The notes under the pieces are model-generated. The model made no database searches. It saw nothing but the letters and a program-made list of their open reading frames with translations, and had not been told where the DNA came from. Shown here one piece after another: positions 1 to 64,000 of a stretch of 64,000 nucleotides of DNA. A program made the position numbers and the translations under genes. Positions within the stretch are counted from its first letter, which is position 1. Each line of letters opens with the position of its first letter. The stretch lies in the IMG/VR virus record IMGVR_UViG_3300045988_023906; one strand, written 5' to 3'. The DNA comes from a virus.

Positions 1-336
1 TATAAAATGTCTCATTAATTTATAATCTAATTGAGGAATTTGCAATGTGTAAGTCTTTGCTTGACTTAACCCATATTCAGACAACTTATTACATAGATGT
101 TGGGAATATAAAGTCAAATTACAATAAGTTTGTTTATATAATCCAATGGGGTTATTAGCTTCTATACAAGATTTGAATTTTTCTAATATTTCTTTATCTT
201 GTTTATGTAATCTAAACTCTATACAACCTTTATCTACATGATTATATCCATCCGCTGCAAAGAATCCTAACCAATAAGCTTTTTCTTGACAATCTATAAT
301 ATCAAAATAATGTTCATTAAAATTATACTTTCTCAT
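1..336 (-). CDS. LAGLIDADG homing endonuclease (partial; C-terminus runs off the window start)
   Basis: Absent from the ORF track because there is no stop in the window. Manual translation from the ATG at 336 gives MRKYNFNEHYFDIIDCQEKAYWLGFFAADGYNHVDKGCIEFRLHKQDKEILEKFKSCIEANNPIGLYKQTYCNLTLYSQHLCNKLSEYGLSQAKTYTLQIPQLDYKLMRHFI. LGFFAADG is a LAGLIDADG motif. The gene has its own -7 box at 361-368. Confidence 0.75.
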   Translation of the reverse strand, partial: MRKYNFNEHYFDIIDCQEKAYWLGFFAADGYNHVDKGCIEFRLHKQDKEILEKFKSCIEANNPIGLYKQTYCNLTLYSQHLCNKLSEYGLSQAKTYTLQIPQLDYKLMRHFI

Positions 337-360
337 AATACATTGATTTATAATTCAATG

Positions 361-368
361 CAAAGATA
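361..368 (-). promoter_or_regulatory. Bacteroides-type -7 promoter box (TATCTTTG, within ATTTTACTTATCTTTGCA)
   Basis: The reverse complement of caaagata matches TAnnTTTG. It shares the extended motif seen at 22871, 24350, 34202, 47654 and 61708. It lies 25 nt upstream of the LAGLIDADG start. Confidence 0.55.
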
Positions 369-408
369 AGTAAAATTTCTCGTATCTCCAAATTAATAAA
401 TAAATTAC

Positions 409-1158
409 TTATTTTTCATATCTCCAATCTACAAAGGATTTATAGAAATCCCACTCTGTATGGGAACTTGTTTTCAAATCTACTGGCTTTGCCCACTTCT
501 CTTTATGATTGACTATGATTAAGTCAGCCATATTTCTATACTTTACACCATTGAACTCTCCTTTGAACTTCAACTGATAGAATCTTTCAATATCTGGTTC
601 AAATGGATTGTCCTCTGCAAAGTAGAATTGAGTGGATTTGCTCCCTTTCAATGCTCTTACTGCACTGCACACATCTTGATAGGTCTGAGTATCAAGTATA
701 GTCTTACTGCCTGCTATAAATAACAGGTTATAGTAGTCAGCTCCTTTCTCCTTGATAACTTTAGCCCTTGTCTCAGGCTTCCAGTTCATCTGATATCTCT
801 GATATTCAGTCTCCTTAATGATTGCATCATCAGGAATTGTGATAAGACTCCTATAAGAATCTCCATACTGACTGAACAAAGATTTTACCATCTTTGTAAT
901 AGAGTCTGGAGTAGAAGGAAACTCAGCAACCATAAACCTTTCATCAAACTCTTCTTGACCACCTGTGATAATACTGTCTACAGCACTACCAAAGGTAAGA
1001 GAAGGTGTTTCTAACCTGTCAAATAACTTATCCAAGTTATTGAATCCCTCCCTCTCATATCTTGCAAGGGTTGAATAGCTTAATGCTGAGTCCCTTCTAT
1101 ACTCCTCTTCTGTTATATTAAGAGATATATCAGATAGCTTTTTCTTGATTGTATTCAT
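409..1158 (-). CDS. PD-(D/E)XK family nuclease (RecB/Cas4-like exonuclease fold)
   Basis: 249-aa ORF. The C-terminal ADLIIVNHKEKWAKPVDLKTS fits the D...(D/E)xK nuclease signature. It sits in a replication-module context. Confidence 0.55.
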   Translation of the reverse strand: MNTIKKKLSDISLNITEEEYRRDSALSYSTLARYEREGFNNLDKLFDRLETPSLTFGSAVDSIITGGQEEFDERFMVAEFPSTPDSITKMVKSLFSQYGDSYRSLITIPDDAIIKETEYQRYQMNWKPETRAKVIKEKGADYYNLLFIAGSKTILDTQTYQDVCSAVRALKGSKSTQFYFAEDNPFEPDIERFYQLKFKGEFNGVKYRNMADLIIVNHKEKWAKPVDLKTSSHTEWDFYKSFVDWRYEK

Positions 1159-1169
1159 AGAAAAAAATA

Positions 1170-1433
1170 TTATTTCTCTGGGTCATATATTCCTAGTCTC
1201 ATGCAATATATATCTACCGTAGACTTTAAAGATAAAAGGTTATCAATATCTACTGACATTAAAGGGCTGCTTACATCCCCTATAGTCTTAGCCCTTTTAA
1301 CTTTATACACTGCTGAGTTAACTAAATCTTGTAAAAACTCAAAATTTCTTTCTCTTATGAATTTATTTGCCAATTCAATATCTTTTGTGGGAAGTGCATA
1401 TATAAGCCTCCCAATATCAGTCAGTATTCCCAT
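1170..1433 (-). CDS. hypothetical protein
   Basis: 87-aa ORF on the same strand as the flanking genes and tightly packed with them. The antisense ORF 1201-1461 is rejected. Confidence 0.4.
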   Translation of the reverse strand: MGILTDIGRLIYALPTKDIELANKFIRERNFEFLQDLVNSAVYKVKRAKTIGDVSSPLMSVDIDNLLSLKSTVDIYCMRLGIYDPEK

Positions 1434-1971
1434 AATTTCTAATTATATTTATAGCTTGTAAGAGCTGCTTCTTAGTATACACTTCAAAGTATATACTTTT
1501 TTGTCCTGTACTATTATATATGTCATCAAGTAGCTTTCTAAACATTTTTTTCTTATAAGGAAATACATCATTGGTAAATCCTTTACATTCTATCCAAATG
1601 TCCAAATTATTATATCTTACATATATATCAGGAGTATATGTAATGGGCTGAATTAGCCCATTACATAGTCTAAGTTCCTTACTACTTTGCCTACCTAAAG
1701 ATTCAACCCTTTTCTTCTGTTGTGTATCAGTCTCTTTATCATAAAAGGGAGTTATGGGAACAAAAGAAGGAAAAAGGATGAATTTCTTTGGTTCATATTT
1801 AGGAGCAAATCCATGTTCTTCAAGACAAGTAAAACATGTTTTCTCTAATATACTTTTGAAAGTTATATTCTTAGCAGCACATACAGTAGCATTCCTAATC
1901 TTCTTATTTTCCACTTTTGAACATTTCCTTAAGAATATCTTTTGTAATTTTGCAGGCAATCTTCGCATCAC
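1417..1971 (-). CDS. putative PD-(D/E)XK endonuclease (endonuclease I / resolvase-like)
   Basis: 184 aa. YTPDIYVRYNNLDIWIECKG matches a PD...E.K catalytic core. Confidence 0.5.
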   Translation of the reverse strand: MMRRLPAKLQKIFLRKCSKVENKKIRNATVCAAKNITFKSILEKTCFTCLEEHGFAPKYEPKKFILFPSFVPITPFYDKETDTQQKKRVESLGRQSSKELRLCNGLIQPITYTPDIYVRYNNLDIWIECKGFTNDVFPYKKKMFRKLLDDIYNSTGQKSIYFEVYTKKQLLQAINIIRNYGNTD

Positions 1972-2458
1972 TTATAGACCTGAATGCTGCAAAGTTCCTA
2001 TAGTTCTTGATATGAGCCTTATTAGCCTTGGTAATTCTACCATCAAGCATAGAGATTACATAAATCTCAGGACTCTCCTCAATATGGTCCTCATACTTCT
2101 TGTCCAACTCAATGGCTACTTCTCTAAGTACCATAGAGAATGCAGCAGCAGGAAGAATACTATCTACACTGTTAAGGTAGTTATAGACCTTCTCCATCTT
2201 CCAACCAAGTTTCTCTGCAATCTTCTGAATGTAGTACTCCAACTCCATAGGAACCTCAGATTCAACCACAGCAGACTTTGCAGGCTTGGTAGTAGTAACA
2301 ATGCCAGCCTCAAGGAGTTTAGGAAGAATGTCCTTAGTCACTACAATGTGCTGAGCTACAATGCTCTTACCAAAGAAGGAGTCTTTCACTTTAGATACTT
2401 TAGTCAGAGTGTCTCCAATCTGTACTTCCTTACCATTTGTCAAATAAATCTTTTCCAT
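1904..2458 (-). CDS. hypothetical protein
   Basis: ORF 1904-2491. I prefer the internal Met (MEKIYL, 2458) because it avoids overlapping the UDG stop at 2473. Confidence 0.5.
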   Translation of the reverse strand: MEKIYLTNGKEVQIGDTLTKVSKVKDSFFGKSIVAQHIVVTKDILPKLLEAGIVTTTKPAKSAVVESEVPMELEYYIQKIAEKLGWKMEKVYNYLNSVDSILPAAAFSMVLREVAIELDKKYEDHIEESPEIYVISMLDGRITKANKAHIKNYRNFAAFRSISDAKIACKITKDILKEMFKSGK

Positions 2459-2472
2459 TTTTTTGTTTAATA

Positions 2473-3150
2473 TTAATACTCTTCGTACCATTTTATAGGC
2501 ACACCATAAATCCCTTTTACCTTATTACTTATATCAACAAATAGCTGATGTGGTATCTTAGTACCACTCCTTGCAAAATATGCAGGATGTTCAATCTCTA
2601 TAATATGATTGAACCTATCATTAATATAAGGTTTGAAGGTTTGGGCTTGTCTGCCAAACAATACATATACTATAGCTGTATTATATTCAGACAAGTTCTT
2701 TAGCAATTTAGCTATGAAAGGTCTCCACAACATCACATGGGAACCTATCCTATTCATTTCTACAGTGAGTGCAGAGTTTATCATTAGTATTCCTTGTTTA
2801 GACCAACTCTCAAGAGAGTTGTCAAAGGTAATACAATAATGTGGAACTTCAAAATTAATTGCTGCTTCTTTAACAACATTTAATGAAGGAGATAAGTTAT
2901 CCTCATCAACTTCCTTTCTATTCCCAAATAATACTCCAGTTGCCACTCCCTTTTGTGGATAAGGGTCTTGACCTAACATAACTACTTTCAAGTCATTGAG
3001 AGGACAAAGCTCAAATGCTCTGAATACATCAGATTGGGCAGGACACAATGGTTTCCTCCTGTATTCTTGCCCAACCTTAGCCATTACATTATTAAGCTCT
3101 GTCCTATCAATTACCTTCATCCAATCTCCAAAGTATTCATCTAATGTCAT
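2473..3150 (-). CDS. ung: uracil-DNA glycosylase (family 1 UNG)
   Basis: 225 aa. GQDPYP is the water-activating loop motif (canonical GQDPYH). LLGNR/LNS-type motifs and a C-terminal EHPAYFARS (HPSPLS-like) are also present. Confidence 0.85.
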   Translation of the reverse strand: MTLDEYFGDWMKVIDRTELNNVMAKVGQEYRRKPLCPAQSDVFRAFELCPLNDLKVVMLGQDPYPQKGVATGVLFGNRKEVDEDNLSPSLNVVKEAAINFEVPHYCITFDNSLESWSKQGILMINSALTVEMNRIGSHVMLWRPFIAKLLKNLSEYNTAIVYVLFGRQAQTFKPYINDRFNHIIEIEHPAYFARSGTKIPHQLFVDISNKVKGIYGVPIKWYEEY

Positions 3151-3917
3151 ATCAACATCATTATGTCATCAATATTGTCAATAAGGCATTCATTCAGTGC
3201 ATCATTAGAGCAGGCAGATGGGGTAGGTTTAATAGGTTCTATAAAGAACTTATTGAAATTATCTACTATGACCTTTACTTTCCTGTCCTCTGGATTACTG
3301 CTGAAACTGTAATTGTTTCTTGGGAAATTTACATCCCTACTTGTATAATAGGGAATCAATTTCTTGATGATGCCTTTATTAATCAACTTATCAGATTCTA
3401 AGAATACTTTGGGACTGACATGGCACACAGGTCTGTAATAGACCATAGTATTACCATTATCCTCAGTATGCACACTTCTTGCAGTTAATGTACATAATAG
3501 TAATGGAGTGTAGCTCTCATCAAAGATGATACCTTTACCACCATAATACACTTCACCCTTATTGGCAGTTATCTTCTGCAATCTTTTACCATATCCTACA
3601 TTAGTAAATAATTGAGTTATGATACTATTAAAGGTTCTTCTCTCTTGGCTTGGTGCATTATCATATAATGGCAGTATTATCCTCTTGATTCCCATAATTG
3701 TGGGATAAGCCATATTGTCTGAGACCAGCTTTTCAAAGTGTTCTCTTGCAATCACAGGTATCTCTACCTCATCATTGTTTACTTCAATGACAAGGCTTCT
3801 TCTAAATACATTGTTACTATCAAGAGACAGATTCATTCCAAGTTGGTCTGAATCACCAAACTCACTGTCATTGAAAACACCCATTACATCATATGCAAAT
3901 CTTGGGTTAAATTCCAT
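3147..3917 (-). CDS. hypothetical protein (last gene of the E1/JAB overlapping operon)
   Basis: 256-aa ORF. Its start overlaps the stop of the E1-like gene (3917) and its stop overlaps the UDG start by 4 nt. Confidence 0.6.
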   Translation of the reverse strand: MEFNPRFAYDVMGVFNDSEFGDSDQLGMNLSLDSNNVFRRSLVIEVNNDEVEIPVIAREHFEKLVSDNMAYPTIMGIKRIILPLYDNAPSQERRTFNSIITQLFTNVGYGKRLQKITANKGEVYYGGKGIIFDESYTPLLLCTLTARSVHTEDNGNTMVYYRPVCHVSPKVFLESDKLINKGIIKKLIPYYTSRDVNFPRNNYSFSSNPEDRKVKVIVDNFNKFFIEPIKPTPSACSNDALNECLIDNIDDIMMLI

Positions 3918-4855
3918 TATACTTCAGTTTTAAGATACATTGTTTCTGCATTATATGTGGTAAGGAATGGCAGGTCTCTATCAATGAGAGGCTCACATTG
4001 ATTAGCACAGAAGTTTACAAACAAATTAACCATATAAGATGCAATCATATTTGCACAGAAGGTAGTTTGTTTATAGGAGCAGATAGTTTCATCAGCTTCT
4101 GCATCAGAGAATAGGAACTCATTATTGTACCTATTGATGTTGTACTCATCATCTCCCTTGATACACAATACCTGAAACTCTTCTGCTGCTAATCTGCCAT
4201 CAATAAATAAGCAATTCTTTCTCTCCTCTTCTGGTTTGGATTGAACATGATTTACCCATTTATTAAAGAAGAGTCTTCTTGCTGCCATATTATCAAAGCC
4301 ACAAATCATAATGTCTGATGCTTCAGATTCATTGGTAAATCTCTCATTTATTGCAAAGACACTGCTATAGCCAGCATAGTTTCTAATCATCTCAGCCAGT
4401 GCAGATACTTTAGGTCTACCTAAATCAGATTGACCATATAACTGACCTGACATATTGACAGCTTCTACTATGTCATCATCATAGATAAACATAGAAGCTG
4501 GCTTCATTCTTGCCAATAAAAAGCCTACATAACTACCAATACCACCTACACCTGCCAAAATGACAGTCTTCTTCTGAATGTTCTCATACCAAATGGCAGA
4601 ACTAAACCTACTTGTAGCTTCATCCACAAGCAAAGTTGCAGAGTTTGTAGGTATCTCTTGATGTGCATCTTCTACAGCTTGGTCAAGGATAGCCTGTTCT
4701 TCTTCTGAAAGTCCAGAGCTAATACTATCACCATCATTTTCCATAGGATTATCTGATTCAGGCATAGTACTCTCATTGAGGTCCTCTATAAAAGAATTAT
4801 AAGCTTCCTGTGAAGTTGCAGAAAGGCTTTCTCGGGCTGTTACTTCTTCATTCAT
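3917..4855 (-). CDS. E1-like / ThiF-MoeB family adenylyltransferase
   Basis: 312 aa. It has an acidic N-terminal tail, then a Rossmann segment KKTVILAGVGGIGSYVGFLLARM (GxGxxG). That is followed by D-rich DDD..NMSGQ, as in ThiF/MoeB/E1 nucleotide-binding folds. Confidence 0.65.
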   Translation of the reverse strand: MNEEVTARESLSATSQEAYNSFIEDLNESTMPESDNPMENDGDSISSGLSEEEQAILDQAVEDAHQEIPTNSATLLVDEATSRFSSAIWYENIQKKTVILAGVGGIGSYVGFLLARMKPASMFIYDDDIVEAVNMSGQLYGQSDLGRPKVSALAEMIRNYAGYSSVFAINERFTNESEASDIMICGFDNMAARRLFFNKWVNHVQSKPEEERKNCLFIDGRLAAEEFQVLCIKGDDEYNINRYNNEFLFSDAEADETICSYKQTTFCANMIASYMVNLFVNFCANQCEPLIDRDLPFLTTYNAETMYLKTEV

Positions 4856-6066
4856 AATATTAAATACTTTTGAAGTGCATCAATATACTCTTTGATATAA
4901 TCATTTTCAGGGAGTTTTGTAAGCTCCTCTATCATATCATGGGCACAAATAGCACAAATTTCTGTTTCATCAAAGCCAAGCTCTTCCAACTTCTCATCTG
5001 TCACATACCATGTCAGATATTCTACATAGGTATCTGCCCACATTTTGAAATTTTTCATGCCTTCTTCACCCTTGCCAAATCTCTTTTCATACAATGCAGG
5101 CATTGACTTAGCCCATTTGGTAATGTCAATCTTACTATCATTAGAAATGATAATACTACCTGTAATCAATTGAAGTACAAGAGATTTCAAAGTAACCTTA
5201 TCAAATGATACCTGACCATAGGGTAGACTGTAGTTATCATCAAATGGCAAGTCATCTATATCATCAAAAAGAGTTGGCTGAACCACCTTAGGCTTATCAG
5301 CTTCCTTCTTGACAGGATTTGCTGAACCTGCCTTTGTACCATAGAAATTAGCAATAACAGGCTTATAACCACCTTGATATGTAGGTGTCTGAGCTTTCTT
5401 GGCTTTCTCTGCCTTAGCTTGCTTGATTTCTTCAAGTCTTGCATCCATATCAGGGAAAGAGTAGTTTTCACCCTCTTTCTCTATCTTGAGATAGAACCAT
5501 TCAATTTCTTCTATCCCATCTTGAGTATATTCCCTTGTATCTTGTTTTTCTCCATCACCAAAGAACTCATATACTAACATGTCCTTAATTTGACTATATC
5601 TTTTTACTCTCCTGGTAATGGCGGCAGTATAAGTACCTGCATTATTGACAATGAGAGATACAAAGTTATTCCTATCCCTACCCTCTTCCTTCAAGGTGGT
5701 AGTATCAGTACCACTGAAGAATGTGGACATATTGTTATGACTGTGGATAAGACCCATCTGGCAGTCAAGCAACTCAGGGTTATCACACATATATGCTATT
5801 ACATCAGGATTCATGTCAAACTCTGTGTAAGCCTGTGTGCCAATATCCATGATATAAATGTCTACACACTTGATTACAAGGTCATTATTCTCAAATGAGC
5901 CTTCATGTGTGAAGAATAATGTACCTGACCATTCAGTACTCCACACCTTTTGGCAGGCAAATCTTATCTTTCTCTCCACTTCTGCTGGGATAATCAGCTT
6001 ATAATTATAAGTACCTGACTTCTGTACCAAGCTGATTACTTTCGTGGGTTGCTTTGTTTCTTCCAT
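4852..6066 (-). CDS. JAB/MPN (JAMM) metalloprotease-domain protein with a long C-terminal extension
   Basis: 404 aa. An upstream Glu (STEWSG) plus GLIHSHNNMSTFFSGTD gives the JAMM motif E...HxHx7Sx2D. Confidence 0.75.
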   Translation of the reverse strand: MEETKQPTKVISLVQKSGTYNYKLIIPAEVERKIRFACQKVWSTEWSGTLFFTHEGSFENNDLVIKCVDIYIMDIGTQAYTEFDMNPDVIAYMCDNPELLDCQMGLIHSHNNMSTFFSGTDTTTLKEEGRDRNNFVSLIVNNAGTYTAAITRRVKRYSQIKDMLVYEFFGDGEKQDTREYTQDGIEEIEWFYLKIEKEGENYSFPDMDARLEEIKQAKAEKAKKAQTPTYQGGYKPVIANFYGTKAGSANPVKKEADKPKVVQPTLFDDIDDLPFDDNYSLPYGQVSFDKVTLKSLVLQLITGSIIISNDSKIDITKWAKSMPALYEKRFGKGEEGMKNFKMWADTYVEYLTWYVTDEKLEELGFDETEICAICAHDMIEELTKLPENDYIKEYIDALQKYLIL

Positions 6067-7306
6067 ATCTGTAGTTTAACACTTTAAGAATTATATTTAA
6101 TATATACAGTGCAGTCTGAGTATTGAGTATTATACTCTTGTTCTCATTCCTCACTTCTGCAATATCTGTAATATCTACAGTTATCTCTCTTCCCTTGAAT
6201 ACACACACTTTCTTGCCTATATACTGAGCATAATTATTTACATTATTCCTGCCCCTATCATAGTAAATCTTCCCATTGTCTATGATACACTCTCTCAAGA
6301 TATCATGTCTCTTCAAGTCTGCAAATTTAGCAGTCAATTCCTCCTTATTGAATTGGTCATTATACCATTTAATGAACTTATTACTAATAAGTACAATAAA
6401 TTCAATGAGTGACATACCAATAGAATAAGAGCCATTGACATAATTAAATTTGAGTTTCTTAGAGCTAATAAAGTACCTTACAAACTCCCTGAATTTATCA
6501 GAAGTAATGACACTTTCATAGTAATTAGGAGACAGAAATGTAATGAATCTATCTACACCTACTTCCATATCATTGGTACCTAACTTCTCCAAGTAATTAT
6601 AAGGCACTCCAGCAACAGATTCTACAGTCACATACTTACTCAGTTCAAGGCAGAACATATTCCACATATCCTCATCATAATCCCTATTGAGGGCACTAAT
6701 AGTACCATTAATAGGACCACTGCCTGTACAAGGATCTTGGAATTGGGTGAAATCCCCTGTAGGGATACTACTGATATGACTGTGCATGTAATGACTTCTG
6801 ATGTGAAGCAGGGTATACTCTGACCTGTTAAGTGTGAATCCTCCATTCAGTGTACCATTATAAGACACCTTTACTTTAGCCCATAAGTGATTAATATCCA
6901 CAAATCTATTATGCTCATTAGTCACTCTTACATGAGGGAAATGCACAAGTATGAATATGTCATTGAACTTAGCATTACCAATTCTTTCCTTTACTGTAGT
7001 ATTTGTAAGCACATTTACAACCTTTTCTACCTGGTCTCCAGGTAAATCAGTAATAGACCATGTTTTATACATGCTCCAGTCATTCATGTTCATGCTTACA
7101 ATATTACCATCAGGAATATAAGTAGATAAAGGCTCTATATTCATCCAAGATTTGAACTTGTCCAAACTCCAATATCCTTGCATATCAACTTTATCCTCTC
7201 CAAAGAAATCATTGAATATGCCTAATACTCGAAGTGGCTTGTCCATCAAGGAGTTATATAGTTCCTCTATCTTCTCCTCAATTAATTTAATTGTTTCTCC
7301 ACTCAT
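6005..7306 (-). CDS. hypothetical protein (first gene of the E1/JAB operon; possible E2-like HxH...PC segment)
   Basis: 433-aa ORF overlapping the JAB gene by 62 nt. It contains YMHSHISSIPTGDFTQFQDPCTGSGP. No confident family assignment. Confidence 0.6.
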   Translation of the reverse strand: MSGETIKLIEEKIEELYNSLMDKPLRVLGIFNDFFGEDKVDMQGYWSLDKFKSWMNIEPLSTYIPDGNIVSMNMNDWSMYKTWSITDLPGDQVEKVVNVLTNTTVKERIGNAKFNDIFILVHFPHVRVTNEHNRFVDINHLWAKVKVSYNGTLNGGFTLNRSEYTLLHIRSHYMHSHISSIPTGDFTQFQDPCTGSGPINGTISALNRDYDEDMWNMFCLELSKYVTVESVAGVPYNYLEKLGTNDMEVGVDRFITFLSPNYYESVITSDKFREFVRYFISSKKLKFNYVNGSYSIGMSLIEFIVLISNKFIKWYNDQFNKEELTAKFADLKRHDILRECIIDNGKIYYDRGRNNVNNYAQYIGKKVCVFKGREITVDITDIAEVRNENKSIILNTQTALYILNIILKVLNYRYGRNKATHESNQLGTEVRYL

Positions 7307-7314
7307 ATTACTGT

Positions 7315-7356
7315 AAAAAAAATAGGTAAGGGGGTATCTCTACCCTCTTACCTATT
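7315..7356 (-). terminator. rho-independent terminator
   Basis: The minus-strand RNA reads AATAGGTAAGAGGGTA-GAGA-TACCCCCTTACCTATT followed by a U-run. That is a 16-bp stem with one wobble. Confidence 0.75.
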
Positions 7357-7364
7357 GTCTGTTA

Positions 7365-8021
7365 TTAATGAATACTCATTCCTTCAAACATATCATTAAT
7401 CTCATCATCAGAGTAAGGAGAAGCTGACTTAGGCTTATACTCCTCAGATGGTGCAACTTCTACTGCACCCCCAAGGATGTCAAGTACTTCATCCTTCTCA
7501 TAATATTCAATTGTGCCATTGTCCTCAAGAATTTCCACCAACTTGCTGATAGCAGCTCTTGCTACAGTATCAACACACTCACCACCATTACTTGCAGGTG
7601 CTACAGGAGCAGGCTTTGAAGCACCATTACTCTGTACCAATGCAATAAGGTCAGCAGTCTTACACATAGTGAAGTTTTTGCCAAACTTCTTAAGGCAAGC
7701 ATCTTGAAGACCCCTTCTCTTGATTTCAGCATATGCCTCCATTCTACTCATTGCGCCAGACCTAATTTTCTTGTTGGTGTTAGTAAGCATGAAAACCAAC
7801 TCATTGGTGACAATTCCCTTATAAGGAACATCATGTGGCAGAACTGAAGCATCATTCTTCAATTCAACCTTTGATGTACCTTCAAAGAAGGTCATACCAC
7901 CATAGTCAATACCATTGGCTCTCAGGTCACTTTTCAACTCAGCAAGGGTCGTGGCTGCTGACATAATAACACTCTTCTTCTGATTCTTAGTCTGTACGAC
8001 TGTAATTTTTCTTGCTTCCAT
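7365..8021 (-). CDS. hypothetical protein
   Basis: 218-aa ORF followed by a strong terminator. No motif recognised. Confidence 0.6.
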   Translation of the reverse strand: MEARKITVVQTKNQKKSVIMSAATTLAELKSDLRANGIDYGGMTFFEGTSKVELKNDASVLPHDVPYKGIVTNELVFMLTNTNKKIRSGAMSRMEAYAEIKRRGLQDACLKKFGKNFTMCKTADLIALVQSNGASKPAPVAPASNGGECVDTVARAAISKLVEILEDNGTIEYYEKDEVLDILGGAVEVAPSEEYKPKSASPYSDDEINDMFEGMSIH

Positions 8022-8061
8022 GTTTTCACTTTTTTTTTTATAAATTGAACTTATTGAAACT

Positions 8062-9102
8062 TTAATCTATACAAAAGGGCAAATCATTCCAATCATTGTC
8101 CTCTTGTCTTGAAGAGATGAATAAAGGCTTGATTATTCTAAGGAACTCATCTTTGCCCTTAGCCTTATACAAGTCTGAAATATCTTTCCCTTCATTAAAG
8201 GGTGGCAATACTACATTAGTAAATCCTGTTTCCTCAGCTAACTTCTGAGCATCTTTCAATCCTGGCTCATCATTATCCAAGCAAATGAAGACTTGTTTAT
8301 ATCTTCTTTTCAGTTCACTAATTGCAGTATCACTCATCCTATATCCCTCACCCTGTATTGCAAGAGAGGGTATTCCTGTGTTAGCCCATAGACATAAAGC
8401 ATCTTTCAATGAGGAGCAAATGCAAATTTGCTCTCCATATTCAGGTACTTTAGTCCATAGACTTACCACAGAAGTGTCATGTTTATTACTCCATTTATAA
8501 CCACCTTTGTTAAATGGCTGATAGATTTTGAGAGTAACCTTACCTTCCTTATGTTCTACATAAGCATAGGCATATCTGTCAGCTCCAAATACATACTTAT
8601 TACCATCTTTGATGACAATCTTACGTGATATTGGATAAACTTCTGCATACTTCAGCCAGTCAAGACTTATTCCATAGGATGCCCAATACTCAATATCATG
8701 AGGTGCCCAATCTCTGACTTTACATTGCAGCTCTGTATTATTGAGCTTGAAAATCTCAGGAGTTAAGTGTTGCTTTGAAGTATTTATACCTAGGTCTTTT
8801 GTACTGAACTTAGAAATATCATGAGCTATCTTGGCAAGAGCTTCTATATAATTGCATCCCCACAACTTGCAAAGAATATCAAAAGTATTTCCTCTGTCCT
8901 TAGTTGCAAAGTCTACATAGTAGACTCTATGCCCATCTCTGGAATAAAGTCCAAAGGAAGCCTTATTATCTATTCTTAAAGGAGAATGAATTACACAGGG
9001 AATTTCTGTAACTCCAAGATAATAAGCTAAAATATCTGCTTCTGTAGTTTTACTTAGAATATCATCTAAAGTCACAGAAGGATTACTCTTGCCAATAGCC
9101 AT
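8062..9102 (-). CDS. DNA primase (Toprim domain, DnaG-like)
   Basis: 346 aa. ICSSLKDALCLW and VFICLDNDEPGLKDAQKLA (DxD) fit Toprim. It lies upstream of the helicase genes. Confidence 0.65.
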   Translation of the reverse strand: MAIGKSNPSVTLDDILSKTTEADILAYYLGVTEIPCVIHSPLRIDNKASFGLYSRDGHRVYYVDFATKDRGNTFDILCKLWGCNYIEALAKIAHDISKFSTKDLGINTSKQHLTPEIFKLNNTELQCKVRDWAPHDIEYWASYGISLDWLKYAEVYPISRKIVIKDGNKYVFGADRYAYAYVEHKEGKVTLKIYQPFNKGGYKWSNKHDTSVVSLWTKVPEYGEQICICSSLKDALCLWANTGIPSLAIQGEGYRMSDTAISELKRRYKQVFICLDNDEPGLKDAQKLAEETGFTNVVLPPFNEGKDISDLYKAKGKDEFLRIIKPLFISSRQEDNDWNDLPFCID

Positions 9103-9123
9103 AACTGTTTAGTTTAAAAGTTA

Positions 9124-10047
9124 TTATTTACCAAAATCCCAAGGAGAAGACTCTTCTGCCTTAGGGAAAGGCATGTCACTTGAGCCTAAGTTGTTGAAGT
9201 CAGTAGCTTCTACAGTATATTCTCTAAAGGGTTTAATATCATACTCCACATTAGAGAATGCTCCGGCATTCTTTCTTTCTTGTAAGTCCTTATCTATTTC
9301 ACTGTAATTTCTTGCTCCATTTCTAAGTACTTTGTTAGTATATACTACCTGATATTGTTTTCCATCCTCAGTAGTTCTTACTCCAAACATCACCTTGACT
9401 TTATTCTTAGGCATAAGCTTAGGAACTTCATTAAGTTCAGAGAAATCTCCCTTAAACAGCTTATCCATATCAAGGGAACATTCACACTCCTCCATGTTAG
9501 CTACTTTGGGGTTCTTAACCCATTCACCATTAACATAGGAAAGTGCTTCATCAAAATTAAGATAGCTCTTAATAAATTCAATAAGTTGTATTTCTCCATT
9601 ATAGGCAGGCCTGTATTCAGTAGTAATTCTAAGGGCTTTACCAGTGCTACTTTTAAGAGTCGCTTTATTTTTCAGGTCCTCTGGGGTAGCCCAAGCACTA
9701 TAACCATATTTATCAATTACTTGTACCTTAGTTTTGTCTCTATTATACCTATAGGATTTATCTACAAAGAAAGTCATAGGAATAATTATATCTCCCTCTA
9801 CATCTGGTTTGACATAGAAAGTAACCATAACTTGAGGTACATTCTTACCATCTACCTCTCTTTCTCTCAGATATTCAGGCTCAGAGTCTATTTCTGCATT
9901 CAACAGTTTATTTCTTTCTTCTTTTGTGGGATTAACTGCTAAAACATATACAGGAGAAGCACCAATATACCTCTTAATACTTCCACCTTCTTTACTCTCT
10001 ACTGCTTTACCAAAAGCCATAAAACTAAAATTAATATTTTTATTCAT
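9124..10047 (-). CDS. hypothetical protein
   Basis: 307-aa ORF in the replication module. No motif recognised. The antisense ORF 9355-9942 is rejected. Confidence 0.6.
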   Translation of the reverse strand: MNKNINFSFMAFGKAVESKEGGSIKRYIGASPVYVLAVNPTKEERNKLLNAEIDSEPEYLREREVDGKNVPQVMVTFYVKPDVEGDIIIPMTFFVDKSYRYNRDKTKVQVIDKYGYSAWATPEDLKNKATLKSSTGKALRITTEYRPAYNGEIQLIEFIKSYLNFDEALSYVNGEWVKNPKVANMEECECSLDMDKLFKGDFSELNEVPKLMPKNKVKVMFGVRTTEDGKQYQVVYTNKVLRNGARNYSEIDKDLQERKNAGAFSNVEYDIKPFREYTVEATDFNNLGSSDMPFPKAEESSPWDFGK

Positions 10048-10105
10048 TTCTATTCAATTTATTTAATTTTACTTCTTGTTATTTTATTGCTTGTTCTTAA
10101 TGAAC

Positions 10106-10552
10106 TTAGTAAGGGAGATTGTTAGGAAAGGGAGAATCTCCCTCTGCCTTGACCTCTACTTCAGGTGCCTTCTCGGCATCATCTACTGTCTCAGGAGCAA
10201 CATTGTCAATAGCAGGCTCCTCTACATGAATTTCATATACATTAGCCCCCTCATTGAACACTACTACACCAGCCTTAGGTTCATACTTAGTAACCTTTAC
10301 AGGCTTACCATCCTTATCAACCTTACCAGTATCTTCTACCTTCTTGACAACCAAGTCTTCACTTGTGAGACCACCTGTCAAAGCCTTGACACCCATCTCA
10401 TGTCCCTCAATCTCCTCAGTCAGGGCATTATACTCTGCATTGAGTTCATCAATCTTGGCAGCAATCTTATTCTTCTTCACTACCAAAGGATTAACATTCT
10501 GTGCAATTCTTTTTACACCTGCAAACTGTCTTACTGTTAATGTCTTATTCAT
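10106..10552 (-). CDS. hypothetical protein (coiled-coil, acidic C-terminus)
   Basis: 148-aa ORF. Two overlapping plus-strand ORFs are low-complexity and are rejected. Confidence 0.55.
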   Translation of the reverse strand: MNKTLTVRQFAGVKRIAQNVNPLVVKKNKIAAKIDELNAEYNALTEEIEGHEMGVKALTGGLTSEDLVVKKVEDTGKVDKDGKPVKVTKYEPKAGVVVFNEGANVYEIHVEEPAIDNVAPETVDDAEKAPEVEVKAEGDSPFPNNLPY

Positions 10553-10674
10553 AATTATTTCTCTTAATATAATAAAATAATTCTGTTATTACTACTTATA
10601 ACATCCGTAATTGGCTATTTATATTAAATGGGGTAATATTATATACTTGATTACCAAGTTCTATTGTCTTTTCC

Positions 10675-11355
10675 CTATCCATAATATTCCTTCATAGCTT
10701 TCACTACTACTCCTAAATCATTAGGGATAAAGTCCTCCATAAACATATCAGCAGGAGACTTAGCAGGAATTTCTACCATACCATCCATGAATCTGTGAGT
10801 ATAAAAGCCATAAGTAGCTGCGCCTTTATCATCATATTTAATAGATGAATACAGCACCATAGGTACAACCTCTACAGGATTATATTGATTATCAATCAGT
10901 TGGCCAATTGTACTAACCTTATATCCTACAGTAGTCTTATCACTCTGGACATCCTCACTATGAAGAATTAAGAACACATTAATATCCTCTCTCATAGATT
11001 CTATAGTAGAAATAATCTGTTGAAAGTGCATAGCCAACTCTGTATATTTACCATATCCAGTCTCTTTGGCCCTCTTGAAATATTCCTTCCTCATAATATA
11101 GATAGCATCATCTATAATGATATTATGAACATAGGAAGCATTCTTATCTATACCTTGAAGCATATTAATAGCCTGTGTATAATCATCTATCCTGAATAGA
11201 TTCTTATTTTCTTTATTATATAGACTACTACTACCTTTAAAAGGTAATTTTTTACCTAAAACATTTAATATTACAGTTTCTTTAGGGTCTAACCCCTTAA
11301 TACTAGAACTTTTTCCTGTTCCACTTTTTCCTAAAAGGATTACTGCATTTGCCAT
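10675..11355 (-). CDS. P-loop NTPase (RecA/Sak4-like small ATPase)
   Basis: 226 aa. Walker A is LLGKSGTGKSS and Walker B is NIIIDDA. Confidence 0.7.
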   Translation of the reverse strand: MANAVILLGKSGTGKSSSIKGLDPKETVILNVLGKKLPFKGSSSLYNKENKNLFRIDDYTQAINMLQGIDKNASYVHNIIIDDAIYIMRKEYFKRAKETGYGKYTELAMHFQQIISTIESMREDINVFLILHSEDVQSDKTTVGYKVSTIGQLIDNQYNPVEVVPMVLYSSIKYDDKGAATYGFYTHRFMDGMVEIPAKSPADMFMEDFIPNDLGVVVKAMKEYYG

Positions 11356-11378
11356 TGTTTTTGTTTTATATGTTACTT

Positions 11379-12614
11379 TTACTTGAAAAGGGCTGCAAAC
11401 TTATGAAATATTTTCCACCTGTGCAACTTTCTATTCATTTTATTTATTCCATAACTAAAGAAAGTCTTAGCAGTTTTGCTTTTCCTTGATTCCATATAGT
11501 TATATACTCTCTGTAATGCTTCTCTATCATTAGGTCTTGGGAGTTCATAAAATGTACTCACCGCACCATCAAAGAATAAAGGACAGATTTGACCATTTGC
11601 TCCATAGTCTCTATCTTCAATCACCTCCATGAACCTTATATGGTTCCTGAACTTGGTTATATCATATCCTTCATACTCTCTTAGTCCATACTTGAATGGA
11701 CTATAGAGACCTATAACCATATTGGCATCTCTGGTAGTAGTCTTACAATCTGCAAGACCATCAGAAGATGGTTTAAGCTTATTCAGCTTTTGGTTCTCAA
11801 TACCCTCTTGAGCCTGTGCTTGATGCTGAATCAATACAAAGATGAATTTCAATTGATTTCTGAGAGTAATACCATACTTGCTCATCTTATCAATAGTTTC
11901 CATCTTCTTTAATCCACTTTCAAGAGATAGATTCGAGGCATTATCTATGATGATTATCCTCCTCTCCTCTGGGTCATCTGGGGTATAAGGATTGTCATTG
12001 TCTACCACATCTGCATCTATGATTTCATCTGTGATAGGGTCTTTCCTCTTACCTTTCTTGAAGTTAAGATGTCCATGAGTTAAGGCATAGTCCCTACAAT
12101 ACTTATTGATTCCTGTGGGGTTCCTTTGGTCATCAATATACTCAACCATATCCTCGAATGCCTTGATATATCTCTGATACTTATCAGATTCAAGTAATTC
12201 AAGAATCTTCTCATCAATAGGATGGTCTCTATCTGTACTTTTCAGTTCAGTGGGAGATGCCTCTATTCCATCCAATCTAAACAATAGATGACACAAGAAC
12301 TCATTGTACTTTTCCTCTGGACTCATCTCCAAAGTAAAGTAAAGAACCTTAACTCTCATCTCAGGATGCTCCAATATAAAGAACAATGGTTCATATACAA
12401 ATAGGTAATCACAGAACTTTGATTTACCTACCTTTTGATTGGCAGTCACCACTATGAACTTAGCAGTTTCAATGCCTGGAACCCATGCTCTAAATCTTGG
12501 AAAAGGAAAAGGGATACAATTATAAAGTCCATTAAGAACTCTCTCTCTCCTTAACCTCAGATTTCCCATTACTTGCTTAAATCTACTCATAATCAGGTAA
12601 TTGTAGAAGTCCAA
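11379..12614 (-). CDS. DnaB-like replicative helicase (RecA-type C-terminal domain)
   Basis: 411 aa. Walker A is TANQKVGKSKF and Walker B is RIIIIDNASNL. A downstream LIQHQAQ segment is present, and the gene is adjacent to the primase and ATPase. Confidence 0.65.
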   Translation of the reverse strand: MDFYNYLIMSRFKQVMGNLRLRRERVLNGLYNCIPFPFPRFRAWVPGIETAKFIVVTANQKVGKSKFCDYLFVYEPLFFILEHPEMRVKVLYFTLEMSPEEKYNEFLCHLLFRLDGIEASPTELKSTDRDHPIDEKILELLESDKYQRYIKAFEDMVEYIDDQRNPTGINKYCRDYALTHGHLNFKKGKRKDPITDEIIDADVVDNDNPYTPDDPEERRIIIIDNASNLSLESGLKKMETIDKMSKYGITLRNQLKFIFVLIQHQAQAQEGIENQKLNKLKPSSDGLADCKTTTRDANMVIGLYSPFKYGLREYEGYDITKFRNHIRFMEVIEDRDYGANGQICPLFFDGAVSTFYELPRPNDREALQRVYNYMESRKSKTAKTFFSYGINKMNRKLHRWKIFHKFAALFK

Positions 12615-13192
12615 TCTCTCTTCAAATCATCTTCCTGACCAGCATTCTCTATGTAAGAAGCAAGGTCTGATACCTCTTCAATGTACTTTCTACCATCACT
12701 TCCCATTTTCTTTTCATCCTTCCATATAAAGTATTTAAGTGCTCTCATATAAGTGTACTGTCCATTGAAGGATTCCACATATTTCTTGGCTGCATGTATA
12801 ATCTGCTCATCAGAGTACTTATTACCATACAACTTGAAGAACTTTTGAAGCCTCTCTTTATTGTCTTTTCTATTGCCTTTCCAATACAAAGATGTACCTT
12901 CTTTCTTGCCTGATGGGAAGATAGACATAAGAGTATCTACTAGAGGTAATAGTCGCTCATCTGATGGTACAGAAGTATCAGCACTAAGTAATATATCAGA
13001 GCATGTACTATCCCACCTTTGAGTAACTAGGAAACCTTCAGAGAACATATCTTTTACCAGTACCTCTTTATTAACCAAGTCATTAAACAGCTCAGTAATG
13101 TTTACTCCAGTCTTAACAAGCAATACTGCAAGAAGAGAAGGTAAATCCATGCCTTTCTTCTTACAAATATCTTCATTGATTACATAATTCAT
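12593..13192 (-). CDS. hypothetical protein
   Basis: 199-aa ORF in an overlapping gene chain. Confidence 0.55.
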   Translation of the reverse strand: MNYVINEDICKKKGMDLPSLLAVLLVKTGVNITELFNDLVNKEVLVKDMFSEGFLVTQRWDSTCSDILLSADTSVPSDERLLPLVDTLMSIFPSGKKEGTSLYWKGNRKDNKERLQKFFKLYGNKYSDEQIIHAAKKYVESFNGQYTYMRALKYFIWKDEKKMGSDGRKYIEEVSDLASYIENAGQEDDLKRDWTSTIT

Positions 13193-13590
13193 TCTGATAG
13201 CTTTTTCACATGATTAACTTCAATTTCCTCTACTGCTGCACAGTTTTTAGTCATTACCTCTGCCATTTTAGCATTTTCTACAAAGCCTTTTGCAATGCAG
13301 TCCCACACATTCTTAGCAGTCTTGAATGCCTTGGATTTAGCTCTTGATTCAGCAATTTTCTTGCCAGTAGCCTCATCAAAGGTATCATCAGAGTTGCATC
13401 TTGCCTTAGCTGTCACTATGAACTCTCCAAAGTCATTTACCATAGGAGCTTTGGTTGCCCACCAAGCAGGGTCTATATGATTCCATAACTTAGAATCAAA
13501 AAGTTGCATATCAACTGACATGTTACATACAACCACTTTGTTTTCTGGCTTTACAATAAATTTGGATGTTGTTCTAACTCTAGTTTTCAT
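13189..13590 (-). CDS. hypothetical protein
   Basis: 133-aa ORF with 4-nt overlaps to both neighbours. Confidence 0.55.
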   Translation of the reverse strand: MKTRVRTTSKFIVKPENKVVVCNMSVDMQLFDSKLWNHIDPAWWATKAPMVNDFGEFIVTAKARCNSDDTFDEATGKKIAESRAKSKAFKTAKNVWDCIAKGFVENAKMAEVMTKNCAAVEEIEVNHVKKLSE

Positions 13591-14726
13591 AATGTTATTT
13601 CATTTATATTATTAATAGTAACTATAGACTCTTCTGAATACTCCTCTATCATCTTCTGCGCAAGTTCTTCTTCCCTTGTATCCTTGAAATAAGGTATAAT
13701 GATAATAGGAGATTTGTGTCTAAGTATTCTACCAACTCTTTGCTTTACTACAATCTCCGAACTATTCAAGTTGCAGAATATACCTATCCTACAATTAGTC
13801 AAGTTCACACCTTCATTGAGTATGTTACAGGCAGTAATATGCTTAATCTTGTTAAGATTAAACATTTCAAGGTTCTTCACTGAAGCCTTATTCTTTGAGG
13901 TGATATTGTATTTACTTAACCTCTCTGACTGCTCAATACTACTACAGAAAGTCAAAGTCTTGTAATTCCTGAACTTGTCAAGAAGAGATAGTACAAGGGC
14001 TTCCTTCTGTTCAGCACACCACTTCAGCCTTTTGCCTGCTGTTGAAAGCCATAAGTTCTTTATCCTCTCATCTCTTGAGTTAAAGTACCTATTCTTGTAC
14101 CACTCTATAAGTGAAGAGATACTATCATAGCAACCTTTCTGAGTGGTGATTATATCACGACCAAACTTCTTAACCTTATAGGTATAATTAGTAGTGTCCA
14201 AAGTCAAAGGCAGTAGATATACTGTAGGCTCAGGTAGTACTTCATCTTCTACAGCCTCCTTGAGACTACACTTAATGACCTCAGCCTTGTGGTTGTAAAT
14301 GAAATAATCCCTCATGTCTCTCTTAATAGTGGCAGACAATCCAATGAAAGACTCATTGATATGGATAGTCTCCAATACATCAATTCTTGCTTCTGACAAA
14401 TGCTGCATCTCATCTGCCACTACTACATCAAAGTATGAGTTCTCATAGTTCTTTAGTGACTCATAGCATTCAATGGTAATATAGTCAGACTTGATACCTC
14501 CCCATCTCTCAATCTCCTCCTTCCAAGTCTGCTTATGCACAGTCTTGGCTACAAGGATAAGTATAGTAGTAGGACACTCATCATTCCTGAATACCCTATC
14601 ACATATATGATTAATGAGGTCTATTGCTACTTTGGTCTTACCATACCCAGTAATAAGCTCTAAAATCATGTACTTGCTCTTATCAACTACTTCAAGAGCT
14701 TTCTTTTGTATCTCTTCTCTTTTCAT
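13587..14726 (-). CDS. superfamily 2 DEAD/DExH-type helicase
   Basis: 379 aa. Motif I is LITGYGKTKVA, motif II is VVADEMQH, motif III is LSAT and motif VI is QRVGRILR. Confidence 0.8.
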   Translation of the reverse strand: MKREEIQKKALEVVDKSKYMILELITGYGKTKVAIDLINHICDRVFRNDECPTTILILVAKTVHKQTWKEEIERWGGIKSDYITIECYESLKNYENSYFDVVVADEMQHLSEARIDVLETIHINESFIGLSATIKRDMRDYFIYNHKAEVIKCSLKEAVEDEVLPEPTVYLLPLTLDTTNYTYKVKKFGRDIITTQKGCYDSISSLIEWYKNRYFNSRDERIKNLWLSTAGKRLKWCAEQKEALVLSLLDKFRNYKTLTFCSSIEQSERLSKYNITSKNKASVKNLEMFNLNKIKHITACNILNEGVNLTNCRIGIFCNLNSSEIVVKQRVGRILRHKSPIIIIPYFKDTREEELAQKMIEEYSEESIVTINNINEITL

Positions 14727-15355
14727 AATAACTGTCTTGTTAAATAAAACCTTTTCTTATACAGATGATTTCTGCTTTTAATTAAACACCAACTGATAGA
14801 TTGTATGGAGCCTCCAACATAGGATGCTGCTTCTTCCAAAGTATTTACTTTACATAACAAAACTTTATTAAGGTCATAGATATAAACTCCTTTTTGTCTT
14901 TTAGCACAAGACTTACTGTTGGCTTCACCTATTTTCCTCTTTGTTTCATCTGATAAAGTAACTCCTCTTCTTGGATTAACATAGCCATTTCTATAGTTTT
15001 CCTTGAGAGAGTTTCTTATCCTCTCCTTAGTACTTTCCAACATATTGCCCACAGCTTTAGTAACTGTAAGCTCAGTATTATACTCAGGATGTAGGCTATC
15101 CACATAGAATTGTTCCCTTTCAACTAATTTATCTTCATCACATCTTTCAAGTACAAAGAAATGAAATTTATCTTCTCCATACTTGTTCCAAGCATTTTGA
15201 AGATGAGGACTATGATGACAATTATGTCTTAAAGTACTTCTATGTTTCTGCCATCTACTATAGATGTTTTTGCTACTTCCCACATATTTCTTACCATTTT
15301 GTGTGTTCAAAATACAATAAACACCTGAAAACTTAAATTCTTGACTAATAACCAT
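14723..15355 (-). mobile_element. GIY-YIG homing endonuclease gene
   Basis: 210 aa. GVYCILNTQNGKKYVGSSKNIYSRWQKH carries the GIY...YVG motifs. A C-terminal HTH-like segment reads EAASYVGGSIQSISWCL. It has its own -7 box at 15372-15379. Confidence 0.85.
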
Positions 15356-15371
15356 ATCTTTTTTTTTTCTG

Positions 15372-15379
15372 CAAAGATA
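15372..15379 (-). promoter_or_regulatory. Bacteroides-type -7 box (TATCTTTG)
   Basis: The reverse complement of caaagata. It lies 17 nt upstream of the GIY-YIG start codon. Confidence 0.5.
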
Positions 15380-15435
15380 CAGTAAATGTTTAAATTAACT
15401 AATAGTTTAAGTGAATTACTTATACTATCCAGTTA

Positions 15436-15933
15436 TTATTTCAAGTTCTTCTTGTCATTTCTACTTACAATTCCTTTTAGTTTGTTAATGTAGTTAGGGT
15501 CTTCTGCATACCCTATGTCTGATAAAAACTTATAGTAATCATTCGGAGGTTTATATCTATGTTGCACATAGTCAAGATATGCAACCACACTCTCAGTCCA
15601 ATGGTCAAATGTGTGATGCCTGTGTTTCTTGCTGTTATACAAGCCAAACAAGTTGTTATCATTCAGACATAAGTCTGACTTAAAATGACCAGTTTCAAGT
15701 ACAGCTTGTGCATAGACTATCTGAGGATGTTTAACCCCATAATATTCCAATGCTTCCATCAAGCCTTCTTGAGGTGACTTACTGAAGAAGTCTGGCTGCT
15801 TCTCCTTATTATCTATGTGCAATACTACCTTTATCTCAGGTGGCTTATCTTCCTTTGAGCAGGAGTACACTTGAATTGCTCCAAGTGCTCCTACTGCTAA
15901 GGAAATAAGTACATTGAATACTTTCTGCTTCAT
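15436..15933 (-). CDS. secreted/lipoprotein N-acetylglucosaminidase-family peptidoglycan hydrolase
   Basis: 165 aa. The signal peptide has a lipobox-like IQVYSC. AQAVLETGHFKSDLCLNDNNLFGL matches the glucosaminidase (FlgJ/LytD) catalytic region E..G...NNLFG. Confidence 0.7.
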   Translation of the reverse strand: MKQKVFNVLISLAVGALGAIQVYSCSKEDKPPEIKVVLHIDNKEKQPDFFSKSPQEGLMEALEYYGVKHPQIVYAQAVLETGHFKSDLCLNDNNLFGLYNSKKHRHHTFDHWTESVVAYLDYVQHRYKPPNDYYKFLSDIGYAEDPNYINKLKGIVSRNDKKNLK

Positions 15934-16133
15934 ACTTTCTTACATAATATATTCTTAACCTTTAGTAGTCCTCTTGTGACAATGTTGTCTCCTCTCAATG
16001 AGAATACATGAGTATAGTCTTCACACTCATTGGGATTCCACCCTGCATGAATTGCATAATATATGATGAATGCAGCAAATAAGATGATATTAGCTATAGG
16101 CAGTAAACCCAGTACAACTATAATAAGTGCCAT
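15930..16133 (-). CDS. small membrane protein
   Basis: 67 aa with a hydrophobic N-terminal helix. It overlaps the hydrolase gene by 4 nt. Confidence 0.45.
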   Translation of the reverse strand: MALIIVVLGLLPIANIILFAAFIIYYAIHAGWNPNECEDYTHVFSLRGDNIVTRGLLKVKNILCKKV

Positions 16134-16164
16134 CCATAATGGAACTATAACATCATACAGGTAA

Positions 16165-16689
16165 CTATATAGTAATCTTGTTGTCTAACTCAGAGGATAA
16201 AGGAAATATATTTTTTCTCTCCCTTCTTACTACCTCTTGAGCCTCCTCTAAGGTATTATATCTACCAAAGGAATGGCCCCCAATTCTTACCCTATATTTA
16301 CCATCCTCTATGGTGATGTTCCTACATTTAGTAGTACTATTCAGAGTAATAGAAACATTTTGAGCATTCTGCTCTTTGCTAACCTCTCTAAGATTATTTC
16401 TAACATTATTTAAGGTATTATGGTCAATATGGTCTACAACATTTTCAGGATTAGATTTCTCAAATATAAGATTATGAAGCCATATTTGCTTCCTAACCTT
16501 ATTAATTTGAATTTTAGTCTTAACTCCATCAATATGCCCACTTGTATTCCTATTGATATGCCAAGTTCCTCTTATTAAAGCTGCCTTAGGTAAATCAACT
16601 TTGTCTATATGACATAATAGTCGAGTTCCTTTATAGATAATCTCTAAAGCTACTACATTGTCATCTATTTCTACCACTCTGTTTTTCAT
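16165..16689 (-). mobile_element. HNH homing endonuclease with AP2-like DNA-binding domain
   Basis: 174 aa. VVDHIDHNTLNNVRNNLREVSKEQNAQN is an HNH_3-type motif. YRVRIGGHSFGRYNTLEEA is AP2-like. Confidence 0.75.
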
Positions 16690-16690
16690 A

Positions 16691-17491
16691 CTATTTTCTT
16701 ATTTTACTTAAATCCAAAAATGTAGAAGTATTCCCACCAGTGATTACTGTTGGTACAGTCCCATCCCATTTCTCAATCCACATCTTCTCAAGAATTGCAG
16801 GAGTAAGAGCCTGTTGCCTCAACTCATTGGCTTTCTTCTCTGCCTCAGCAGCTACAATAAGTTTCTTAGCCTGAGCTTCTGCCACTTTAACCTCATTCTC
16901 TACCTGCATAGCCTGCTGAATAGCCTTATTTTTGGCATTTACAGACTCTACAATAGTCTGAGGATATTTGAGACCAGAGGTTAGCTGCTCCAACTGAAAG
17001 TTCTCTTTAGCAAGTGCCTGAGTCAAATACCTTTCAATAGCATTCTCAATACTATCCCTTTTACTTACAATGTCATCAGTAGTAAACTTATTGAGCTGGA
17101 TTCTAAAGGCATCCTTTACATAGTTATACAGAGTACCTCTGATTACCTCATTCAACTCTTTTCTGTACTTCTTAAAGACAGCAGGTGATTTACCATCAAT
17201 AATCTTCAATGATACAGTAGGGTCTACAGTGAACTCTGAACCATCCTTTGCATTGATTGTAAATGGCTCATAGTCAATGGTCTGTACATAAGTAGGATAC
17301 TCATATACTGTGGTGGTCCAAGGATTGTACCATACAATACCAGTTACCAAAGAAGCATCATCTACTCCCTTATCACTGCCATACAAATTCACCTTGATGC
17401 CTTCACAACCTGCATCTACCTTCTCCATACATGATGTCATTGAGAACACCATAAACAAGGACAGAAGTCCCAAAATCAATTTACTTTTCAT
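16691..17491 (-). CDS. SPFH/band-7 (prohibitin-like) domain lipoprotein
   Basis: 266 aa. The lipobox is FSMTSC. An SPFH-like core is followed by an Ala/Glu/Lys-rich coiled coil, AEAQAKKLIVAAEAEKKANELR. Confidence 0.7.
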   Translation of the reverse strand: MKSKLILGLLSLFMVFSMTSCMEKVDAGCEGIKVNLYGSDKGVDDASLVTGIVWYNPWTTTVYEYPTYVQTIDYEPFTINAKDGSEFTVDPTVSLKIIDGKSPAVFKKYRKELNEVIRGTLYNYVKDAFRIQLNKFTTDDIVSKRDSIENAIERYLTQALAKENFQLEQLTSGLKYPQTIVESVNAKNKAIQQAMQVENEVKVAEAQAKKLIVAAEAEKKANELRQQALTPAILEKMWIEKWDGTVPTVITGGNTSTFLDLSKIRK

Positions 17492-17678
17492 GTTTTCTTT
17501 CTAATTTAATTACTGTTAAACACTTTGTTCTGACTGATAGATATAATGTTGCCACTACCATAAAGAATCCTATCACATTCTCAATGGTATTAGGTGCTGA
17601 AATCATTTCAAGTCCTAAGGTTATTAGGATAATGAAGATTACAAACCATACAGCAACTTTTACTACTACTTTATCCAT
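17481..17678 (-). CDS. small two-TM membrane protein (NfeD-like position upstream of the SPFH gene)
   Basis: 65 aa, very hydrophobic. It overlaps the SPFH start. Confidence 0.45.
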   Translation of the reverse strand: MDKVVVKVAVWFVIFIILITLGLEMISAPNTIENVIGFFMVVATLYLSVRTKCLTVIKLERKHEK

Positions 17679-17792
17679 AATCTACTTTCTTCATGCTTTT
17701 TTGTTAAACTTATATTGCTTAGTCAGTGAGACTTTAGTCTCCTTCTTTAGTCGGAAATACATAGTTAGATAATCTTTAGAATAATGATTCTA

Positions 17793-17978
17793 TCATATTT
17801 CAAACAGTTTTATGTAAGTTCTCTTACACTCCCCACTCCAATACCATTTGTTATACCATAATAGCACAATGTATTTATTCCTTGATATGACTATATCAAT
17901 CTTAGGAGAATACTTATTATACATTACAATAATCCAAATACATAGCACAATGAGGAGTAACACATTAAATGCTGTCAT
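17793..17978 (-). CDS. small membrane protein
   Basis: 61 aa with an N-terminal TM helix. It abuts the PRTase gene. Confidence 0.35.
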   Translation of the reverse strand: MTAFNVLLLIVLCIWIIVMYNKYSPKIDIVISRNKYIVLLWYNKWYWSGECKRTYIKLFEI

Positions 17979-17979
17979 A

Positions 17980-18534
17980 CTATTCTGGTTTAGGACAACA
18001 TATTACATACTCAAATCTTGAACAAATTTCTTTCCATTTCATATAGTTATCACATGAGTTTTTCTTTAATGTCTTTGCATCAATGATGTTACTTACACAG
18101 AGCATATCATACTTGTTAGTAGGATGAGGAATTACCTCAAAGTACCCATCTAAATCATGTATAATTGCCCTAATAGTATCACCTGATGATATAAAGTCAT
18201 CCACAACTATGAACCTTGTAGTACCAACCTCATCAATTCCTCTTAATGAAGAACAATGAGCACTTGTATCTTCTCCCTTCCTGACAATCAGGATGTAGGT
18301 CTTAGTAGTTGGGTTAATGTTGTGTAACTCATTAAGCATAGCACCTGCAATCATAGCTCCTGATGTACCTCTTACTACAAAGGTTATGCTTGTACCTTCC
18401 TCAATGTCCTCTTTATATGTATTGAAGATTGCTTCTGCACTCTGTTGTATGTAGCTATGCTTCCAATGGGCACCAAATGGATATTCTACACTAATGAAAT
18501 GGTCAAGATGTATAAATTTAGGAACATATCCCAT
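17980..18534 (-). CDS. type I phosphoribosyltransferase (PRTase)
   Basis: 184 aa. RFIVVDDFISSGDT is the classic PRPP-binding loop. Confidence 0.7.
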   Translation of the reverse strand: MGYVPKFIHLDHFISVEYPFGAHWKHSYIQQSAEAIFNTYKEDIEEGTSITFVVRGTSGAMIAGAMLNELHNINPTTKTYILIVRKGEDTSAHCSSLRGIDEVGTTRFIVVDDFISSGDTIRAIIHDLDGYFEVIPHPTNKYDMLCVSNIIDAKTLKKNSCDNYMKWKEICSRFEYVICCPKPE

Positions 18535-18570
18535 AGTCTCTTAGTTTTATCCTGCTTATTCAGAGGTTGT

Positions 18571-18608
18571 AAAAAAAAAGGACAGGGGTATTATTAGTAC
18601 CCCTGCCC
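18571..18608 (-). terminator. rho-independent terminator
   Basis: The minus-strand RNA reads GGGCAGGGGTA-CTAATAA-TACCCCTGTCC followed by U9. Confidence 0.8.
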
Positions 18609-18629
18609 TTACTATGAGAACATATCCAG

Positions 18630-19064
18630 TTAGTCCTCAAACACTTGATAGGTATATGATACACCTCCAAGATGTCTTACTGTTCTCTGCAAATGAGCTT
18701 CAAGTCTTTCCTTTTCACTCATTGCAGCCCACTTGCCAGGCTTAGACCATGAAGGACAAGAATCCTTATCAATCATATACTCATAAGCCTCCTTGCTCAT
18801 GTTCAGGGACTGTGTAGCTGATTTACACTTTCTTGTATGGAAAGTGATAATCTCTGGGTTGGTACCATTGTTGTCAGTCACTCTCATAGTGTGCTTCTCC
18901 ATCTTGTCCCAATCCTCTACTTTTACCTCAATGGTTTTCTTGTAGATTTTACCAGCTTTGGTCTTCTTCTCAATCACTTTGTGAGTTGTTTTAAGGCACT
19001 CCTCCTTGCTGAACATTGTGCTTCCTCGAAGCTCAATACTCAGACTTAACTTGATTTCACTCAT
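18630..19064 (-). CDS. hypothetical protein
   Basis: 144-aa ORF followed by a strong terminator. Confidence 0.55.
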   Translation of the reverse strand: MSEIKLSLSIELRGSTMFSKEECLKTTHKVIEKKTKAGKIYKKTIEVKVEDWDKMEKHTMRVTDNNGTNPEIITFHTRKCKSATQSLNMSKEAYEYMIDKDSCPSWSKPGKWAAMSEKERLEAHLQRTVRHLGGVSYTYQVFED

Positions 19065-19069
19065 GTTTA

Positions 19070-19435
19070 TTAATCTTCTTCAGATTCTCCCTTCATAATT
19101 GCAGCAAGCATAAGAGCAGCCATTGCATCTTTTGCTGTGGCTTCTCCCTTATCTGCTTTTTCTCTCAACTCCTCTGCCATTTTAATGTGAAGAGTATGTT
19201 TCAAGGCTTCAATAGTGCCCATTAATTCTCTCACATTGAGGAATATTGCACTTATTACAATCACCTCGACAGGTGCTTGCATTGTCTTACCTTTGTAGCT
19301 TTCCACCAAGTTTTCAACAAGTTCAACATTGGTTAAACCACCATTCTCTTTGCCACCTTTAATGACTTTTGCAGCATTTTCAAATGACTGCTCATCCAAC
19401 TTTCTTTCAAGTGGATTCTGTTCTTTTTCTTTCAT
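19070..19435 (-). CDS. hypothetical protein
   Basis: 121-aa ORF. Confidence 0.55.
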   Translation of the reverse strand: MKEKEQNPLERKLDEQSFENAAKVIKGGKENGGLTNVELVENLVESYKGKTMQAPVEVIVISAIFLNVRELMGTIEALKHTLHIKMAEELREKADKGEATAKDAMAALMLAAIMKGESEED

Positions 19436-19470
19436 CTTTTTTGATAATTTAATTATTAGTTTGTTAATTG

Positions 19471-19851
19471 TGGAGCATAGGGGACTCGAACCCCTGTCTT
19501 ACCAACCTTTAATAAAAGAATTACACATGCTTACTACTTTTTAATGTGGTCAGTTACCCACTGGGTCTGTCTGGATTTACAGCATTTCCACCACCTCATT
19601 TTATTGTCCATAAACAAGGAAAAAGTTGAGTTACCTTCTGCGAGACCACAGCCTATTAATGCTCTTAAAGTCGGACCCTCAGCCTTAGTCTTCATTCAGG
19701 CTTTGCACCTTTCTGTTTCCAAGTAAGTGCTACTCAGCCTATTTAGGCAGCAACTCTATAAGAAGTATTGCCAGTTATTGTTTTGATGTCTTTCCATCAG
19801 TCTTTGCATGTTCTCTTACCAAATAATCAGCAATCAAAACCAAAATGCCCC
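19471..19851 (-). ncRNA. ssrA: tmRNA (transfer-messenger RNA), about 381 nt
   Basis: The minus-strand RNA begins GGGGCAUUUUGGUUUUGAUUGC. It ends GACAGGGGUUCGAGUCCCCUAUGCUCCA. The 5' GGGGCAU pairs with the 3' AUGCUCC, including a G3-U70 wobble, and the discriminator is A. A T-arm GGGGUUCGAGUCCCC is present. An internal tag frame reads GGC AAU ACU UCU UAU AGA GUU GCU GCC UAA. No protein ORF is credible here. Confidence 0.8.
19743..19772 (-). other. tmRNA tag-peptide reading frame (GNTSYRVAA + UAA)
   Basis: It is preceded by AACUGGC, as in the Bacteroidetes tmRNA resume region. It ends in the hydrophobic-Ala-Ala pattern typical of degradation tags. Confidence 0.65.
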
Positions 19852-19980
19852 TTTATTGCCTTGATTCTTTTCTAAGAACAAGGTGCAAGCTAAAACAAGA
19901 AATAGTAGCTTACCTACCAGCACCACATTTTCAGTCATTTTGCCCAGCATGGTCAGGAAATAGTGGTTAAATAGACATTG

Positions 19981-20054
19981 TATCTCCAGTGAGACTCGAA
20001 CTCACAACCTACAGATTAGAAGTCTGTTGCTCTATCCAATTGAGCTATGGAGAC
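19981..20054 (-). tRNA. tRNA-Arg (anticodon TCT)
   Basis: The reverse complement folds as GTCTCCA TA GCTC AATTGGATA GAGC A ACAGA CTTCTAA TCTGT AGGTT GTGAG TTCGAGT CTCAC TGGAGAT A. This is a clean cloverleaf. Confidence 0.9.
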
Positions 20055-20056
20055 AT

Positions 20057-20092
20057 CACAAAAGGTCAGATATTCTCACGAACCTCTGACCT
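20057..20092 (-). terminator. possible terminator hairpin
   Basis: The minus strand reads AGGTCAGA-(16 nt)-TCTGACCT followed by UUUUG. It lies downstream of ORF 20141-20371. Confidence 0.4.
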
Positions 20093-20140
20093 GTAGTGAC
20101 AATATGTCACCCGAACTAAAAATCCTTTACCTAAAAATAA

Positions 20141-20371
20141 TTAAATTACCTTTCCTGTTATTTTGTTAAACCATCTGTATAAAGACAATACTTCAAACTC
20201 TTCCTCTGAGATTAGCTTATAGCAACAGAATATCATCACTACAACAGCTATAAGAGTCTGAAAGAAATATCCATTGTCATAGATGCTATCTACTCCTGCT
20301 ACAAAGAGTATAGTCACAAAGCCTGTTGTCCATAACAATATGCCTTTGATTATAAACTTAAATTTGTTCAT
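20141..20371 (-). CDS. small membrane protein
   Basis: 76 aa with two predicted hydrophobic helices. Confidence 0.45.
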   Translation of the reverse strand: MNKFKFIIKGILLWTTGFVTILFVAGVDSIYDNGYFFQTLIAVVVMIFCCYKLISEEEFEVLSLYRWFNKITGKVI

Positions 20372-20388
20372 TTTTGTTTAATTGCTTG

Positions 20389-20619
20389 TTAAGTTGAAAA
20401 TAATTCAAGCACATCTTCTGTACTAAACTCTACCTTATTCTCATAGTCTATGTCAGACTTACTCATAGATTCACTGCCTTGATTATTCATAATGTTGCTA
20501 TGAGCTAAGGTATTATTATGCACAGAGATGTGCTTTATATATTCATCAATGACCAGTCCCACACTCTTGTCAAGAAGAGCATGAGACTGAGCAAAGATGT
20601 ATAACTCTCTAATTGTCAC
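20389..20619 (-). CDS. hypothetical small protein
   Basis: 76-aa ORF in the early-gene arm. Confidence 0.4.
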   Translation of the reverse strand: MTIRELYIFAQSHALLDKSVGLVIDEYIKHISVHNNTLAHSNIMNNQGSESMSKSDIDYENKVEFSTEDVLELFST

Positions 20620-20704
20620 TGTATATTTATTTAAGATTTGTTACAGTAATCAAATATAATGTAGAGGATTATGACATGGAATACCAAAGCCACTATGAAT
20701 AGTA

Positions 20705-20941
20705 TTACTTCCATATTATAGTCATCTCCTTTTCAAATCTTACTACTTCACTTGGAGTAATAGCTATCAAGTTACCAAATACCTTAATATATGCCTGTCT
20801 CTTGATAACTATTTCTCCCTTTATTACCATTTCCATGAATACTTCATGATTTCTCTTTAACATATCCATGTGTAATTTCTTTGATTGCTTGTAATTCTTT
20901 GAACTACATATTGCATTAGGATTTACTCTATATCTTGCCAT
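20705..20941 (-). CDS. hypothetical small protein
   Basis: 78-aa ORF. Confidence 0.4.
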   Translation of the reverse strand: MARYRVNPNAICSSKNYKQSKKLHMDMLKRNHEVFMEMVIKGEIVIKRQAYIKVFGNLIAITPSEVVRFEKEMTIIWK

Positions 20942-20944
20942 AAC

Positions 20945-21175
20945 TTAGTCCATTAAGTCCCATAAATAAGATTCATACTCACATGCAATTTCCTCATAAG
21001 TTAGTTTGGCTTCCTCTAAATATTCTGAGAGAAAATTACTTACTTGTTGGAAATTGTTAATATCACCATTGTATGTGACATTAAGCCACTTTTCACAAAA
21101 GTGAACAGCAGCTTTCTGTTTATCTGTAGTCATATTTGATTGTTTTTTAGGTATATTTCTAGTTTTTACATTCAT
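20945..21175 (-). CDS. hypothetical small protein
   Basis: 76-aa ORF. Confidence 0.4.
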   Translation of the reverse strand: MNVKTRNIPKKQSNMTTDKQKAAVHFCEKWLNVTYNGDINNFQQVSNFLSEYLEEAKLTYEEIACEYESYLWDLMD

Positions 21176-21286
21176 AAATTATTGCTGCTGCCAGTATTAT
21201 TAAAGTACAAATTATATGTATTGCTAACATAGTATTCAGTAAATATAGCTATAAAATTATATATGTTGTTGCTTATAACACAAGGT

Positions 21287-21324
21287 AAAAAAAAGGTATA
21301 AGGTAGGAGATTTACCCTCCCACC
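21287..21324 (-). terminator. rho-independent terminator
   Basis: The minus strand reads GGTGGGAG-GGTAAAT-CTCCTACC followed by UUAUACCUUUUUUUU. Confidence 0.6.
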
Positions 21325-21344
21325 CTATAGTTCTCTTTCAGCTA

Positions 21345-21626
21345 TCAGATAGAAACTCTATTAATATCTGACTCACCTCCCTTCTCCAATGTGAGAAGTT
21401 TAGCCTTGGTCAAATCAATAGATTCTCCAACTCCTACAGTAGCATCATTAGCAAGAGGAATATAAGTCTGTCCTCCTCCTACCATCATAAAGCAAACTGA
21501 GTTGCCATATTGTGATGGTACTACTGTTGCAGACTCTACTGCCTGAATTTCTTCCTGAGTAAATGCTCGTGAAGATTTAATACTCCATTTTCCTGCATAA
21601 GTTCTGAGAGTTGAGAAAATGTTCAT
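21345..21626 (-). CDS. hypothetical 93-aa protein, paralog A
   Basis: MNIFSTLRTYAGKW...VVPSQYGNSV...KAKL.TL.K.GESDI.RVSI aligns along its full length with ORF 22073-22354. Confidence 0.55.
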   Translation of the reverse strand: MNIFSTLRTYAGKWSIKSSRAFTQEEIQAVESATVVPSQYGNSVCFMMVGGGQTYIPLANDATVGVGESIDLTKAKLLTLEKGGESDINRVSI

Positions 21627-21730
21627 ACAAACTTACCAATGCCCTTTGGATTTATCTTGGTATCTGGCACACCTGTTAAATGATAAATGATAAATGCTAA
21701 AATGCAACTATTGTGGAGTTGCAAAGGCAC

Positions 21731-21746
21731 AGGAGGAGTAATGAGC
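21731..21746. repeat. AGGAGGAGTAATGAGC motif, copy 1 (minus-strand reading GCTCATTACTCCTCCT)
   Basis: Exact 16-mer shared with 21804-21819. Near-copies lie at 22417-22431 and 22686-22698. Confidence 0.7.
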
Positions 21747-21803
21747 TATACTAATATCACATATATGATATAACTGATAACTAACCTCAGTGTGTCAAGA
21801 ACA

Positions 21804-21819
21804 AAGGAGGAGTAATGAG
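21804..21819. repeat. AGGAGGAGTAATGAGC motif, copy 2
   Basis: Exact copy of 21731-21746. Confidence 0.7.
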
Positions 21820-21826
21820 CCATGCT

Positions 21827-21839
21827 GATAATATATTGC
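21827..21839. repeat. ATAATATATTGCT direct repeat, copy 1
   Basis: Identical 13-mer at 21977-21989. Confidence 0.6.
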
Positions 21840-21872
21840 TGTAATAGAGCTTTGAGATAATAGTTATGAGAT

Positions 21873-21889
21873 AATAATATTGCTTCTAC
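21873..21889. repeat. ATAATATTGCTTCTACC direct repeat, copy 1
   Basis: Identical 17-mer at 21960-21976, 87 bp away. Confidence 0.7.
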
Positions 21890-21959
21890 CTTGCCATTCT
21901 TTATACAATATAATCATTGTCTTGAAGAGGATAATAATAGTCTTGATTATCTCTATCAC

Positions 21960-21989
21960 CATAATATTGCTTCTACCATAATATATTGC
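21960..21989. repeat. second copies of the 17-mer (21960-21976) and the 13-mer (21977-21989), adjacent to each other
   Basis: Read directly: ATAATATTGCTTCTACC followed by ATAATATATTGCT. Confidence 0.7.
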
Positions 21990-22020
21990 TTTTGCAATAC
22001 CTTGCTGAAACCAGATAGGA

Positions 22021-22049
22021 TAAAAATAAAAGTGAGGGAAGACCCTCAC
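22021..22049 (-). terminator. rho-independent terminator
   Basis: The minus strand reads GTGAGGG-TCTT-CCCTCAC followed by UUUUAUUUUU, directly after paralog B. Confidence 0.75.
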
Positions 22050-22072
22050 CTTTATAATTTATAAGGCAAGTA

Positions 22073-22354
22073 TTAGATACTTACCCTATAAATATCACTC
22101 TCACCTGACTTACCTAAAGTCACAAGTTTAGCCTTAGTTAAATCAACCAATTCACCAGAGCCAAGAGTACTATTCTGGTCTAGTGGAATATAGGTCAATC
22201 CACCACCAACCATAGTGAACTGAACAGAATTACCATACTGAGAAGGTACAACAACAGCCTGAACTACAGCCTTAATTTCCTCTTCAGTAAACTCTCTAGT
22301 GGATTTAACTTCCCATTTACCTGCATAAACTCTCAAAGAACTAAAGATATTCAT
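22073..22354 (-). CDS. hypothetical 93-aa protein, paralog B
   Basis: Full-length similarity to 21345-21626, roughly 60 percent identity by eye. Confidence 0.55.
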   Translation of the reverse strand: MNIFSSLRVYAGKWEVKSTREFTEEEIKAVVQAVVVPSQYGNSVQFTMVGGGLTYIPLDQNSTLGSGELVDLTKAKLVTLGKSGESDIYRVSI

Positions 22355-22389
22355 AATATAGGTATGGTTGACCTAAGCACCAAAAGGTT

Positions 22390-22397
22390 CAAAGTTA
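22390..22397 (-). promoter_or_regulatory. Bacteroides-type -7 box (TAACTTTG)
   Basis: The reverse complement of caaagtta. It lies 36-43 nt upstream of the paralog B start. Confidence 0.45.
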
Positions 22398-22416
22398 ATA
22401 ATAAATTCAAATAATA

Positions 22417-22431
22417 AGGAGAAGTAATGAG
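22417..22431. repeat. AGGAGAAGTAATGAG motif, copy 3 (one mismatch)
   Basis: It is preceded by CAAATAATA, as is copy 4. Confidence 0.6.
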
Positions 22432-22650
22432 TTATTTAAGGTTTTCCTTAGCCTCATAATACTCATAAGGGTCAAATCTATCAACCCAGTTATCATAGTG
22501 TTCTAATGTATCAAGGAATGATTCAGTAGCATTATAATAGTCTCTGTAAGGTTGTACTTTATTAATGTCAGAGTACCAGATGCCAAAGGTAAATCCTATA
22601 GCCAAGACAATGAGAACACAAGGAATGATAAGCAATAAATCTTTCTTCAT
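22432..22650 (-). CDS. small membrane-anchored protein
   Basis: 72 aa with an N-terminal TM helix, LLIIPCVLIVLAIGFTFGIW. Confidence 0.45.
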   Translation of the reverse strand: MKKDLLLIIPCVLIVLAIGFTFGIWYSDINKVQPYRDYYNATESFLDTLEHYDNWVDRFDPYEYYEAKENLK

Positions 22651-22685
22651 TTTAGTAAGTTTTTAATGTTAGTAATCAAATAATA

Positions 22686-22698
22686 AGGAGGAGTAATG
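22686..22698. repeat. AGGAGGAGTAATG motif, copy 4
   Basis: It is preceded by CAAATAATA. It lies 36-48 nt upstream of the ORF 22432-22650 start on the minus strand. Confidence 0.6.
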
Positions 22699-22842
22699 TA
22701 TCATTTCAACTCCACGGGGGTATATCCCAATCTCAAAAACTATGGGGGAGTGATGAGGTTATTATACCCCACTCCTAGAAATATAATAGAAAAAAAAATT
22801 AGAAAAAAAAAATTATTTTCTGTGCAGTAAATTTTTCATTTA

Positions 22843-22850
22843 TATATTTG
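22843..22850 (+). promoter_or_regulatory. Bacteroides-type -7 box (TATATTTG)
   Basis: Matches TAnnTTTG. It is the first of two tandem boxes opening the plus-strand arm. Confidence 0.45.
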
Positions 22851-22870
22851 CATATATCAGATTTTTTACT

Positions 22871-22878
22871 TACCTTTG
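22871..22878 (+). promoter_or_regulatory. Bacteroides-type -7 box (TACCTTTG, within TTTTACTTACCTTTGCA)
   Basis: The extended motif TTACTTACCTTTGCA recurs at 24345-24359, 34197-34211 and 47649-47663. A variant lies at 61703-61717. Confidence 0.6.
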
Positions 22879-22879
22879 C

Positions 22880-23263
22880 AGTTGTATTGGAGTAGCAAGT
22901 ACTTCAGGATAGAGAATCATCAACTCTTAAAAGCATAGATGACCCCCTATAATCAGGAGTTTACTTGGGCACAGCAGCTTAGGAAAGTAAAGGATACTAA
23001 GAAGGCTACAGGCAAGTGCCCCACTTGAAGAGGATTACAAATAAGTATTTAGCCGAGCTTTAGGCCAAGTCTTCAAGGGTGGTGTAAAAGACTACAGAGA
23101 TAACACAGAGTGAGAACTAATAATATATAAACGGGGTAAAAGACTGATTATAAGGATGCAAGCCATAATGCTGGCAGGGGTCTCTTATACTTTAAAGAAA
23201 AGTTTGATAATTCTATATTCTGTTGGAATAAAGGGTAATAGGCTAAAATTACAAATAATAAAA
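22880..23263 (+). ncRNA. candidate structured non-coding RNA or long leader (unclassified)
   Basis: No credible ORF for about 380 nt right after two promoter boxes. The region is visibly richer in G/C than its flanks. Helices seen by eye: GGGCAC 22967-22972 with GTGCCC 23016-23021, CACTTGAAGA 23022-23031 with TCTTCAAGGGTGG 23070-23082, and an inner CTTAG/CTAAG pair. GTAAAAGACT is repeated at 23083 and 23136. Confidence 0.35.
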
Positions 23264-23842
23264 ATGGGAAATTTATTAATAGGAACACATAATAGTGCCA
23301 CAGGTGAGAAGGGCAAAGGAATATTAAGTTGGTTAGTTACTCCCTTCTCTAAGACACAGTCAAAAACTATAGAAGAGCAATATAATGCAGGTTGTACAAT
23401 GTTTGATATAAGATTTAAACAAGATAAGGATAAAGTTGTTATATGTAAGCATGGCCTTTGGTCATCAAAGAGGACTTTAGAATCTATATTAAATCAAATA
23501 AATAATTATGGGAACTGTTTAGTATCCTTAACATATGAGGGTAAATCTAATACCTTCCTACAGCATCAGTCTCTCATAGGATATTATGAATATATAAAAA
23601 AGAAATACCCTAATATAACTTGGCAATATTTAGCAATAAAATATGGTAAAAATTCCCAAGGAATTAAATGTAGATATGATATACTGAAAGTAGACTTGCC
23701 TATAAAGACAATACAGGGTTTTCTACCTCTAGATGGTAGAAGTTGGCATACTTACCTACCAATACCTTGGTTATGGAAAAAAATATATAATGATACTCCA
23801 ACATTTAATAATGAATATTATACTTACGTAGATTTTTTGTGA
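23264..23842 (+). CDS. PLC-like phosphodiesterase (PI-PLC X-domain-like)
   Basis: The ORF track starts at 23156. I prefer Met37 (MGNLLIGTHNSATGE). GTHNS resembles the PI-PLC GTHDS motif and TMFDIRF resembles the R/FDIR strand. Confidence 0.45.
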   Translation: MGNLLIGTHNSATGEKGKGILSWLVTPFSKTQSKTIEEQYNAGCTMFDIRFKQDKDKVVICKHGLWSSKRTLESILNQINNYGNCLVSLTYEGKSNTFLQHQSLIGYYEYIKKKYPNITWQYLAIKYGKNSQGIKCRYDILKVDLPIKTIQGFLPLDGRSWHTYLPIPWLWKKIYNDTPTFNNEYYTYVDFL

Positions 23843-24240
23843 GAATAACTAAAGAATTATTAAAGGAGAAACTGTTAAGATGGGTGTGGAAATTTCCACA
23901 AAGTTTTGTTGCATTATGCTTAGAGGGTGTAATATGTTCATATTCTATACAGAAGGGCATAGATAATAGAATTTTTATTATCAATACATTATTACCCTCC
24001 TCTATATCTTTAGGAGATTTTATATTTATACACCCATATTCTTTTGAGAAATCTATTAAACATGAGTTAGGACATAGTAAACAGTCTGATATACTAGGCC
24101 CCTTATACCTAATAATAATAGGCATTCCATCATTACTAAATAATATATCTCTTCGCTTATGTAGAAAAGTTGGAATTAAATGGGATTATTATAAATTCTA
24201 CACAGAAAGGTGGGCTAATAGGTTAGCAGGAATTACTTAG
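23839..24240 (+). CDS. HExxH zinc-metallopeptidase-like membrane protein
   Basis: 133 aa. A GTG start overlaps the upstream stop (GTGA). It contains SIKHELGHSKQ (HExxH) and hydrophobic segments. Confidence 0.45.
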   Translation: MRITKELLKEKLLRWVWKFPQSFVALCLEGVICSYSIQKGIDNRIFIINTLLPSSISLGDFIFIHPYSFEKSIKHELGHSKQSDILGPLYLIIIGIPSLLNNISLRLCRKVGIKWDYYKFYTERWANRLAGIT

Positions 24241-24325
24241 AAGTATATAAATAAAGATTAATTTAACCCTCTTTACTCCTTCAAGACAAGAAAATGATAC
24301 TTGGATTGAAAATAATTGGGAAAAA

Positions 24326-24357
24326 GTTTGGTTATTTGAAAAATAATACTTACCTTT
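24326..24357 (+). promoter_or_regulatory. Bacteroides-type promoter (-33 TTTG, 20-nt spacer, -7 TACCTTTG)
   Basis: TTTG lies at 24326-24329 and TACCTTTG at 24350-24357. It is upstream of the tRNA array. Confidence 0.6.
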
Positions 24358-24399
24358 GCAGTGTCAAAGAGAAGAAGATAAGAAATGTGTTTTAGGATT

Positions 24400-24478
24400 A
24401 AAGAAGTACTACCTTTTTTTTTCTTGATAGTCTATTCATTACTTGCGTATATTTCTAACATAAAGGTAGTACTTCTTT
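24400..24478 (+). repeat. 17-bp perfect inverted repeat (AAAGAAGTACTACCTTT ... AAAGGTAGTACTTCTTT) with a 45-nt loop
   Basis: The arms are 24400-24416 and 24462-24478. It lies between the promoter and the first tRNA, and a T-rich run follows. Confidence 0.7.
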
Positions 24479-24488
24479 TTCTTTATTT

Positions 24489-24559
24489 TGCCTTGTGGTG
24501 TAAAGGTAACACATGGGTCTTTGGTCCCCACATTGTAGGTTCGAGTCCTGCCAAGACAA
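24489..24559 (+). tRNA. tRNA-Gln (TTG)
   Basis: Acceptor TGCCTTG/CAAGACA (U1-A72, one mismatch). D stem GTGT/ACAC. Anticodon loop CTTTGGT. T-loop TTCGAGT. Confidence 0.75.
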
Positions 24560-24568
24560 CAAGAAGAT

Positions 24569-24640
24569 GCCCTCTTAGTACAAAGGACAGTACATAAGTC
24601 TTCTAAACTTAGAATATAGGTTCGATTCCTATAGGAGGTA
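24569..24640 (+). tRNA. tRNA-Arg (TCT)
   Basis: D stem GTAC/GTAC. Anticodon stem TAAGT/ACTTA with loop CTTCTAA. T arm ATAGG-TTCGATT-CCTAT. Confidence 0.75.
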
Positions 24641-24648
24641 CTTGTTAT

Positions 24649-24720
24649 GGGGATGTAGACTATGGGTTAGGTCATAGCCCTTTCAAGGCTAAGGATAAGG
24701 TTCAAATCCTTACTTCCCTA
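24649..24720 (+). tRNA. tRNA-Glu (TTC)
   Basis: Anticodon stem TAGCC/GGCTA with loop CTTTCAA. T arm TAAGG-TTCAAAT-CCTTA. Confidence 0.75.
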
Positions 24721-24725
24721 CTAAT

Positions 24726-24798
24726 AGATTATGTGGTGTAGTGGTCTGCATATCACACTGTCAATGTGAAGGCTAGGGTTCAATTCCCTCATAATCTG
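24726..24798 (+). tRNA. tRNA-Asp (GTC)
   Basis: Acceptor AGATTAT/ATAATCT. Anticodon stem TCACA/TGTGA with loop CTGTCAA. T-loop TTCAATT. Confidence 0.75.
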
Positions 24799-24844
24799 CC
24801 CTGTTTATAAGGAAGTCCTATATCACAGCGGTGATTAGGCAAAT

Positions 24845-24929
24845 GGAAAGGTAACTGAATGGGATTCAGCCTAGTCTTGAAAACTAAGGGAACAGTAAAA
24901 TGTTTGGGGGTCGGGACCTCATCTTTCCG
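24845..24929 (+). tRNA. tRNA-Ser (TGA), long variable arm
   Basis: Acceptor GGAAAGG/TCTTTCC. Anticodon loop CTTGAAA. Variable arm AACA-GTAAAA-TGTT. Atypical T-loop GTCGGGA. Confidence 0.6.
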
Positions 24930-24967
24930 CTAAATAGATGTGTTCATTGACTTATTGGTAAGGAATT

Positions 24968-25053
24968 GGAGAGTAAACCTAAGAGGTTTTAGGGACTGTC
25001 CGCTAAACAGATTGTACTAGCAATGGTATGTGTTTCGAGTACACTGCTCTCCG
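24968..25053 (+). tRNA. tRNA-Ser (GCT), long variable arm
   Basis: Acceptor GGAGAGT/GCTCTCC. Anticodon stem CTGT/ACAG with loop CCGCTAA. T-loop TTCGAGT. Confidence 0.65.
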
Positions 25054-25072
25054 CTAAATAATAAAAAAAAAT

Positions 25073-25147
25073 AGGGAATTAGTCCAGTTAGGTTAGGATG
25101 CAGCATTTGGGATGCTGAGGTCAAGAGTTCGAGTCTCTTATTCCCTA
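25073..25147 (+). tRNA. tRNA-Pro (TGG)
   Basis: Acceptor AGGGAAT/ATTCCCT. Anticodon stem CAGCA/TGCTG with loop TTTGGGA. T arm AAGAG-TTCGAGT-CTCTT. Confidence 0.85.
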
Positions 25148-25159
25148 CTAATCATTAAT

Positions 25160-25232
25160 GGGGAGGTAGCATAAATGGATAATGCGCTAGATTTGCACTC
25201 TGGAAGATTAGGTTCGAGTCCCACCTGCTCCA
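25160..25232 (+). tRNA. tRNA-Ala (TGC), weak T stem
   Basis: Acceptor GGGGAGG/CTGCTCC with G3-U70. D stem GCAT/ATGC. Anticodon stem CTAGA/TCTGG with loop TTTGCAC. The T stem has only 3 of 5 pairs. Confidence 0.6.
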
Positions 25233-25316
25233 CATTGTTTTCTTGTTTTTCATAATACTAAGCTTTGCTTGAACCCTCTTTTGGGTAGTTAGAGGTTAAA
25301 GAAACTGCCCTATCAA

Positions 25317-25390
25317 TGCTCCTTAGTTCAGTGGTTCAGAATAGTTCCCTTACAAGGAAAAGGTCATAGGTTCGAGTCCTATAGGAGCAA
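25317..25390 (+). tRNA. tRNA-Val (TAC)
   Basis: Acceptor TGCTCCT/AGGAGCA. Anticodon loop CTTACAA. T arm ATAGG-TTCGAGT-CCTAT. Confidence 0.85.
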
Positions 25391-25395
25391 CTAAT

Positions 25396-25467
25396 GGGGA
25401 TATAGCTGGAAGGTCTATGCACTTGGCTGTTAACCAAGAGATAAAAGTTCGATTCTTTTTATCCCCG
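25396..25467 (+). tRNA. tRNA-Asn (GTT)
   Basis: Acceptor GGGGATA/TATCCCC. Anticodon stem CTTGG/CCAAG with loop CTGTTAA. T arm AAAAG-TTCGATT-CTTTT. Confidence 0.8.
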
Positions 25468-25475
25468 CAAATTCT

Positions 25476-25547
25476 AGGTTCTTAGTTTAATTGGCAAAAC
25501 ACTTCTCTCCAAAAGAAGAGTTATGGGTTCGATTCCTTTAGAATCTG
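25476..25547 (+). tRNA. tRNA-Trp (CCA)
   Basis: Acceptor AGGTTCT/AGAATCT. D stem GTTT/AAAC. Anticodon stem CTTCT/AGAAG with loop CTCCAAA. Confidence 0.85.
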
Positions 25548-25553
25548 CATTAT

Positions 25554-25625
25554 TGGCACATCTTCTAATGGTCAGGAAGCTACTCTGATAAGGTAGTAAT
25601 CAAGGTTCAATTCCTTGTGTGCCAA
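25554..25625 (+). tRNA. tRNA-Ile (GAT)
   Basis: Acceptor TGGCACA/TGTGCCA. Anticodon stem CTACT/GGTAG with loop CTGATAA. T arm CAAGG-TTCAATT-CCTTG. Confidence 0.85.
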
Positions 25626-25631
25626 CTATAT

Positions 25632-25703
25632 TCTGATGTACTTCAATGGTAGAAGGCTGCTCTCATAAGGCAGTAGTTAGTGGTTCAAGTCCACTCATCA
25701 GAA
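25632..25703 (+). tRNA. tRNA-Met (CAT); the elongator, initiator or Ile2 identity is unresolved
   Basis: Acceptor TCTGATG/CATCAGA. D stem CTTC/GAAG. Anticodon loop CTCATAA. T arm AGTGG-TTCAAGT-CCACT. Confidence 0.85.
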
Positions 25704-25723
25704 CTAGGTTAATGCCTTAATAT

Positions 25724-25797
25724 ACTCACTTAGCTCAGTAGGTTAGAGCAGGAATCTTATACATTCAAGGTCAATGGTTCAAGTCCATTAGTGAGTA
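25724..25797 (+). tRNA. tRNA-Ile (TAT), AUA decoder
   Basis: Acceptor ACTCACT/AGTGAGT. D stem GCTC/GAGC. Anticodon loop CTTATAC. T arm AATGG-TTCAAGT-CCATT. Confidence 0.75.
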
Positions 25798-25802
25798 CTA
25801 AT

Positions 25803-25876
25803 GTTCCTATAGCTGAATTGGTTAAAGCAACAGTCTCTTAAACTGTGGACTCTGGGTTCAAGTCCCAGAGGGAACA
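25803..25876 (+). tRNA. tRNA-Lys (CTT)
   Basis: Anticodon stem ACAGT/ACTGT with loop CTCTTAA. T arm CTGGG-TTCAAGT-CCCAG. Confidence 0.75.
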
Positions 25877-25881
25877 CTCAT

Positions 25882-25953
25882 TTCCCTAAAGCATTGGTGG
25901 TAATGCTAGAGACCTTTAATCTCTGGAACTAGGTTCGACTCCTAGTGGGGAAA
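25882..25953 (+). tRNA. tRNA-Lys (TTT), with C at position 33
   Basis: Acceptor TTCCCTA/TGGGGAA. D stem GCAT/ATGC. Anticodon stem AGAGA/TCTCT with loop CCTTTAA. T arm CTAGG-TTCGACT-CCTAG. Confidence 0.7.
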
Positions 25954-25983
25954 CATAATTGTTTAACTCCAAATTTTACAGTT

Positions 25984-26091
25984 ATGAGAAGAGTTCTTGA
26001 TTTTATTAAGAAAGCTGGTAATGTTTATGTAAGAATCATTGCTAAGAGTCAGATGATGACTCCTACAGGGTCTATTCCAATACCGGAATAA
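25984..26091 (+). CDS. possible 35-aa mini-ORF inside the tRNA array
   Basis: Manual translation gives MRRVLDFIKKAGNVYVRIIAKSQMMTPTGSIPIPE. It is below the ORF-track cutoff and has no support beyond being open. Confidence 0.2.
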   Translation: MRRVLDFIKKAGNVYVRIIAKSQMMTPTGSIPIPE

Positions 26092-26117
26092 CCCTTCATT
26101 TGGAGGCAAACTAATTA

Positions 26118-26200
26118 GGGGTAGCTTTAATGTGGTGAATTAAAGCAGACTGTAAATCTGCTGCCATAGGCTATTTAAGGTTCGATTCCTTTCTGCCCCA
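26118..26200 (+). tRNA. tRNA-Tyr (GTA), long variable arm
   Basis: Acceptor GGGGTAG/CTGCCCC. Anticodon stem GCAGA/TCTGC with loop CTGTAAA. T-loop TTCGATT. Confidence 0.85.
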
Positions 26201-26268
26201 CTTCAATAGAAATCAAAGTCCTTGACTTATGGAAGGTGATGCAGGTAGAGACCTAAATAAGTCATTAT

Positions 26269-26343
26269 GGGTGTTAGGCAGGTATGGTTACATTGCGCAG
26301 GTCTGAAAAACCTGAGAATAAAGTTCGATTCTTTGAACACCAG
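26269..26343 (+). tRNA. tRNA-Phe (GAA)
   Basis: D stem GCAG/TTGC. Anticodon stem CAGGT/ACCTG with loop CTGAAAA. T arm TAAAG-TTCGATT-CTTTG. G1-A72 is a mismatch. Confidence 0.8.
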
Positions 26344-26354
26344 CTATATATAAT

Positions 26355-26442
26355 GCCCTCTTGGTGGAACAGGTAGACACAATAGCCTTAGAAGCTATGC
26401 TGAAGTAATAGTAAGGTAAGAGTTCGAGTCTCTTAGAGGGTA
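26355..26442 (+). tRNA. tRNA-Leu (TAG), long variable arm
   Basis: Acceptor GCCCTCT/AGAGGGT. Anticodon stem ATAGC/GCTAT with loop CTTAGAA. T arm AAGAG-TTCGAGT-CTCTT. Confidence 0.85.
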
Positions 26443-26474
26443 CTAAAAATAATTTGAAAATAGTTAGGAAAATA

Positions 26475-26506
26475 TTTGGTAGTTCCAATTATGTTGCTTA
26501 ACTTTG
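26475..26506 (+). promoter_or_regulatory. Bacteroides-type promoter (-33 TTTG, 20-nt spacer, -7 TAACTTTG)
   Basis: TTTG lies at 26475-26478 and TAACTTTG at 26499-26506. It is 20 nt upstream of the ATG at 26527. Confidence 0.55.
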
Positions 26507-26526
26507 CATTATTAAAATAAGAGAAT

Positions 26527-26973
26527 ATGTTTGAAGAAGATAGCCTATTTACTCCAATGGAATCAAGCAGAAGTACGGAAGTATCTGGTTCTCAGTTCTT
26601 TATTAACTTCTTAAATCAACTTGAAGGTTGGAAAACTAAGTGTAAGAACTTGCATTGGGCAGCACCTAAGAAAAATATCCATGTATATCTTGATGAGTTC
26701 CTTGATATATTGTCAGACTATCAGGATGGTCTTGCAGAAGGATATATGGGAATACTTGGTAAAATGCAACCTAATGCTATCAAGGGAACTCCAAGTGATG
26801 CACTGAATGCTTTTGACTTTATAAGTGAAGTTAAGTCTGCTACTATTGCATTTTATGATAAGATTCCTCAAGAGACTGCTTATAAAGGTATAGCATCTGA
26901 GTGTGAGACCTTTATTCAGAATATCAACAAGTATGACTACTTATTCCACTTATGTGATATAAGGCCATATTAA
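26527..26973 (+). CDS. Dps/ferritin-like four-helix-bundle protein
   Basis: 148 aa. KNLHWAAPKKNIHVYLDEFLDILSDYQDGLAE resembles the Dps signature (HW...H..lDef....D.iAE). Confidence 0.45.
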   Translation: MFEEDSLFTPMESSRSTEVSGSQFFINFLNQLEGWKTKCKNLHWAAPKKNIHVYLDEFLDILSDYQDGLAEGYMGILGKMQPNAIKGTPSDALNAFDFISEVKSATIAFYDKIPQETAYKGIASECETFIQNINKYDYLFHLCDIRPY

Positions 26974-26979
26974 GACACT

Positions 26980-27052
26980 GTCCCCTTAGTGTTAATGGTT
27001 AGCAAGCTTGTCTTGTAAACAAGAAGAGAAGGTTCAAATCCTTTAGGGGACT
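26980..27052 (+). tRNA. tRNA-Thr (TGT)
   Basis: Acceptor GTCCCCT/AGGGGAC. Anticodon stem CTTGT/ACAAG with loop CTTGTAA. T-loop TTCAAAT. Confidence 0.85.
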
Positions 27053-27239
27053 CACAAGTTACTAAAAGCTGTCTTATCTACAGTGAGAGAGTAACACTCA
27101 ATGCTACTAGATAAACCTCGGCAGGAGCTGACCTGCGCCACTGAAATTAAAAAGCTCAATGAGGTGTAGGTGATTGAGGGTGCAAGTTAAGGTGATACTT
27201 GCAATGCCTAAGTACCAGTTGCCCAAATCTTAGGCTCTT
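27053..27239 (+). ncRNA. structured 187-nt spacer inside the tRNA array (unclassified)
   Basis: Five hairpins by eye: TTATCTA...TAGATAA, GCAGG-AGCTGA-CCTGC, CTCAAT...ATTGAG, TGCAAGT...ACTTGCA and GCCTAAG...CTTAGGC. There is no ORF and no tRNA cloverleaf. Confidence 0.25.
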
Positions 27240-27311
27240 GTAGATATGGTGTTAGTGGTAGCATATGACATTGCCAATGTCAAGGGGTCAGTTCAAGTCT
27301 GATTATCTACT
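27240..27311 (+). tRNA. tRNA-Gly (GCC)
   Basis: Acceptor GTAGATA/TATCTAC. Anticodon stem TGACA/TGTCA with loop TTGCCAA. T arm GTCAG-TTCAAGT-CTGAT. Confidence 0.85.
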
Positions 27312-27315
27312 CAAT

Positions 27316-27386
27316 GTGGGATTAGTGTAATGGTAACATGTAACCCTTCCAAGGTTAATTTGACAGTTCGAGTCTGTTATCCCACT
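27316..27386 (+). tRNA. tRNA-Gly (TCC)
   Basis: Acceptor GTGGGAT/ATCCCAC. Anticodon stem TAACC/GGTTA with loop CTTCCAA. T-loop TTCGAGT. Confidence 0.85.
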
Positions 27387-27394
27387 CTAACATC

Positions 27395-27462
27395 GCGGGG
27401 AGAATTGGTATTCAATCCAGTCTCATAAGCTGGACTCCAAGTGTTCGATTCACTTCTCCGCA
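27395..27462 (+). tRNA. compact tRNA-like gene with CAT anticodon (68 nt)
   Basis: Acceptor GCGGGGA/TCTCCGC. Short D arm ATTG-GTATT-CAAT. Anticodon stem CCAGT/GCTGG with loop CTCATAA. T-loop TTCGATT. The junction numbering is irregular. Confidence 0.5.
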
Positions 27463-27477
27463 ACTAATTTAGATAAT

Positions 27478-27675
27478 ATGGAAGAGATAGAAAAGGCAGA
27501 GATGACAAGGACCAAAAAGACCAATGGTTCAGAGGTTCATCAAGTTATGACTGCATTAACTGATACTACAATCAGAGGTATTGTAAGGTCAGCCAATGAG
27601 GAAGGAATTAAGAGAGAGGATATAGTTTCTCTACTTAAAGAAAATGGTCAGTTTGTATTAATCTACTTTAGATAA
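27478..27675 (+). CDS. hypothetical small protein
   Basis: 65-aa ORF. Confidence 0.4.
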   Translation: MEEIEKAEMTRTKKTNGSEVHQVMTALTDTTIRGIVRSANEEGIKREDIVSLLKENGQFVLIYFR

Positions 27676-27682
27676 AAACATT

Positions 27683-28012
27683 ATGGAAATGGAAGAGCAG
27701 AAGACAATAGAAAGACCCTTGATGAGTGAAGAGGAGTTCAAGGATTATATGGAGAAGAATAGAGTAGATATTGTGGGAGATTTCTATGGAAAAGGTATTC
27801 TTCACCTAAGAACTTATGAAGCAGTAAGCAAGTTCAAGTCTGTAAGGAGAGCAATCAGAAGAGGTCATGTATCTCTTGATGGTATTATCTTCCCTAAGAG
27901 ACCTTTCAATAATAAGGCTAATACTTGTAAGAGAAAGGGACATCACAGTAGGACTATTAATGAAAGAAAGAAGATGATTTATGAGCAACTTAAACACAGA
28001 AAATCAGCCTAA
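27683..28012 (+). CDS. hypothetical basic protein
   Basis: 109-aa ORF with a Lys/Arg-rich C-terminus. Confidence 0.45.
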   Translation: MEMEEQKTIERPLMSEEEFKDYMEKNRVDIVGDFYGKGILHLRTYEAVSKFKSVRRAIRRGHVSLDGIIFPKRPFNNKANTCKRKGHHSRTINERKKMIYEQLKHRKSA

Positions 28013-28202
28013 TGATTACAATGAAGTGCCAGTATTATACTGCAAGCATTGTCTATCATTGAATATTAGGAACATTCCGAGAATGGAGGATTCAGATTAC
28101 TGTGATGAGTGTGGCTCCACTGATATAGGAGAATGTTCAATAGAAGAGTGGGAGACTCTATACAAGAATAGATATGGACATAAATTCCTTGAAGAGTATT
28201 AA
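27981..28202 (+). CDS. zinc-ribbon protein
   Basis: 73 aa with CKHC...CDEC four-Cys spacing. Confidence 0.45.
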   Translation: MSNLNTENQPNDYNEVPVLYCKHCLSLNIRNIPRMEDSDYCDECGSTDIGECSIEEWETLYKNRYGHKFLEEY

Positions 28203-28222
28203 CAACTTAATTACAAATTAAA

Positions 28223-28555
28223 ATGGAAGAGCAGAAGGGAAAGGTTGTAGAGATGCAACCAACAACAAAGGAAACAGAGAGACCTGAAAAGATGTCTTAT
28301 GAGCAGTTAGAGAACATAGCTCATCAGCTTAGTGAGCAGGCTAAGCAGTTATATATGAAGCTGCAAGCTGCTAATATGGGTAACATGTTCAAGAGACTTG
28401 ACTACTTGTTTAAGGTAGTGGAGAATGGACATATGTTTAAGCAAGACTTCCTTGAGAAGTGTATTGCTGAGATTGAGGAGCTTATGACAGTTCCTGAAGA
28501 GGTTGAGGAAGATAATAAGGAAGAGGAAACACCAGATATTAAAACTGAAGAGTAA
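28223..28555 (+). CDS. hypothetical acidic coiled-coil protein
   Basis: 110-aa ORF. Confidence 0.5.
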   Translation: MEEQKGKVVEMQPTTKETERPEKMSYEQLENIAHQLSEQAKQLYMKLQAANMGNMFKRLDYLFKVVENGHMFKQDFLEKCIAEIEELMTVPEEVEEDNKEEETPDIKTEE

Positions 28556-28560
28556 GATAC

Positions 28561-29058
28561 ATGATGAAGGAAGAGTGGAGAGATATAGAAGGATATAATG
28601 GATTATATCAAGTATCCAATCTTGGTAGAGTTAGGTGTGTTAGGATATTAAAACCTGCGTTTACTGAAGATGGCTACTTAAAAGTAGTTCTTCAGGATAA
28701 AAGAAATATTAAAACATCTACTATACACAGGTTAGTAGCTAAATCTTTCCTATCTGATTATTCTGATGATTTACAAGTGAATCATAAGAATGAAGTTAAA
28801 ACTGATAACAGAGTAGAAAATCTTGAAATGTTATCTTCAAAAGATAACAATAACTATGGTAGCAGAAATGAAAGAATATCTAAAGCTTTGGGGAAAAGAG
28901 TCATTCAACTTACTATATTCAATGAACCTATAGCTGAATACTATTCTACATCTCAAGCATCAAAACAAACTGGTATTTCTCATAGAAATATTGCTACCTG
29001 CTGTAGGGGAGAGAGAATTTCTGCTGGAGGGTATAAATGGAAATATAAAGATGGTTAA
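28561..29058 (+). mobile_element. HNH homing endonuclease (NUMOD4 + HNH_3 + C-terminal HTH)
   Basis: 165 aa. EEWRDIEGYNGLYQVSNLGRVR is NUMOD4. VNHKNEVKTDNRVENLE is the HNH motif. The C-terminus reads ASKQTGISHRNIATCCRGERISAGGYKWKY. Confidence 0.8.
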
Positions 29059-29434
29059 GAAAGCAAATAACATCGTCAGGATACCCACTTCATTAAATGG
29101 TAAATTCTTTAGATATTGGTTTGAATTTTTAGAGCCTTTTCATAAGCTAACTGATAGAGAGATTGATGTAATTACATCCTTTGTCAAGCAAAGATATGAA
29201 CTCAGTAAAGTTATCAAGGATAATGAGATACTTGATAAGGTTACAATGAGTGAAGATACAAAGAAGAAAGTAAGGGAAGAGTGTAATATCACTCTCCCAC
29301 ACTTTCAGGTAATTATGGGCAAGCTAAGGAAGAATAAAGTTATCATTGATGGTAAGATTAATCCAAGGTTTATTCCCAACATTGATGAAGAGACTGGCAC
29401 TTTCCAACTATTGTTACTTTTTGAATTGAAATGA
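29051..29434 (+). CDS. hypothetical protein
   Basis: The ORF track starts at 28991. I prefer Met21 (MVKKANN) because it overlaps the upstream stop by only 8 nt. Confidence 0.5.
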   Translation: MVKKANNIVRIPTSLNGKFFRYWFEFLEPFHKLTDREIDVITSFVKQRYELSKVIKDNEILDKVTMSEDTKKKVREECNITLPHFQVIMGKLRKNKVIIDGKINPRFIPNIDEETGTFQLLLLFELK

Positions 29435-29700
29435 ATTATCCTGATATAATTGGTAAGGTTTCTGAAGAGTTGAATTTACCTAAAGAAGTGGTAGATAAAA
29501 CATATAAGGCATTTTGGTTATTTATTAACCAATCCATACAGTCCTTGCCATTAAAGGAGAATCTTAATGAAGAGGATTTTGCTAAGTTAAGAACAAATTT
29601 CAACATTCCATCACTGGGTAAACTGACTTGCACTTATGATAGGATGTTAGGTATGAAAAAGAGACTCAAGTTTATTAAACAGATAAGGGAGAAGAGATGA
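29431..29700 (+). CDS. possible HU/IHF-like DNA-binding protein
   Basis: 89 aa. The N-terminal helix pattern (IIGKVSEELNLPKEVVDKTYKAFWLFI) and NIPSLGKLT resemble the HU/IHF fold. Confidence 0.35.
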   Translation: MNYPDIIGKVSEELNLPKEVVDKTYKAFWLFINQSIQSLPLKENLNEEDFAKLRTNFNIPSLGKLTCTYDRMLGMKKRLKFIKQIREKR

Positions 29701-30005
29701 AGAAATTGTTTATTAGTCAGCCCATGAAGGGTAAGACAAATGAAGAAATAGAAGCTGAAAGAGCCAAAGCTGTGGAAGAGGCTAAGGCAGTACTCAATGA
29801 TGATGTGGAAGTGATTGATAGCTTCTTCAAAGATGCACCAGTAGATGCAAGACCTCTGTGGTTCTTGGGTAAATCAATTGAGCTATTATCTGTGGCAGAT
29901 GCTGCATATTTTGCTAAAGACTGGGACAAATATAGAGGTTGTAAGATTGAGCACTCTTGTGCTGTAGAATATGGTATAAAAGTTATTGAGTATGTTGAAG
30001 GTTAA
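29697..30005 (+). CDS. hypothetical protein (weak resemblance to DUF4406 / deoxyribosyltransferase-like N-terminus)
   Basis: 102 aa, with KLFISQPMKGKT near the N-terminus. Confidence 0.4.
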   Translation: MKKLFISQPMKGKTNEEIEAERAKAVEEAKAVLNDDVEVIDSFFKDAPVDARPLWFLGKSIELLSVADAAYFAKDWDKYRGCKIEHSCAVEYGIKVIEYVEG

Positions 30006-30411
30006 GAAAATAAAGCCAATGTTCACTGCACTTATCACTACAATGGATAAGTATGAACATGATGTAACTACAAGAGGTGGTCTAATTGATACTACTAAGC
30101 AGCAGGGTGGATTAAAAGAATATCAAACTGTACTTGCAGTAGGTAGTTCAGTAAGAGATATAAAGGTAGGTGATATAGTGTGTGTAAACCCTACAAGGTT
30201 TGCAGTAAGAAAACATCAAGCAGGCACTCTTAAAGATGGAATTGTAACTGACAATCCTGTTACTACTTACAATTTTGATGTTGTTGAGATGGATGGAAAG
30301 CAGTGTCTATTGCTACAGGATAGGGATATTGACTTCATTATTGATGAATGGGAAGAAGTTCCAGATACTCAGCCACAAGTATATGTGCCAGACAAAAAGC
30401 TTATTGTTTAA
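29986..30411 (+). CDS. GroES-like co-chaperonin fold protein
   Basis: 141 aa. KPMFTALITT...TRGGLIDTT...EYQTVLAVGSSVRDIKVGDIVCVNPTRF parallels GroES (P..drvlv...t.gGi.l......g.VvAVG.g...vkvGD.V.f). Confidence 0.45.
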   Translation: MSMLKVKKIKPMFTALITTMDKYEHDVTTRGGLIDTTKQQGGLKEYQTVLAVGSSVRDIKVGDIVCVNPTRFAVRKHQAGTLKDGIVTDNPVTTYNFDVVEMDGKQCLLLQDRDIDFIIDEWEEVPDTQPQVYVPDKKLIV

Positions 30412-30922
30412 GACTTGTTCTTGCTGTAATAGAACTTTGCCTATGGATAATTTTTATACCAGAAGTTATAAAGATAGGAATGGCAACATCCATAAGTATC
30501 CTGATTCTAAGTGCAAAGATTGTAAAAATGCTTACAGCAGGAATTATAATAATGTAAATAAGGATGCACTGAAGAATCTCCACAAAGAGTGGAGAGATAA
30601 GAATAAAACAAAAGTCAAATCTTATAGAGATAAGTGGAGAAGAGAACATCCAAACTACTATAAAGAATGGGCTGAAAGAAATAAGTCTAAAATCAGACTC
30701 TCACAGATTAAGTATAATTATAATTTAACTGAAGAAGAGTATGAAGCTTTACCAAAAGCTTGTGAAGTGTGTGGAAATACAGAAAATCTATGTATAGACC
30801 ATGACCATATTACAGGAAAGGTTAGAGGAGTATTATGCTCAAGATGTAATTCAGCTCTTGGCTTACTGGGAGATAGTAAAGAAGTCATACTAAAGTTGGC
30901 TTCATATATAGAAAAGCAGTAG
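30383..30922 (+). mobile_element. Endonuclease VII-type HNH nuclease
   Basis: CEVCGNTENLCIDHDHITGKVRGVLCSRCNSALGLL is the Endonuclease_7 signature. The start is set at Met37 of ORF 30275-30922 to keep the N-terminal CSCC zinc motif. Confidence 0.75.
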
Positions 30923-30945
30923 TGAAAACTACTGCTTTTTTTTTT
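30916..30945 (+). terminator. rho-independent terminator
   Basis: GCAGTAG-TGAAAA-CTACTGC followed by T10. Confidence 0.8.
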
Positions 30946-30965
30946 GAAAAAAAAAAAGAAAAGTT

Positions 30966-31505
30966 ATGATGAAATTACTTAAATATGAAGGTTATAAGGT
31001 TGTGATAGAACCAGAGCTTTTAACATTAAAGCCCTTCAAACAAATATGGACAAGAGATAAAACAGTGAATAAGGACAAAGCCTTAGCAGAAATTGCTTTC
31101 ATCTATTTTATGACTGACCCAAGAAGTGACTATCAATACCTTGTAGATGACAAGGAGAGAATGGAAGCCATTAAAGAGGGAGAAGGATTACCTCCTAAAT
31201 GGGAACCAGACAAGATAGTAACAGGAGCAATGGAATTTTATAAATCATTTAAGCCAATCTCTGCACTACTCCTTGAAGACACGAGGTTTATGGTTAATAA
31301 GTTTAGAGCAAAACTAAGAGAGCTGGACTTTGATAGTCTTGAGGTTAAGGAGTTTAAGGAGATTACAGCCATTGTGAAACAGATTACACCTCTCATTAGA
31401 GATTTGGATGAGGCTGAGAAAGCACTTAACTCTGAAATGAGGAGTTCAGGTAAGATGAGGGGACAGGGAGAAAAGACTATATTTGAAGATGACTTGGCAC
31501 TATAA
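30966..31505 (+). CDS. hypothetical protein (a small-terminase role is suggested by position only)
   Basis: 179-aa ORF that opens the late operon upstream of TerL. Confidence 0.5.
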   Translation: MMKLLKYEGYKVVIEPELLTLKPFKQIWTRDKTVNKDKALAEIAFIYFMTDPRSDYQYLVDDKERMEAIKEGEGLPPKWEPDKIVTGAMEFYKSFKPISALLLEDTRFMVNKFRAKLRELDFDSLEVKEFKEITAIVKQITPLIRDLDEAEKALNSEMRSSGKMRGQGEKTIFEDDLAL

Positions 31506-31507
31506 CT

Positions 31508-31861
31508 ATGAAAGCAGAAGATATTATAGAAGGGCTTAATAAACATATTGAGACAAGGAGAAGTGAGAGGGGAATTGAGAATGTAGGGCACATGGCATTA
31601 CAGAAAGAAATCATGCCTCATTCCTCATTCAAGGTTTATAAGATTTACAAGTACACTCTTTGGTTCACTAAGAGAGGTAAATCTTATAGAGTAATAACAG
31701 TACAGCATACTGCTAAGGTTCCTGATGGTCAGGAAGAGAATATGTTAAGAGAGATGAATATCATGTTGAGTACACTAATATTCAATTGGATAGGCTCTGA
31801 TTTTTATGAAGCAGTTATAAAGGGAGAATATAATGGAGTTTCAGAAAATACCAATGAATAA
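31508..31861 (+). CDS. hypothetical protein
   Basis: 117-aa ORF overlapping the TerL start. Confidence 0.5.
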   Translation: MKAEDIIEGLNKHIETRRSERGIENVGHMALQKEIMPHSSFKVYKIYKYTLWFTKRGKSYRVITVQHTAKVPDGQEENMLREMNIMLSTLIFNWIGSDFYEAVIKGEYNGVSENTNE

Positions 31862-34133
31862 ATATCAAACTGAGCTAACTGAGGAATTGGTTAATAGCCT
31901 TCCTCAGGAAGTTCAGGACCAGTTATTTGATATTATAAATAATGTAGAGTTTGTCAAGAGATTGATAAGTCCTACAAGAGAATATGCTAAGGATAGACCA
32001 AGGGATGATAGGGGTAGAATCATTGTAGACTTGGCTAATCCTCATATATTAGAGGATATGGATTACTTCAGACCATCTGCTATACATTATGAGAAGTATG
32101 GTACATTTACTAACCTTAGACCTAATGCCAATCCTAATAGTGAATATGGTAAGTGGGTAAGAGAGGAAAGAAGAAGAATCTGGGATGGTTATGTAAGGGA
32201 AAGTGATGGAGAATGGGTTACAGGATATATGTATTGGTTCCTTAATTATTCTCCTATGATGCTCTCTAAGATTAGAGAGTATAAGGATAAGAATGGTAAG
32301 AAGAAAAAGTCCAAGAGGGCTGATAGAGTAGAGGCATTACCTGAATGTTGGGAAGGTATCTATTGGAGATTCCATTGCTTAGACCAAGCATCAAATGGTG
32401 GTTTATACAATAACTTTGGGGGAGGTCAGCACATGGCTGAACTTGCTTCCAGAGGTAAAGGTAAGTCATATAGTCTTGCATCTATACTTAACCATATCTT
32501 TGTGGTAGGTGAGAATGAGGAAGCACATGAAAAGGTAAAGGGTATAGTAACTGCCTATCAGAAGGAGTATCTTACTAAGGATGGTGTCCTTAATAAGTTT
32601 GTAGATATGGCTAACTTCTGTGCAACCAATACCCAGTTTCCAAGAAAGAGATTAAAGAACTCTTTACAGGAAATGACATGGATAATGGGGTATAAGGATG
32701 TAGAGTTGGATATTGAAAGAGGTACTCAGAATACAGTACTTGGAGTATCATCTAAGGATGATGAGTCTAAGTTGAGAGGTAAGAGAGCTGCTAAGATTCT
32801 TATTGAAGAGTTTGGTACATTCCCAAGATTAGTTGATTTGTATAATGTGCTTTTACCTTCAGTACAGGAAGGTGATATTGTCTTTGGACAAATCTATATG
32901 TTAGGTACTGCTGGTGATAATGAATCAGACTTTGCTGGTGCTCAGGAAATCATGTATAACCCTAAAGGTTATAATATGTATGCTTTACCTAATGTATTTG
33001 ATAAGTACAACCAAGGTAAACCTTACTTTGTATTCTTCTTTCCTGGCTATGTGAATAGAAAGGGATGTTATAATGAGAATGGTGTATCTGATGTAATTAA
33101 GGCTCTGATTGAAATTCTTATGAATAGGTATAGGGTAAAGTATAATTCTACTGACCCTAACACTATTATTAAGACTATTGCTGAGGTTCCTATTACTCCT
33201 GCTGAAGCTATTGTTAAGACAGGTGTAAATATGTTTCCTATAGCTGACTTGACTGAAAGAATAGGTCAATTGGATGCTAATCCTACAGAATATGATGGTG
33301 TATATGTAGGTGATTTGGTATTCAATAAAGATGGTCAGGTGGAGTATAAACCTACCTCTGCTACACCTATTAGGGATTTCCCACATAAGGATAATAAGAT
33401 AGAGGGTGCTATTGAAATATATCAGTTACCTGAGATTGATAGGAATACAGGTAAGCCATACAATGATAGGTATATATTAGGTGCTGACCCTTATGATGAT
33501 GATGAATCAAATACTATGTCTTTAGGTTCTATATTTGTACTGGATTTATGGACAGATAGGATAGTAGCTGAATACACTGGAAGACCTCCTTTTGCTGATG
33601 ATTACTATGAGATTTGTAGAAAGCTTTGTCTATTCTACAATGGCAGGCTGAACTATGAGTACAATAAAAAAGGTCTATTCTCTCACTTCTCGACAAGAAA
33701 TAGTCTCTATCTTCTTACAGATGTTCTTGATTTCTTAAAGGAAAAGCAGATGATGAAAGATGGCTATGGTAACAAGTCAAAAGGTACTAATGCCTCTCCT
33801 GCCATTAATGCTTATGCAAGGAGTAGATTGAGAAGCTGGCTATTAGCTCCAGTTCCTATTATGCAAACTATTGATGGAGAAGAGAAAGAGGTAATGGTTC
33901 CAAGACTATTTACTGTGAGGAACAGAGCACTGCTGAAAGAGCTTATTAATTACAACTCTGAGGGTAACTTCGATAGAATATCTGCTATGGGTATGTTGAT
34001 GCTTCTAAGGGAAGATAGAATGATAAGATACCAAGGAGATGTTAGTAAGGAAAAGCAGGAGAGGGCTAATAATAGCTATGATGGTAATGACCCATTCTTC
34101 AAGAGGAACTATGACTTTAGGTTTGGGCAGTAA
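31833..34133 (+). CDS. terL: terminase large subunit
   Basis: 766 aa. It has a Walker A-like LASRGKGKSY, a Walker B-like AKILIEEFG and a nuclease-type ILGADPYDDD. It lies immediately upstream of the portal. Confidence 0.8.
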   Translation: MEFQKIPMNKYQTELTEELVNSLPQEVQDQLFDIINNVEFVKRLISPTREYAKDRPRDDRGRIIVDLANPHILEDMDYFRPSAIHYEKYGTFTNLRPNANPNSEYGKWVREERRRIWDGYVRESDGEWVTGYMYWFLNYSPMMLSKIREYKDKNGKKKKSKRADRVEALPECWEGIYWRFHCLDQASNGGLYNNFGGGQHMAELASRGKGKSYSLASILNHIFVVGENEEAHEKVKGIVTAYQKEYLTKDGVLNKFVDMANFCATNTQFPRKRLKNSLQEMTWIMGYKDVELDIERGTQNTVLGVSSKDDESKLRGKRAAKILIEEFGTFPRLVDLYNVLLPSVQEGDIVFGQIYMLGTAGDNESDFAGAQEIMYNPKGYNMYALPNVFDKYNQGKPYFVFFFPGYVNRKGCYNENGVSDVIKALIEILMNRYRVKYNSTDPNTIIKTIAEVPITPAEAIVKTGVNMFPIADLTERIGQLDANPTEYDGVYVGDLVFNKDGQVEYKPTSATPIRDFPHKDNKIEGAIEIYQLPEIDRNTGKPYNDRYILGADPYDDDESNTMSLGSIFVLDLWTDRIVAEYTGRPPFADDYYEICRKLCLFYNGRLNYEYNKKGLFSHFSTRNSLYLLTDVLDFLKEKQMMKDGYGNKSKGTNASPAINAYARSRLRSWLLAPVPIMQTIDGEEKEVMVPRLFTVRNRALLKELINYNSEGNFDRISAMGMLMLLREDRMIRYQGDVSKEKQERANNSYDGNDPFFKRNYDFRFGQ

Positions 34134-34201
34134 ATTTAGTAAAAATGGAGACTGATGGTTAATAAATTACTTATATACTTGCATAGGTCAAGGATTTTAC
34201 T

Positions 34202-34209
34202 TACCTTTG
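34202..34209 (+). promoter_or_regulatory. Bacteroides-type -7 box (TACCTTTG, within TTTTACTTACCTTTGCA)
   Basis: It lies 21 nt upstream of the GIY-YIG ATG at 34230. Confidence 0.6.
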
Positions 34210-34229
34210 CACAGTAATTAAATTGAAGT

Positions 34230-34916
34230 ATGAGGAAGAGAGATTATACTGTATATTTACATATAAACAAAGTGAATAAGAAAGTATATGTAGGAATAAC
34301 TTCTATGAGGGTAGAGAATAGATGGAGAGAAGGTAAAGGATATAAAAAGTGTGAAATCATGAATAAGGCGATACTAAAGTATGGTTGGAGTAATTTTGAA
34401 CACATTATACTCTGTAAGACTTCAAAGGATAGAGCTATAATTCTTGAAAAATCTCTTATAAAATTCTATAAGAATAGGAGAATAAGCTATAATATCTCTG
34501 GTGGGGGAGAGGATGCAGGCACTGTCAGTGAATACACTAAAGAAAAGCTTAGACAATATAAGGGAGAGAAATCTTCTATGTTTGGTAAGCATCCATCTAA
34601 AGAGACAATAGAAAAGAGAATAAGTACAAGAAAAGCTTTAGGGCATTATTCTAAAGACACTTCATGGTTAGCTCCATACAGATTAAGAAAAGGAAAAGAA
34701 AGTCCTATGTATGGGAGGAAGCCAAGTGAAAACACCTTATTGGCCCATAGAAAAGTAATACTTCAATTTAGTTTAGATGGAGAATTTATAAAAGAATTTA
34801 GTTCAATTAAGGAAGCCTCTGGGGAGATTGGTATTTCCAAGCCAGCAATTGTGCATTGCTTAAAAGGAAAAACTAAAAAGGCAGGAGGATATAAATGGAA
34901 ATATAAATATGAGTGA
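34230..34916 (+). mobile_element. GIY-YIG homing endonuclease gene inserted between terL and the portal gene
   Basis: 228 aa. YTVYLHINKVNKKVYVGITSMRVENRWREGKGY carries GIY-YIG motifs, followed by NUMOD3-like repeats. The C-terminus reads EASGEIGISKPAIVHCLKGKTKKAGGYKWKY. Confidence 0.85.
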
Positions 34917-37332
34917 ATTTTGTCAATTGCCCCCTCAAAACTTACCTTTTAATAAAAAGACCAAGGAATGGAGAAAGAAACACTTGGATTTTGCTGATTC
35001 AAAGACATTTTTTAACTATAGTCTTGTAAGGAAGAGTGTTATTCATAAAAAGATAGCGTATGACTTACTTAATGGGAAGCTTCACATGAGTGACCTTGAG
35101 ATGATACTGAATCCTGAGAAGCTACAGGCAGGTTTCATACCTGATAGAATCCAACACTATCCTATTATGAATAGTAAGTTGAATGTGCTTAGAGGTGAGG
35201 AAAGTAAGAGAGTTTTTGACTTCAAAGTAGTAGTTACTAACCCTAATGCTATTACAGAGATAGAGAATAACAAGAAGCAAGAATTACTACAGAAGCTACA
35301 GGAATGGGTATCTAATACTTCTCAATCAGAAGAGGAGGCTAACCAAGAGCTTGAAAAGATAAATGATTACTACACCTATGAGTGGCAGGACATGAGGGAA
35401 ATTAGGGCTAATGCCCTTCTTAACCACTATGTAAAGGAGTTGAATATTCCTTTAATGTTCAATCAAGGGTTCATGGATGCAATGGCAGTTGGTGAAGAGA
35501 TTTATCAATGTGATATTGTAGGAGGTGAGCCTACTATTGAAAGACTAAATCCACTCAAAGTAAGAATCTTTAAGTCAGGATATAGCAATAAGATTGAGGA
35601 TGCAGATATGATAATCCTCGAAGATTATTGGAGTCCAGGCAAGGTTATTGATGCCTACTATGATGTATTGACAAAGAAAGACATGGAGTATATAGAGAAA
35701 ATGCCTGACCATGTAGGTCAAGCTGCTACAGACTCTATGGATAATATTGATGAGAGATATGGCTTTGTCAATAATCACATGATAGGGGATGAAATAAGTA
35801 CAGAGGGATTCTTTTGGGACCCATTAGGAGGATATGATGGGGTTAATAACTCACTTCTTCCTTATGATGTTGCAGGAAACTTGAGAGTACTTAGAGTATA
35901 TTGGAAGTCAAGAAGAAAGATTAAGAAGGTAAGAAGTTATGACCCTCAAACAGGTGAAGAAGTATTTAACTTCTACCCAGAGACTTATGTAATAGATAAG
36001 GATGCTGGAGAAGAAGAGCAGATATTCTACATCAATGAAGCATGGGAAGGAACTAAGATTGGCACAGACATTTATGTCAATATGAGACCAAGAGTAGTTC
36101 AGTACAACAGACTAAGCAACCCTTCAAGATGTCACTTTGGAATTGTAGGTTCTATTTATAACCTTAATGACAACAGACCATTCAGCTTGGTGGATATGAT
36201 GAAGCCATATAACTACTTGTATGATGCAATACATGATAGATTAAATAAGCTGATAGCAAGAAACTGGGGTTCATTGGTGAGATTAGATTTTGCCAAGAAA
36301 CCTAAGGGATGGGATGTAGAGAAATGGTTATACTATGCAAAGACTATGGGTCTTGCAGTAGAAGATAGCTTCAATGAAGGTAATGTAGGTGCAGCTACAG
36401 GTAAACTTGCAGGTGCATTAAACAATGCTTCTACTGGGGTAATTGCAGCTTCTGATGGTAATCAGATACAGCAATACATTAATCTTCTTGAGTTTATCAA
36501 GATGGAAATGGCAGAAGTTGCTGGCATTACCAGGCAAAGAGAAGGTCAGGTAAGTAATAGAGAGACAGTAGGTGGAGTAGAGAGAAGCATGATGCAGTCT
36601 TCTCATATTACAGAGTGGCTATTTGTAGTACATGAGGATGTCAAGAAGAGGGCATTAGAGTGTTTGCTTGAAACAGCTAAGATAGCATTAAGAGGCAGAA
36701 GCAAGAAGTTCCAATATATCTTGTCTGATAATTCAATAAGAGTTATGGAGATAGATGGTGATGAATTTGCAGAAGCTGATTATGGTCTTGTAGTGGATAA
36801 TAGCAATGGTGTTCAAGAATTAAACTCAAAACTTGATACTTTAGCTCAGGCAGCATTGCAGAACCAGACTCTATCATTCTCAACTATTATGAAGTTATTC
36901 AGTTCATCTTCGCTTGCTGAAAAGCAGAGACTTGTTGAAAAGGATGAAAGAAGTATTCAAGAAAGACAGGCTCAAGCTCAACAACAGCAATTGCAGGTAC
37001 AGCAACAAGAGATAGAACAGAAGGCTCAGATGGAACAGGCTAAGATGCAACAGGAAGATGCTCTTAACCAAAGAGATAATGAGACAAAGATTATTATTGC
37101 ACAAATGCAAGCTTATAGCAAGAATAGTGAAGATGATGGTATAGTAGAACCTGAATATTCACAAGAGGCTAAAGACAAGCTAATGGAGCAGATGAGGGAA
37201 TTTGATTTAAGACTTAAGCTTGATAAGGAAAGGCTGGAGCATGATAAGGAGAAGGCTAAAACTGATGCAAGGCTCAAGGAAAAACAAATAAATAAGCAGA
37301 AAGCAACTTCTAATAACAATAATAAGCAATGA
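34909..37332 (+). CDS. portal protein
   Basis: 807 aa. The call rests on size, position next to terL, and a Gln/Lys/Glu-rich C-terminal low-complexity tail. Confidence 0.7.
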   Translation: MSEFCQLPPQNLPFNKKTKEWRKKHLDFADSKTFFNYSLVRKSVIHKKIAYDLLNGKLHMSDLEMILNPEKLQAGFIPDRIQHYPIMNSKLNVLRGEESKRVFDFKVVVTNPNAITEIENNKKQELLQKLQEWVSNTSQSEEEANQELEKINDYYTYEWQDMREIRANALLNHYVKELNIPLMFNQGFMDAMAVGEEIYQCDIVGGEPTIERLNPLKVRIFKSGYSNKIEDADMIILEDYWSPGKVIDAYYDVLTKKDMEYIEKMPDHVGQAATDSMDNIDERYGFVNNHMIGDEISTEGFFWDPLGGYDGVNNSLLPYDVAGNLRVLRVYWKSRRKIKKVRSYDPQTGEEVFNFYPETYVIDKDAGEEEQIFYINEAWEGTKIGTDIYVNMRPRVVQYNRLSNPSRCHFGIVGSIYNLNDNRPFSLVDMMKPYNYLYDAIHDRLNKLIARNWGSLVRLDFAKKPKGWDVEKWLYYAKTMGLAVEDSFNEGNVGAATGKLAGALNNASTGVIAASDGNQIQQYINLLEFIKMEMAEVAGITRQREGQVSNRETVGGVERSMMQSSHITEWLFVVHEDVKKRALECLLETAKIALRGRSKKFQYILSDNSIRVMEIDGDEFAEADYGLVVDNSNGVQELNSKLDTLAQAALQNQTLSFSTIMKLFSSSSLAEKQRLVEKDERSIQERQAQAQQQQLQVQQQEIEQKAQMEQAKMQQEDALNQRDNETKIIIAQMQAYSKNSEDDGIVEPEYSQEAKDKLMEQMREFDLRLKLDKERLEHDKEKAKTDARLKEKQINKQKATSNNNNKQ

Positions 37333-38198
37333 AAAAATTTAGAGATATTATACAAGATATAAAAGCTCCAAGCACAAGTGACCTCTGGATTAATAATGGA
37401 GAGTTGAAGTACTATACTAGTAATGGCTGGAGAGCCATTACCAGTAATGGCTCTTCCGATGTATATGTTCTACCGGGTAACCTTCAAACAACAGAAGGAT
37501 GGTCTACAACAGACGTAGAATCTATTGTAGGGAATTGGGATGAGTTTACAAAAGCTGTCTCAGGTGGTAAGATAATTGTTGGTTATTTTCAAAACGAGGG
37601 ACAATTTGTCAAAAGTACAGCCTCAGTGATAGAAAATGGCGGGGTAACCTTTTTAAGTTTTAGCTTTTATCAGCTTCTTTGTGTATATATTATTGACCAA
37701 AGTTATATAACTATTGTTACTATTGATAATTTTCTTTGTGTGAGTTCTGTTGTAGACGGACTAAATAGTTCAGGAACTGAACTACCTCTCTCTGCCAACC
37801 AAGGTAGGATTCTTAATGATAGGGTAACAGAATTAGAGAGTAAGTCTAATGTTGCAGTGCTTACACCTACAGGTACAAAACTAACGGAGTTGGTATCCAG
37901 TAGTCCTAATGTTACACAAGAGCAGTTGGCTGAAGCAGGTTTCACTCCTGAAATATGTAGAAGGTTGAATGCTGGAGAAGTGATTTACATGAGTGGTGAA
38001 TGTGCTGGTTTTGGTAATGATGCTTTGTATCCAATACAGGGTATTGCCCCTAATTCCTCTCCTGACTTAGTACCGTCTAGATTGTGCTACTGTCACTATA
38101 GTAGTTATAATGCGGATGGCACTGCTAATGGAGGGTGCTTTACTACAATTAAGAAGCAATCCTCAGGTCAGTACCTTGTAGATTATATTGAGTTGTAG
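37329..38198 (+). CDS. fibre-like structural protein
   Basis: 289 aa. The N-terminal DLWINNGELKYYTSNGWRAI motif is shared with the next mini-ORF. It contains the LSANQGRILNDR fibre repeat. Confidence 0.55.
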   Translation: MKKFRDIIQDIKAPSTSDLWINNGELKYYTSNGWRAITSNGSSDVYVLPGNLQTTEGWSTTDVESIVGNWDEFTKAVSGGKIIVGYFQNEGQFVKSTASVIENGGVTFLSFSFYQLLCVYIIDQSYITIVTIDNFLCVSSVVDGLNSSGTELPLSANQGRILNDRVTELESKSNVAVLTPTGTKLTELVSSSPNVTQEQLAEAGFTPEICRRLNAGEVIYMSGECAGFGNDALYPIQGIAPNSSPDLVPSRLCYCHYSSYNADGTANGGCFTTIKKQSSGQYLVDYIEL

Positions 38199-38199
38199 T

Positions 38200-38352
38200 A
38201 TGGAAATGATGAAAAAGAAACAGGTTGTTGCTTCCCATAATAGAGAGCCTCTTATAGAGAATCTATGGTTAAGGGATGGCAAGTTGCTATACTTTGTCAA
38301 TGGAGAGTGGCAACCTGTATTAGGTCAAGATTCTAAAGTAATTATAGAGTAA
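38200..38352 (+). CDS. 50-aa ORF carrying the fibre N-terminal anchor motif
   Basis: Manual translation gives MEMMKKKQVVASHNREPLIENLWLRDGKLLYFVNGEWQPVLGQDSKVIIE. It repeats the LW..G.L.Y..G.W motif of 37329-38198. It is below the ORF-track cutoff. Confidence 0.35.
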   Translation: MEMMKKKQVVASHNREPLIENLWLRDGKLLYFVNGEWQPVLGQDSKVIIE

Positions 38353-38353
38353 C

Positions 38354-38545
38354 ATGTTCACTAAGAATCAAATAGAAGAAATTAGAGACAAATTGGCTCA
38401 GTTGGGAGTCAAGGATACAGAGTTTAAGGTAACAGAAGAAGCATCTGAAGATGATATGATAGCCATTGTCTCAGGTGGTGAGAATAAGATAATCCTGTTG
38501 AAAGACCTATTGAGTGAAGCAGCAGGTACTATTATTATCGAGTAA
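38354..38545 (+). CDS. hypothetical small protein
   Basis: 63-aa ORF. Its stop codon runs directly into the A19 tract. Confidence 0.4.
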   Translation: MFTKNQIEEIRDKLAQLGVKDTEFKVTEEASEDDMIAIVSGGENKIILLKDLLSEAAGTIIIE

Positions 38546-38562
38546 AAAAAAAAAAAAAAAAA
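38544..38562. repeat. A19 homopolymer tract
   Basis: Counted directly. It is intergenic and ends 2 nt before the ATG at 38565. Confidence 0.9.
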
Positions 38563-38564
38563 GA

Positions 38565-40271
38565 ATGAAGATTGTTAATTCAATTATGCCAATGAGTGAT
38601 GTAAAGGCATTAGCAGCAAGCGGACAAAAATTAAGAGTAGCAGTAACAAAAACTTCCGCACAAGGTAGGGATGCACAAAGTACTACACCCAATTTAATGT
38701 CTTTCAGTATTGATGAAAGCAGTGTGTGGTTTAATGGAAAGAAGTATGGGGTACATAAATTTAATAATGTTTCAAGCCTGAATACTAACTCAACAGCAGA
38801 ACAGGTATTGTCTGCTTTGAATGTCAGGGAATCTTCTGAACTTTATGATTTAGCCCATAAAGGTGTACTTTTCATAGATACCATTTCTGGAAATACGATA
38901 GTAAAATATGAAGATGGGGATGACACTTTCCAACTCTATGTACCAAGCTCAAATTTAGAGTCAATAGAGAGACTTACTATTAATGTATCTAGTAATAAAG
39001 TGGTAAAGTTGACCACTACATCTCATTTAATGGTTGATGATATCAGGAATACTCTAACCTCTGCTGAGACTGCCAAGGTTCTTTCAGCCGCAATGGGCAA
39101 GAAGCTCCAGGATGAGAAGTTGGCTAAGACAGATGTGGTGAACAACCTAACTACGGATGAAGCTTCAAAAGCCTTATCAGCGGCACAGGGTAAAGCGTTG
39201 AATGACAAGTTTAATGGGAACAAGATAAATATCAACTTCTCAGCTATTTCAGATTCAACAAATAATGCCACTATAAAAGGCTACATGGGGAACATAAATG
39301 GTGACACTCTTGTTAGTAAGCTTACTTATGGTGCAAATCTGGTTGACAGTAGTAGTAATGATTGGGTAATTACTTTGCAGGAGGTAAGTGATACAAAGGT
39401 ATCATTTACAGGTATTAAATTCACAGATTTTAACTTATGCAGTAAGAATGTATCAGTTACTATAAGTGGCGGTAATTATACAAATGTGACTGTTGCTCAG
39501 GATAATAGGCTTGTACCTGCTATAAACAATACCTTAACTTCAACTAGTACTAGTGAGGCTCTTTCAGCAGCTCAAGGTAAAGTTCTTAATGACAGAATCT
39601 CAGGTTTGGGCAATGTGTATAGAGTGAGGGGTACTAAGACTAACTTATCTGATGTACTAGCCCTTACTGATGCAAAGGTTGGTGATGTTTGGAATGTGAC
39701 TAATGCCTTTATTTTAGGTGATAAGCCATATCCTGCAAATACCAATGTTGTATGTATTACAGCAACTAGCTCATCTGACCACGATGGAGGAAATTGGGAC
39801 CCGTTGGGAGGTACTGTTGATTTGAATTCTTATGTGCCTAAGAGTGATATAGTTGATAACCTATCAACTTCAGATTCAAAAAAGCCTCTCTCTGCTAAAC
39901 AAGGACTTGCCCTTGCTGATATGATAACGAAATTAAAAGCTGATAAGGAGACCTATCAGCTTCCCAAAGCACTTGTAAGTGGCACACTATCCACTCAGAA
40001 TGAAATAGATACTATTCTAGGTTCCTATAGTAGCTTCAATGCCGCCCTTAATGCAGGTAAGGTAATACATGGAGTATATAAAGACAGCATCAACAGAATG
40101 AATACAGTAGCATTCTCAGCATTCAATGATACTACTAACAGTAGGGTTGAAATGTTTGCGATACTGAATAATTCTACCTTACTATATATACAGGCTACTT
40201 ATAGTGGGGCTAGTTGGGTTAGTGCTACCACAAGGGAAGAGTCTTTTAATGCAAGCATCACTATAGAATAA
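38565..40271 (+). CDS. tail fibre protein with repeated N.LTS....ALSAAQGK.LND motifs
   Basis: The ORF track starts at 38514, inside the A-run. I prefer MKIVNS at 38565. There are four copies of the (L/V)SA.QG..L motif. Confidence 0.65.
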   Translation: MKIVNSIMPMSDVKALAASGQKLRVAVTKTSAQGRDAQSTTPNLMSFSIDESSVWFNGKKYGVHKFNNVSSLNTNSTAEQVLSALNVRESSELYDLAHKGVLFIDTISGNTIVKYEDGDDTFQLYVPSSNLESIERLTINVSSNKVVKLTTTSHLMVDDIRNTLTSAETAKVLSAAMGKKLQDEKLAKTDVVNNLTTDEASKALSAAQGKALNDKFNGNKININFSAISDSTNNATIKGYMGNINGDTLVSKLTYGANLVDSSSNDWVITLQEVSDTKVSFTGIKFTDFNLCSKNVSVTISGGNYTNVTVAQDNRLVPAINNTLTSTSTSEALSAAQGKVLNDRISGLGNVYRVRGTKTNLSDVLALTDAKVGDVWNVTNAFILGDKPYPANTNVVCITATSSSDHDGGNWDPLGGTVDLNSYVPKSDIVDNLSTSDSKKPLSAKQGLALADMITKLKADKETYQLPKALVSGTLSTQNEIDTILGSYSSFNAALNAGKVIHGVYKDSINRMNTVAFSAFNDTTNSRVEMFAILNNSTLLYIQATYSGASWVSATTREESFNASITIE

Positions 40272-40281
40272 AAAAAAAGTT

Positions 40282-41988
40282 ATGAGTGCAGAAGGTAAAG
40301 AGTTTAAAGTAAATGTATCTACCGACAGAGCTACTGCAATAAGTAGCTCTGCTGGCAGTTACCCTAATGTGTTGTATTTCCCTATAGATGATGATAATGT
40401 CATCATATTTAATGGGAACATATATGATTGGAATGCAAGTGTAACTTCCCCCAAGTTAATCTCCTCAGGAGACCTGAATACATATAGGGGAACTCAATAT
40501 TTAGGTGTTTATTATGCCAATTATGGCAATAGTATAAGTAATAAACCTTCTGGAGTATCACAGTTTGCATTACATGTGCTCTTGGAGAATAATGACTCTT
40601 CGACTATACAGGTACTTTATTCAAAAAACAAGATATATACTAGAGCTTATGAGTCATCTTCTTGGTCTTCTTGGACTGAGATTGGTGCAGGAGGTGTAAC
40701 TTCTATACCTCAAGCTTCTAGTTCAGCATTAGGAGGTATAAAGATAGGGTACTCTGATAATGGCAGGAATTATGCTGTAGAGTTGGATAGTTCTGGTAAG
40801 GCTTATGTTAATGTACCATGGACAGATACAAATACAACATATAATGTTGCTACTGCTAGTGCCAATGGACTTATGAGTTCCAGTGATAAGTCCAAGCTTA
40901 ATGGAATCCAAGCAGGTGCAGATGCTGTGTCATTCAGCAGGTCTTTGTCTTCAGGTACAAAGATAGGTACCATTAATATTAATGGTGTCAATACTGACAT
41001 ATATGCTCCAACAGCAGGAGAGCCAGTTAAATATGAAGTAGCTACCTCAACTACACTAGGATTGGTCAGGATTGGGTATCCTGAGAGTGGTAAGAATTAT
41101 CCTGTTGAGCTTAATTCCTCAAATCAGATGTATGTCAATGTCCCTTGGACTGACAATAACACAACTTACTCAGCAGGAGCTGGACTTAATTTATCAGGAA
41201 CAGTTTTCTCCCTAAGGAAGGCAACACCTACTACACTAGGTGGTGTAAAGGTATCCAGCACTGAGATTAACACAATATCTACTGTTGCTGCTACTACTTT
41301 TGGTTTACAGAACAGAATATATCCTGTCCAGCTTGCTTATCCATCAGGTAGTGCAGGAACAGATGGTAATAAGGTACTTTCAGTGTATGTTCCTTGGGAG
41401 GATACTACTTATAGTGTAGTAAGTACCTCAAAGAATGGGTTAGTCAGTATGGATTCTGCATTGGCAGAGCTAGCCTACGAAGATAAGGATGCTGGTAACC
41501 TAGGTTCTCTTGCTAGATTTGGAGAGATGGGCATGTTGGAGGTTTCAACAATTATGGAAGATGACTTAGCTCTGGTTAATAAGAGTAATAGCTGGACAGC
41601 ATATCAGGACTTTAAGTCAGGTGCTGGTAATTCAGGCTCTGATATGAGATTCAAAAGGGAAGTCACATGTATGCCTGATGTGCTGGACAATCTGATGTCA
41701 TTAAATGTCATAAAGTATATATGGGAACACCCTGATGAAAATGGTATAAGATGCACTTTTGGTGTGAAAGCTGACCAGCTTCTGTCACTAGGTGGTGTAT
41801 ATGCTACTATGGTCCACAGCAGAGCTGATAAATATGATACCAAGTGGGTAGAATATGATAGATTTGGTGTGCTGGCAATCAAGGCATTACAGGAGGTTGT
41901 AATGAGGAACAAGCAACTGGAGAGCAGGATAGAATATCTTGAGGATACGATAAATTCTATGAGAAGAGTATGGGAAGAGAATTCATGA
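40282..41988 (+). CDS. tail fibre/spike with C-terminal intramolecular chaperone (peptidase S74-like) domain
   Basis: 568 aa. It has three repeats of the G.KY.VEL.SS...YVNVPWTD.NTTY type. The C-terminal SDMRFKREV...LNVIKYIWEH...FGVKADQL fits the S74 auto-cleaving chaperone. Confidence 0.75.
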   Translation: MSAEGKEFKVNVSTDRATAISSSAGSYPNVLYFPIDDDNVIIFNGNIYDWNASVTSPKLISSGDLNTYRGTQYLGVYYANYGNSISNKPSGVSQFALHVLLENNDSSTIQVLYSKNKIYTRAYESSSWSSWTEIGAGGVTSIPQASSSALGGIKIGYSDNGRNYAVELDSSGKAYVNVPWTDTNTTYNVATASANGLMSSSDKSKLNGIQAGADAVSFSRSLSSGTKIGTININGVNTDIYAPTAGEPVKYEVATSTTLGLVRIGYPESGKNYPVELNSSNQMYVNVPWTDNNTTYSAGAGLNLSGTVFSLRKATPTTLGGVKVSSTEINTISTVAATTFGLQNRIYPVQLAYPSGSAGTDGNKVLSVYVPWEDTTYSVVSTSKNGLVSMDSALAELAYEDKDAGNLGSLARFGEMGMLEVSTIMEDDLALVNKSNSWTAYQDFKSGAGNSGSDMRFKREVTCMPDVLDNLMSLNVIKYIWEHPDENGIRCTFGVKADQLLSLGGVYATMVHSRADKYDTKWVEYDRFGVLAIKALQEVVMRNKQLESRIEYLEDTINSMRRVWEENS

Positions 41989-42800
41989 CACAAATAAAGG
42001 CAGTAAAGAAGGTAGGAGGTTTCCTACCTTCTGCTACAAAACGATTTTGTACAGCCTCTTGGCTTGCAGGCCATTCTGGTATATTTGATACCAACTCCCT
42101 ACAAGGGTATGAAGCAAAAGACTTTGTGAGTGAAATGCATATAAAGCCTGCTATAGTAACAACTAAATATGAAATAACAATTCCTGAGGTGAGGGTTTCT
42201 TTTGGATTTGAAAGTGGCACTCCTCAAAGATTTACATATCTTAGTGACTCTGACCAATTATCACAGACTAAGGCAGTCTTATGTGCAGTACCTGTTGATG
42301 GTGGTCAGATTTCTTCAAGTGTATATACTCCTACTAATGGTGGTAGAGATGACAATTATGGTGTACAGTATATGCTATTCTCAGGCATGAAAATATCTGT
42401 TGTTGCAGGCACCTCACTAGCTAAGTTATACATAGTATTGTATAATGACCAAAATACCATGGTTCAGTATAATAACAAGAGCATTACCAATCTTATGTCA
42501 GGTAACAACATATATAAGCTGGCTAATGCTACTATGAGAAATAGTTCTGTTTACAGTAGCCTGTTTAATGGTGCAAATTACACAAAGACACAAGCAGTAG
42601 GTGATTCTAATGGTAATGCTACTAATTCTGTGTGGTGTGCTATGCTTCCATTGACAGATGATGGAAAATCTAATGGGAGTTATTCAGTAGGTTCAAGCAT
42701 GGAGACACCTCCCACTAATGTCAATTCTAACCAGCAACTGTACAACTTCAAGGGTTCTATAGTTTACAACAAATTAAGTTCATTTACTCCAACTACATAG
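41970..42800 (+). CDS. hypothetical structural protein
   Basis: 276-aa ORF in the fibre module. Confidence 0.55.
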   Translation: MGREFMTQIKAVKKVGGFLPSATKRFCTASWLAGHSGIFDTNSLQGYEAKDFVSEMHIKPAIVTTKYEITIPEVRVSFGFESGTPQRFTYLSDSDQLSQTKAVLCAVPVDGGQISSSVYTPTNGGRDDNYGVQYMLFSGMKISVVAGTSLAKLYIVLYNDQNTMVQYNNKSITNLMSGNNIYKLANATMRNSSVYSSLFNGANYTKTQAVGDSNGNATNSVWCAMLPLTDDGKSNGSYSVGSSMETPPTNVNSNQQLYNFKGSIVYNKLSSFTPTT

Positions 42801-42802
42801 CT

Positions 42803-43417
42803 ATGAGAAAGATATTAGTAAGTATTATATCAGTGATTATGCTGGCTTCCATATCCTGTTCCATGTATTACTGCAATGGGTATAAGAAAATATCTGATGA
42901 GTTGGCTGTTGCAGTGAATAACAATAAGGCATACTCCTTGGAGAACAGTTCCCTGAAGAAGGAAAATAGAGTGTATAAGCTAACTGCTGAGCAGCTTGAG
43001 TATTACAGTGATTCCATTACTGTTGAAATGGACAGGATTAGAAAGGAGTTGAAGATAAAGGATAAGGATTTGCAATACTTACAATATCTGTTATCTACAT
43101 CAGAAAGGATAGATACTGTTACTTTCCAAGATACCATATTCAGTGAAACAACATTTCATGTTGATACTCTGATTGGGGATAAATGGTATCAGTTGAAGCT
43201 GGGAATGAAATTCCCTAATGTCATTACAGTGCATCCTAAATTTGTAAGTGAGAAATACATAGTTACACATAGCAAGAAAGAGACTGTAAATCCTCCTAAG
43301 AAATTTTTTCTGTTTAGATGGTTTCAGAAGAAACATAGAGTGGTGGAAGTTACTATTGTGGAAAATAGTCCTTATGTGAATAATAAGCAGCAAAAATTTA
43401 TTGAAATAATTAAATGA
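42803..43417 (+). CDS. membrane-anchored/lipoprotein-like protein (lysis cassette member)
   Basis: 204 aa. The N-terminal hydrophobic segment ends in ASISCS. A coiled-coil region follows. Confidence 0.5.
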   Translation: MRKILVSIISVIMLASISCSMYYCNGYKKISDELAVAVNNNKAYSLENSSLKKENRVYKLTAEQLEYYSDSITVEMDRIRKELKIKDKDLQYLQYLLSTSERIDTVTFQDTIFSETTFHVDTLIGDKWYQLKLGMKFPNVITVHPKFVSEKYIVTHSKKETVNPPKKFFLFRWFQKKHRVVEVTIVENSPYVNNKQQKFIEIIK

Positions 43418-43418
43418 C

Positions 43419-43799
43419 ATGATTGACCTAGGTATATTAATTACTGGAGGAGTAGGGATAATAACCACAGTAATCAGTGGTTGGACTTCTTGGTTCTTTG
43501 CAAGAAGAAAGTATAATAGTGAGGTAGATAATAACCTCATAGAGAACATGCAGCAGTCTTTGGAGTTTTATAAGAAGTTGTCTGATGACAACAAAAACAG
43601 ACTTGACGAGGTTCTTAAAAGAAATGCAGAGCTGGAACAGGAGATAAAGGATTTAAGGAAGCAGATGTTCAGTCTCATGAACTCCATCTGTACTGACCTT
43701 ACTTGTCAGTTGAGAAAAAGAAACTTGAATTTATTTAATGAGCAAAATGGAACTGATAGTAGACAGGAAATGGAAGAAACAGAGTTACACGATAAGTAA
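43419..43799 (+). CDS. single-TM coiled-coil protein (holin/spanin-like)
   Basis: 126 aa. The TM helix is GILITGGVGIITTVISGWTSWFF, followed by a charged coiled coil. Confidence 0.5.
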   Translation: MIDLGILITGGVGIITTVISGWTSWFFARRKYNSEVDNNLIENMQQSLEFYKKLSDDNKNRLDEVLKRNAELEQEIKDLRKQMFSLMNSICTDLTCQLRKRNLNLFNEQNGTDSRQEMEETELHDK

Positions 43800-44211
43800 C
43801 CTCCTTGTAGATGGGAAGTGGTTCTGTAATGTACTTGAAGATACTGATAGAGGATTAGATGACAGCATGAGTGTCGCTAAAATCAAATCCTTAAAGAAAT
43901 CAGGCATTACAGCAATCCCTAGCGGAACTTATGATGTAACTTTAGATGTATATAGCCCTAAGTTTGAGTCTAAATCTTTCTACAAAGAAACATGCAATGG
44001 CAAATTGCCCAGACTTCTTAATGTAAAGGGGTTTGATGGTATCCTTATACATGCAGGTAATACAGATAAGGATACTTCAGGATGTCTCTTGGTAGGTGTA
44101 AACTCTGAAGTTGGTAAGGTTCTGAATAGTCGGGATACATTCAGGAAGCTATATAAGCTACTTCAAGAGGGCAAGAATAGAGGTGAGAAAATAACCATAA
44201 AAATTCTATGA
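43738..44211 (+). CDS. putative cell-wall hydrolase (DUF5675 / YkuD-like H...GC motif)
   Basis: 157 aa. It contains TISNLLVDGKWFCNVLEDTDRGL and ILIHAGNTDKDTSGCLLVG. Confidence 0.45.
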   Translation: MSKMELIVDRKWKKQSYTISNLLVDGKWFCNVLEDTDRGLDDSMSVAKIKSLKKSGITAIPSGTYDVTLDVYSPKFESKSFYKETCNGKLPRLLNVKGFDGILIHAGNTDKDTSGCLLVGVNSEVGKVLNSRDTFRKLYKLLQEGKNRGEKITIKIL

Positions 44212-44262
44212 TATGGCAAAGAAGTGTGGTTGCAAAGGAAAAGGTAAGAACAATAGAGGTAA

Positions 44263-44523
44263 ATGATTATGGATGCAAGAATAGTTTCAAATCAAGTTAT
44301 AAATAGCCTTCAAATATCTGTACTGAAGGAGGTGCCTTCAGGGAACTTCAATCCCGGAGTCAACTTCCTACTGAAGAATATATCTGATAATGATGTGGAG
44401 GTTACTATAATTCCAGCAGGACAAAAGGATAGCATAAAGACTATTCTAGGTGTTGGATGGAATCCAGAGATATGTAAAGGTGTTATAAATGCCCCTTCAG
44501 GAGTTCTTCAATATGGATATTAA
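44263..44523 (+). CDS. hypothetical protein
   Basis: 86-aa ORF. Confidence 0.45.
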   Translation: MIMDARIVSNQVINSLQISVLKEVPSGNFNPGVNFLLKNISDNDVEVTIIPAGQKDSIKTILGVGWNPEICKGVINAPSGVLQYGY

Positions 44524-44526
44524 GAT

Positions 44527-46623
44527 ATGGCAACAGCAATTATAGGTACATTAAAGCATCTTCCTAAGGCATCAATACTGCCTACTTTACCAGAGACAGG
44601 TAGACCTAACAGGATATATTTTATCCCCAATGAAGACCCTACAGAAGATAATAGGTATAATGAATATCTATGGGTAAAGGATGAGACTTATCCTGATGGC
44701 CATTGGGAGCTTGTTGGTCCTGCCACAATAGACCTGACTGATTATGCCACTAAGGAAGAGGTAAGTGATTTGGAAGACTCCATAGGTGAGCAAATAAAGA
44801 AGTATTTGCCCTTATCAGGAGGTACAATGGATAAGGGCAGCAACATATCCTTCCCATCAGATAGTGGGAGTACTGTGTATAATGGTTCTGGAATATCAGT
44901 GGGTGGCAAAGCCAGTACTGACATCCTACATGCAGCAGGAGGCACTACTAAAATCAAGACCTTGAATGGAGAATCTATGTTAGGAGAAGGTAATATTGTA
45001 ATAGACCCTTCAAGTGTTCCAGTATCTTTAAGCTGGTATAATAGGACTAGCAGTCAGCAGGATGCCACAATAAACCTGACAATTGGAGATACCACAGTAA
45101 ACCTATTCCCTAATATATTCAAATTATTTAAGGCTGGTAAAGTTTCCACTTCCGAGTCCCTTAGTATAGAACTTACTGCTAATCCTGGGGTAAGTGGGAC
45201 ACCACAAGTTCCTACCTCATTATGCCAGTGGAGCATACCTTTGGCTGACAGTAATACCGCAGGTATTATATCAAGTGAGGATAAGGCTAAGTTAGATAAC
45301 CTATCTGACCCAAAGAATTTGCTAGCTTATGGTGTGGAATGGGATTCTACCAACAGTAGCCCTGTACTTACTAGAATAGGTAACATGAGCCTGCATAAGT
45401 CTCTCCCAATACAATCAGCATTAAGAGGATGTGTATGCCAAGGTAAAAGGATAATGTATTATTTGGACCCAAATGACTGGTCTAAGAAAGCAGATGGTAC
45501 AGATTCCAGATTGGATGGATATGATGGTACTGTACAGGTAGAAGTACCTGAATTTTATTTGTGGTCTGAAACGGAAGGAACCAAATCCAGAGTATATGTG
45601 TCTACCCAAAAAGTAGTTTCTTATGCTATAAGGATTCCTCATATGTTGGTAGATGCTTATAGGAGTACTGTACTTAATGAAGTGCCTGAGGATATGGGCT
45701 ATTTATCTACACTTCAAGTAAATAGTGCTATTTCAGTTGTAAATACCTCTTCTTATTGTAGAGGAGGAAATAATAGCTCTAGCAGTGATACCTACTTGGA
45801 ATCGGATAAATTCAGGACTAGTTTAGGAAAACCTAGAACAAACACTAGTAGGGCAAACTTCAGAACTTATGCCAAAAATGCTGGCAAGATGTTGCTTACT
45901 TATGAGTACTACAAATCAATATTCTATTGGTTGTATGTTATAGAATATGCAAACTTCAATAGTCAGGCAAACTATGTTGAAGATTTGACTGAAGATGGAT
46001 ATAGACAGGGAGGGCTTGGCAATGGAGTTACTACTTGGAGTGATGCTGTTTGGAATACTTATAATGGCAGATGCCCAATAACTCCATGTGGGTATTGTAA
46101 TGAGTTTGGTAACTTTACTGGAATTAAGGACTTGGTAATTCCTGCTTCAGATGGTATCAGTACCGTAACTTTCAAAGTACCAAGGTGGAGAGGATTTGAT
46201 AATGTGTTTGGAGATATTTGGACTAATCTGGATGGTATCCTAATAGATACTTCTGTCAGTGCCAGTAAGTCCACACCAAACTATGTGTATATTATAAATG
46301 ACCCTGATAAGTTCACTGATACTTTGTCAGATGCACCTACCAATGCGGATAGAGTAGTAGTATCAGGACATACAGGAGGGTATATTACAAAGTGGGCATT
46401 AGGGGAGTATGCAGATATAATACCTGTTAGTGTTGGTGGTTCTGCAACTACTTATATGTGTGACTGTTACTGGGTAGATTCTGATAATACTCAGAATACA
46501 CTACTGGTTGGTGGCCGGGCTCATTATGGTTCTAATGCTGGCTTGGCTTACTTCTTTTCTGCTCATGGTTCGGGTTATGTTTCTGCCCATGTCGGCTTTA
46601 GGTGCTTAACACTGATAAGCTGA
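44527..46623 (+). CDS. tail fibre / receptor-binding protein; DGR target gene (variable repeat at its C-terminus)
   Basis: 698 aa. The C-terminus GGRAHYGSNAGLAYFFSAHGSGYVSAHVGFRC is the coding copy of the 106-bp repeat. Confidence 0.75.
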   Translation: MATAIIGTLKHLPKASILPTLPETGRPNRIYFIPNEDPTEDNRYNEYLWVKDETYPDGHWELVGPATIDLTDYATKEEVSDLEDSIGEQIKKYLPLSGGTMDKGSNISFPSDSGSTVYNGSGISVGGKASTDILHAAGGTTKIKTLNGESMLGEGNIVIDPSSVPVSLSWYNRTSSQQDATINLTIGDTTVNLFPNIFKLFKAGKVSTSESLSIELTANPGVSGTPQVPTSLCQWSIPLADSNTAGIISSEDKAKLDNLSDPKNLLAYGVEWDSTNSSPVLTRIGNMSLHKSLPIQSALRGCVCQGKRIMYYLDPNDWSKKADGTDSRLDGYDGTVQVEVPEFYLWSETEGTKSRVYVSTQKVVSYAIRIPHMLVDAYRSTVLNEVPEDMGYLSTLQVNSAISVVNTSSYCRGGNNSSSSDTYLESDKFRTSLGKPRTNTSRANFRTYAKNAGKMLLTYEYYKSIFYWLYVIEYANFNSQANYVEDLTEDGYRQGGLGNGVTTWSDAVWNTYNGRCPITPCGYCNEFGNFTGIKDLVIPASDGISTVTFKVPRWRGFDNVFGDIWTNLDGILIDTSVSASKSTPNYVYIINDPDKFTDTLSDAPTNADRVVVSGHTGGYITKWALGEYADIIPVSVGGSATTYMCDCYWVDSDNTQNTLLVGGRAHYGSNAGLAYFFSAHGSGYVSAHVGFRCLTLIS
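46499..46604 (+). repeat. DGR variable repeat (VR)
   Basis: Base-by-base alignment to 46697-46802 (offset 198) gives 80 identities and 26 mismatches. Every mismatch is opposite an A in the other copy. Confidence 0.85.
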
Positions 46624-46696
46624 TTTGATAAAGAAAAGAAAATCATAGTTTTACTATGTAGGACATATATTATACGACTTGGTTAGTTCTAATTGT

Positions 46697-46802
46697 AAAA
46701 ACTAGTTAGTAGCAAGGCTAATAATGGTTCTAATGCTAGCTTGGCTAACTTCAATTCTACTAATAGTTCAGGTAATGTTAATGCCAATATCAGCTTAAGG
46801 TA
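46697..46802 (+). repeat. DGR template repeat (TR)
   Basis: This is the non-coding copy. In the VR frame it is AAT/AAC-rich (NNGSNASLANFNSTNSSGNVNANISLRY). Homology ends at non-A mismatches on both sides. Confidence 0.85.
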
Positions 46803-46848
46803 TTTTTTTTTTGTTTTCTCTTTAAATTTTATATGTGATATATGTTCC

Positions 46849-46862
46849 TTGCCTCTAGGCAA
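46849..46862 (+). other. small hairpin TTGCC-TCTA-GGCAA in the TR-to-RT spacer
   Basis: Read directly. In functional DGRs this spacer region is part of the priming RNA. Confidence 0.3.
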
Positions 46863-46928
46863 AAGATAAATAGTTTAAAAAGTACTAGTAAGAGTTGCTG
46901 AAAGTGCTTAATATGAAACACCTAAATT

Positions 46929-47345
46929 ATGGTTAAAAGAAAAGGAAATTTGATTTTATCCCTATGCAGGATGGATAATATTCTCTTGGCAGATACAAAT
47001 GCTAGGAAAGCTAAAAGGAGGAGTAGAAGATTTATAGAAAAACATGATAAGAATATTATAGAAGAGGATAGAAACTACCCTAGAAGGCATGAAGATGATG
47101 GTTTCATGGATGTGTTTGATTCTAGAAGCAATAGGTTTGGTGACAGGTTCAGAGACTCTGGCATGAGAGGAAATGACATGGACAGAATAATAAAGTACAT
47201 GAGACATTCCATGAATGATGGAGAACACTTTACTGAATCTGAAGCTATGGATTTGGTATCTAATATGAGGGTGGCAGAAAGTATAGTGGAGAAAAGTTTG
47301 ATATACATAAGGCAAAGGAAATTTGTGAAAGGTATAGAGGAGTGA
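46929..47345 (+). CDS. 138-aa ORF whose first ~45 aa resemble a DGR reverse-transcriptase N-terminus; RT catalytic motifs are absent (truncated or chimeric RT remnant)
   Basis: KRKGNLILSLCRMDNILLADTNARKAKRRSRRFIEKHDKNIIE resembles RT N-termini. The remainder (RNYPRRHEDDGFMDVFDSRSNRFGDRF...) has no YxDD or finger/palm motifs. Confidence 0.45.
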   Translation: MVKRKGNLILSLCRMDNILLADTNARKAKRRSRRFIEKHDKNIIEEDRNYPRRHEDDGFMDVFDSRSNRFGDRFRDSGMRGNDMDRIIKYMRHSMNDGEHFTESEAMDLVSNMRVAESIVEKSLIYIRQRKFVKGIEE

Positions 47346-47539
47346 TTCCTGTGTCTGCAACTCCTACTGATGTGTATGTGGCAATCAACTCACAGTATCA
47401 TGATTATGTTGAGCTGTTTAAGAGTTGGTTTGGTGATAATGTAGACCAAAAGATAATAGAATCTGCTATTATATTCTGGTTCAAAGATGTGGATTGCAAA
47501 GCCGAAAACAAGGTAGTAGAATATCTTGGAGAATACTAA
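47342..47539 (+). CDS. hypothetical small protein
   Basis: 65-aa ORF followed by a terminator. Confidence 0.4.
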   Translation: MIPVSATPTDVYVAINSQYHDYVELFKSWFGDNVDQKIIESAIIFWFKDVDCKAENKVVEYLGEY

Positions 47540-47545
47540 TAAGAT

Positions 47546-47577
47546 AAGGGTAAGAGGTAATCTTACCCTTTCTTTTT
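47546..47577 (+). terminator. rho-independent terminator
   Basis: AAGGGTAAGA-GGTAA-TCTTACCCTT followed by TCTTTTT. Confidence 0.8.
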
Positions 47578-47653
47578 GTCCATATTGCAAGTATTTTTAT
47601 ATGCTACTAATAAGTGTTTTATTTACTATCTTGCAGATATGCAAAACTTTACT

Positions 47654-47661
47654 TACCTTTG
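47654..47661 (+). promoter_or_regulatory. Bacteroides-type -7 box (TACCTTTG, within CTTTACTTACCTTTGCA)
   Basis: It lies 32 nt upstream of the ATG at 47693 and opens the head-gene operon. Confidence 0.6.
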
Positions 47662-47692
47662 CACTGTTTTAAGAACAAAAAGGTAGAAGAGT

Positions 47693-48859
47693 ATGGAAGA
47701 AGAACTTAGCTTAGATAACATCTTAGGAGCAGAGGAGATTGAGAATCTGTTTGTAGAAGATGAGGATACACAGGATACCCCACCTGCAAATGGGGAGCCT
47801 CCTAAGAAAGAGGAGGAGCCAAATAAGGATAAAGAAGAAACTACTGAGGTTGTTGATGTAGATAACTTATTTACTGATACACCAGAGAGCGTAGGTAGTG
47901 GAAAAGAAAATACAGAGGAAAAGGAAGATACCACTCCTAAAGGGGATGGCACTTCTCCCAAAAACTTCTACTCTTCCATTGCCAAAGCCTTGAAAGAGGA
48001 AGGTATCTTCCCAGCCCTTGATGATGAGGGCTTATCTAAGGTTAAAGACCCTGAAGACTTTAGAGATTTAATTGACCAACAGATAAAGGCAGGTCTTGAT
48101 GAAAGACAGAGAAGAATTGATGAAGCCTTGAATGCTGGAGTTGAACCTACAGAGATTAGAAAGTATGAGAATACTATAAACTTCCTTGATTCTATTAAGG
48201 AAGAGAATATCTCTGATGAAGGTGATAAGGGAGAAAAACTTAGAAAAGACCTGATTTATCAAGACTTTATCAATAGAGGTTATAGTAAGGAAAGAGCTGC
48301 AAGAGAAGTGCAAAAGTCTTTCAATGCTGGTACTGATATTGATGATGCAAAAGAGGCTTTGAAAAGTAATATTGACTTCTTCAAAGATAAGTATGATGAG
48401 CTTGTCAATGAGGCTAAGTCAGAAGCAGAACAGGAAGAGAAAGAAAGAAAGAAACAGGCTGAAAAGCTTAAATTATCAATCCTTAATGACAAGGATGTGT
48501 TTGGGGATTTATCAATAGATAAATCAACAAGACAGAAGGTTTATGATAACATAGCTAAGCCTGTGTATAAAGACCCAGAGACAGGAGAGTACTTTACTGC
48601 TATCCAAAAATATGAGATGGAGAACAGAACAGACTTCCTAAAGAACATTGGGTTACTTTTCACACTAACTGATGGCTTTAAGAACCTTGATGGTTTGGTG
48701 AAAGGTAAAGTAAAGAAAGAAGTAAAGAAAGGTCTTAGAGAGCTGGAACATACTCTCAACAACACAGCAAGAACCTCAGATGGTAATCTAAAGTTTGTCA
48801 GTGGAGTTGATGAGGACCCTGAATCTTTCATAGGAAAAGGGTGGAATCTTGATGTCTAA
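47693..48859 (+). CDS. acidic coiled-coil protein, scaffold-like
   Basis: 388 aa, strongly Glu/Asp/Lys-rich. It lies immediately upstream of the putative major capsid gene. Confidence 0.5.
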   Translation: MEEELSLDNILGAEEIENLFVEDEDTQDTPPANGEPPKKEEEPNKDKEETTEVVDVDNLFTDTPESVGSGKENTEEKEDTTPKGDGTSPKNFYSSIAKALKEEGIFPALDDEGLSKVKDPEDFRDLIDQQIKAGLDERQRRIDEALNAGVEPTEIRKYENTINFLDSIKEENISDEGDKGEKLRKDLIYQDFINRGYSKERAAREVQKSFNAGTDIDDAKEALKSNIDFFKDKYDELVNEAKSEAEQEEKERKKQAEKLKLSILNDKDVFGDLSIDKSTRQKVYDNIAKPVYKDPETGEYFTAIQKYEMENRTDFLKNIGLLFTLTDGFKNLDGLVKGKVKKEVKKGLRELEHTLNNTARTSDGNLKFVSGVDEDPESFIGKGWNLDV

Positions 48860-48946
48860 GCTATGTTTAAGTCTGGTATTTACTTATGGAGAAATAAAAT
48901 TACTAATGGTTTTATAAAAATAATTTATAATTTTTAATATTTTTTG

Positions 48947-50461
48947 ATGATGGCTGGAAAATTAGGTAAGTTTCAAATGGTAGGCTTCCAACACTGGAAG
49001 GGCCTTACTAAGGAAAACCACCTTGGTTCTATCTTTCAGTTAGCTCCACAGAAGGCTACAAACCTAATGGTACAACTGCTGGCCTTCTATAGAGGAAAGA
49101 CACTTGACACATTCCTAAATCAATTCCCAACAAGAGAGTTTGAGGATGATAATGAATACTACTGGGATGTTATTGGTTCTTCAAGGAGAAACATTCCTCT
49201 TGTAGAGGCAAGAGATGAAAATGGTACTGTTGTTACAGATGCCAGTGGTATGATTGGAGTAGGCACTGCTCCCTTCTATTTGGTATTCCCTGAGGATTGG
49301 TTTGCTGATGGTGAATACATTGTAGGTAATCTGAATGAAATCTATCAGTTCAGAATACTTGGAGACCCAAGAATGGAGGGTACTAATGCAGTGTATAAGG
49401 TAGAGCTTGCTGGTGGTAACACAGCAGGTGTTCCTGCTGAAAGATTGCTTGCAGGTGAGAGATTCTCAGTTGAAGCTGCATTTGTTGAGAAGGAACTTTC
49501 AAGAAAGGTTGGTGATGTAAGATTTACAAGCCCTGTTTCTATGAGAAATGAGTGGTCTGTAGTAAGAATCCAACACAAGGTTCCAGGTTCTATGTTGAAC
49601 AAGAAGCTGGCTGTAGGTATTCCTATTGTTAAGGAAACTGAGGGTAGATATACTAAGTCAGTTGCTACAATGTGGATGCACAATGTAGATTGGGAAGTAG
49701 AACAGCAATTCTCTGAGTACAAGAACAATGCACTTGCATTTGGTAGAAGCAACAGAAATGCCAATGGTGAGTACATGAACTTTGGTAAGTCTGGTAATGT
49801 TATTAAGACAGGTGCTGCTCTGTTTGAGCAGATGGAAGTTGCTAATACTGTGTATTACAACACATTCAGCTTGAAGCTTCTTGAAGATGCTCTATATGAG
49901 CTTTCTGCTTCTAAGTTAGACTTTGGAGACAGATACTTCTTGATTAAGACTGGTGAGAGAGGTGCTATCCAATTCCACAAGGAAGTACTAAAGACAGTAT
50001 CAGGTTGGACACAATTTGTTCTTGACAACAGCTCTATTGGTGTTATTCAAAAGACTCAATCTAAGTTGCACCAAAACTCATTGAGTGCTGGTTTCCAATT
50101 TGTTGAGTATAAGGCTCCTAATGGTGTTAGAGTTAAGATTGATGTAGACCCATTCTATGATGACCCAGTAAGAAACAAGATACTTCATCCAAATGGAGGT
50201 GTTGCATTCTCTTACAGATATGATATTATGTACATTGGTACTATGGACCAACCTAATATCTTTAAGTGTAAGATTAAGGGTGACAATGAGTACAGAGGTT
50301 ATCAATGGGGTCTAAGAAACCCATTCACAGGTCAAAAGGGTAATCCTTACATGTCATTTGATGAGGATTCTGCTGTAATTCACAGAATGGCTACTCTTGG
50401 TATCTGTGTTCTTGACCCAACAAGAACTATGTCACTAATCCCTGCAATTCTACAGGGCTAA
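48947..50461 (+). CDS. putative major capsid protein
   Basis: About 504 aa counted from the first ATG (the track starts at a TTG at 48944). It follows the scaffold-like gene and is followed by a strong terminator. Size and position match crAss-like MCPs, but I have no motif proof. Confidence 0.6.
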   Translation: MMAGKLGKFQMVGFQHWKGLTKENHLGSIFQLAPQKATNLMVQLLAFYRGKTLDTFLNQFPTREFEDDNEYYWDVIGSSRRNIPLVEARDENGTVVTDASGMIGVGTAPFYLVFPEDWFADGEYIVGNLNEIYQFRILGDPRMEGTNAVYKVELAGGNTAGVPAERLLAGERFSVEAAFVEKELSRKVGDVRFTSPVSMRNEWSVVRIQHKVPGSMLNKKLAVGIPIVKETEGRYTKSVATMWMHNVDWEVEQQFSEYKNNALAFGRSNRNANGEYMNFGKSGNVIKTGAALFEQMEVANTVYYNTFSLKLLEDALYELSASKLDFGDRYFLIKTGERGAIQFHKEVLKTVSGWTQFVLDNSSIGVIQKTQSKLHQNSLSAGFQFVEYKAPNGVRVKIDVDPFYDDPVRNKILHPNGGVAFSYRYDIMYIGTMDQPNIFKCKIKGDNEYRGYQWGLRNPFTGQKGNPYMSFDEDSAVIHRMATLGICVLDPTRTMSLIPAILQG

Positions 50462-50467
50462 TGATAA

Positions 50468-50507
50468 AAGGGGAGGAAAGATAATCTTCTCTCCCCTTAT
50501 TTTATTT
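50468..50507 (+). terminator. rho-independent terminator
   Basis: AAGGGGAGGAAAG-ATAAT-CTTCTCTCCCCTT followed by ATTTTATTT. Confidence 0.75.
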
Positions 50508-50527
50508 CAAAAAGTTAAGGAGAAGAT

Positions 50528-51550
50528 ATGACAGAAAAGAAAATGGAAGAGAAGGTGGATTATACTGTACCTGACTTTGATATAGACAATACAGAGACTC
50601 CACTTCAAGAAGTACCAAAAGAAGAGGCTACTGTAAAAAGCCCTAAGAGGACACAAAAGAAAGTAGAGGTATCTGATGATGCCTTAGTCAGTTGTCTGAG
50701 AAATGAGAGAATTATTGTAAGACATGTACCTAAGCTGACAGGTATGTGGGGTAATAACCCTAAGCATGTATTGTCGGGAGGTATGGCAGAAGGTGCAGTT
50801 AGAACATTTGTAGTACCAAGATTATCTTCAGGTATGTTTGTTAATGTCCTTACAGACAAGGAAAAGGCATTTCTTGAGGAAATAATGGGTCTTGAATATA
50901 ATGCACTAAGTATCTATAAGAAGGTAGATAACTTCTGGGATGATTCCAATGAGAATGGTATCAATAAGGTAAGATTGACAAAGCAGGATAACTATTTCAA
51001 TCTATCTGACCCAGAGGATTATATCAGATATAAGATACTATTAGCTAATAAGGATTATATTGCCTCTTCATTGCAGGTATTGCAAGACACTCCTAAGGCT
51101 ACTTACCAGTTTGTTATCATTTCTGAGGGTGAAGAGACTAAGGTTGCTAAGAATAATATGAGCACTACAATGATGTGCTATAAAGAGTTTGGTAAGATTG
51201 AGGATGATATTGATACATTAAGAGTTATTGTTGAGACTATTGATGGTAGACCTACATCACAGACTGCTAAACTTGAGTTCTTGCAGACTAAGGTTAATAG
51301 CTTAATACAGGCTGATAGCAAGATATTCCTGAAGGTTATCACTGACCCAATGTTGCCTACTAAGGTATTCATCAAGAAGAGTATAGAAGCAGGATTGATT
51401 TCAAATAGAGGGGGTTTCCTATACTTGAGAAGTGACAATACTCCACTATGTGAGGCTAATGAGGAACCTACATTGAATACAGCAGCCAAGTACCTGAACT
51501 CTCCAAAACATCAGGAAGTCAAGTTTTCCTTGGAGGCCAAGTTAAAATAA
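50528..51550 (+). CDS. hypothetical head-module protein
   Basis: 340-aa ORF. Confidence 0.6.
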   Translation: MTEKKMEEKVDYTVPDFDIDNTETPLQEVPKEEATVKSPKRTQKKVEVSDDALVSCLRNERIIVRHVPKLTGMWGNNPKHVLSGGMAEGAVRTFVVPRLSSGMFVNVLTDKEKAFLEEIMGLEYNALSIYKKVDNFWDDSNENGINKVRLTKQDNYFNLSDPEDYIRYKILLANKDYIASSLQVLQDTPKATYQFVIISEGEETKVAKNNMSTTMMCYKEFGKIEDDIDTLRVIVETIDGRPTSQTAKLEFLQTKVNSLIQADSKIFLKVITDPMLPTKVFIKKSIEAGLISNRGGFLYLRSDNTPLCEANEEPTLNTAAKYLNSPKHQEVKFSLEAKLK

Positions 51551-51566
51551 AGAAGAATATAAGATT

Positions 51567-52430
51567 ATGACACTACAGGAGTTTTCAGATGAATTTGATG
51601 TTCTCTACAATAATATATCCAGTAACCAAGCTCCGGGCCTTAATGAGTATGAAAAGTCTGTGTTTCTCACAAAAGCTCAGAATGAGATAGTAAAGAACTA
51701 CTTTACTTCTACCCAAGGAGGTAACAAGTACCAGCAAGGGTTTGATGATTCTGCCAAAAGACAAATAGATTTCTCTACTCTTCTAGTGCAAGAAGCCTGT
51801 CCCTTGATAAAGGTGGATTCCAAGAGGGGAACTGATATTTTGGAGGGTGTCACAATCCCCGGAAATATCTATGGCAGTGCTCCTGAAGCTGTATTATTCA
51901 ATGCCCCTAGCTTTATTGACAAAATACTGTTAGTGGTATCAGAAAGGATAATCATTAAGGATACAGATAATAATGTAGATAAGTATTATCAGGTAGTGCC
52001 TATAAAATTAGATAGTTTGCTTAATAACCTGAGCAAGCCCTATGGAAGACCTTTAAAGAGGCAAGTGTGGAGAGTTATAGAGACTTTTGGAGACCCTAAA
52101 GGGTCTGAAGGCCAGGCTGTAATTCCCACAAAGTACAATGGGTTCAGGTTTATATTGCATGATGCAGATGAGCAATTCCTAGGAGAATCTGGAGGTGAAA
52201 GTCCAGAGGATACCAAGGCCATTTACTTTATCACATATCTAATCAAGCCTAAACCAATAGTATTGGAGGACTTGGTTGGTGTATCAGTAGATGGTGAATC
52301 AGAGCAATCTCCATGTGTCTTGAATAGTGAACTACATCCTGAAATTCTTCAAAGGGCAGTAGAGTTAGCTAAATCTGCTTATATGGGAGATTTGAAAAGT
52401 AGTGTTGAACTGGGACAAAGAAGTGAATAA
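51567..52430 (+). CDS. head-tail connector-like protein, paralog 1
   Basis: 287 aa. Its N-terminus LQEFSDEFDVLYNNISS...NEYEKSVFLTKAQNEIV parallels that of the next gene. Confidence 0.6.
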   Translation: MTLQEFSDEFDVLYNNISSNQAPGLNEYEKSVFLTKAQNEIVKNYFTSTQGGNKYQQGFDDSAKRQIDFSTLLVQEACPLIKVDSKRGTDILEGVTIPGNIYGSAPEAVLFNAPSFIDKILLVVSERIIIKDTDNNVDKYYQVVPIKLDSLLNNLSKPYGRPLKRQVWRVIETFGDPKGSEGQAVIPTKYNGFRFILHDADEQFLGESGGESPEDTKAIYFITYLIKPKPIVLEDLVGVSVDGESEQSPCVLNSELHPEILQRAVELAKSAYMGDLKSSVELGQRSE

Positions 52431-53116
52431 TGACAACTGAGGAATTTTCTAATGAATTTGATGTTCTATTGAACAGCTACTCTTCAGGTGGAATTGAGTT
52501 CAATGAGTATGAGAAATCAATCTTTCTTACAAAAGCCCAAGAAGACCTATTAGTGGAATTATACAATGGTAAGAATCCATTCAGAGAATCATTTGAAGAG
52601 ACTGAGGAAATAAGGAGATACCTGAGCAACTTGGTAAAGACTTATACCACTACTGAAAAAATAGCAGACATTACTGGAATATCTGATAAGTCTGTATTCT
52701 TCAAGTTACCTAGTGACTTGTGGTTTATAGTTTATGAATCAGTTGAGCTGAGGGATGATAAGCTAGGCTGTAAGGATGGTAACCAAGTACTTGTGGTACC
52801 CACTACCTTGGATGATTACTACAATACATATAACAATCCATTCAGGGGTCCGGGATACAGGAGAGTCCTGAGACTTGATATTGATAATGGGATTGCAGAA
52901 ATAGTATCAAAGTATAATATAAGCAGGTACTTAGTCAGGTACCTATCTAAACCCAATCCAATTATATTGGTAGCACTGCCTGCCCATCTAAACATAAATG
53001 GAGAAAGCAAGATAACAGAGTGTGATTTACATCCTGCATTGCATAGGGTAATACTTGATAGGGCAGTAGGACTTGCAATAGCAAGCAAGGGTTTGGATAC
53101 AAACAGAACAAAATAA
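52430..53116 (+). CDS. head-tail connector-like protein, paralog 2
   Basis: 228 aa. It has TEEFSNEFDVLLNSYSS...NEYEKSIFLTKAQEDLL and a shared C-terminal LHP.L..R.V.LA motif. Confidence 0.6.
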   Translation: MTTEEFSNEFDVLLNSYSSGGIEFNEYEKSIFLTKAQEDLLVELYNGKNPFRESFEETEEIRRYLSNLVKTYTTTEKIADITGISDKSVFFKLPSDLWFIVYESVELRDDKLGCKDGNQVLVVPTTLDDYYNTYNNPFRGPGYRRVLRLDIDNGIAEIVSKYNISRYLVRYLSKPNPIILVALPAHLNINGESKITECDLHPALHRVILDRAVGLAIASKGLDTNRTK

Positions 53117-53145
53117 ACTATTGTGTAATTTAATATTAAATTAAA

Positions 53146-54201
53146 ATGGCAACATTTAGCGTGAATCAGGTAAGGCAATTTTATGTAGCAACTGCATTTG
53201 AGACTCCCCATGTAATTGAGTCTAATACTGCTGGTACTATTGCAGTATCAAATGATGCTGAAAAGAAACACCTGTATTTTGAATATAAGGGAGCTGATAA
53301 CAGAATGAGAAGTGACCTTATAGATATAGAAAACATTCTCTATGCAAAGGCAACTAGTGCTGATAGCATGGCTTACAAGATGAAGTCAGCTACCATAGCA
53401 TTGGATTCAAGTGTTAATGGTGGTGCTCCAGTTGCAGGTCAGGATTATATCCTAAGAATTGCATTTAAACAGTATGTGGGCATGTCTGATGAGGACCAAT
53501 ACTTCAAATATGGCATAGTTCATGCTTATTCTGGCATGACTGCTGATGTGTTCTACAAGACTCTTGCTCAATCTATTGCTAAGAACTTTAGCAGGGAAAT
53601 AGTTCCCTTGATTAAGATTGAGGTACATAGTGCTGCAACCAAGAGCAAGGAAGGATTTGATGCAAATGGTTATATGACAGTAACTCCTTCTACTAAGGAT
53701 AATGGCAAGAGTGATAGTACTAACCCATACTATGATGGTACTTCAGCAATTGTAGCTGACATTGACAGCATCAGAATTACTGAGGTAGAACAGCCTTGGA
53801 GATTAGGTGTTATGTCTCAGACACCAGTATATTTCACTGTACAGCCAGTTGAAATAATTGTAGATGGAGATGAGAGAATTTGGGGCACTGTAGAGATGGG
53901 TACCAATGGTACAATAGGTAATGGTAAGGTTATTGCAGACTTAGAGTACTTCTGTATGGGTGAAAGAGGAGACATCTACAGAGGCATTGGCTGGCCTAAC
54001 AACATTCCTACCACTTATCTGATAGACCCAAGCAAGACATATAATGTGCTTGATATACACTATGCCTATGTAGGCAGCAATGAGTCAGTACAAAAGTCTG
54101 AAAAGACAATAACTATTGCTTGTGCAGATAAAGTAGTTCTCAATCAGATAATCAGTGCAGTGAAAACTGCTACAGGACTTACTATTGCAGACATCTCCTA
54201 A
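53146..54201 (+). CDS. abundant structural protein (auxiliary capsid or tail component)
   Basis: 351-aa ORF followed by its own strong terminator. Confidence 0.6.
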   Translation: MATFSVNQVRQFYVATAFETPHVIESNTAGTIAVSNDAEKKHLYFEYKGADNRMRSDLIDIENILYAKATSADSMAYKMKSATIALDSSVNGGAPVAGQDYILRIAFKQYVGMSDEDQYFKYGIVHAYSGMTADVFYKTLAQSIAKNFSREIVPLIKIEVHSAATKSKEGFDANGYMTVTPSTKDNGKSDSTNPYYDGTSAIVADIDSIRITEVEQPWRLGVMSQTPVYFTVQPVEIIVDGDERIWGTVEMGTNGTIGNGKVIADLEYFCMGERGDIYRGIGWPNNIPTTYLIDPSKTYNVLDIHYAYVGSNESVQKSEKTITIACADKVVLNQIISAVKTATGLTIADIS

Positions 54202-54216
54202 AAGCGAGATACAAAT

Positions 54217-54245
54217 AAGGAGACTTTTATAGTCTCCTTTTTTTA
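54217..54245 (+). terminator. rho-independent terminator
   Basis: AAGGAGACT-TTTAT-AGTCTCCTT followed by a T-run. Confidence 0.8.
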
Positions 54246-54264
54246 TTTACCTAATTTGTGTAAT

Positions 54265-54837
54265 ATGATAAGATTTGCTACATTAAAAGCCTCAGGAGAA
54301 TGCAGGCAGTTGGTAATTGATGCTTCTATAGAAGCATACTCCTTCTATGATGATGTCTATATTGACTCAGTAGTCATAGATACTCAGGATACCTTCATGA
54401 CCTCTGGGCCATCATCAAGCAGTGTATATACAAAAAGCATTGATGGTAATTCCAAGCATGTGACATTAATCCTAGACAAGACAGATTTCAATGCAGCAGT
54501 AGATTTTGGTAAGGACTTATTCTTTGTCTATATTACTGTCAAAGGTACAATGGCACCTGATACTCCATGTGGGTATGACAGATATTATGATTTAGGAATA
54601 GCTGTCAATATGCATAACCTTTATAAGTCACTGATGGGTGGCATCAGACAGGTAGAGGAGACTTGCAATATTCCCAAGCAGCTTATAGACAAATACCTTC
54701 AACTGAAGGCTTTTACTACTTCCTTAAAGACAGGGAACTATACTTTGGCAATAAAGTATTGGAACAAGTTCTTTAGGAACTGTGTGATAACAGATGATAC
54801 AAGTACTAAATGTGAGTGTTCATTATGGATAACTTAA
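54265..54837 (+). CDS. hypothetical structural protein
   Basis: The ORF track starts at a TTG at 54256. The first ATG is at 54265. Confidence 0.5.
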   Translation: MIRFATLKASGECRQLVIDASIEAYSFYDDVYIDSVVIDTQDTFMTSGPSSSSVYTKSIDGNSKHVTLILDKTDFNAAVDFGKDLFFVYITVKGTMAPDTPCGYDRYYDLGIAVNMHNLYKSLMGGIRQVEETCNIPKQLIDKYLQLKAFTTSLKTGNYTLAIKYWNKFFRNCVITDDTSTKCECSLWIT

Positions 54838-55163
54838 GTAATGTATTGGAAAGGGCATTAACTACATACTTCAATGTACTTTCAAGTACAGGATATGTGT
54901 GTTATAATGATGTCAATAAGTTACTGCTTTTGTCCTTGATAGAAGAGCTTACTAGTGGCCCAATGTCTGCCTTTATAGATGATAAGGACTACAATAGCAT
55001 GAATAATGCCCTATATTGTATATTTGGTACTTCATGCCTGATACCATATCCTCCTACTGAGGAAAGCTCTGCTGTGTATGGTGAAGAGGGATCTATCAGA
55101 ATATCTGAGGATGGCATGATAAGATTCACACAAGATAACAAACCTAGAACTCCTGCTATATAA
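54816..55163 (+). CDS. hypothetical protein
   Basis: 115-aa ORF. Confidence 0.5.
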   Translation: MFIMDNLSNVLERALTTYFNVLSSTGYVCYNDVNKLLLLSLIEELTSGPMSAFIDDKDYNSMNNALYCIFGTSCLIPYPPTEESSAVYGEEGSIRISEDGMIRFTQDNKPRTPAI

Positions 55164-55226
55164 GTTATATATTTGCTTACTGCAAAAGATTCAATTAAAA
55201 CTATTGCAATATTGATTATAAATATC

Positions 55227-55234
55227 TATATTTG
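55227..55234 (+). promoter_or_regulatory. Bacteroides-type -7 box (TATATTTG)
   Basis: It lies 41 nt upstream of the ATG at 55275. Confidence 0.4.
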
Positions 55235-55274
55235 CAATAGTTTTTTATTTATTAATAAGCATGCATATATAGTT

Positions 55275-55949
55275 ATGACATACAGAGAATTAGTTTATTT
55301 ATGTCTGGATGAGGTAAAGAGTATATCAGATGACTCTACTTTCAATGAGAATCATATTATACTTTTGGCAGATAAGTATAGGGCATTCCTTATAAAGCAA
55401 AGATATTCTGATGTTAAGAAGCATATACCTGAAAGCAACTATCAGACTATATGTCTGGATTTGACCAAATCAGTATCTCCTTCTGATTCATGTGGCAGAA
55501 CCTATCTTATGAGTAAGGAAGAGGTACCTAATATATTAAGTGTCAGTAATACCAGAGTATATCCTATTGATTTCTATCAGGATAGTATAACCTTCATAAG
55601 CAGGGATAGGATGAGATATGTAGGATATGACAAATATCTACAGAACATAATATATTGCTCTCTTGCTCCGGATAACCACTTGTATTTAATCTCTATGAAT
55701 CCCCAATTCCTTTACCTCTCCAAGATAAAGGTAACTGCTATATTTGAAGATGCCAGCATAGCCTCTGAATTGGAATGTGGAGACAATAAGGAGTGTGATG
55801 TGCTTGATAGGAAATTTCCTATTGAGGAGAGCCTTGTTACTCCCCTTGTAAGTCTTATAGTAGGAGAGGTGCTGGGTGCTAAATACAGACCTGATGATAA
55901 TAAGAACAATGCTAAGGATGATTCATCTGATGTTTCAGTAAAGCAGTAA
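55275..55949 (+). CDS. hypothetical structural protein
   Basis: The ORF track starts at a TTG at 55173, through a low-complexity hydrophobic stretch. I prefer the internal MTYRELVYL start. Confidence 0.5.
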   Translation: MTYRELVYLCLDEVKSISDDSTFNENHIILLADKYRAFLIKQRYSDVKKHIPESNYQTICLDLTKSVSPSDSCGRTYLMSKEEVPNILSVSNTRVYPIDFYQDSITFISRDRMRYVGYDKYLQNIIYCSLAPDNHLYLISMNPQFLYLSKIKVTAIFEDASIASELECGDNKECDVLDRKFPIEESLVTPLVSLIVGEVLGAKYRPDDNKNNAKDDSSDVSVKQ

Positions 55950-55952
55950 CCT

Positions 55953-56507
55953 ATGAGTGATTGTCAAGAAGAGTATAAGAAATGGAAGGAGTTTAGGACA
56001 TCAGTGTGCCACTTGAATGAACATAGAACACATAAGGTATCAGGTTCCTTGGGTGTATATGATGCCTATAAGTATATAAGGAAAAACAAGTGGTTTGACA
56101 TAGGCAGGCCATTGACTGAGCATGAGTTTTACAGCATTATAAGAAGGGTCAACAACTATCTGGCTGAAAAGCTGCTTAAAGGACATGATATTAGTCTTCC
56201 TCATAGGATGGGAAGACTGGAGCTGAGAAAATATGATGCCAAAATCTACCTTAAAGATAATAAGGTTATCACCAACTTGCCAATAGACTGGGATAAGACA
56301 TTAAGGTTATGGTATGAAGACAAGGAATCTTATGATAATAGGACTTTAGTTAGAATAGAGGAGAAAGAGGTATTTAAAATCCATTATAATAGAAGTAAGG
56401 CAAACTATAATAACCAAACCTTTTATGAGTTCAATCCCAATAGAGAATTAAGGAAAGAATTGAAGAAGAGGATAAAAGATGGCAAGATTGATGCCTTCAA
56501 GTGTTAA
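55953..56507 (+). CDS. possible IHF/HU-like fold protein
   Basis: 184 aa. EHEFYSIIRRVNNYLAEKLLKGHDISLPHRMGRLELRK resembles an IHF-like helix plus beta-arm. crAss-like phages are known to carry IHF-like genes in this module. Confidence 0.35.
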   Translation: MSDCQEEYKKWKEFRTSVCHLNEHRTHKVSGSLGVYDAYKYIRKNKWFDIGRPLTEHEFYSIIRRVNNYLAEKLLKGHDISLPHRMGRLELRKYDAKIYLKDNKVITNLPIDWDKTLRLWYEDKESYDNRTLVRIEEKEVFKIHYNRSKANYNNQTFYEFNPNRELRKELKKRIKDGKIDAFKC

Positions 56508-56543
56508 ACTAAAGGATTGTAGAAATTTAATTGAGATGGATAA

Positions 56544-57251
56544 ATGATTAATAATATTCAATATACTAACATCAGACAGATACTGGATAGACTGAAAAGG
56601 CATCCTCTATTGCAGAACCTTACACTTGAACAAGTGGTATCCCACCTAGTTACATTTATTGGGATATTTGGAATGCCAGAGTTATATTTAAATAAGGAGA
56701 GTGTACTGCATATAGAAGAGTTTAGGGCCATATTGCCCTGTGACCTTGTATCCATAAATCAGGTGAAGGAGTGTAAGACTGGGATATGTTTAAGGAGTAT
56801 GACAGATAATTTCATGCCTAGAGAACATCGTGATAAGTATGAAGGACATAAAAGGCCGCAAGAGTTTGCCTTTAAGACACAAGGCAGAGTAATATATACT
56901 TCCTTCAAGTCAGGAGATATAATAGTCTCATATAAGTCTGTTCCAATAGATGAGGATGGGTTTCCATTGCTCATAGACAATCCTGTGTTTATGAGAACAC
57001 TTGAGCTATATATTAAGATGGAAGAGTTCACTACTTTGTTTGATATGGGAAAGATTCCTCCTGCTGTATTACAGAACACCCAACAACAATATGCTTGGTC
57101 AGCAGGACAATTACAGAGTGAATTTACTATACCATCACAATCTGAAATGGAATCAATAAGCAGAATGTGGAATACTCTTATTCAAAGGACAAGTGAGTTT
57201 GATAATGGATTCTCTTCTCTTGGCAATAAAGAGTATATAAAATTGCAATAG
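56544..57251 (+). CDS. hypothetical tail protein
   Basis: 235-aa ORF immediately upstream of the 1453-aa tail gene. Confidence 0.55.
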   Translation: MINNIQYTNIRQILDRLKRHPLLQNLTLEQVVSHLVTFIGIFGMPELYLNKESVLHIEEFRAILPCDLVSINQVKECKTGICLRSMTDNFMPREHRDKYEGHKRPQEFAFKTQGRVIYTSFKSGDIIVSYKSVPIDEDGFPLLIDNPVFMRTLELYIKMEEFTTLFDMGKIPPAVLQNTQQQYAWSAGQLQSEFTIPSQSEMESISRMWNTLIQRTSEFDNGFSSLGNKEYIKLQ

Positions 57252-57252
57252 T

Positions 57253-60200
57253 ATGATAAAGAAATCTACATGGCAGATAAAAGGTATGCAGAGGGACTTG
57301 TCTGTAAGCAAATTCTCTTCTGAGTATGCTTATGAGAACAAGAATATAAGGATAATGTCTACTGATGATAATACCCTGCTCAGCATAGTAAATGAGAAGG
57401 GTACTAAAGAGGTATCAAACATAGAAGGTATAGACTCTATAAAGGGATTACCTATAGGACAAGCTACAATTAATGGTTATCTAGTACTGTTCACTACAGA
57501 CCAAGACAATGGAAAAGATTACATATATAAGATATGGTTTGACAAGGACAGCTTGCATGGAGTAATATTATATGATAGTAACAAAGGTAATCTTAACTTT
57601 AATCCTCTATATCCTATAGAGACATTGTCATTCTATGAAGATGATAACATACAGAAAGTATATTGGACTGATGGATTAAACCAGCCCAGAGTTATCAATA
57701 TTACTTCTATAGAAGATTACACACCCAATTCTTTTGACTTTGTTATGAGTTTGAATCCCGGTTCAACTGTTAACATAACCAATATAGAAAAAGGGTATAG
57801 TGGGATATTCCCGTCAGGGGTAATACAATATTGTGTTACAGTCTATACCAAGAATGCTCAGGAGTCCAATATACTGGCTATATCTCCTCTATATTACATA
57901 ACAAAGTATGATAATGGAGGTAGTCCTGAGGATTCTTTATCTGTGAGTTTTAATGTAACAGTGTCTGTTAAAGATGTTGCATGTGAGTATGTCAGATTAT
58001 ATTCAATACTGAGAACTACACAAGATTCAACTCCCATTGTCAAAAGAGTTCAAGATATAAAGTTATCTTCCTCTACTCAAATAATCAGTTTTACAGATAC
58101 TGGTAATATTGGAGAGAGTATTGACCCTACTGAATTATTATACTTGGGAGGAGAAGACATATCTTGTGGTACAATGTGCCAAAAGGACAATACATTATTC
58201 TTAGGAAATATCAATGTTAATAGAATTGAGCCTGATAGCTCTATTAGAGAGTACTTCAGAGGATTAAATGTAAACCTCAATACAGTTACCACAATTAATT
58301 TGGGAACACCTTCTGGATATTATCAACATGAGTTTCAGTTGAATAACAACTCTAGCACTATTAAGATATTTAAATATTTGGAGTGGTACAGATTTGGCAT
58401 ACAGTTTAAGCATAAGTCAGGCAGGTGGTCTTCTCCAGTATTCATAAAAGACGCTCAGATTACCAAAACACCCGGTACTAATGACTTATATGGTAGTTTT
58501 GGTGTTTCAAATCTGGTATTCTATAAGTGCATACCTGAGGTATCATTCAATGATGATACCATAATTGGTAAACTAAAGGATTTAGGATATATTGGATTCA
58601 GGCCTATAATAGTATATCCCTCTATAGGGGATAGAGAAGTAATATGCCAAGGAGTTTTATGTCCCACTGTTTATAATGTTGGTGACAGATTCAGTAATTC
58701 CCCATTTGTACAGTCTTCTTGGTTCTCAAGACCCAACATTCCCTTTGATGTGATAAGGTCAGAGTCTGGGGATGCAGGCTTGCCAGATGTGTCACCCATA
58801 TTTGACATTCCTGAAAAGGCATTATATAGTGACCAAACCTTGTCAAGATATGGTGTAATAAATAATGATAAGCAGTTTTATTCTCCTAATGAGCTAGTTA
58901 AAATAAATATTTCCTTGGTTGATGCAGGTACTTGGGCTGAGTGTAGGCATAGTAGTCCTATACCGGGAAACACTCATAGGAATGCGGAGATACAGAATAT
59001 ATCCTACCCTCCTGCCACTCCACGCCTTGCAGGAGGAAACCATTTGCTGACAGATTTTAGTGAATATGTGGAGAAGCATAAACATGAGTTTTTTGTAGAC
59101 CAATCAATAGTTACTCTTCATTCCCCAGATATTGAATTTAACAGTGAAGTTGAGAATTATGATATTTCCAAGTGTAAGCTGAGGATAATAGGTGCAACTT
59201 TGGTAACTGCCAGTGTAGGGGATATTGACATTGTAACTTCTACCACAGGAACTACCATGGTTGGCGCAGATAATGAGAAGTTCCCACCAACAGGGTTTTA
59301 TAAGGAGTCTTGTGGTAGTGTCAACATATCCCCTTGGGCATTCAGAAGCCAATTGGCTAATATCAACTGGATAGATAATATTCAAAGAGACTTTGGTGAT
59401 GTTATGCCCTCACAATATAGAAGGATGCAGGCAGGCTTTGCCACATATCCTTGGCATAGGAGTGGAGGTCTTGATGGTACAGGCTGGGCAGATGAGAATG
59501 GATATAGACCTGCCAAGTTACAGTATAAGAGGCTATCCAATTTGAAATTCTCTGCCACTAACCTGTACCTTAGCAGTACTAGTACATGGGATTCAGGGGA
59601 ACTTGCAGATGCACAGATTTTTAATTCAAACGAGGTTACTCCACTCAAATTGAAAGCTCAGGAGCATTCTGGAAAAGGCACTTTAGTGTACTATGGAAAT
59701 GTAGATAAGATTACTTCAAATACTGAATATTCAGGTAGTGATTATTACCAGATTGTAACATCTTCCACCTATAATCAGAATGATGCCTCATATACTAACC
59801 ACGACATATATGTTGGTGACTTTACACCTACCATACCTTTCACTAATAACTCAATAAATAAGGCATATGACCCTGTACACATAAAGTACAAGTCTACCCC
59901 TCATGCTGTTATTGTACTTGAAGACAAGTACAACTTGAGTAAGTACTCATATAAGGTTTTGCCTACTATCATAGATGGTAATGATTATGGAGAGCCTACA
60001 TCTAGTAGTTGGCCTGTAAACCATGTTGCAATAACTCATGATGGTGCCCCTAACTTCTGGGATACTTTGGAAGTATACAACTCTGTGTCTCAGGATGTTA
60101 TAGGAGACTTTGTAGGTACTGGTCCTAATAAGACAGTTAAAAGTATCCAATATGGCTGGTGGTGGTTAGCAGAATTATACAGAAGTGATGTCACTAATAG

Positions 60201-61614
60201 GTTTGGAGGAGAGTCTGATGATGCTATACAGAGTAATCAATGGTTACCATGTGGAGAAACTACCTATTTCTATGATGATGACTCCAGCCATACTTATCTT
60301 GTAAAGTACTTGGAAGGAGACACATACTTCCAAAGATATGACCATTTAAAGACTTATCCATTTACTTTGGAAGATGAAAACTCGGTGACTGAGATAATGT
60401 CATTTATGTGTGAGACAAGGGTAAATCTAGATGGCAGGTATGACAATAATAGAGGTAATACTTCTAATCTATATATAACCCCTGAGAACTTTAACAAGCT
60501 AAATCAAGTATACAATCAAAAGGATAACTTCTTTACCTATAAGGTAAGTACTGATGATACTTCAGTATTGAACAAATTTCCTAATGTGGTTACTTGGACT
60601 AAGACTAAAACTGCTGGAGAACTTATTGATACTTGGACCAATATCACTCTTGCATCCACTCTTGATTTTGATGGTGATAAGGGTAGTATAACAGCTCTGA
60701 GAATGCATAATAATAATATCCTTGCTTTTCAAGATAAAGGCATTAGTCAGATATTGTATAATGAGAATGTGCAGATTTCTCCCACTAATGGAGTGCCTAT
60801 TGAAATTGCCAACAGTGGAAAAGTTACTGGTAAGAGGTACTTATCTGATAGTATAGGATGTTCTAATAAGTGGTCTATATGCAGGACACCTAATGGTACC
60901 TATTTTATAGATGATATTACCAAAGGTATCTTCCTACTTAACAACCAGTTGGATAACATCTCTGATAGGCTTGGATTCCATTCATGGATTAACAGTAGGT
61001 CAACTGGAATAAATGTATGGAATCCTAAAGACTTTAGTGGATTTGTAACATACTATGATAAGGTAAATGGAGATGTATTCTTCATAAGCAAGGATGAGTG
61101 CTTGGCATTTTCAGAACCATTAGGCCAGTTCTCTTCATTCTACAGCTATGAGAATGTGCCATATTTCTCCAATATACTAGACAGGGGACTGTGGGTAAAG
61201 GATGGGAAGCTATGGCTGCACAATGAAGGTGATTATAATACCTTCTTTAACAGTTACCAGCCTTTCTATACTACTGTCATATCCAATCCTGATATGACCC
61301 AAGATAAGATATTCAACACTCTTGAGTTCAGGGCAGACAGTTGGAACAGTGAAGGCAAGCTATTGGATACAACCTATGATACTCTCAGTGTTTGGAATGA
61401 ATACCAAAGTGGTGAATCCAAGCTTACCCATGTACTTGGAAGACCTTCAAGTCTCAAGAAGAAGTTCAGGATATGGAGGGCTAATATACCAAGGGATAAA
61501 TCAAACAATAAAGACAGGATGAGAAATCCTTGGTTATATCTTAAGCTATCTATGGAATCTGAAAATACAAATAAGACCATATTGCATGATATGGTGGTGC
61601 ACTACTTTGAATAA
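57253..61614 (+). CDS. large tail structural protein (tail hub/muzzle-type)
   Basis: 1453-aa uninterrupted ORF followed by a terminator. Confidence 0.7.
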   Translation: MIKKSTWQIKGMQRDLSVSKFSSEYAYENKNIRIMSTDDNTLLSIVNEKGTKEVSNIEGIDSIKGLPIGQATINGYLVLFTTDQDNGKDYIYKIWFDKDSLHGVILYDSNKGNLNFNPLYPIETLSFYEDDNIQKVYWTDGLNQPRVINITSIEDYTPNSFDFVMSLNPGSTVNITNIEKGYSGIFPSGVIQYCVTVYTKNAQESNILAISPLYYITKYDNGGSPEDSLSVSFNVTVSVKDVACEYVRLYSILRTTQDSTPIVKRVQDIKLSSSTQIISFTDTGNIGESIDPTELLYLGGEDISCGTMCQKDNTLFLGNINVNRIEPDSSIREYFRGLNVNLNTVTTINLGTPSGYYQHEFQLNNNSSTIKIFKYLEWYRFGIQFKHKSGRWSSPVFIKDAQITKTPGTNDLYGSFGVSNLVFYKCIPEVSFNDDTIIGKLKDLGYIGFRPIIVYPSIGDREVICQGVLCPTVYNVGDRFSNSPFVQSSWFSRPNIPFDVIRSESGDAGLPDVSPIFDIPEKALYSDQTLSRYGVINNDKQFYSPNELVKINISLVDAGTWAECRHSSPIPGNTHRNAEIQNISYPPATPRLAGGNHLLTDFSEYVEKHKHEFFVDQSIVTLHSPDIEFNSEVENYDISKCKLRIIGATLVTASVGDIDIVTSTTGTTMVGADNEKFPPTGFYKESCGSVNISPWAFRSQLANINWIDNIQRDFGDVMPSQYRRMQAGFATYPWHRSGGLDGTGWADENGYRPAKLQYKRLSNLKFSATNLYLSSTSTWDSGELADAQIFNSNEVTPLKLKAQEHSGKGTLVYYGNVDKITSNTEYSGSDYYQIVTSSTYNQNDASYTNHDIYVGDFTPTIPFTNNSINKAYDPVHIKYKSTPHAVIVLEDKYNLSKYSYKVLPTIIDGNDYGEPTSSSWPVNHVAITHDGAPNFWDTLEVYNSVSQDVIGDFVGTGPNKTVKSIQYGWWWLAELYRSDVTNRFGGESDDAIQSNQWLPCGETTYFYDDDSSHTYLVKYLEGDTYFQRYDHLKTYPFTLEDENSVTEIMSFMCETRVNLDGRYDNNRGNTSNLYITPENFNKLNQVYNQKDNFFTYKVSTDDTSVLNKFPNVVTWTKTKTAGELIDTWTNITLASTLDFDGDKGSITALRMHNNNILAFQDKGISQILYNENVQISPTNGVPIEIANSGKVTGKRYLSDSIGCSNKWSICRTPNGTYFIDDITKGIFLLNNQLDNISDRLGFHSWINSRSTGINVWNPKDFSGFVTYYDKVNGDVFFISKDECLAFSEPLGQFSSFYSYENVPYFSNILDRGLWVKDGKLWLHNEGDYNTFFNSYQPFYTTVISNPDMTQDKIFNTLEFRADSWNSEGKLLDTTYDTLSVWNEYQSGESKLTHVLGRPSSLKKKFRIWRANIPRDKSNNKDRMRNPWLYLKLSMESENTNKTILHDMVVHYFE

Positions 61615-61632
61615 CTTGATAGAGATAGCCTG

Positions 61633-61674
61633 AAGGGAAGATAAGTAATAAACTTATCTTCCCTTTACTTTTTA
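61633..61674 (+). terminator. rho-independent terminator
   Basis: AAGGGAAGATAAGT-AATAA-ACTTATCTTCCCTT followed by TACTTTTT. Confidence 0.8.
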
Positions 61675-61707
61675 AATAATATTCTTGTATAATTCTGATA
61701 CTTTACT

Positions 61708-61715
61708 TATCTTTG
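61708..61715 (+). promoter_or_regulatory. Bacteroides-type -7 box (TATCTTTG, within CTTTACTTATCTTTGCA)
   Basis: It lies 19 nt upstream of the ATG at 61734. Confidence 0.55.
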
Positions 61716-61733
61716 CAAATAAATTATTATAAC

Positions 61734-64000
61734 ATGGTTAATAGAAAAGTTATAAGGAAACACAATAGTCCTGTTACTACTGGTATCATTAATAGATATG
61801 ATGATGGTGGTAGTATATGGGACATTAGCAAGCTTTTTACCAAAGAAAACTTAGGTAAACTAGGTCTTGGATTATTAGGCCCCGCTGGTAATGCAGCAAA
61901 TGGTTTAATAAGTAATGGACTAAGTTCAGGAGCAGGCAATGCAGTCAATAAAGTAGGAAGTACTGTGGGTTCTGCCATTAGCACAGTCAACCCTTTATTA
62001 GGAGGCATTGTATCTGCTGGTACTGGGTTGATAGGTGGTATAACCAATGCATTATTCGGTTCAAAGATTAATGAGGAAAATGTCAATAATGTCAGAAACT
62101 CCAATAATGCCCTGAGTACAGTTAAAGTTGATAGCAGTAGCAATGACTCTATACTTAATCAATGGTCTAATCAGGACTTTGGAGCAGACTTCTCCCAATC
62201 AGATATTGGGAAAGATGGATTGTTCAGTGACAAGGCAGAAGATTTATATAATGAGTTGAAGAAGGAACAGGAGATAGCCAGAGGCAGAGCACTGCTAAGT
62301 TATGATAATGCAATAGAAAGTGCTGATAAGATGAATGATTTAAGAGCTATGTCCAATTACATGGCAAAGGGAGGTAAGATTCATATCAAGCCTGAGAACA
62401 GAGGCAAGTTTACTGCCCTTAAAAAGAGGACTGGAAAGTCAGCATCTTGGTTCAAGGAGCATGGTACTCCTGCACAAAAGAAGATGGCTACCTTTGCCTT
62501 GAATGCTAGAAAGTGGAAACATGATGATGGAGGATGGATAGATGAAGAGTTTACTTTGCCTTACAGTGCCTATATAGCAGACAGGGTAAATAACATGGGA
62601 CTTAATAACTCTCAAAAGGCTGCTGTATACAGTTCAATATATGGGGAATCAAGGTTCAATCCCTATGCCTATAATCCCAGAGGTGGTGGAAAGGGAGCAC
62701 ATGGAATCATGCAATGGAGAGGTGCCAGAATACCTGAAAGCTCTTATCTGCCTAGCCAAATGGACTACTTGGAAAATACACTTAATAGTGTAGATAGGAT
62801 GAATTGGTTGAGTAAGAGAAGTCTGAACAATTTCAAGAAATCCAATACTCCTGAGGCTTCCTCCTCTGCATTTGAAAGAGGATATGTCAGGGGAGAGGAG
62901 TTCTCTAGAACCTCTAAAAGAAAGAAGGCAAGGTCTGTATATGACAAGATGCACACTCCCAGTCTGTCTGACTTATCAGATTATAATATGAGAACTATTA
63001 CCAAACCTAATATACAAATACCTTTTAATCCATTTGGAGATGGTGGCCTCATGGGTACTCATGGGGCAGATTTTACCAATGGTGTCACTGTTATAAATAA
63101 TGGAGGATACCATGAAGAGAATCCACATGAAGGAGTACAGATTGGGGTTGATTATAATGGAATACCTAATCTTGTGGAAGAAGGAGAGGTGATTTATAAT
63201 GATTATGTATTTAGTAACAGGATTAAAGTACCTGATTCAGTGAAGCAGAAGTATAAATTGAAAGGTGGCAAAGGTCTGACATTTGCAGATGCTGCCAAAA
63301 GGATTCAAAAGGAGTCTGAGGAAAGACCCAATGACCCAATAAGCAAGAGAGGGCTGGAAGATGGTCTCATAAAGTTAATGCAGGAGCAAGAGGCTCTTAG
63401 AGGACAGGGGCAATATGGACTTGAAGGAGTACAATATGCAGAAGGAGGTCTTATACCTGATGATTACACATATACTCCGGTGTTTGGTTCTTGGAAATCA
63501 GGAGAGATGCCAGAGGTTACAGCTACAGCAAAGAGACCCAGCATGATTAAATATGTGGATTATGACATACCTTCTACCATAGAGCCTATAGGTATTGATG
63601 GGCTTTATGCAGGATTTAGTGGCCTGTCTCCTATGGAAATATCAGGTATTGGTGAAGTAGGATATGATATACCTTCTAATGTGGAAGGTACAACTCCTGC
63701 TAAAGTTAGGGTACCCAAAAGAAAGGGTAATACAGATAGAAGAGGATTTGATGCTACTTGGCTAAGATATGCACCTGTAGTAGGAGCTGCAATAGGACTA
63801 GGACAGAACTTATTCAGTAGACCAGACTATACAAGTGCAGATACAATACTTGAAGCAGCTAATCAAGCAGGTAATTATACTCCAGTAGAATATACTCCAA
63901 TAGGCAACTACTTACAATATAGACCTTTTGACAGAAGCTTCTATTTGAATAAACTTAATGCACAGGCAGGTGCTACAAGAAGGGCTATTATGAATACTAC
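61734..64000 (+). CDS. giant virion (ejected cargo-type) protein with an SLT-like lytic transglycosylase motif; partial, continues past the window end
   Basis: Absent from the ORF track because there is no stop. I translated it manually from the ATG at 61734 to 64000 and found no stop (over 755 codons). It has a Gly/Asn-rich N-terminus. YGESRFNPYAYNPRGGGKGAHGIMQWRG is an SLT/phage-tail-lysozyme signature. Confidence 0.75.
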   Translation, partial: MVNRKVIRKHNSPVTTGIINRYDDGGSIWDISKLFTKENLGKLGLGLLGPAGNAANGLISNGLSSGAGNAVNKVGSTVGSAISTVNPLLGGIVSAGTGLIGGITNALFGSKINEENVNNVRNSNNALSTVKVDSSSNDSILNQWSNQDFGADFSQSDIGKDGLFSDKAEDLYNELKKEQEIARGRALLSYDNAIESADKMNDLRAMSNYMAKGGKIHIKPENRGKFTALKKRTGKSASWFKEHGTPAQKKMATFALNARKWKHDDGGWIDEEFTLPYSAYIADRVNNMGLNNSQKAAVYSSIYGESRFNPYAYNPRGGGKGAHGIMQWRGARIPESSYLPSQMDYLENTLNSVDRMNWLSKRSLNNFKKSNTPEASSSAFERGYVRGEEFSRTSKRKKARSVYDKMHTPSLSDLSDYNMRTITKPNIQIPFNPFGDGGLMGTHGADFTNGVTVINNGGYHEENPHEGVQIGVDYNGIPNLVEEGEVIYNDYVFSNRIKVPDSVKQKYKLKGGKGLTFADAAKRIQKESEERPNDPISKRGLEDGLIKLMQEQEALRGQGQYGLEGVQYAEGGLIPDDYTYTPVFGSWKSGEMPEVTATAKRPSMIKYVDYDIPSTIEPIGIDGLYAGFSGLSPMEISGIGEVGYDIPSNVEGTTPAKVRVPKRKGNTDRRGFDATWLRYAPVVGAAIGLGQNLFSRPDYTSADTILEAANQAGNYTPVEYTPIGNYLQYRPFDRSFYLNKLNAQAGATRRAIMNT

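What the first reader, a model, noticed from the sequence alone, without database searches (positions are those of the whole stretch)
46803..47590. The DGR reverse transcriptase is missing; only an N-terminal remnant fused to unrelated sequence remains
A DGR RT of about 300-400 aa is normally found right after the TR. Here there is only a 138-aa ORF (46929-47345).

Its first ~45 aa (KRKGNLILSLCRMDNILLADTNARKAKRRSRRFIEKHDKNIIE) look like the segment before motif 1 of DGR and group-II RTs. From memory, the Bordetella phage bRT begins ...RNLIDQITTWENLLDAYRKTSHGKRR.... The rest (RNYPRRHEDDGFMDVFDSRSNRFGDRFRDSGMRGNDMD...) has no RT motif and no YxDD. Only about 650 nt remain before the terminator at 47546, which is too little for an RT in any frame. 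No Avd-like accessory ORF is present either.

There are three possibilities:
- The DGR is a recent fossil with a frozen VR.
- The RT acts in trans, from the unseen part of this genome or from another element in the host.
- The chimeric ORF has a new role.

An orphan TR/VR pair that still shows a perfect A-only pattern is unusual.
Basis: partly seen in the sequence, partly recalled or inferred. Interest (0 to 1): 0.7.

Follow-up and report, generated by a model that had tools for sequence, protein, structure and literature searches.

The report
Deletion-killed DGR in a crAss-like phage
In this crAss-like gut phage a 4.7-kb deletion cut off the reverse transcriptase of a tail-fibre hypermutation cassette after codon 48 and fused the stub to a broken neighbouring gene; this leaves a recently dead cassette of a kind already reported in another crAss-like phage group.

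Summary
ORF 46929-47345 begins with codons 1-48 of a diversity-generating retroelement (DGR) reverse transcriptase (RT). These codons differ by one residue from relatives' RT and are 77% identical to an intact 344-aa RT. The ORF then continues into unrelated sequence.

That sequence is codon 47 onward of a neighbouring phage gene, the cr85_1 gp071 homologue (DUF7841). Compared with relatives that keep an intact 338-aa RT (L074, L078), the window has lost 4,724 nt across a 10-nt microhomology (AGAGGATAGA, 47063-47072). The lost stretch held RT codons 49-338 and seven downstream genes. A second 10-nt deletion at 47265/47266 frameshifts the gp071 remnant.

The target gene, VR (46499-46604), TR (46697-46802) and spacer RNA are intact, and all 26 TR/VR mismatches lie at TR adenines. 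The same junction occurs in complete ~98.4-kb genomes from three assembly sources. Those genomes differ by 7 SNPs in 20 kb but not at all in the VR. RT-intact sibling genomes differ 12 times within the VR.

No other RT was found in 82.7 of 98.4 kb, and the remainder has no room for one. The verdict is a recent fossil with a frozen VR. The stretch downstream of the RT is deletion-prone across this lineage. Incomplete DGR cassettes are already published for genus I crAss-like phages, so interest is modest.

The parts
44527..46623 (+). DGR target gene: 698-aa tail protein, orthologue of cr85_1 KNV41_gp076 'tail protein'
   Evidence: ORF. It is 98.4% identical in DNA to cr85_1. Its cluster at 90% identity holds 1,910 distinct sequences.
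46499..46604 (+). Variable repeat (VR), ending 19 nt before the stop codon of the target gene
   Evidence: 106-nt ungapped match to the TR with 26 mismatches, all at TR adenines. Across relatives the variable columns fall at 27 of 37 TR-A positions against 12 of 69 non-A positions.
46697..46802 (+). Template repeat (TR), intact; two point differences from the consensus TR of RT-intact relatives (46743 A>G, 46789 G>A)
46803..46928 (+). T-run plus DGR spacer RNA region between TR and RT. It is conserved in L015 and L016 and includes a hairpin. Positions 46845-46921 resemble Rfam RT-17.
   Evidence: Alignment A1. RT-17 (RF03020) scores 37.5 bits against a gathering score of 40.4, E=4e-6.
46929..47072 (+). 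Remnant of the DGR reverse transcriptase gene: codons 1-48 only, upstream of all catalytic motifs
   Evidence: One residue differs from L016 RT; 77% identical to intact L015 RT. DNA matches L016 and L074 up to 47072.
47063..47072 (+). Deletion junction: 10-nt microhomology AGAGGATAGA shared by RT codons 45-48 and gp071 codons 47-50. 4,724 nt are missing relative to L074.
47063..47539 (+). Pseudogene remnant of the gp071 homologue (DUF7841), codons 47-208. Codons 47-119 are in frame with the RT stub. A 10-nt deletion (TGTATCACAC) at 47265/47266 puts the rest out of frame, where it reads as ORF 47342-47539.
   Evidence: tblastn 87.5% and 94.4% to cr85_1 gp071 in two frames. DNA alignment. Pfam PF25223 at 70.1 bits for ORF 47342-47539.
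47546..47580 (+). Terminator-like stem-loop and T-run after gp071. It belongs to gp071, not to the DGR.
   Evidence: the same element follows intact gp071 in relatives.
47693..48859 (+). First intact gene after the deletion: 388 aa, homologue of cr85_1 gp070, just upstream of the major capsid protein gene

Best explanation
This is a recently inactivated DGR.

Ancestral state (seen intact in relatives L073, L074 and L078): tail-protein target gene with a 3' VR, then TR, spacer RNA, a 338-aa RT, a 34-aa ORF, ORF135, ORF100 (HTH), a GIY-YIG endonuclease, VOG3488, 'putative tail protein', 'nuclear-pore-like' protein, gp072, gp071 (DUF7841), gp070 and the major capsid protein (MCP).

What happened: in the window's lineage a single illegitimate recombination across a 10-nt microhomology joined RT codon 48 to gp071 codon 47 and removed 4,724 nt. 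A second 10-nt deletion then frameshifted the gp071 remnant. ORF 46929-47345 is therefore an accidental fusion of two pseudogene pieces.

Consequence: without an RT no mutagenised cDNA can be made from the TR (inferred from established DGR biology). The VR is frozen in the state of its last homing event, which is why the A-only pattern still looks perfect.

Context: the loss is collateral damage in a deletion-prone, dispensable accessory stretch. Close relatives carry many different deletions there, some sparing the RT and some removing RT and/or TR.

Shown here: the homology of both halves, the junction, the missing genes, the reality of the junction and the invariance of the VR. Inferred: the order of the two deletions, the lack of function of the fusion ORF, and the reason the region is deletion-prone.
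For: - The RT stub and the gp071 remnant are identified by direct homology.
- The junction shows 10-nt microhomology. Flanks are 98.0% and 96.7% identical to RT-intact L074, with 4,724 nt missing.
- Intact RT exists in this lineage: P0018 is 338 aa, 99% identical to the reconstructed RT, in a cluster of 201 members, on genomes up to 102.5 kb.
- The exact chimeric ORF is found on about 12 contigs, including complete ~98.4-kb genomes from ENA, JGI and Logan assemblies.
- Those genomes differ from the window by up to 7 SNPs in 20 kb, none of them in the VR.
- The exact target protein shows the same contig counts as the chimeric ORF.
- Positive control: RT-intact siblings L072 and L076 differ at 12 positions in the 106-nt VR against about 9 events in 16.6 kb elsewhere.
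- All 8 RT-intact loci have different VRs, and nearly all their mismatches (199 of 203 in seven loci; 24 of 25 in L071) are at TR adenines.
- L001, L004, L012 and L017 share one TR deletion and have nearly the same VR.
- No RT or any of the lost genes is found in window + L063 + L064, which is 82.7 of 98.4 kb.
Against: - The TR, the spacer RNA and the RT start are still intact. That would also fit an element kept for use with an RT supplied in trans, although recency explains it equally well.
- The carriers of this junction may come from few donors or related samples, so the VR invariance rests on a shallow sample.
- About 15.7 kb of the genome was not seen directly.
Confidence: 0.9

Rival explanations
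1. The DGR is still active because an RT is supplied in trans, either from the unseen part of the same genome or from a co-infecting RT-intact relative whose TR and spacer are nearly identical.
For: TR, spacer and VR are intact and the spacer is conserved with RT-intact relatives. RT-intact relatives circulate in human gut samples. From my own knowledge rather than a test here, trans supply of RT works experimentally in the Bordetella phage BPP-1 system.
Against: The VR is identical in all readable carriers of the junction although they have accumulated up to 7 SNPs elsewhere, and the exact target protein and the chimeric ORF have the same contig counts. RT-intact siblings show 12 VR changes for a similar background divergence. 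No RT is found in 82.7 of 98.4 kb. The remaining 15.7 kb corresponds to 16.2 kb of RNA-polymerase and small genes in cr85_1, which leaves no room for one.
Confidence: 0.05
2. The chimeric 138-aa ORF (RT N-terminus + gp071 middle) has acquired a new function and is maintained by selection.
For: It is an uninterrupted ORF with the native RT start and upstream region, and it is conserved exactly in about 12 contigs.
Against: Those contigs are nearly identical overall (99.96-100% over the ~20 kb compared), so conservation says nothing about selection. The gp071 part lacks its N-terminus, and its DUF7841 domain is split by a 10-nt frameshifting deletion, ending in 19 out-of-frame residues. Relatives truncate gp071 at more than ten other positions or delete it entirely. 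No family matches the fusion.
Confidence: 0.03
3. The junction or the frameshift is an assembly or sequencing artefact, and the real genome has an intact RT.
For: TR/VR repeats and strain mixtures can confuse assemblers. An exact search for the junction found nothing in the viral contigs and metagenome contigs collections.
Against: The same junction and frameshift are present in contigs from three independent pipelines (a k119-named contig in ENA, which looks like MEGAHIT naming; JGI; Logan) and at least five sample accessions. A 10-nt microhomology is far below assembler k-mer sizes. Genome length (98.4 kb against 100.7-102.5 kb for RT-intact relatives) fits a real deletion.
Confidence: 0.02

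Closest known systems
DGR of crAssphage LMMB and the incomplete DGR cassettes of genus I crAss-like phages (Morozova et al. 2020, PMC7290462)
   Same: Same architecture: target gene with VR, then TR, then RT, with no avd, and a tail-fibre target. LMMB RT is 56% identical to L015's intact RT, and the C-terminal part of the target is about 53% identical to loci that appear to be of this type. That paper also reports that most genomes (73%) have incomplete cassettes with truncated RT, with or without TR, in a highly variable region.
   Different: The window belongs to a different family: its closest named relative is Kahnovirus oralis cr85_1 (Steigviridae), not Intestiviridae genus I. Here the exact deletion, its microhomology, the fusion partner and the RT-intact parental form are resolved, and the freezing of the VR is shown by comparison with RT-intact siblings.
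Bordetella phage BPP-1 DGR (Mtd / TR / Avd / Brt), the prototype DGR
   Same: Adenine-specific TR-to-VR mutagenesis of the C-terminus of a receptor-binding tail protein. The TR is followed by a structured spacer RNA and then the RT gene. This comparison is from established knowledge, not tested here.
   Different: There is no Avd gene, and the RT is reduced to 48 codons, so the element cannot work on its own.
cr85_1 (Kahnovirus oralis, NC_055883) at the same locus
   Same: Same target gene (98.4% DNA identity), also with a dead DGR.
   Different: cr85_1 lost the TR, spacer and roughly RT codons 1-140 and keeps an unannotated RT fragment (about codons 143-269). It retains VOG3488, put_tail, nucpore-like, gp072 and an intact gp071. 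This is an independent decay route.

Membership tests
Diversity-generating retroelement (functional, self-sufficient) | DGR-clade reverse transcriptase with catalytic motifs (RVT_1, YxDD) | tested here: not met
   Only codons 1-48 remain, and the RVT_1 domain of the intact homologue spans residues 75-258. No RVT_1 or PHROG RT hit for the 138-aa ORF. No other RT in the window or in 82.7 kb of the genome.
Diversity-generating retroelement (functional, self-sufficient) | TR/VR pair whose mismatches are confined to TR adenines | tested here: met
   106 nt, 26 of 26 mismatches at TR adenines, P about 2e-16. One of these is a TR point mutation.
Diversity-generating retroelement (functional, self-sufficient) | VR at the 3' end of a target gene for a ligand-binding protein | tested here: met
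   The VR ends 19 nt before the stop codon of the 698-aa tail protein. The fold of the C-terminal domain was not determined: no Pfam or PDB sequence match.
Diversity-generating retroelement (functional, self-sufficient) | IMH / IMH* asymmetry at the 3' ends of VR and TR | tested here: inconclusive
   The sequences diverge right after the repeat (VR ...GGTGCTTAACACTG, TR ...GGTATTTTTTTTTT). No functional IMH was defined here.
Diversity-generating retroelement (functional, self-sufficient) | Ongoing diversification of the VR | tested here: not met
   The VR is identical in all readable carriers of the junction. RT-intact siblings differ 12 times in the VR.
Diversity-generating retroelement (functional, self-sufficient) | Accessory protein Avd | tested here: not met
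   No such ORF here or in RT-intact relatives. It is also absent from published crAss-like DGRs (PMC7290462), so it does not define this subgroup.
Pfam PF25223 (DUF7841) | Score above the gathering threshold over the domain | tested here: inconclusive
   ORF 47342-47539 scores 70.1 bits (cut-off 25.2) for profile positions 55-112. The 138-aa ORF scores 19 bits (below the cut-off) for positions 4-33. The domain is present but split by a frameshift. Intact cr85_1 gp071 scores 129 bits.
Rfam RF03020 (RT-17 RNA, a motif upstream of RT genes) | Score at or above the gathering score | tested here: not met
   37.5 bits against 40.4, E=4e-6. Related loci also stay below the threshold.

The most novel reading that the evidence does not exclude
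The stretch from the DGR to gp071 may not simply be decaying. It may be a site-preferential breakage zone. Among close relatives at least 19 simple deletion junctions were mapped, and their ends cluster: 7 pairs of ends lie within 2 nt of each other where 0.64 are expected. Three independent deletions, including the window's 10-nt one, end at the same position in gp071. A polymorphic GIY-YIG endonuclease gene sits inside the region. Recurrent double-strand breaks (from a homing endonuclease, hairpin cleavage or host defence) followed by microhomology repair could therefore be driving repeated loss of the DGR and of seven accessory genes. If so, DGR loss in crAss-like phages would be a predictable by-product of a specific mechanism.
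Probability: 0.2. Interest if true: 0.5.

Novelty: new member of a known kind. Interest (0 to 1): 0.3.

Why it matters
The result gives a nucleotide-level example of how a phage DGR dies, with both the parental RT-intact form and the derived form circulating in human guts. That pairing is a natural experiment: the same tail fibre either can or cannot hypermutate. It could be used to ask whether losing the DGR changes host range or persistence of an abundant gut phage.

For annotation, TR/VR pairs with a perfect A-only pattern should not be taken as evidence of an active DGR. Short ORFs after a TR can be RT stubs fused to neighbouring genes.

The result also shows that seven genes between the RT and gp071 (including the 'putative tail protein', conserved across crAss-like families), together with intact gp071, are dispensable in this lineage.

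Tried and rejected
- **Profile searches of the 138-aa ORF.** Pfam and PHROGs give no RT signal and only a weak DUF7841 hit. This is uninformative for the stub, and direct homology was needed.
- **Exact search for the junction.** A 46-mer found nothing in viral contigs or metagenome contigs. The exact-protein look-up found it instead.
- **First survey of relatives.** IMG/VR and GenBank loci suggested that no close relative (0 of 16) has an intact RT. A protein search corrected this by finding intact RTs in Logan and ENA assemblies.
- **RT-made deletions.** I considered that the deletions arise from template-switched cDNA. I rejected this as a general explanation, because the TRs next to junctions in L003, L009 and L010 keep all their adenines.
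- **CRISPR cut at the gp071 hot spot.** Two 20-mers flanking the recurrent breakpoint gave no hit for one and only chance matches in a Comamonas genome and a Saccharibacteria MAG for the other, neither in phage-like sequence. This is a weak test, with one genome per species.
- **Lost genes moved elsewhere.** No trace in window + L063 + L064.
- **Second VR or TR.** None.
- **Sequence search of the target C-terminus against PDB.** No match.

Full report
**1. What the window is**

The region lies in the structural module of a crAss-like phage. Window 39528-46655 is 98% identical to uncultured phage cr85_1 (Kahnovirus oralis, Steigviridae, NC_055883). The replication module is only about 70-80% identical, so the genome is mosaic.

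The genes around the finding are, in order:
- lysis genes;
- a 698-aa tail protein (44527-46623);
- the finding;
- a 388-aa homologue of cr85_1 gp070 (47693-48859);
- the major capsid protein (MCP).

**2. Checking the observation**

TR/VR pair. It is real. VR 46499-46604 and TR 46697-46802 align without gaps over 106 nt. All 26 mismatches lie at TR adenines (26 of 37 A; chance about 2e-16). It is the only such pair in the window and in 17 kb of extra genome sequence.

Spacer. Between the TR and the ORF lie a T-run and a conserved spacer with a hairpin. The spacer is almost unchanged in a relative with an intact RT (L015). It resembles the Rfam RT-17 motif just below threshold (37.5 against 40.4 bits).

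ORF 46929-47345. It starts with 48 residues that differ at one position from the RT of relative L016. They are 77% identical to the intact 344-aa RT of L015 (RVT_1, PHROG 'reverse transcriptase'). After residue 48 the RT similarity ends. No RT-like sequence exists elsewhere in the window in any frame.

**3. What the 'unrelated sequence' is**

Residues 49-119 of the ORF, and the next ORF (47342-47539) in another frame, are codons 47-208 of a conserved neighbouring gene. That gene is cr85_1 KNV41_gp071 (208 aa, Pfam DUF7841). The two pieces are 87.5% and 94.4% identical to it at the protein level.

At the DNA level the window follows the RT of L016 up to 47072 and follows gp071 from 47063 onward. 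The 10 nt AGAGGATAGA are common to both parents. Inside the gp071 remnant a further 10 nt (TGTATCACAC) are missing at 47265/47266, which shifts the frame. The 138-aa ORF is thus an accidental fusion of an RT stub and a gp071 fragment, ending in 19 out-of-frame residues. The terminator at 47546-47570 is the normal gp071 terminator.

**4. The parental form**

A protein search with the reconstructed RT found an intact 338-aa RT, 99% identical, in a cluster of 201 members. Its contigs include genomes of 100.7 and 102.5 kb.

Loci L073, L074 and L078 show the full gene order:
- target (VR), TR, RT (338 aa), a 34-aa ORF;
- ORF135, ORF100 (HTH), a GIY-YIG endonuclease, VOG3488;
- 'putative tail protein', 'nuclear-pore-like' protein, gp072, gp071;
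- gp070, MCP.

Window 39528-47072 matches L074 597-8144 at 98.0%. Window 47063-51201 matches L074 12859-17017 at 96.7%. The window therefore lacks 4,724 nt: RT codons 49-338, the 34-aa ORF, seven genes and the first 46 codons of gp071.

**5. Is the junction real?**

The exact 138-aa protein is encoded on about 12 contigs. These include complete 98.4-kb genomes from ENA (ERZ27274391), JGI (3300014949, 3300014547) and Logan (SRR2155317, SRR2155337). They are 99.96-100% identical to the window over 20 kb.

Three pipelines give the same junction and the same frameshift, and a 10-nt repeat cannot mislead an assembler. Whether the underlying donors are independent is unknown.

**6. Frozen VR or RT in trans?**

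Carriers of the junction. One carrier differs from the window at 7 positions in 20 kb, all in other tail genes and none in the VR. The exact target protein and the chimeric ORF show the same contig counts.

RT-intact genomes. By contrast, all eight RT-intact loci have different VRs, and nearly all their mismatches are at TR adenines. The two RT-intact siblings L072 and L076 differ at 12 positions within the 106-nt VR, against about 9 events in the other 16.6 kb. The target's cluster at 90% identity holds 1,910 distinct sequences.

Across relatives in general. Variable VR columns coincide with 27 of 37 TR-A positions, against 12 of 69 non-A positions. The four genomes that share one TR deletion (L001, L004, L012, L017) share almost the same VR. 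This is what a VR frozen at the moment of DGR loss looks like.

An RT elsewhere in the same genome. Window + L063 + L064 cover 82.7 of 98.4 kb and contain no RT and none of the lost genes. The unseen 15.7 kb corresponds to 16.2 kb of RNA-polymerase subunits and small genes in cr85_1, which has no RT there either. The absence of an RT in the unseen part is inferred from synteny and length, not seen directly.

**7. The wider pattern**

The stretch between the target gene and gp070 is deletion-prone in this lineage.
- In 16 close loci from IMG/VR and GenBank where the RT region can be assessed, none has an intact RT. They show at least 19 simple junctions, with 0-14 nt of microhomology. These remove TR, RT parts, accessory genes or gp071 in many combinations.
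- cr85_1 itself lacks the TR and keeps only an unannotated RT fragment, codons 143-269.
- RT-intact genomes also carry different deletions downstream of the RT (L071, L072/L076, L075, L077).

The RT loss in the window therefore looks like collateral damage from deletions in a dispensable accessory region. In more distant crAss-like loci the RT is full-length and colinear in about 30 of 31 cases.

Junction ends cluster more than chance predicts: 7 pairs lie within 2 nt where 0.64 are expected. This uses a uniform null that ignores selection and shared ancestry. Three different deletions (the window's 10-nt one, L006 and L010) end at the same place in gp071. I have no tested explanation for the clustering:
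- A CRISPR-protospacer test was negative but weak.
- An RT template-switch origin is contradicted by unmutated TRs next to several junctions.
- Hairpin loops coincide with some ends.
- A GIY-YIG endonuclease gene is polymorphic in the region.

**8. Comparison with what is known**

DGRs with the order target-VR-TR-RT and no avd are published for genus I crAss-like phages. In that group only 16% of genomes have a complete cassette, and 73% have incomplete cassettes with truncated RT, with or without TR (Morozova et al. 2020, PMC7290462). A 2023 review cites DGRs only for that group (PMC10136315). RT genes are annotated in many crAss-like genomes.

The window is therefore a new member (Kahnovirus-like, Steigviridae) of a known kind: a decayed crAss-like DGR. 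What this analysis adds is the exact event, the parental form, the identity of the fusion partner, and the contrast with RT-intact siblings that shows the VR is frozen.

**9. Verdict**

Trans RT activity is about 0.05, a new role for the chimeric ORF about 0.03, and an artefact about 0.02.

Interest is modest (0.3). The case is clean and well resolved, but the phenomenon is already described in a sister group. The clustering of breakpoints is the only part that might hide something new.

Noticed in passing
window 47265-47266 (within ORF 46929-47345): A second 10-nt deletion (TGTATCACAC) frameshifts the gp071 remnant. Its right end coincides, to within 1-2 nt, with the right ends of two much larger independent deletions in L006 (about 2.2 kb) and L010 (about 4.6 kb).
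   Followed up: partly
L001, L003-L012, L014, L016, L017, L019, L057, L071-L077 (region between the target gene and gp070): Almost every close relative carries a different set of deletions here: at least 19 simple junctions with 0-14 nt of microhomology. Junction ends cluster, with 7 pairs within 2 nt against 0.64 expected. The clusters are at window 46654/46655, at 46834/46835, at RT codons 280-284 and at gp071 codon 118.
   Followed up: partly
L016 10190-10290 (TR position): The 'TR' of L016 has lost most of its adenines to G, T or C and carries a 7-nt deletion, as if mutagenised cDNA had homed into the TR itself. L016's RT is also frameshifted near codon 110. L007's TR has two A-to-G changes.
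   Followed up: no
window 46743 and 46789: The window's TR differs from the consensus TR of eight RT-intact relatives at two positions (A>G and G>A). The second creates one of the 26 apparent 'A mismatches' (VR 46591).
   Followed up: yes
window 46845-46921: The spacer between TR and RT matches Rfam RT-17 RNA just below the gathering score (37.5 against 40.4 bits) and RT-14 more weakly. Related loci also stay below threshold, so crAss-like DGR spacers may be an unmodelled relative of these motifs.
   Followed up: partly
L034, L036-L040, L044-L048, L055 (RT genes); L042: Full-length colinear RT genes of more distant crAss-like loci contain 2-8 in-frame TAG codons, and L042 has two TGA codons, with no other stop codons. 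This pattern would fit stop-codon recoding in those lineages.
   Followed up: no
L073, L074, L078 at 9765-10358: A 197-aa GIY-YIG endonuclease gene sits between ORF100 and VOG3488 in some RT-intact genomes and is absent from others (cr85_1, L003). Several relatives have the MCP gene interrupted by an insertion of about 0.84 kb (L005-L008, L010, L019), and L002 has several with endonuclease genes.
   Followed up: no
cr85_1 NC_055883 22163-22543 (L001 5164-5547): The RefSeq genome of Kahnovirus oralis holds an unannotated RT fragment (codons 143-269, including the YADD motif) directly after the tail protein gene. It has no TR, so its VR is also orphaned.
   Followed up: yes
L001 6206-8553 (absent between window 47072 and 47063): The 'putative tail protein' (homologue of Carjivirus communis KP06_gp61, about 61% identical), the 'nuclear-pore-like' protein, gp072 and gp071 are conserved across crAss-like families. 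Yet they are missing or broken in many complete-length genomes of this lineage, so they appear dispensable.
   Followed up: partly
window 44527-46623: The target protein's cluster at 90% identity contains 1,910 distinct sequences, a measure of how much VR diversity this one tail protein has in public data.
   Followed up: no
window 1-22000 against 39528-64000: The genome is mosaic relative to cr85_1: the structural module is 94-98% identical and the replication module about 70-82%. The window's genome also has a LAGLIDADG endonuclease gene and a HicA/HicB-like pair just outside the window (L064) that cr85_1 does not annotate.
   Followed up: no
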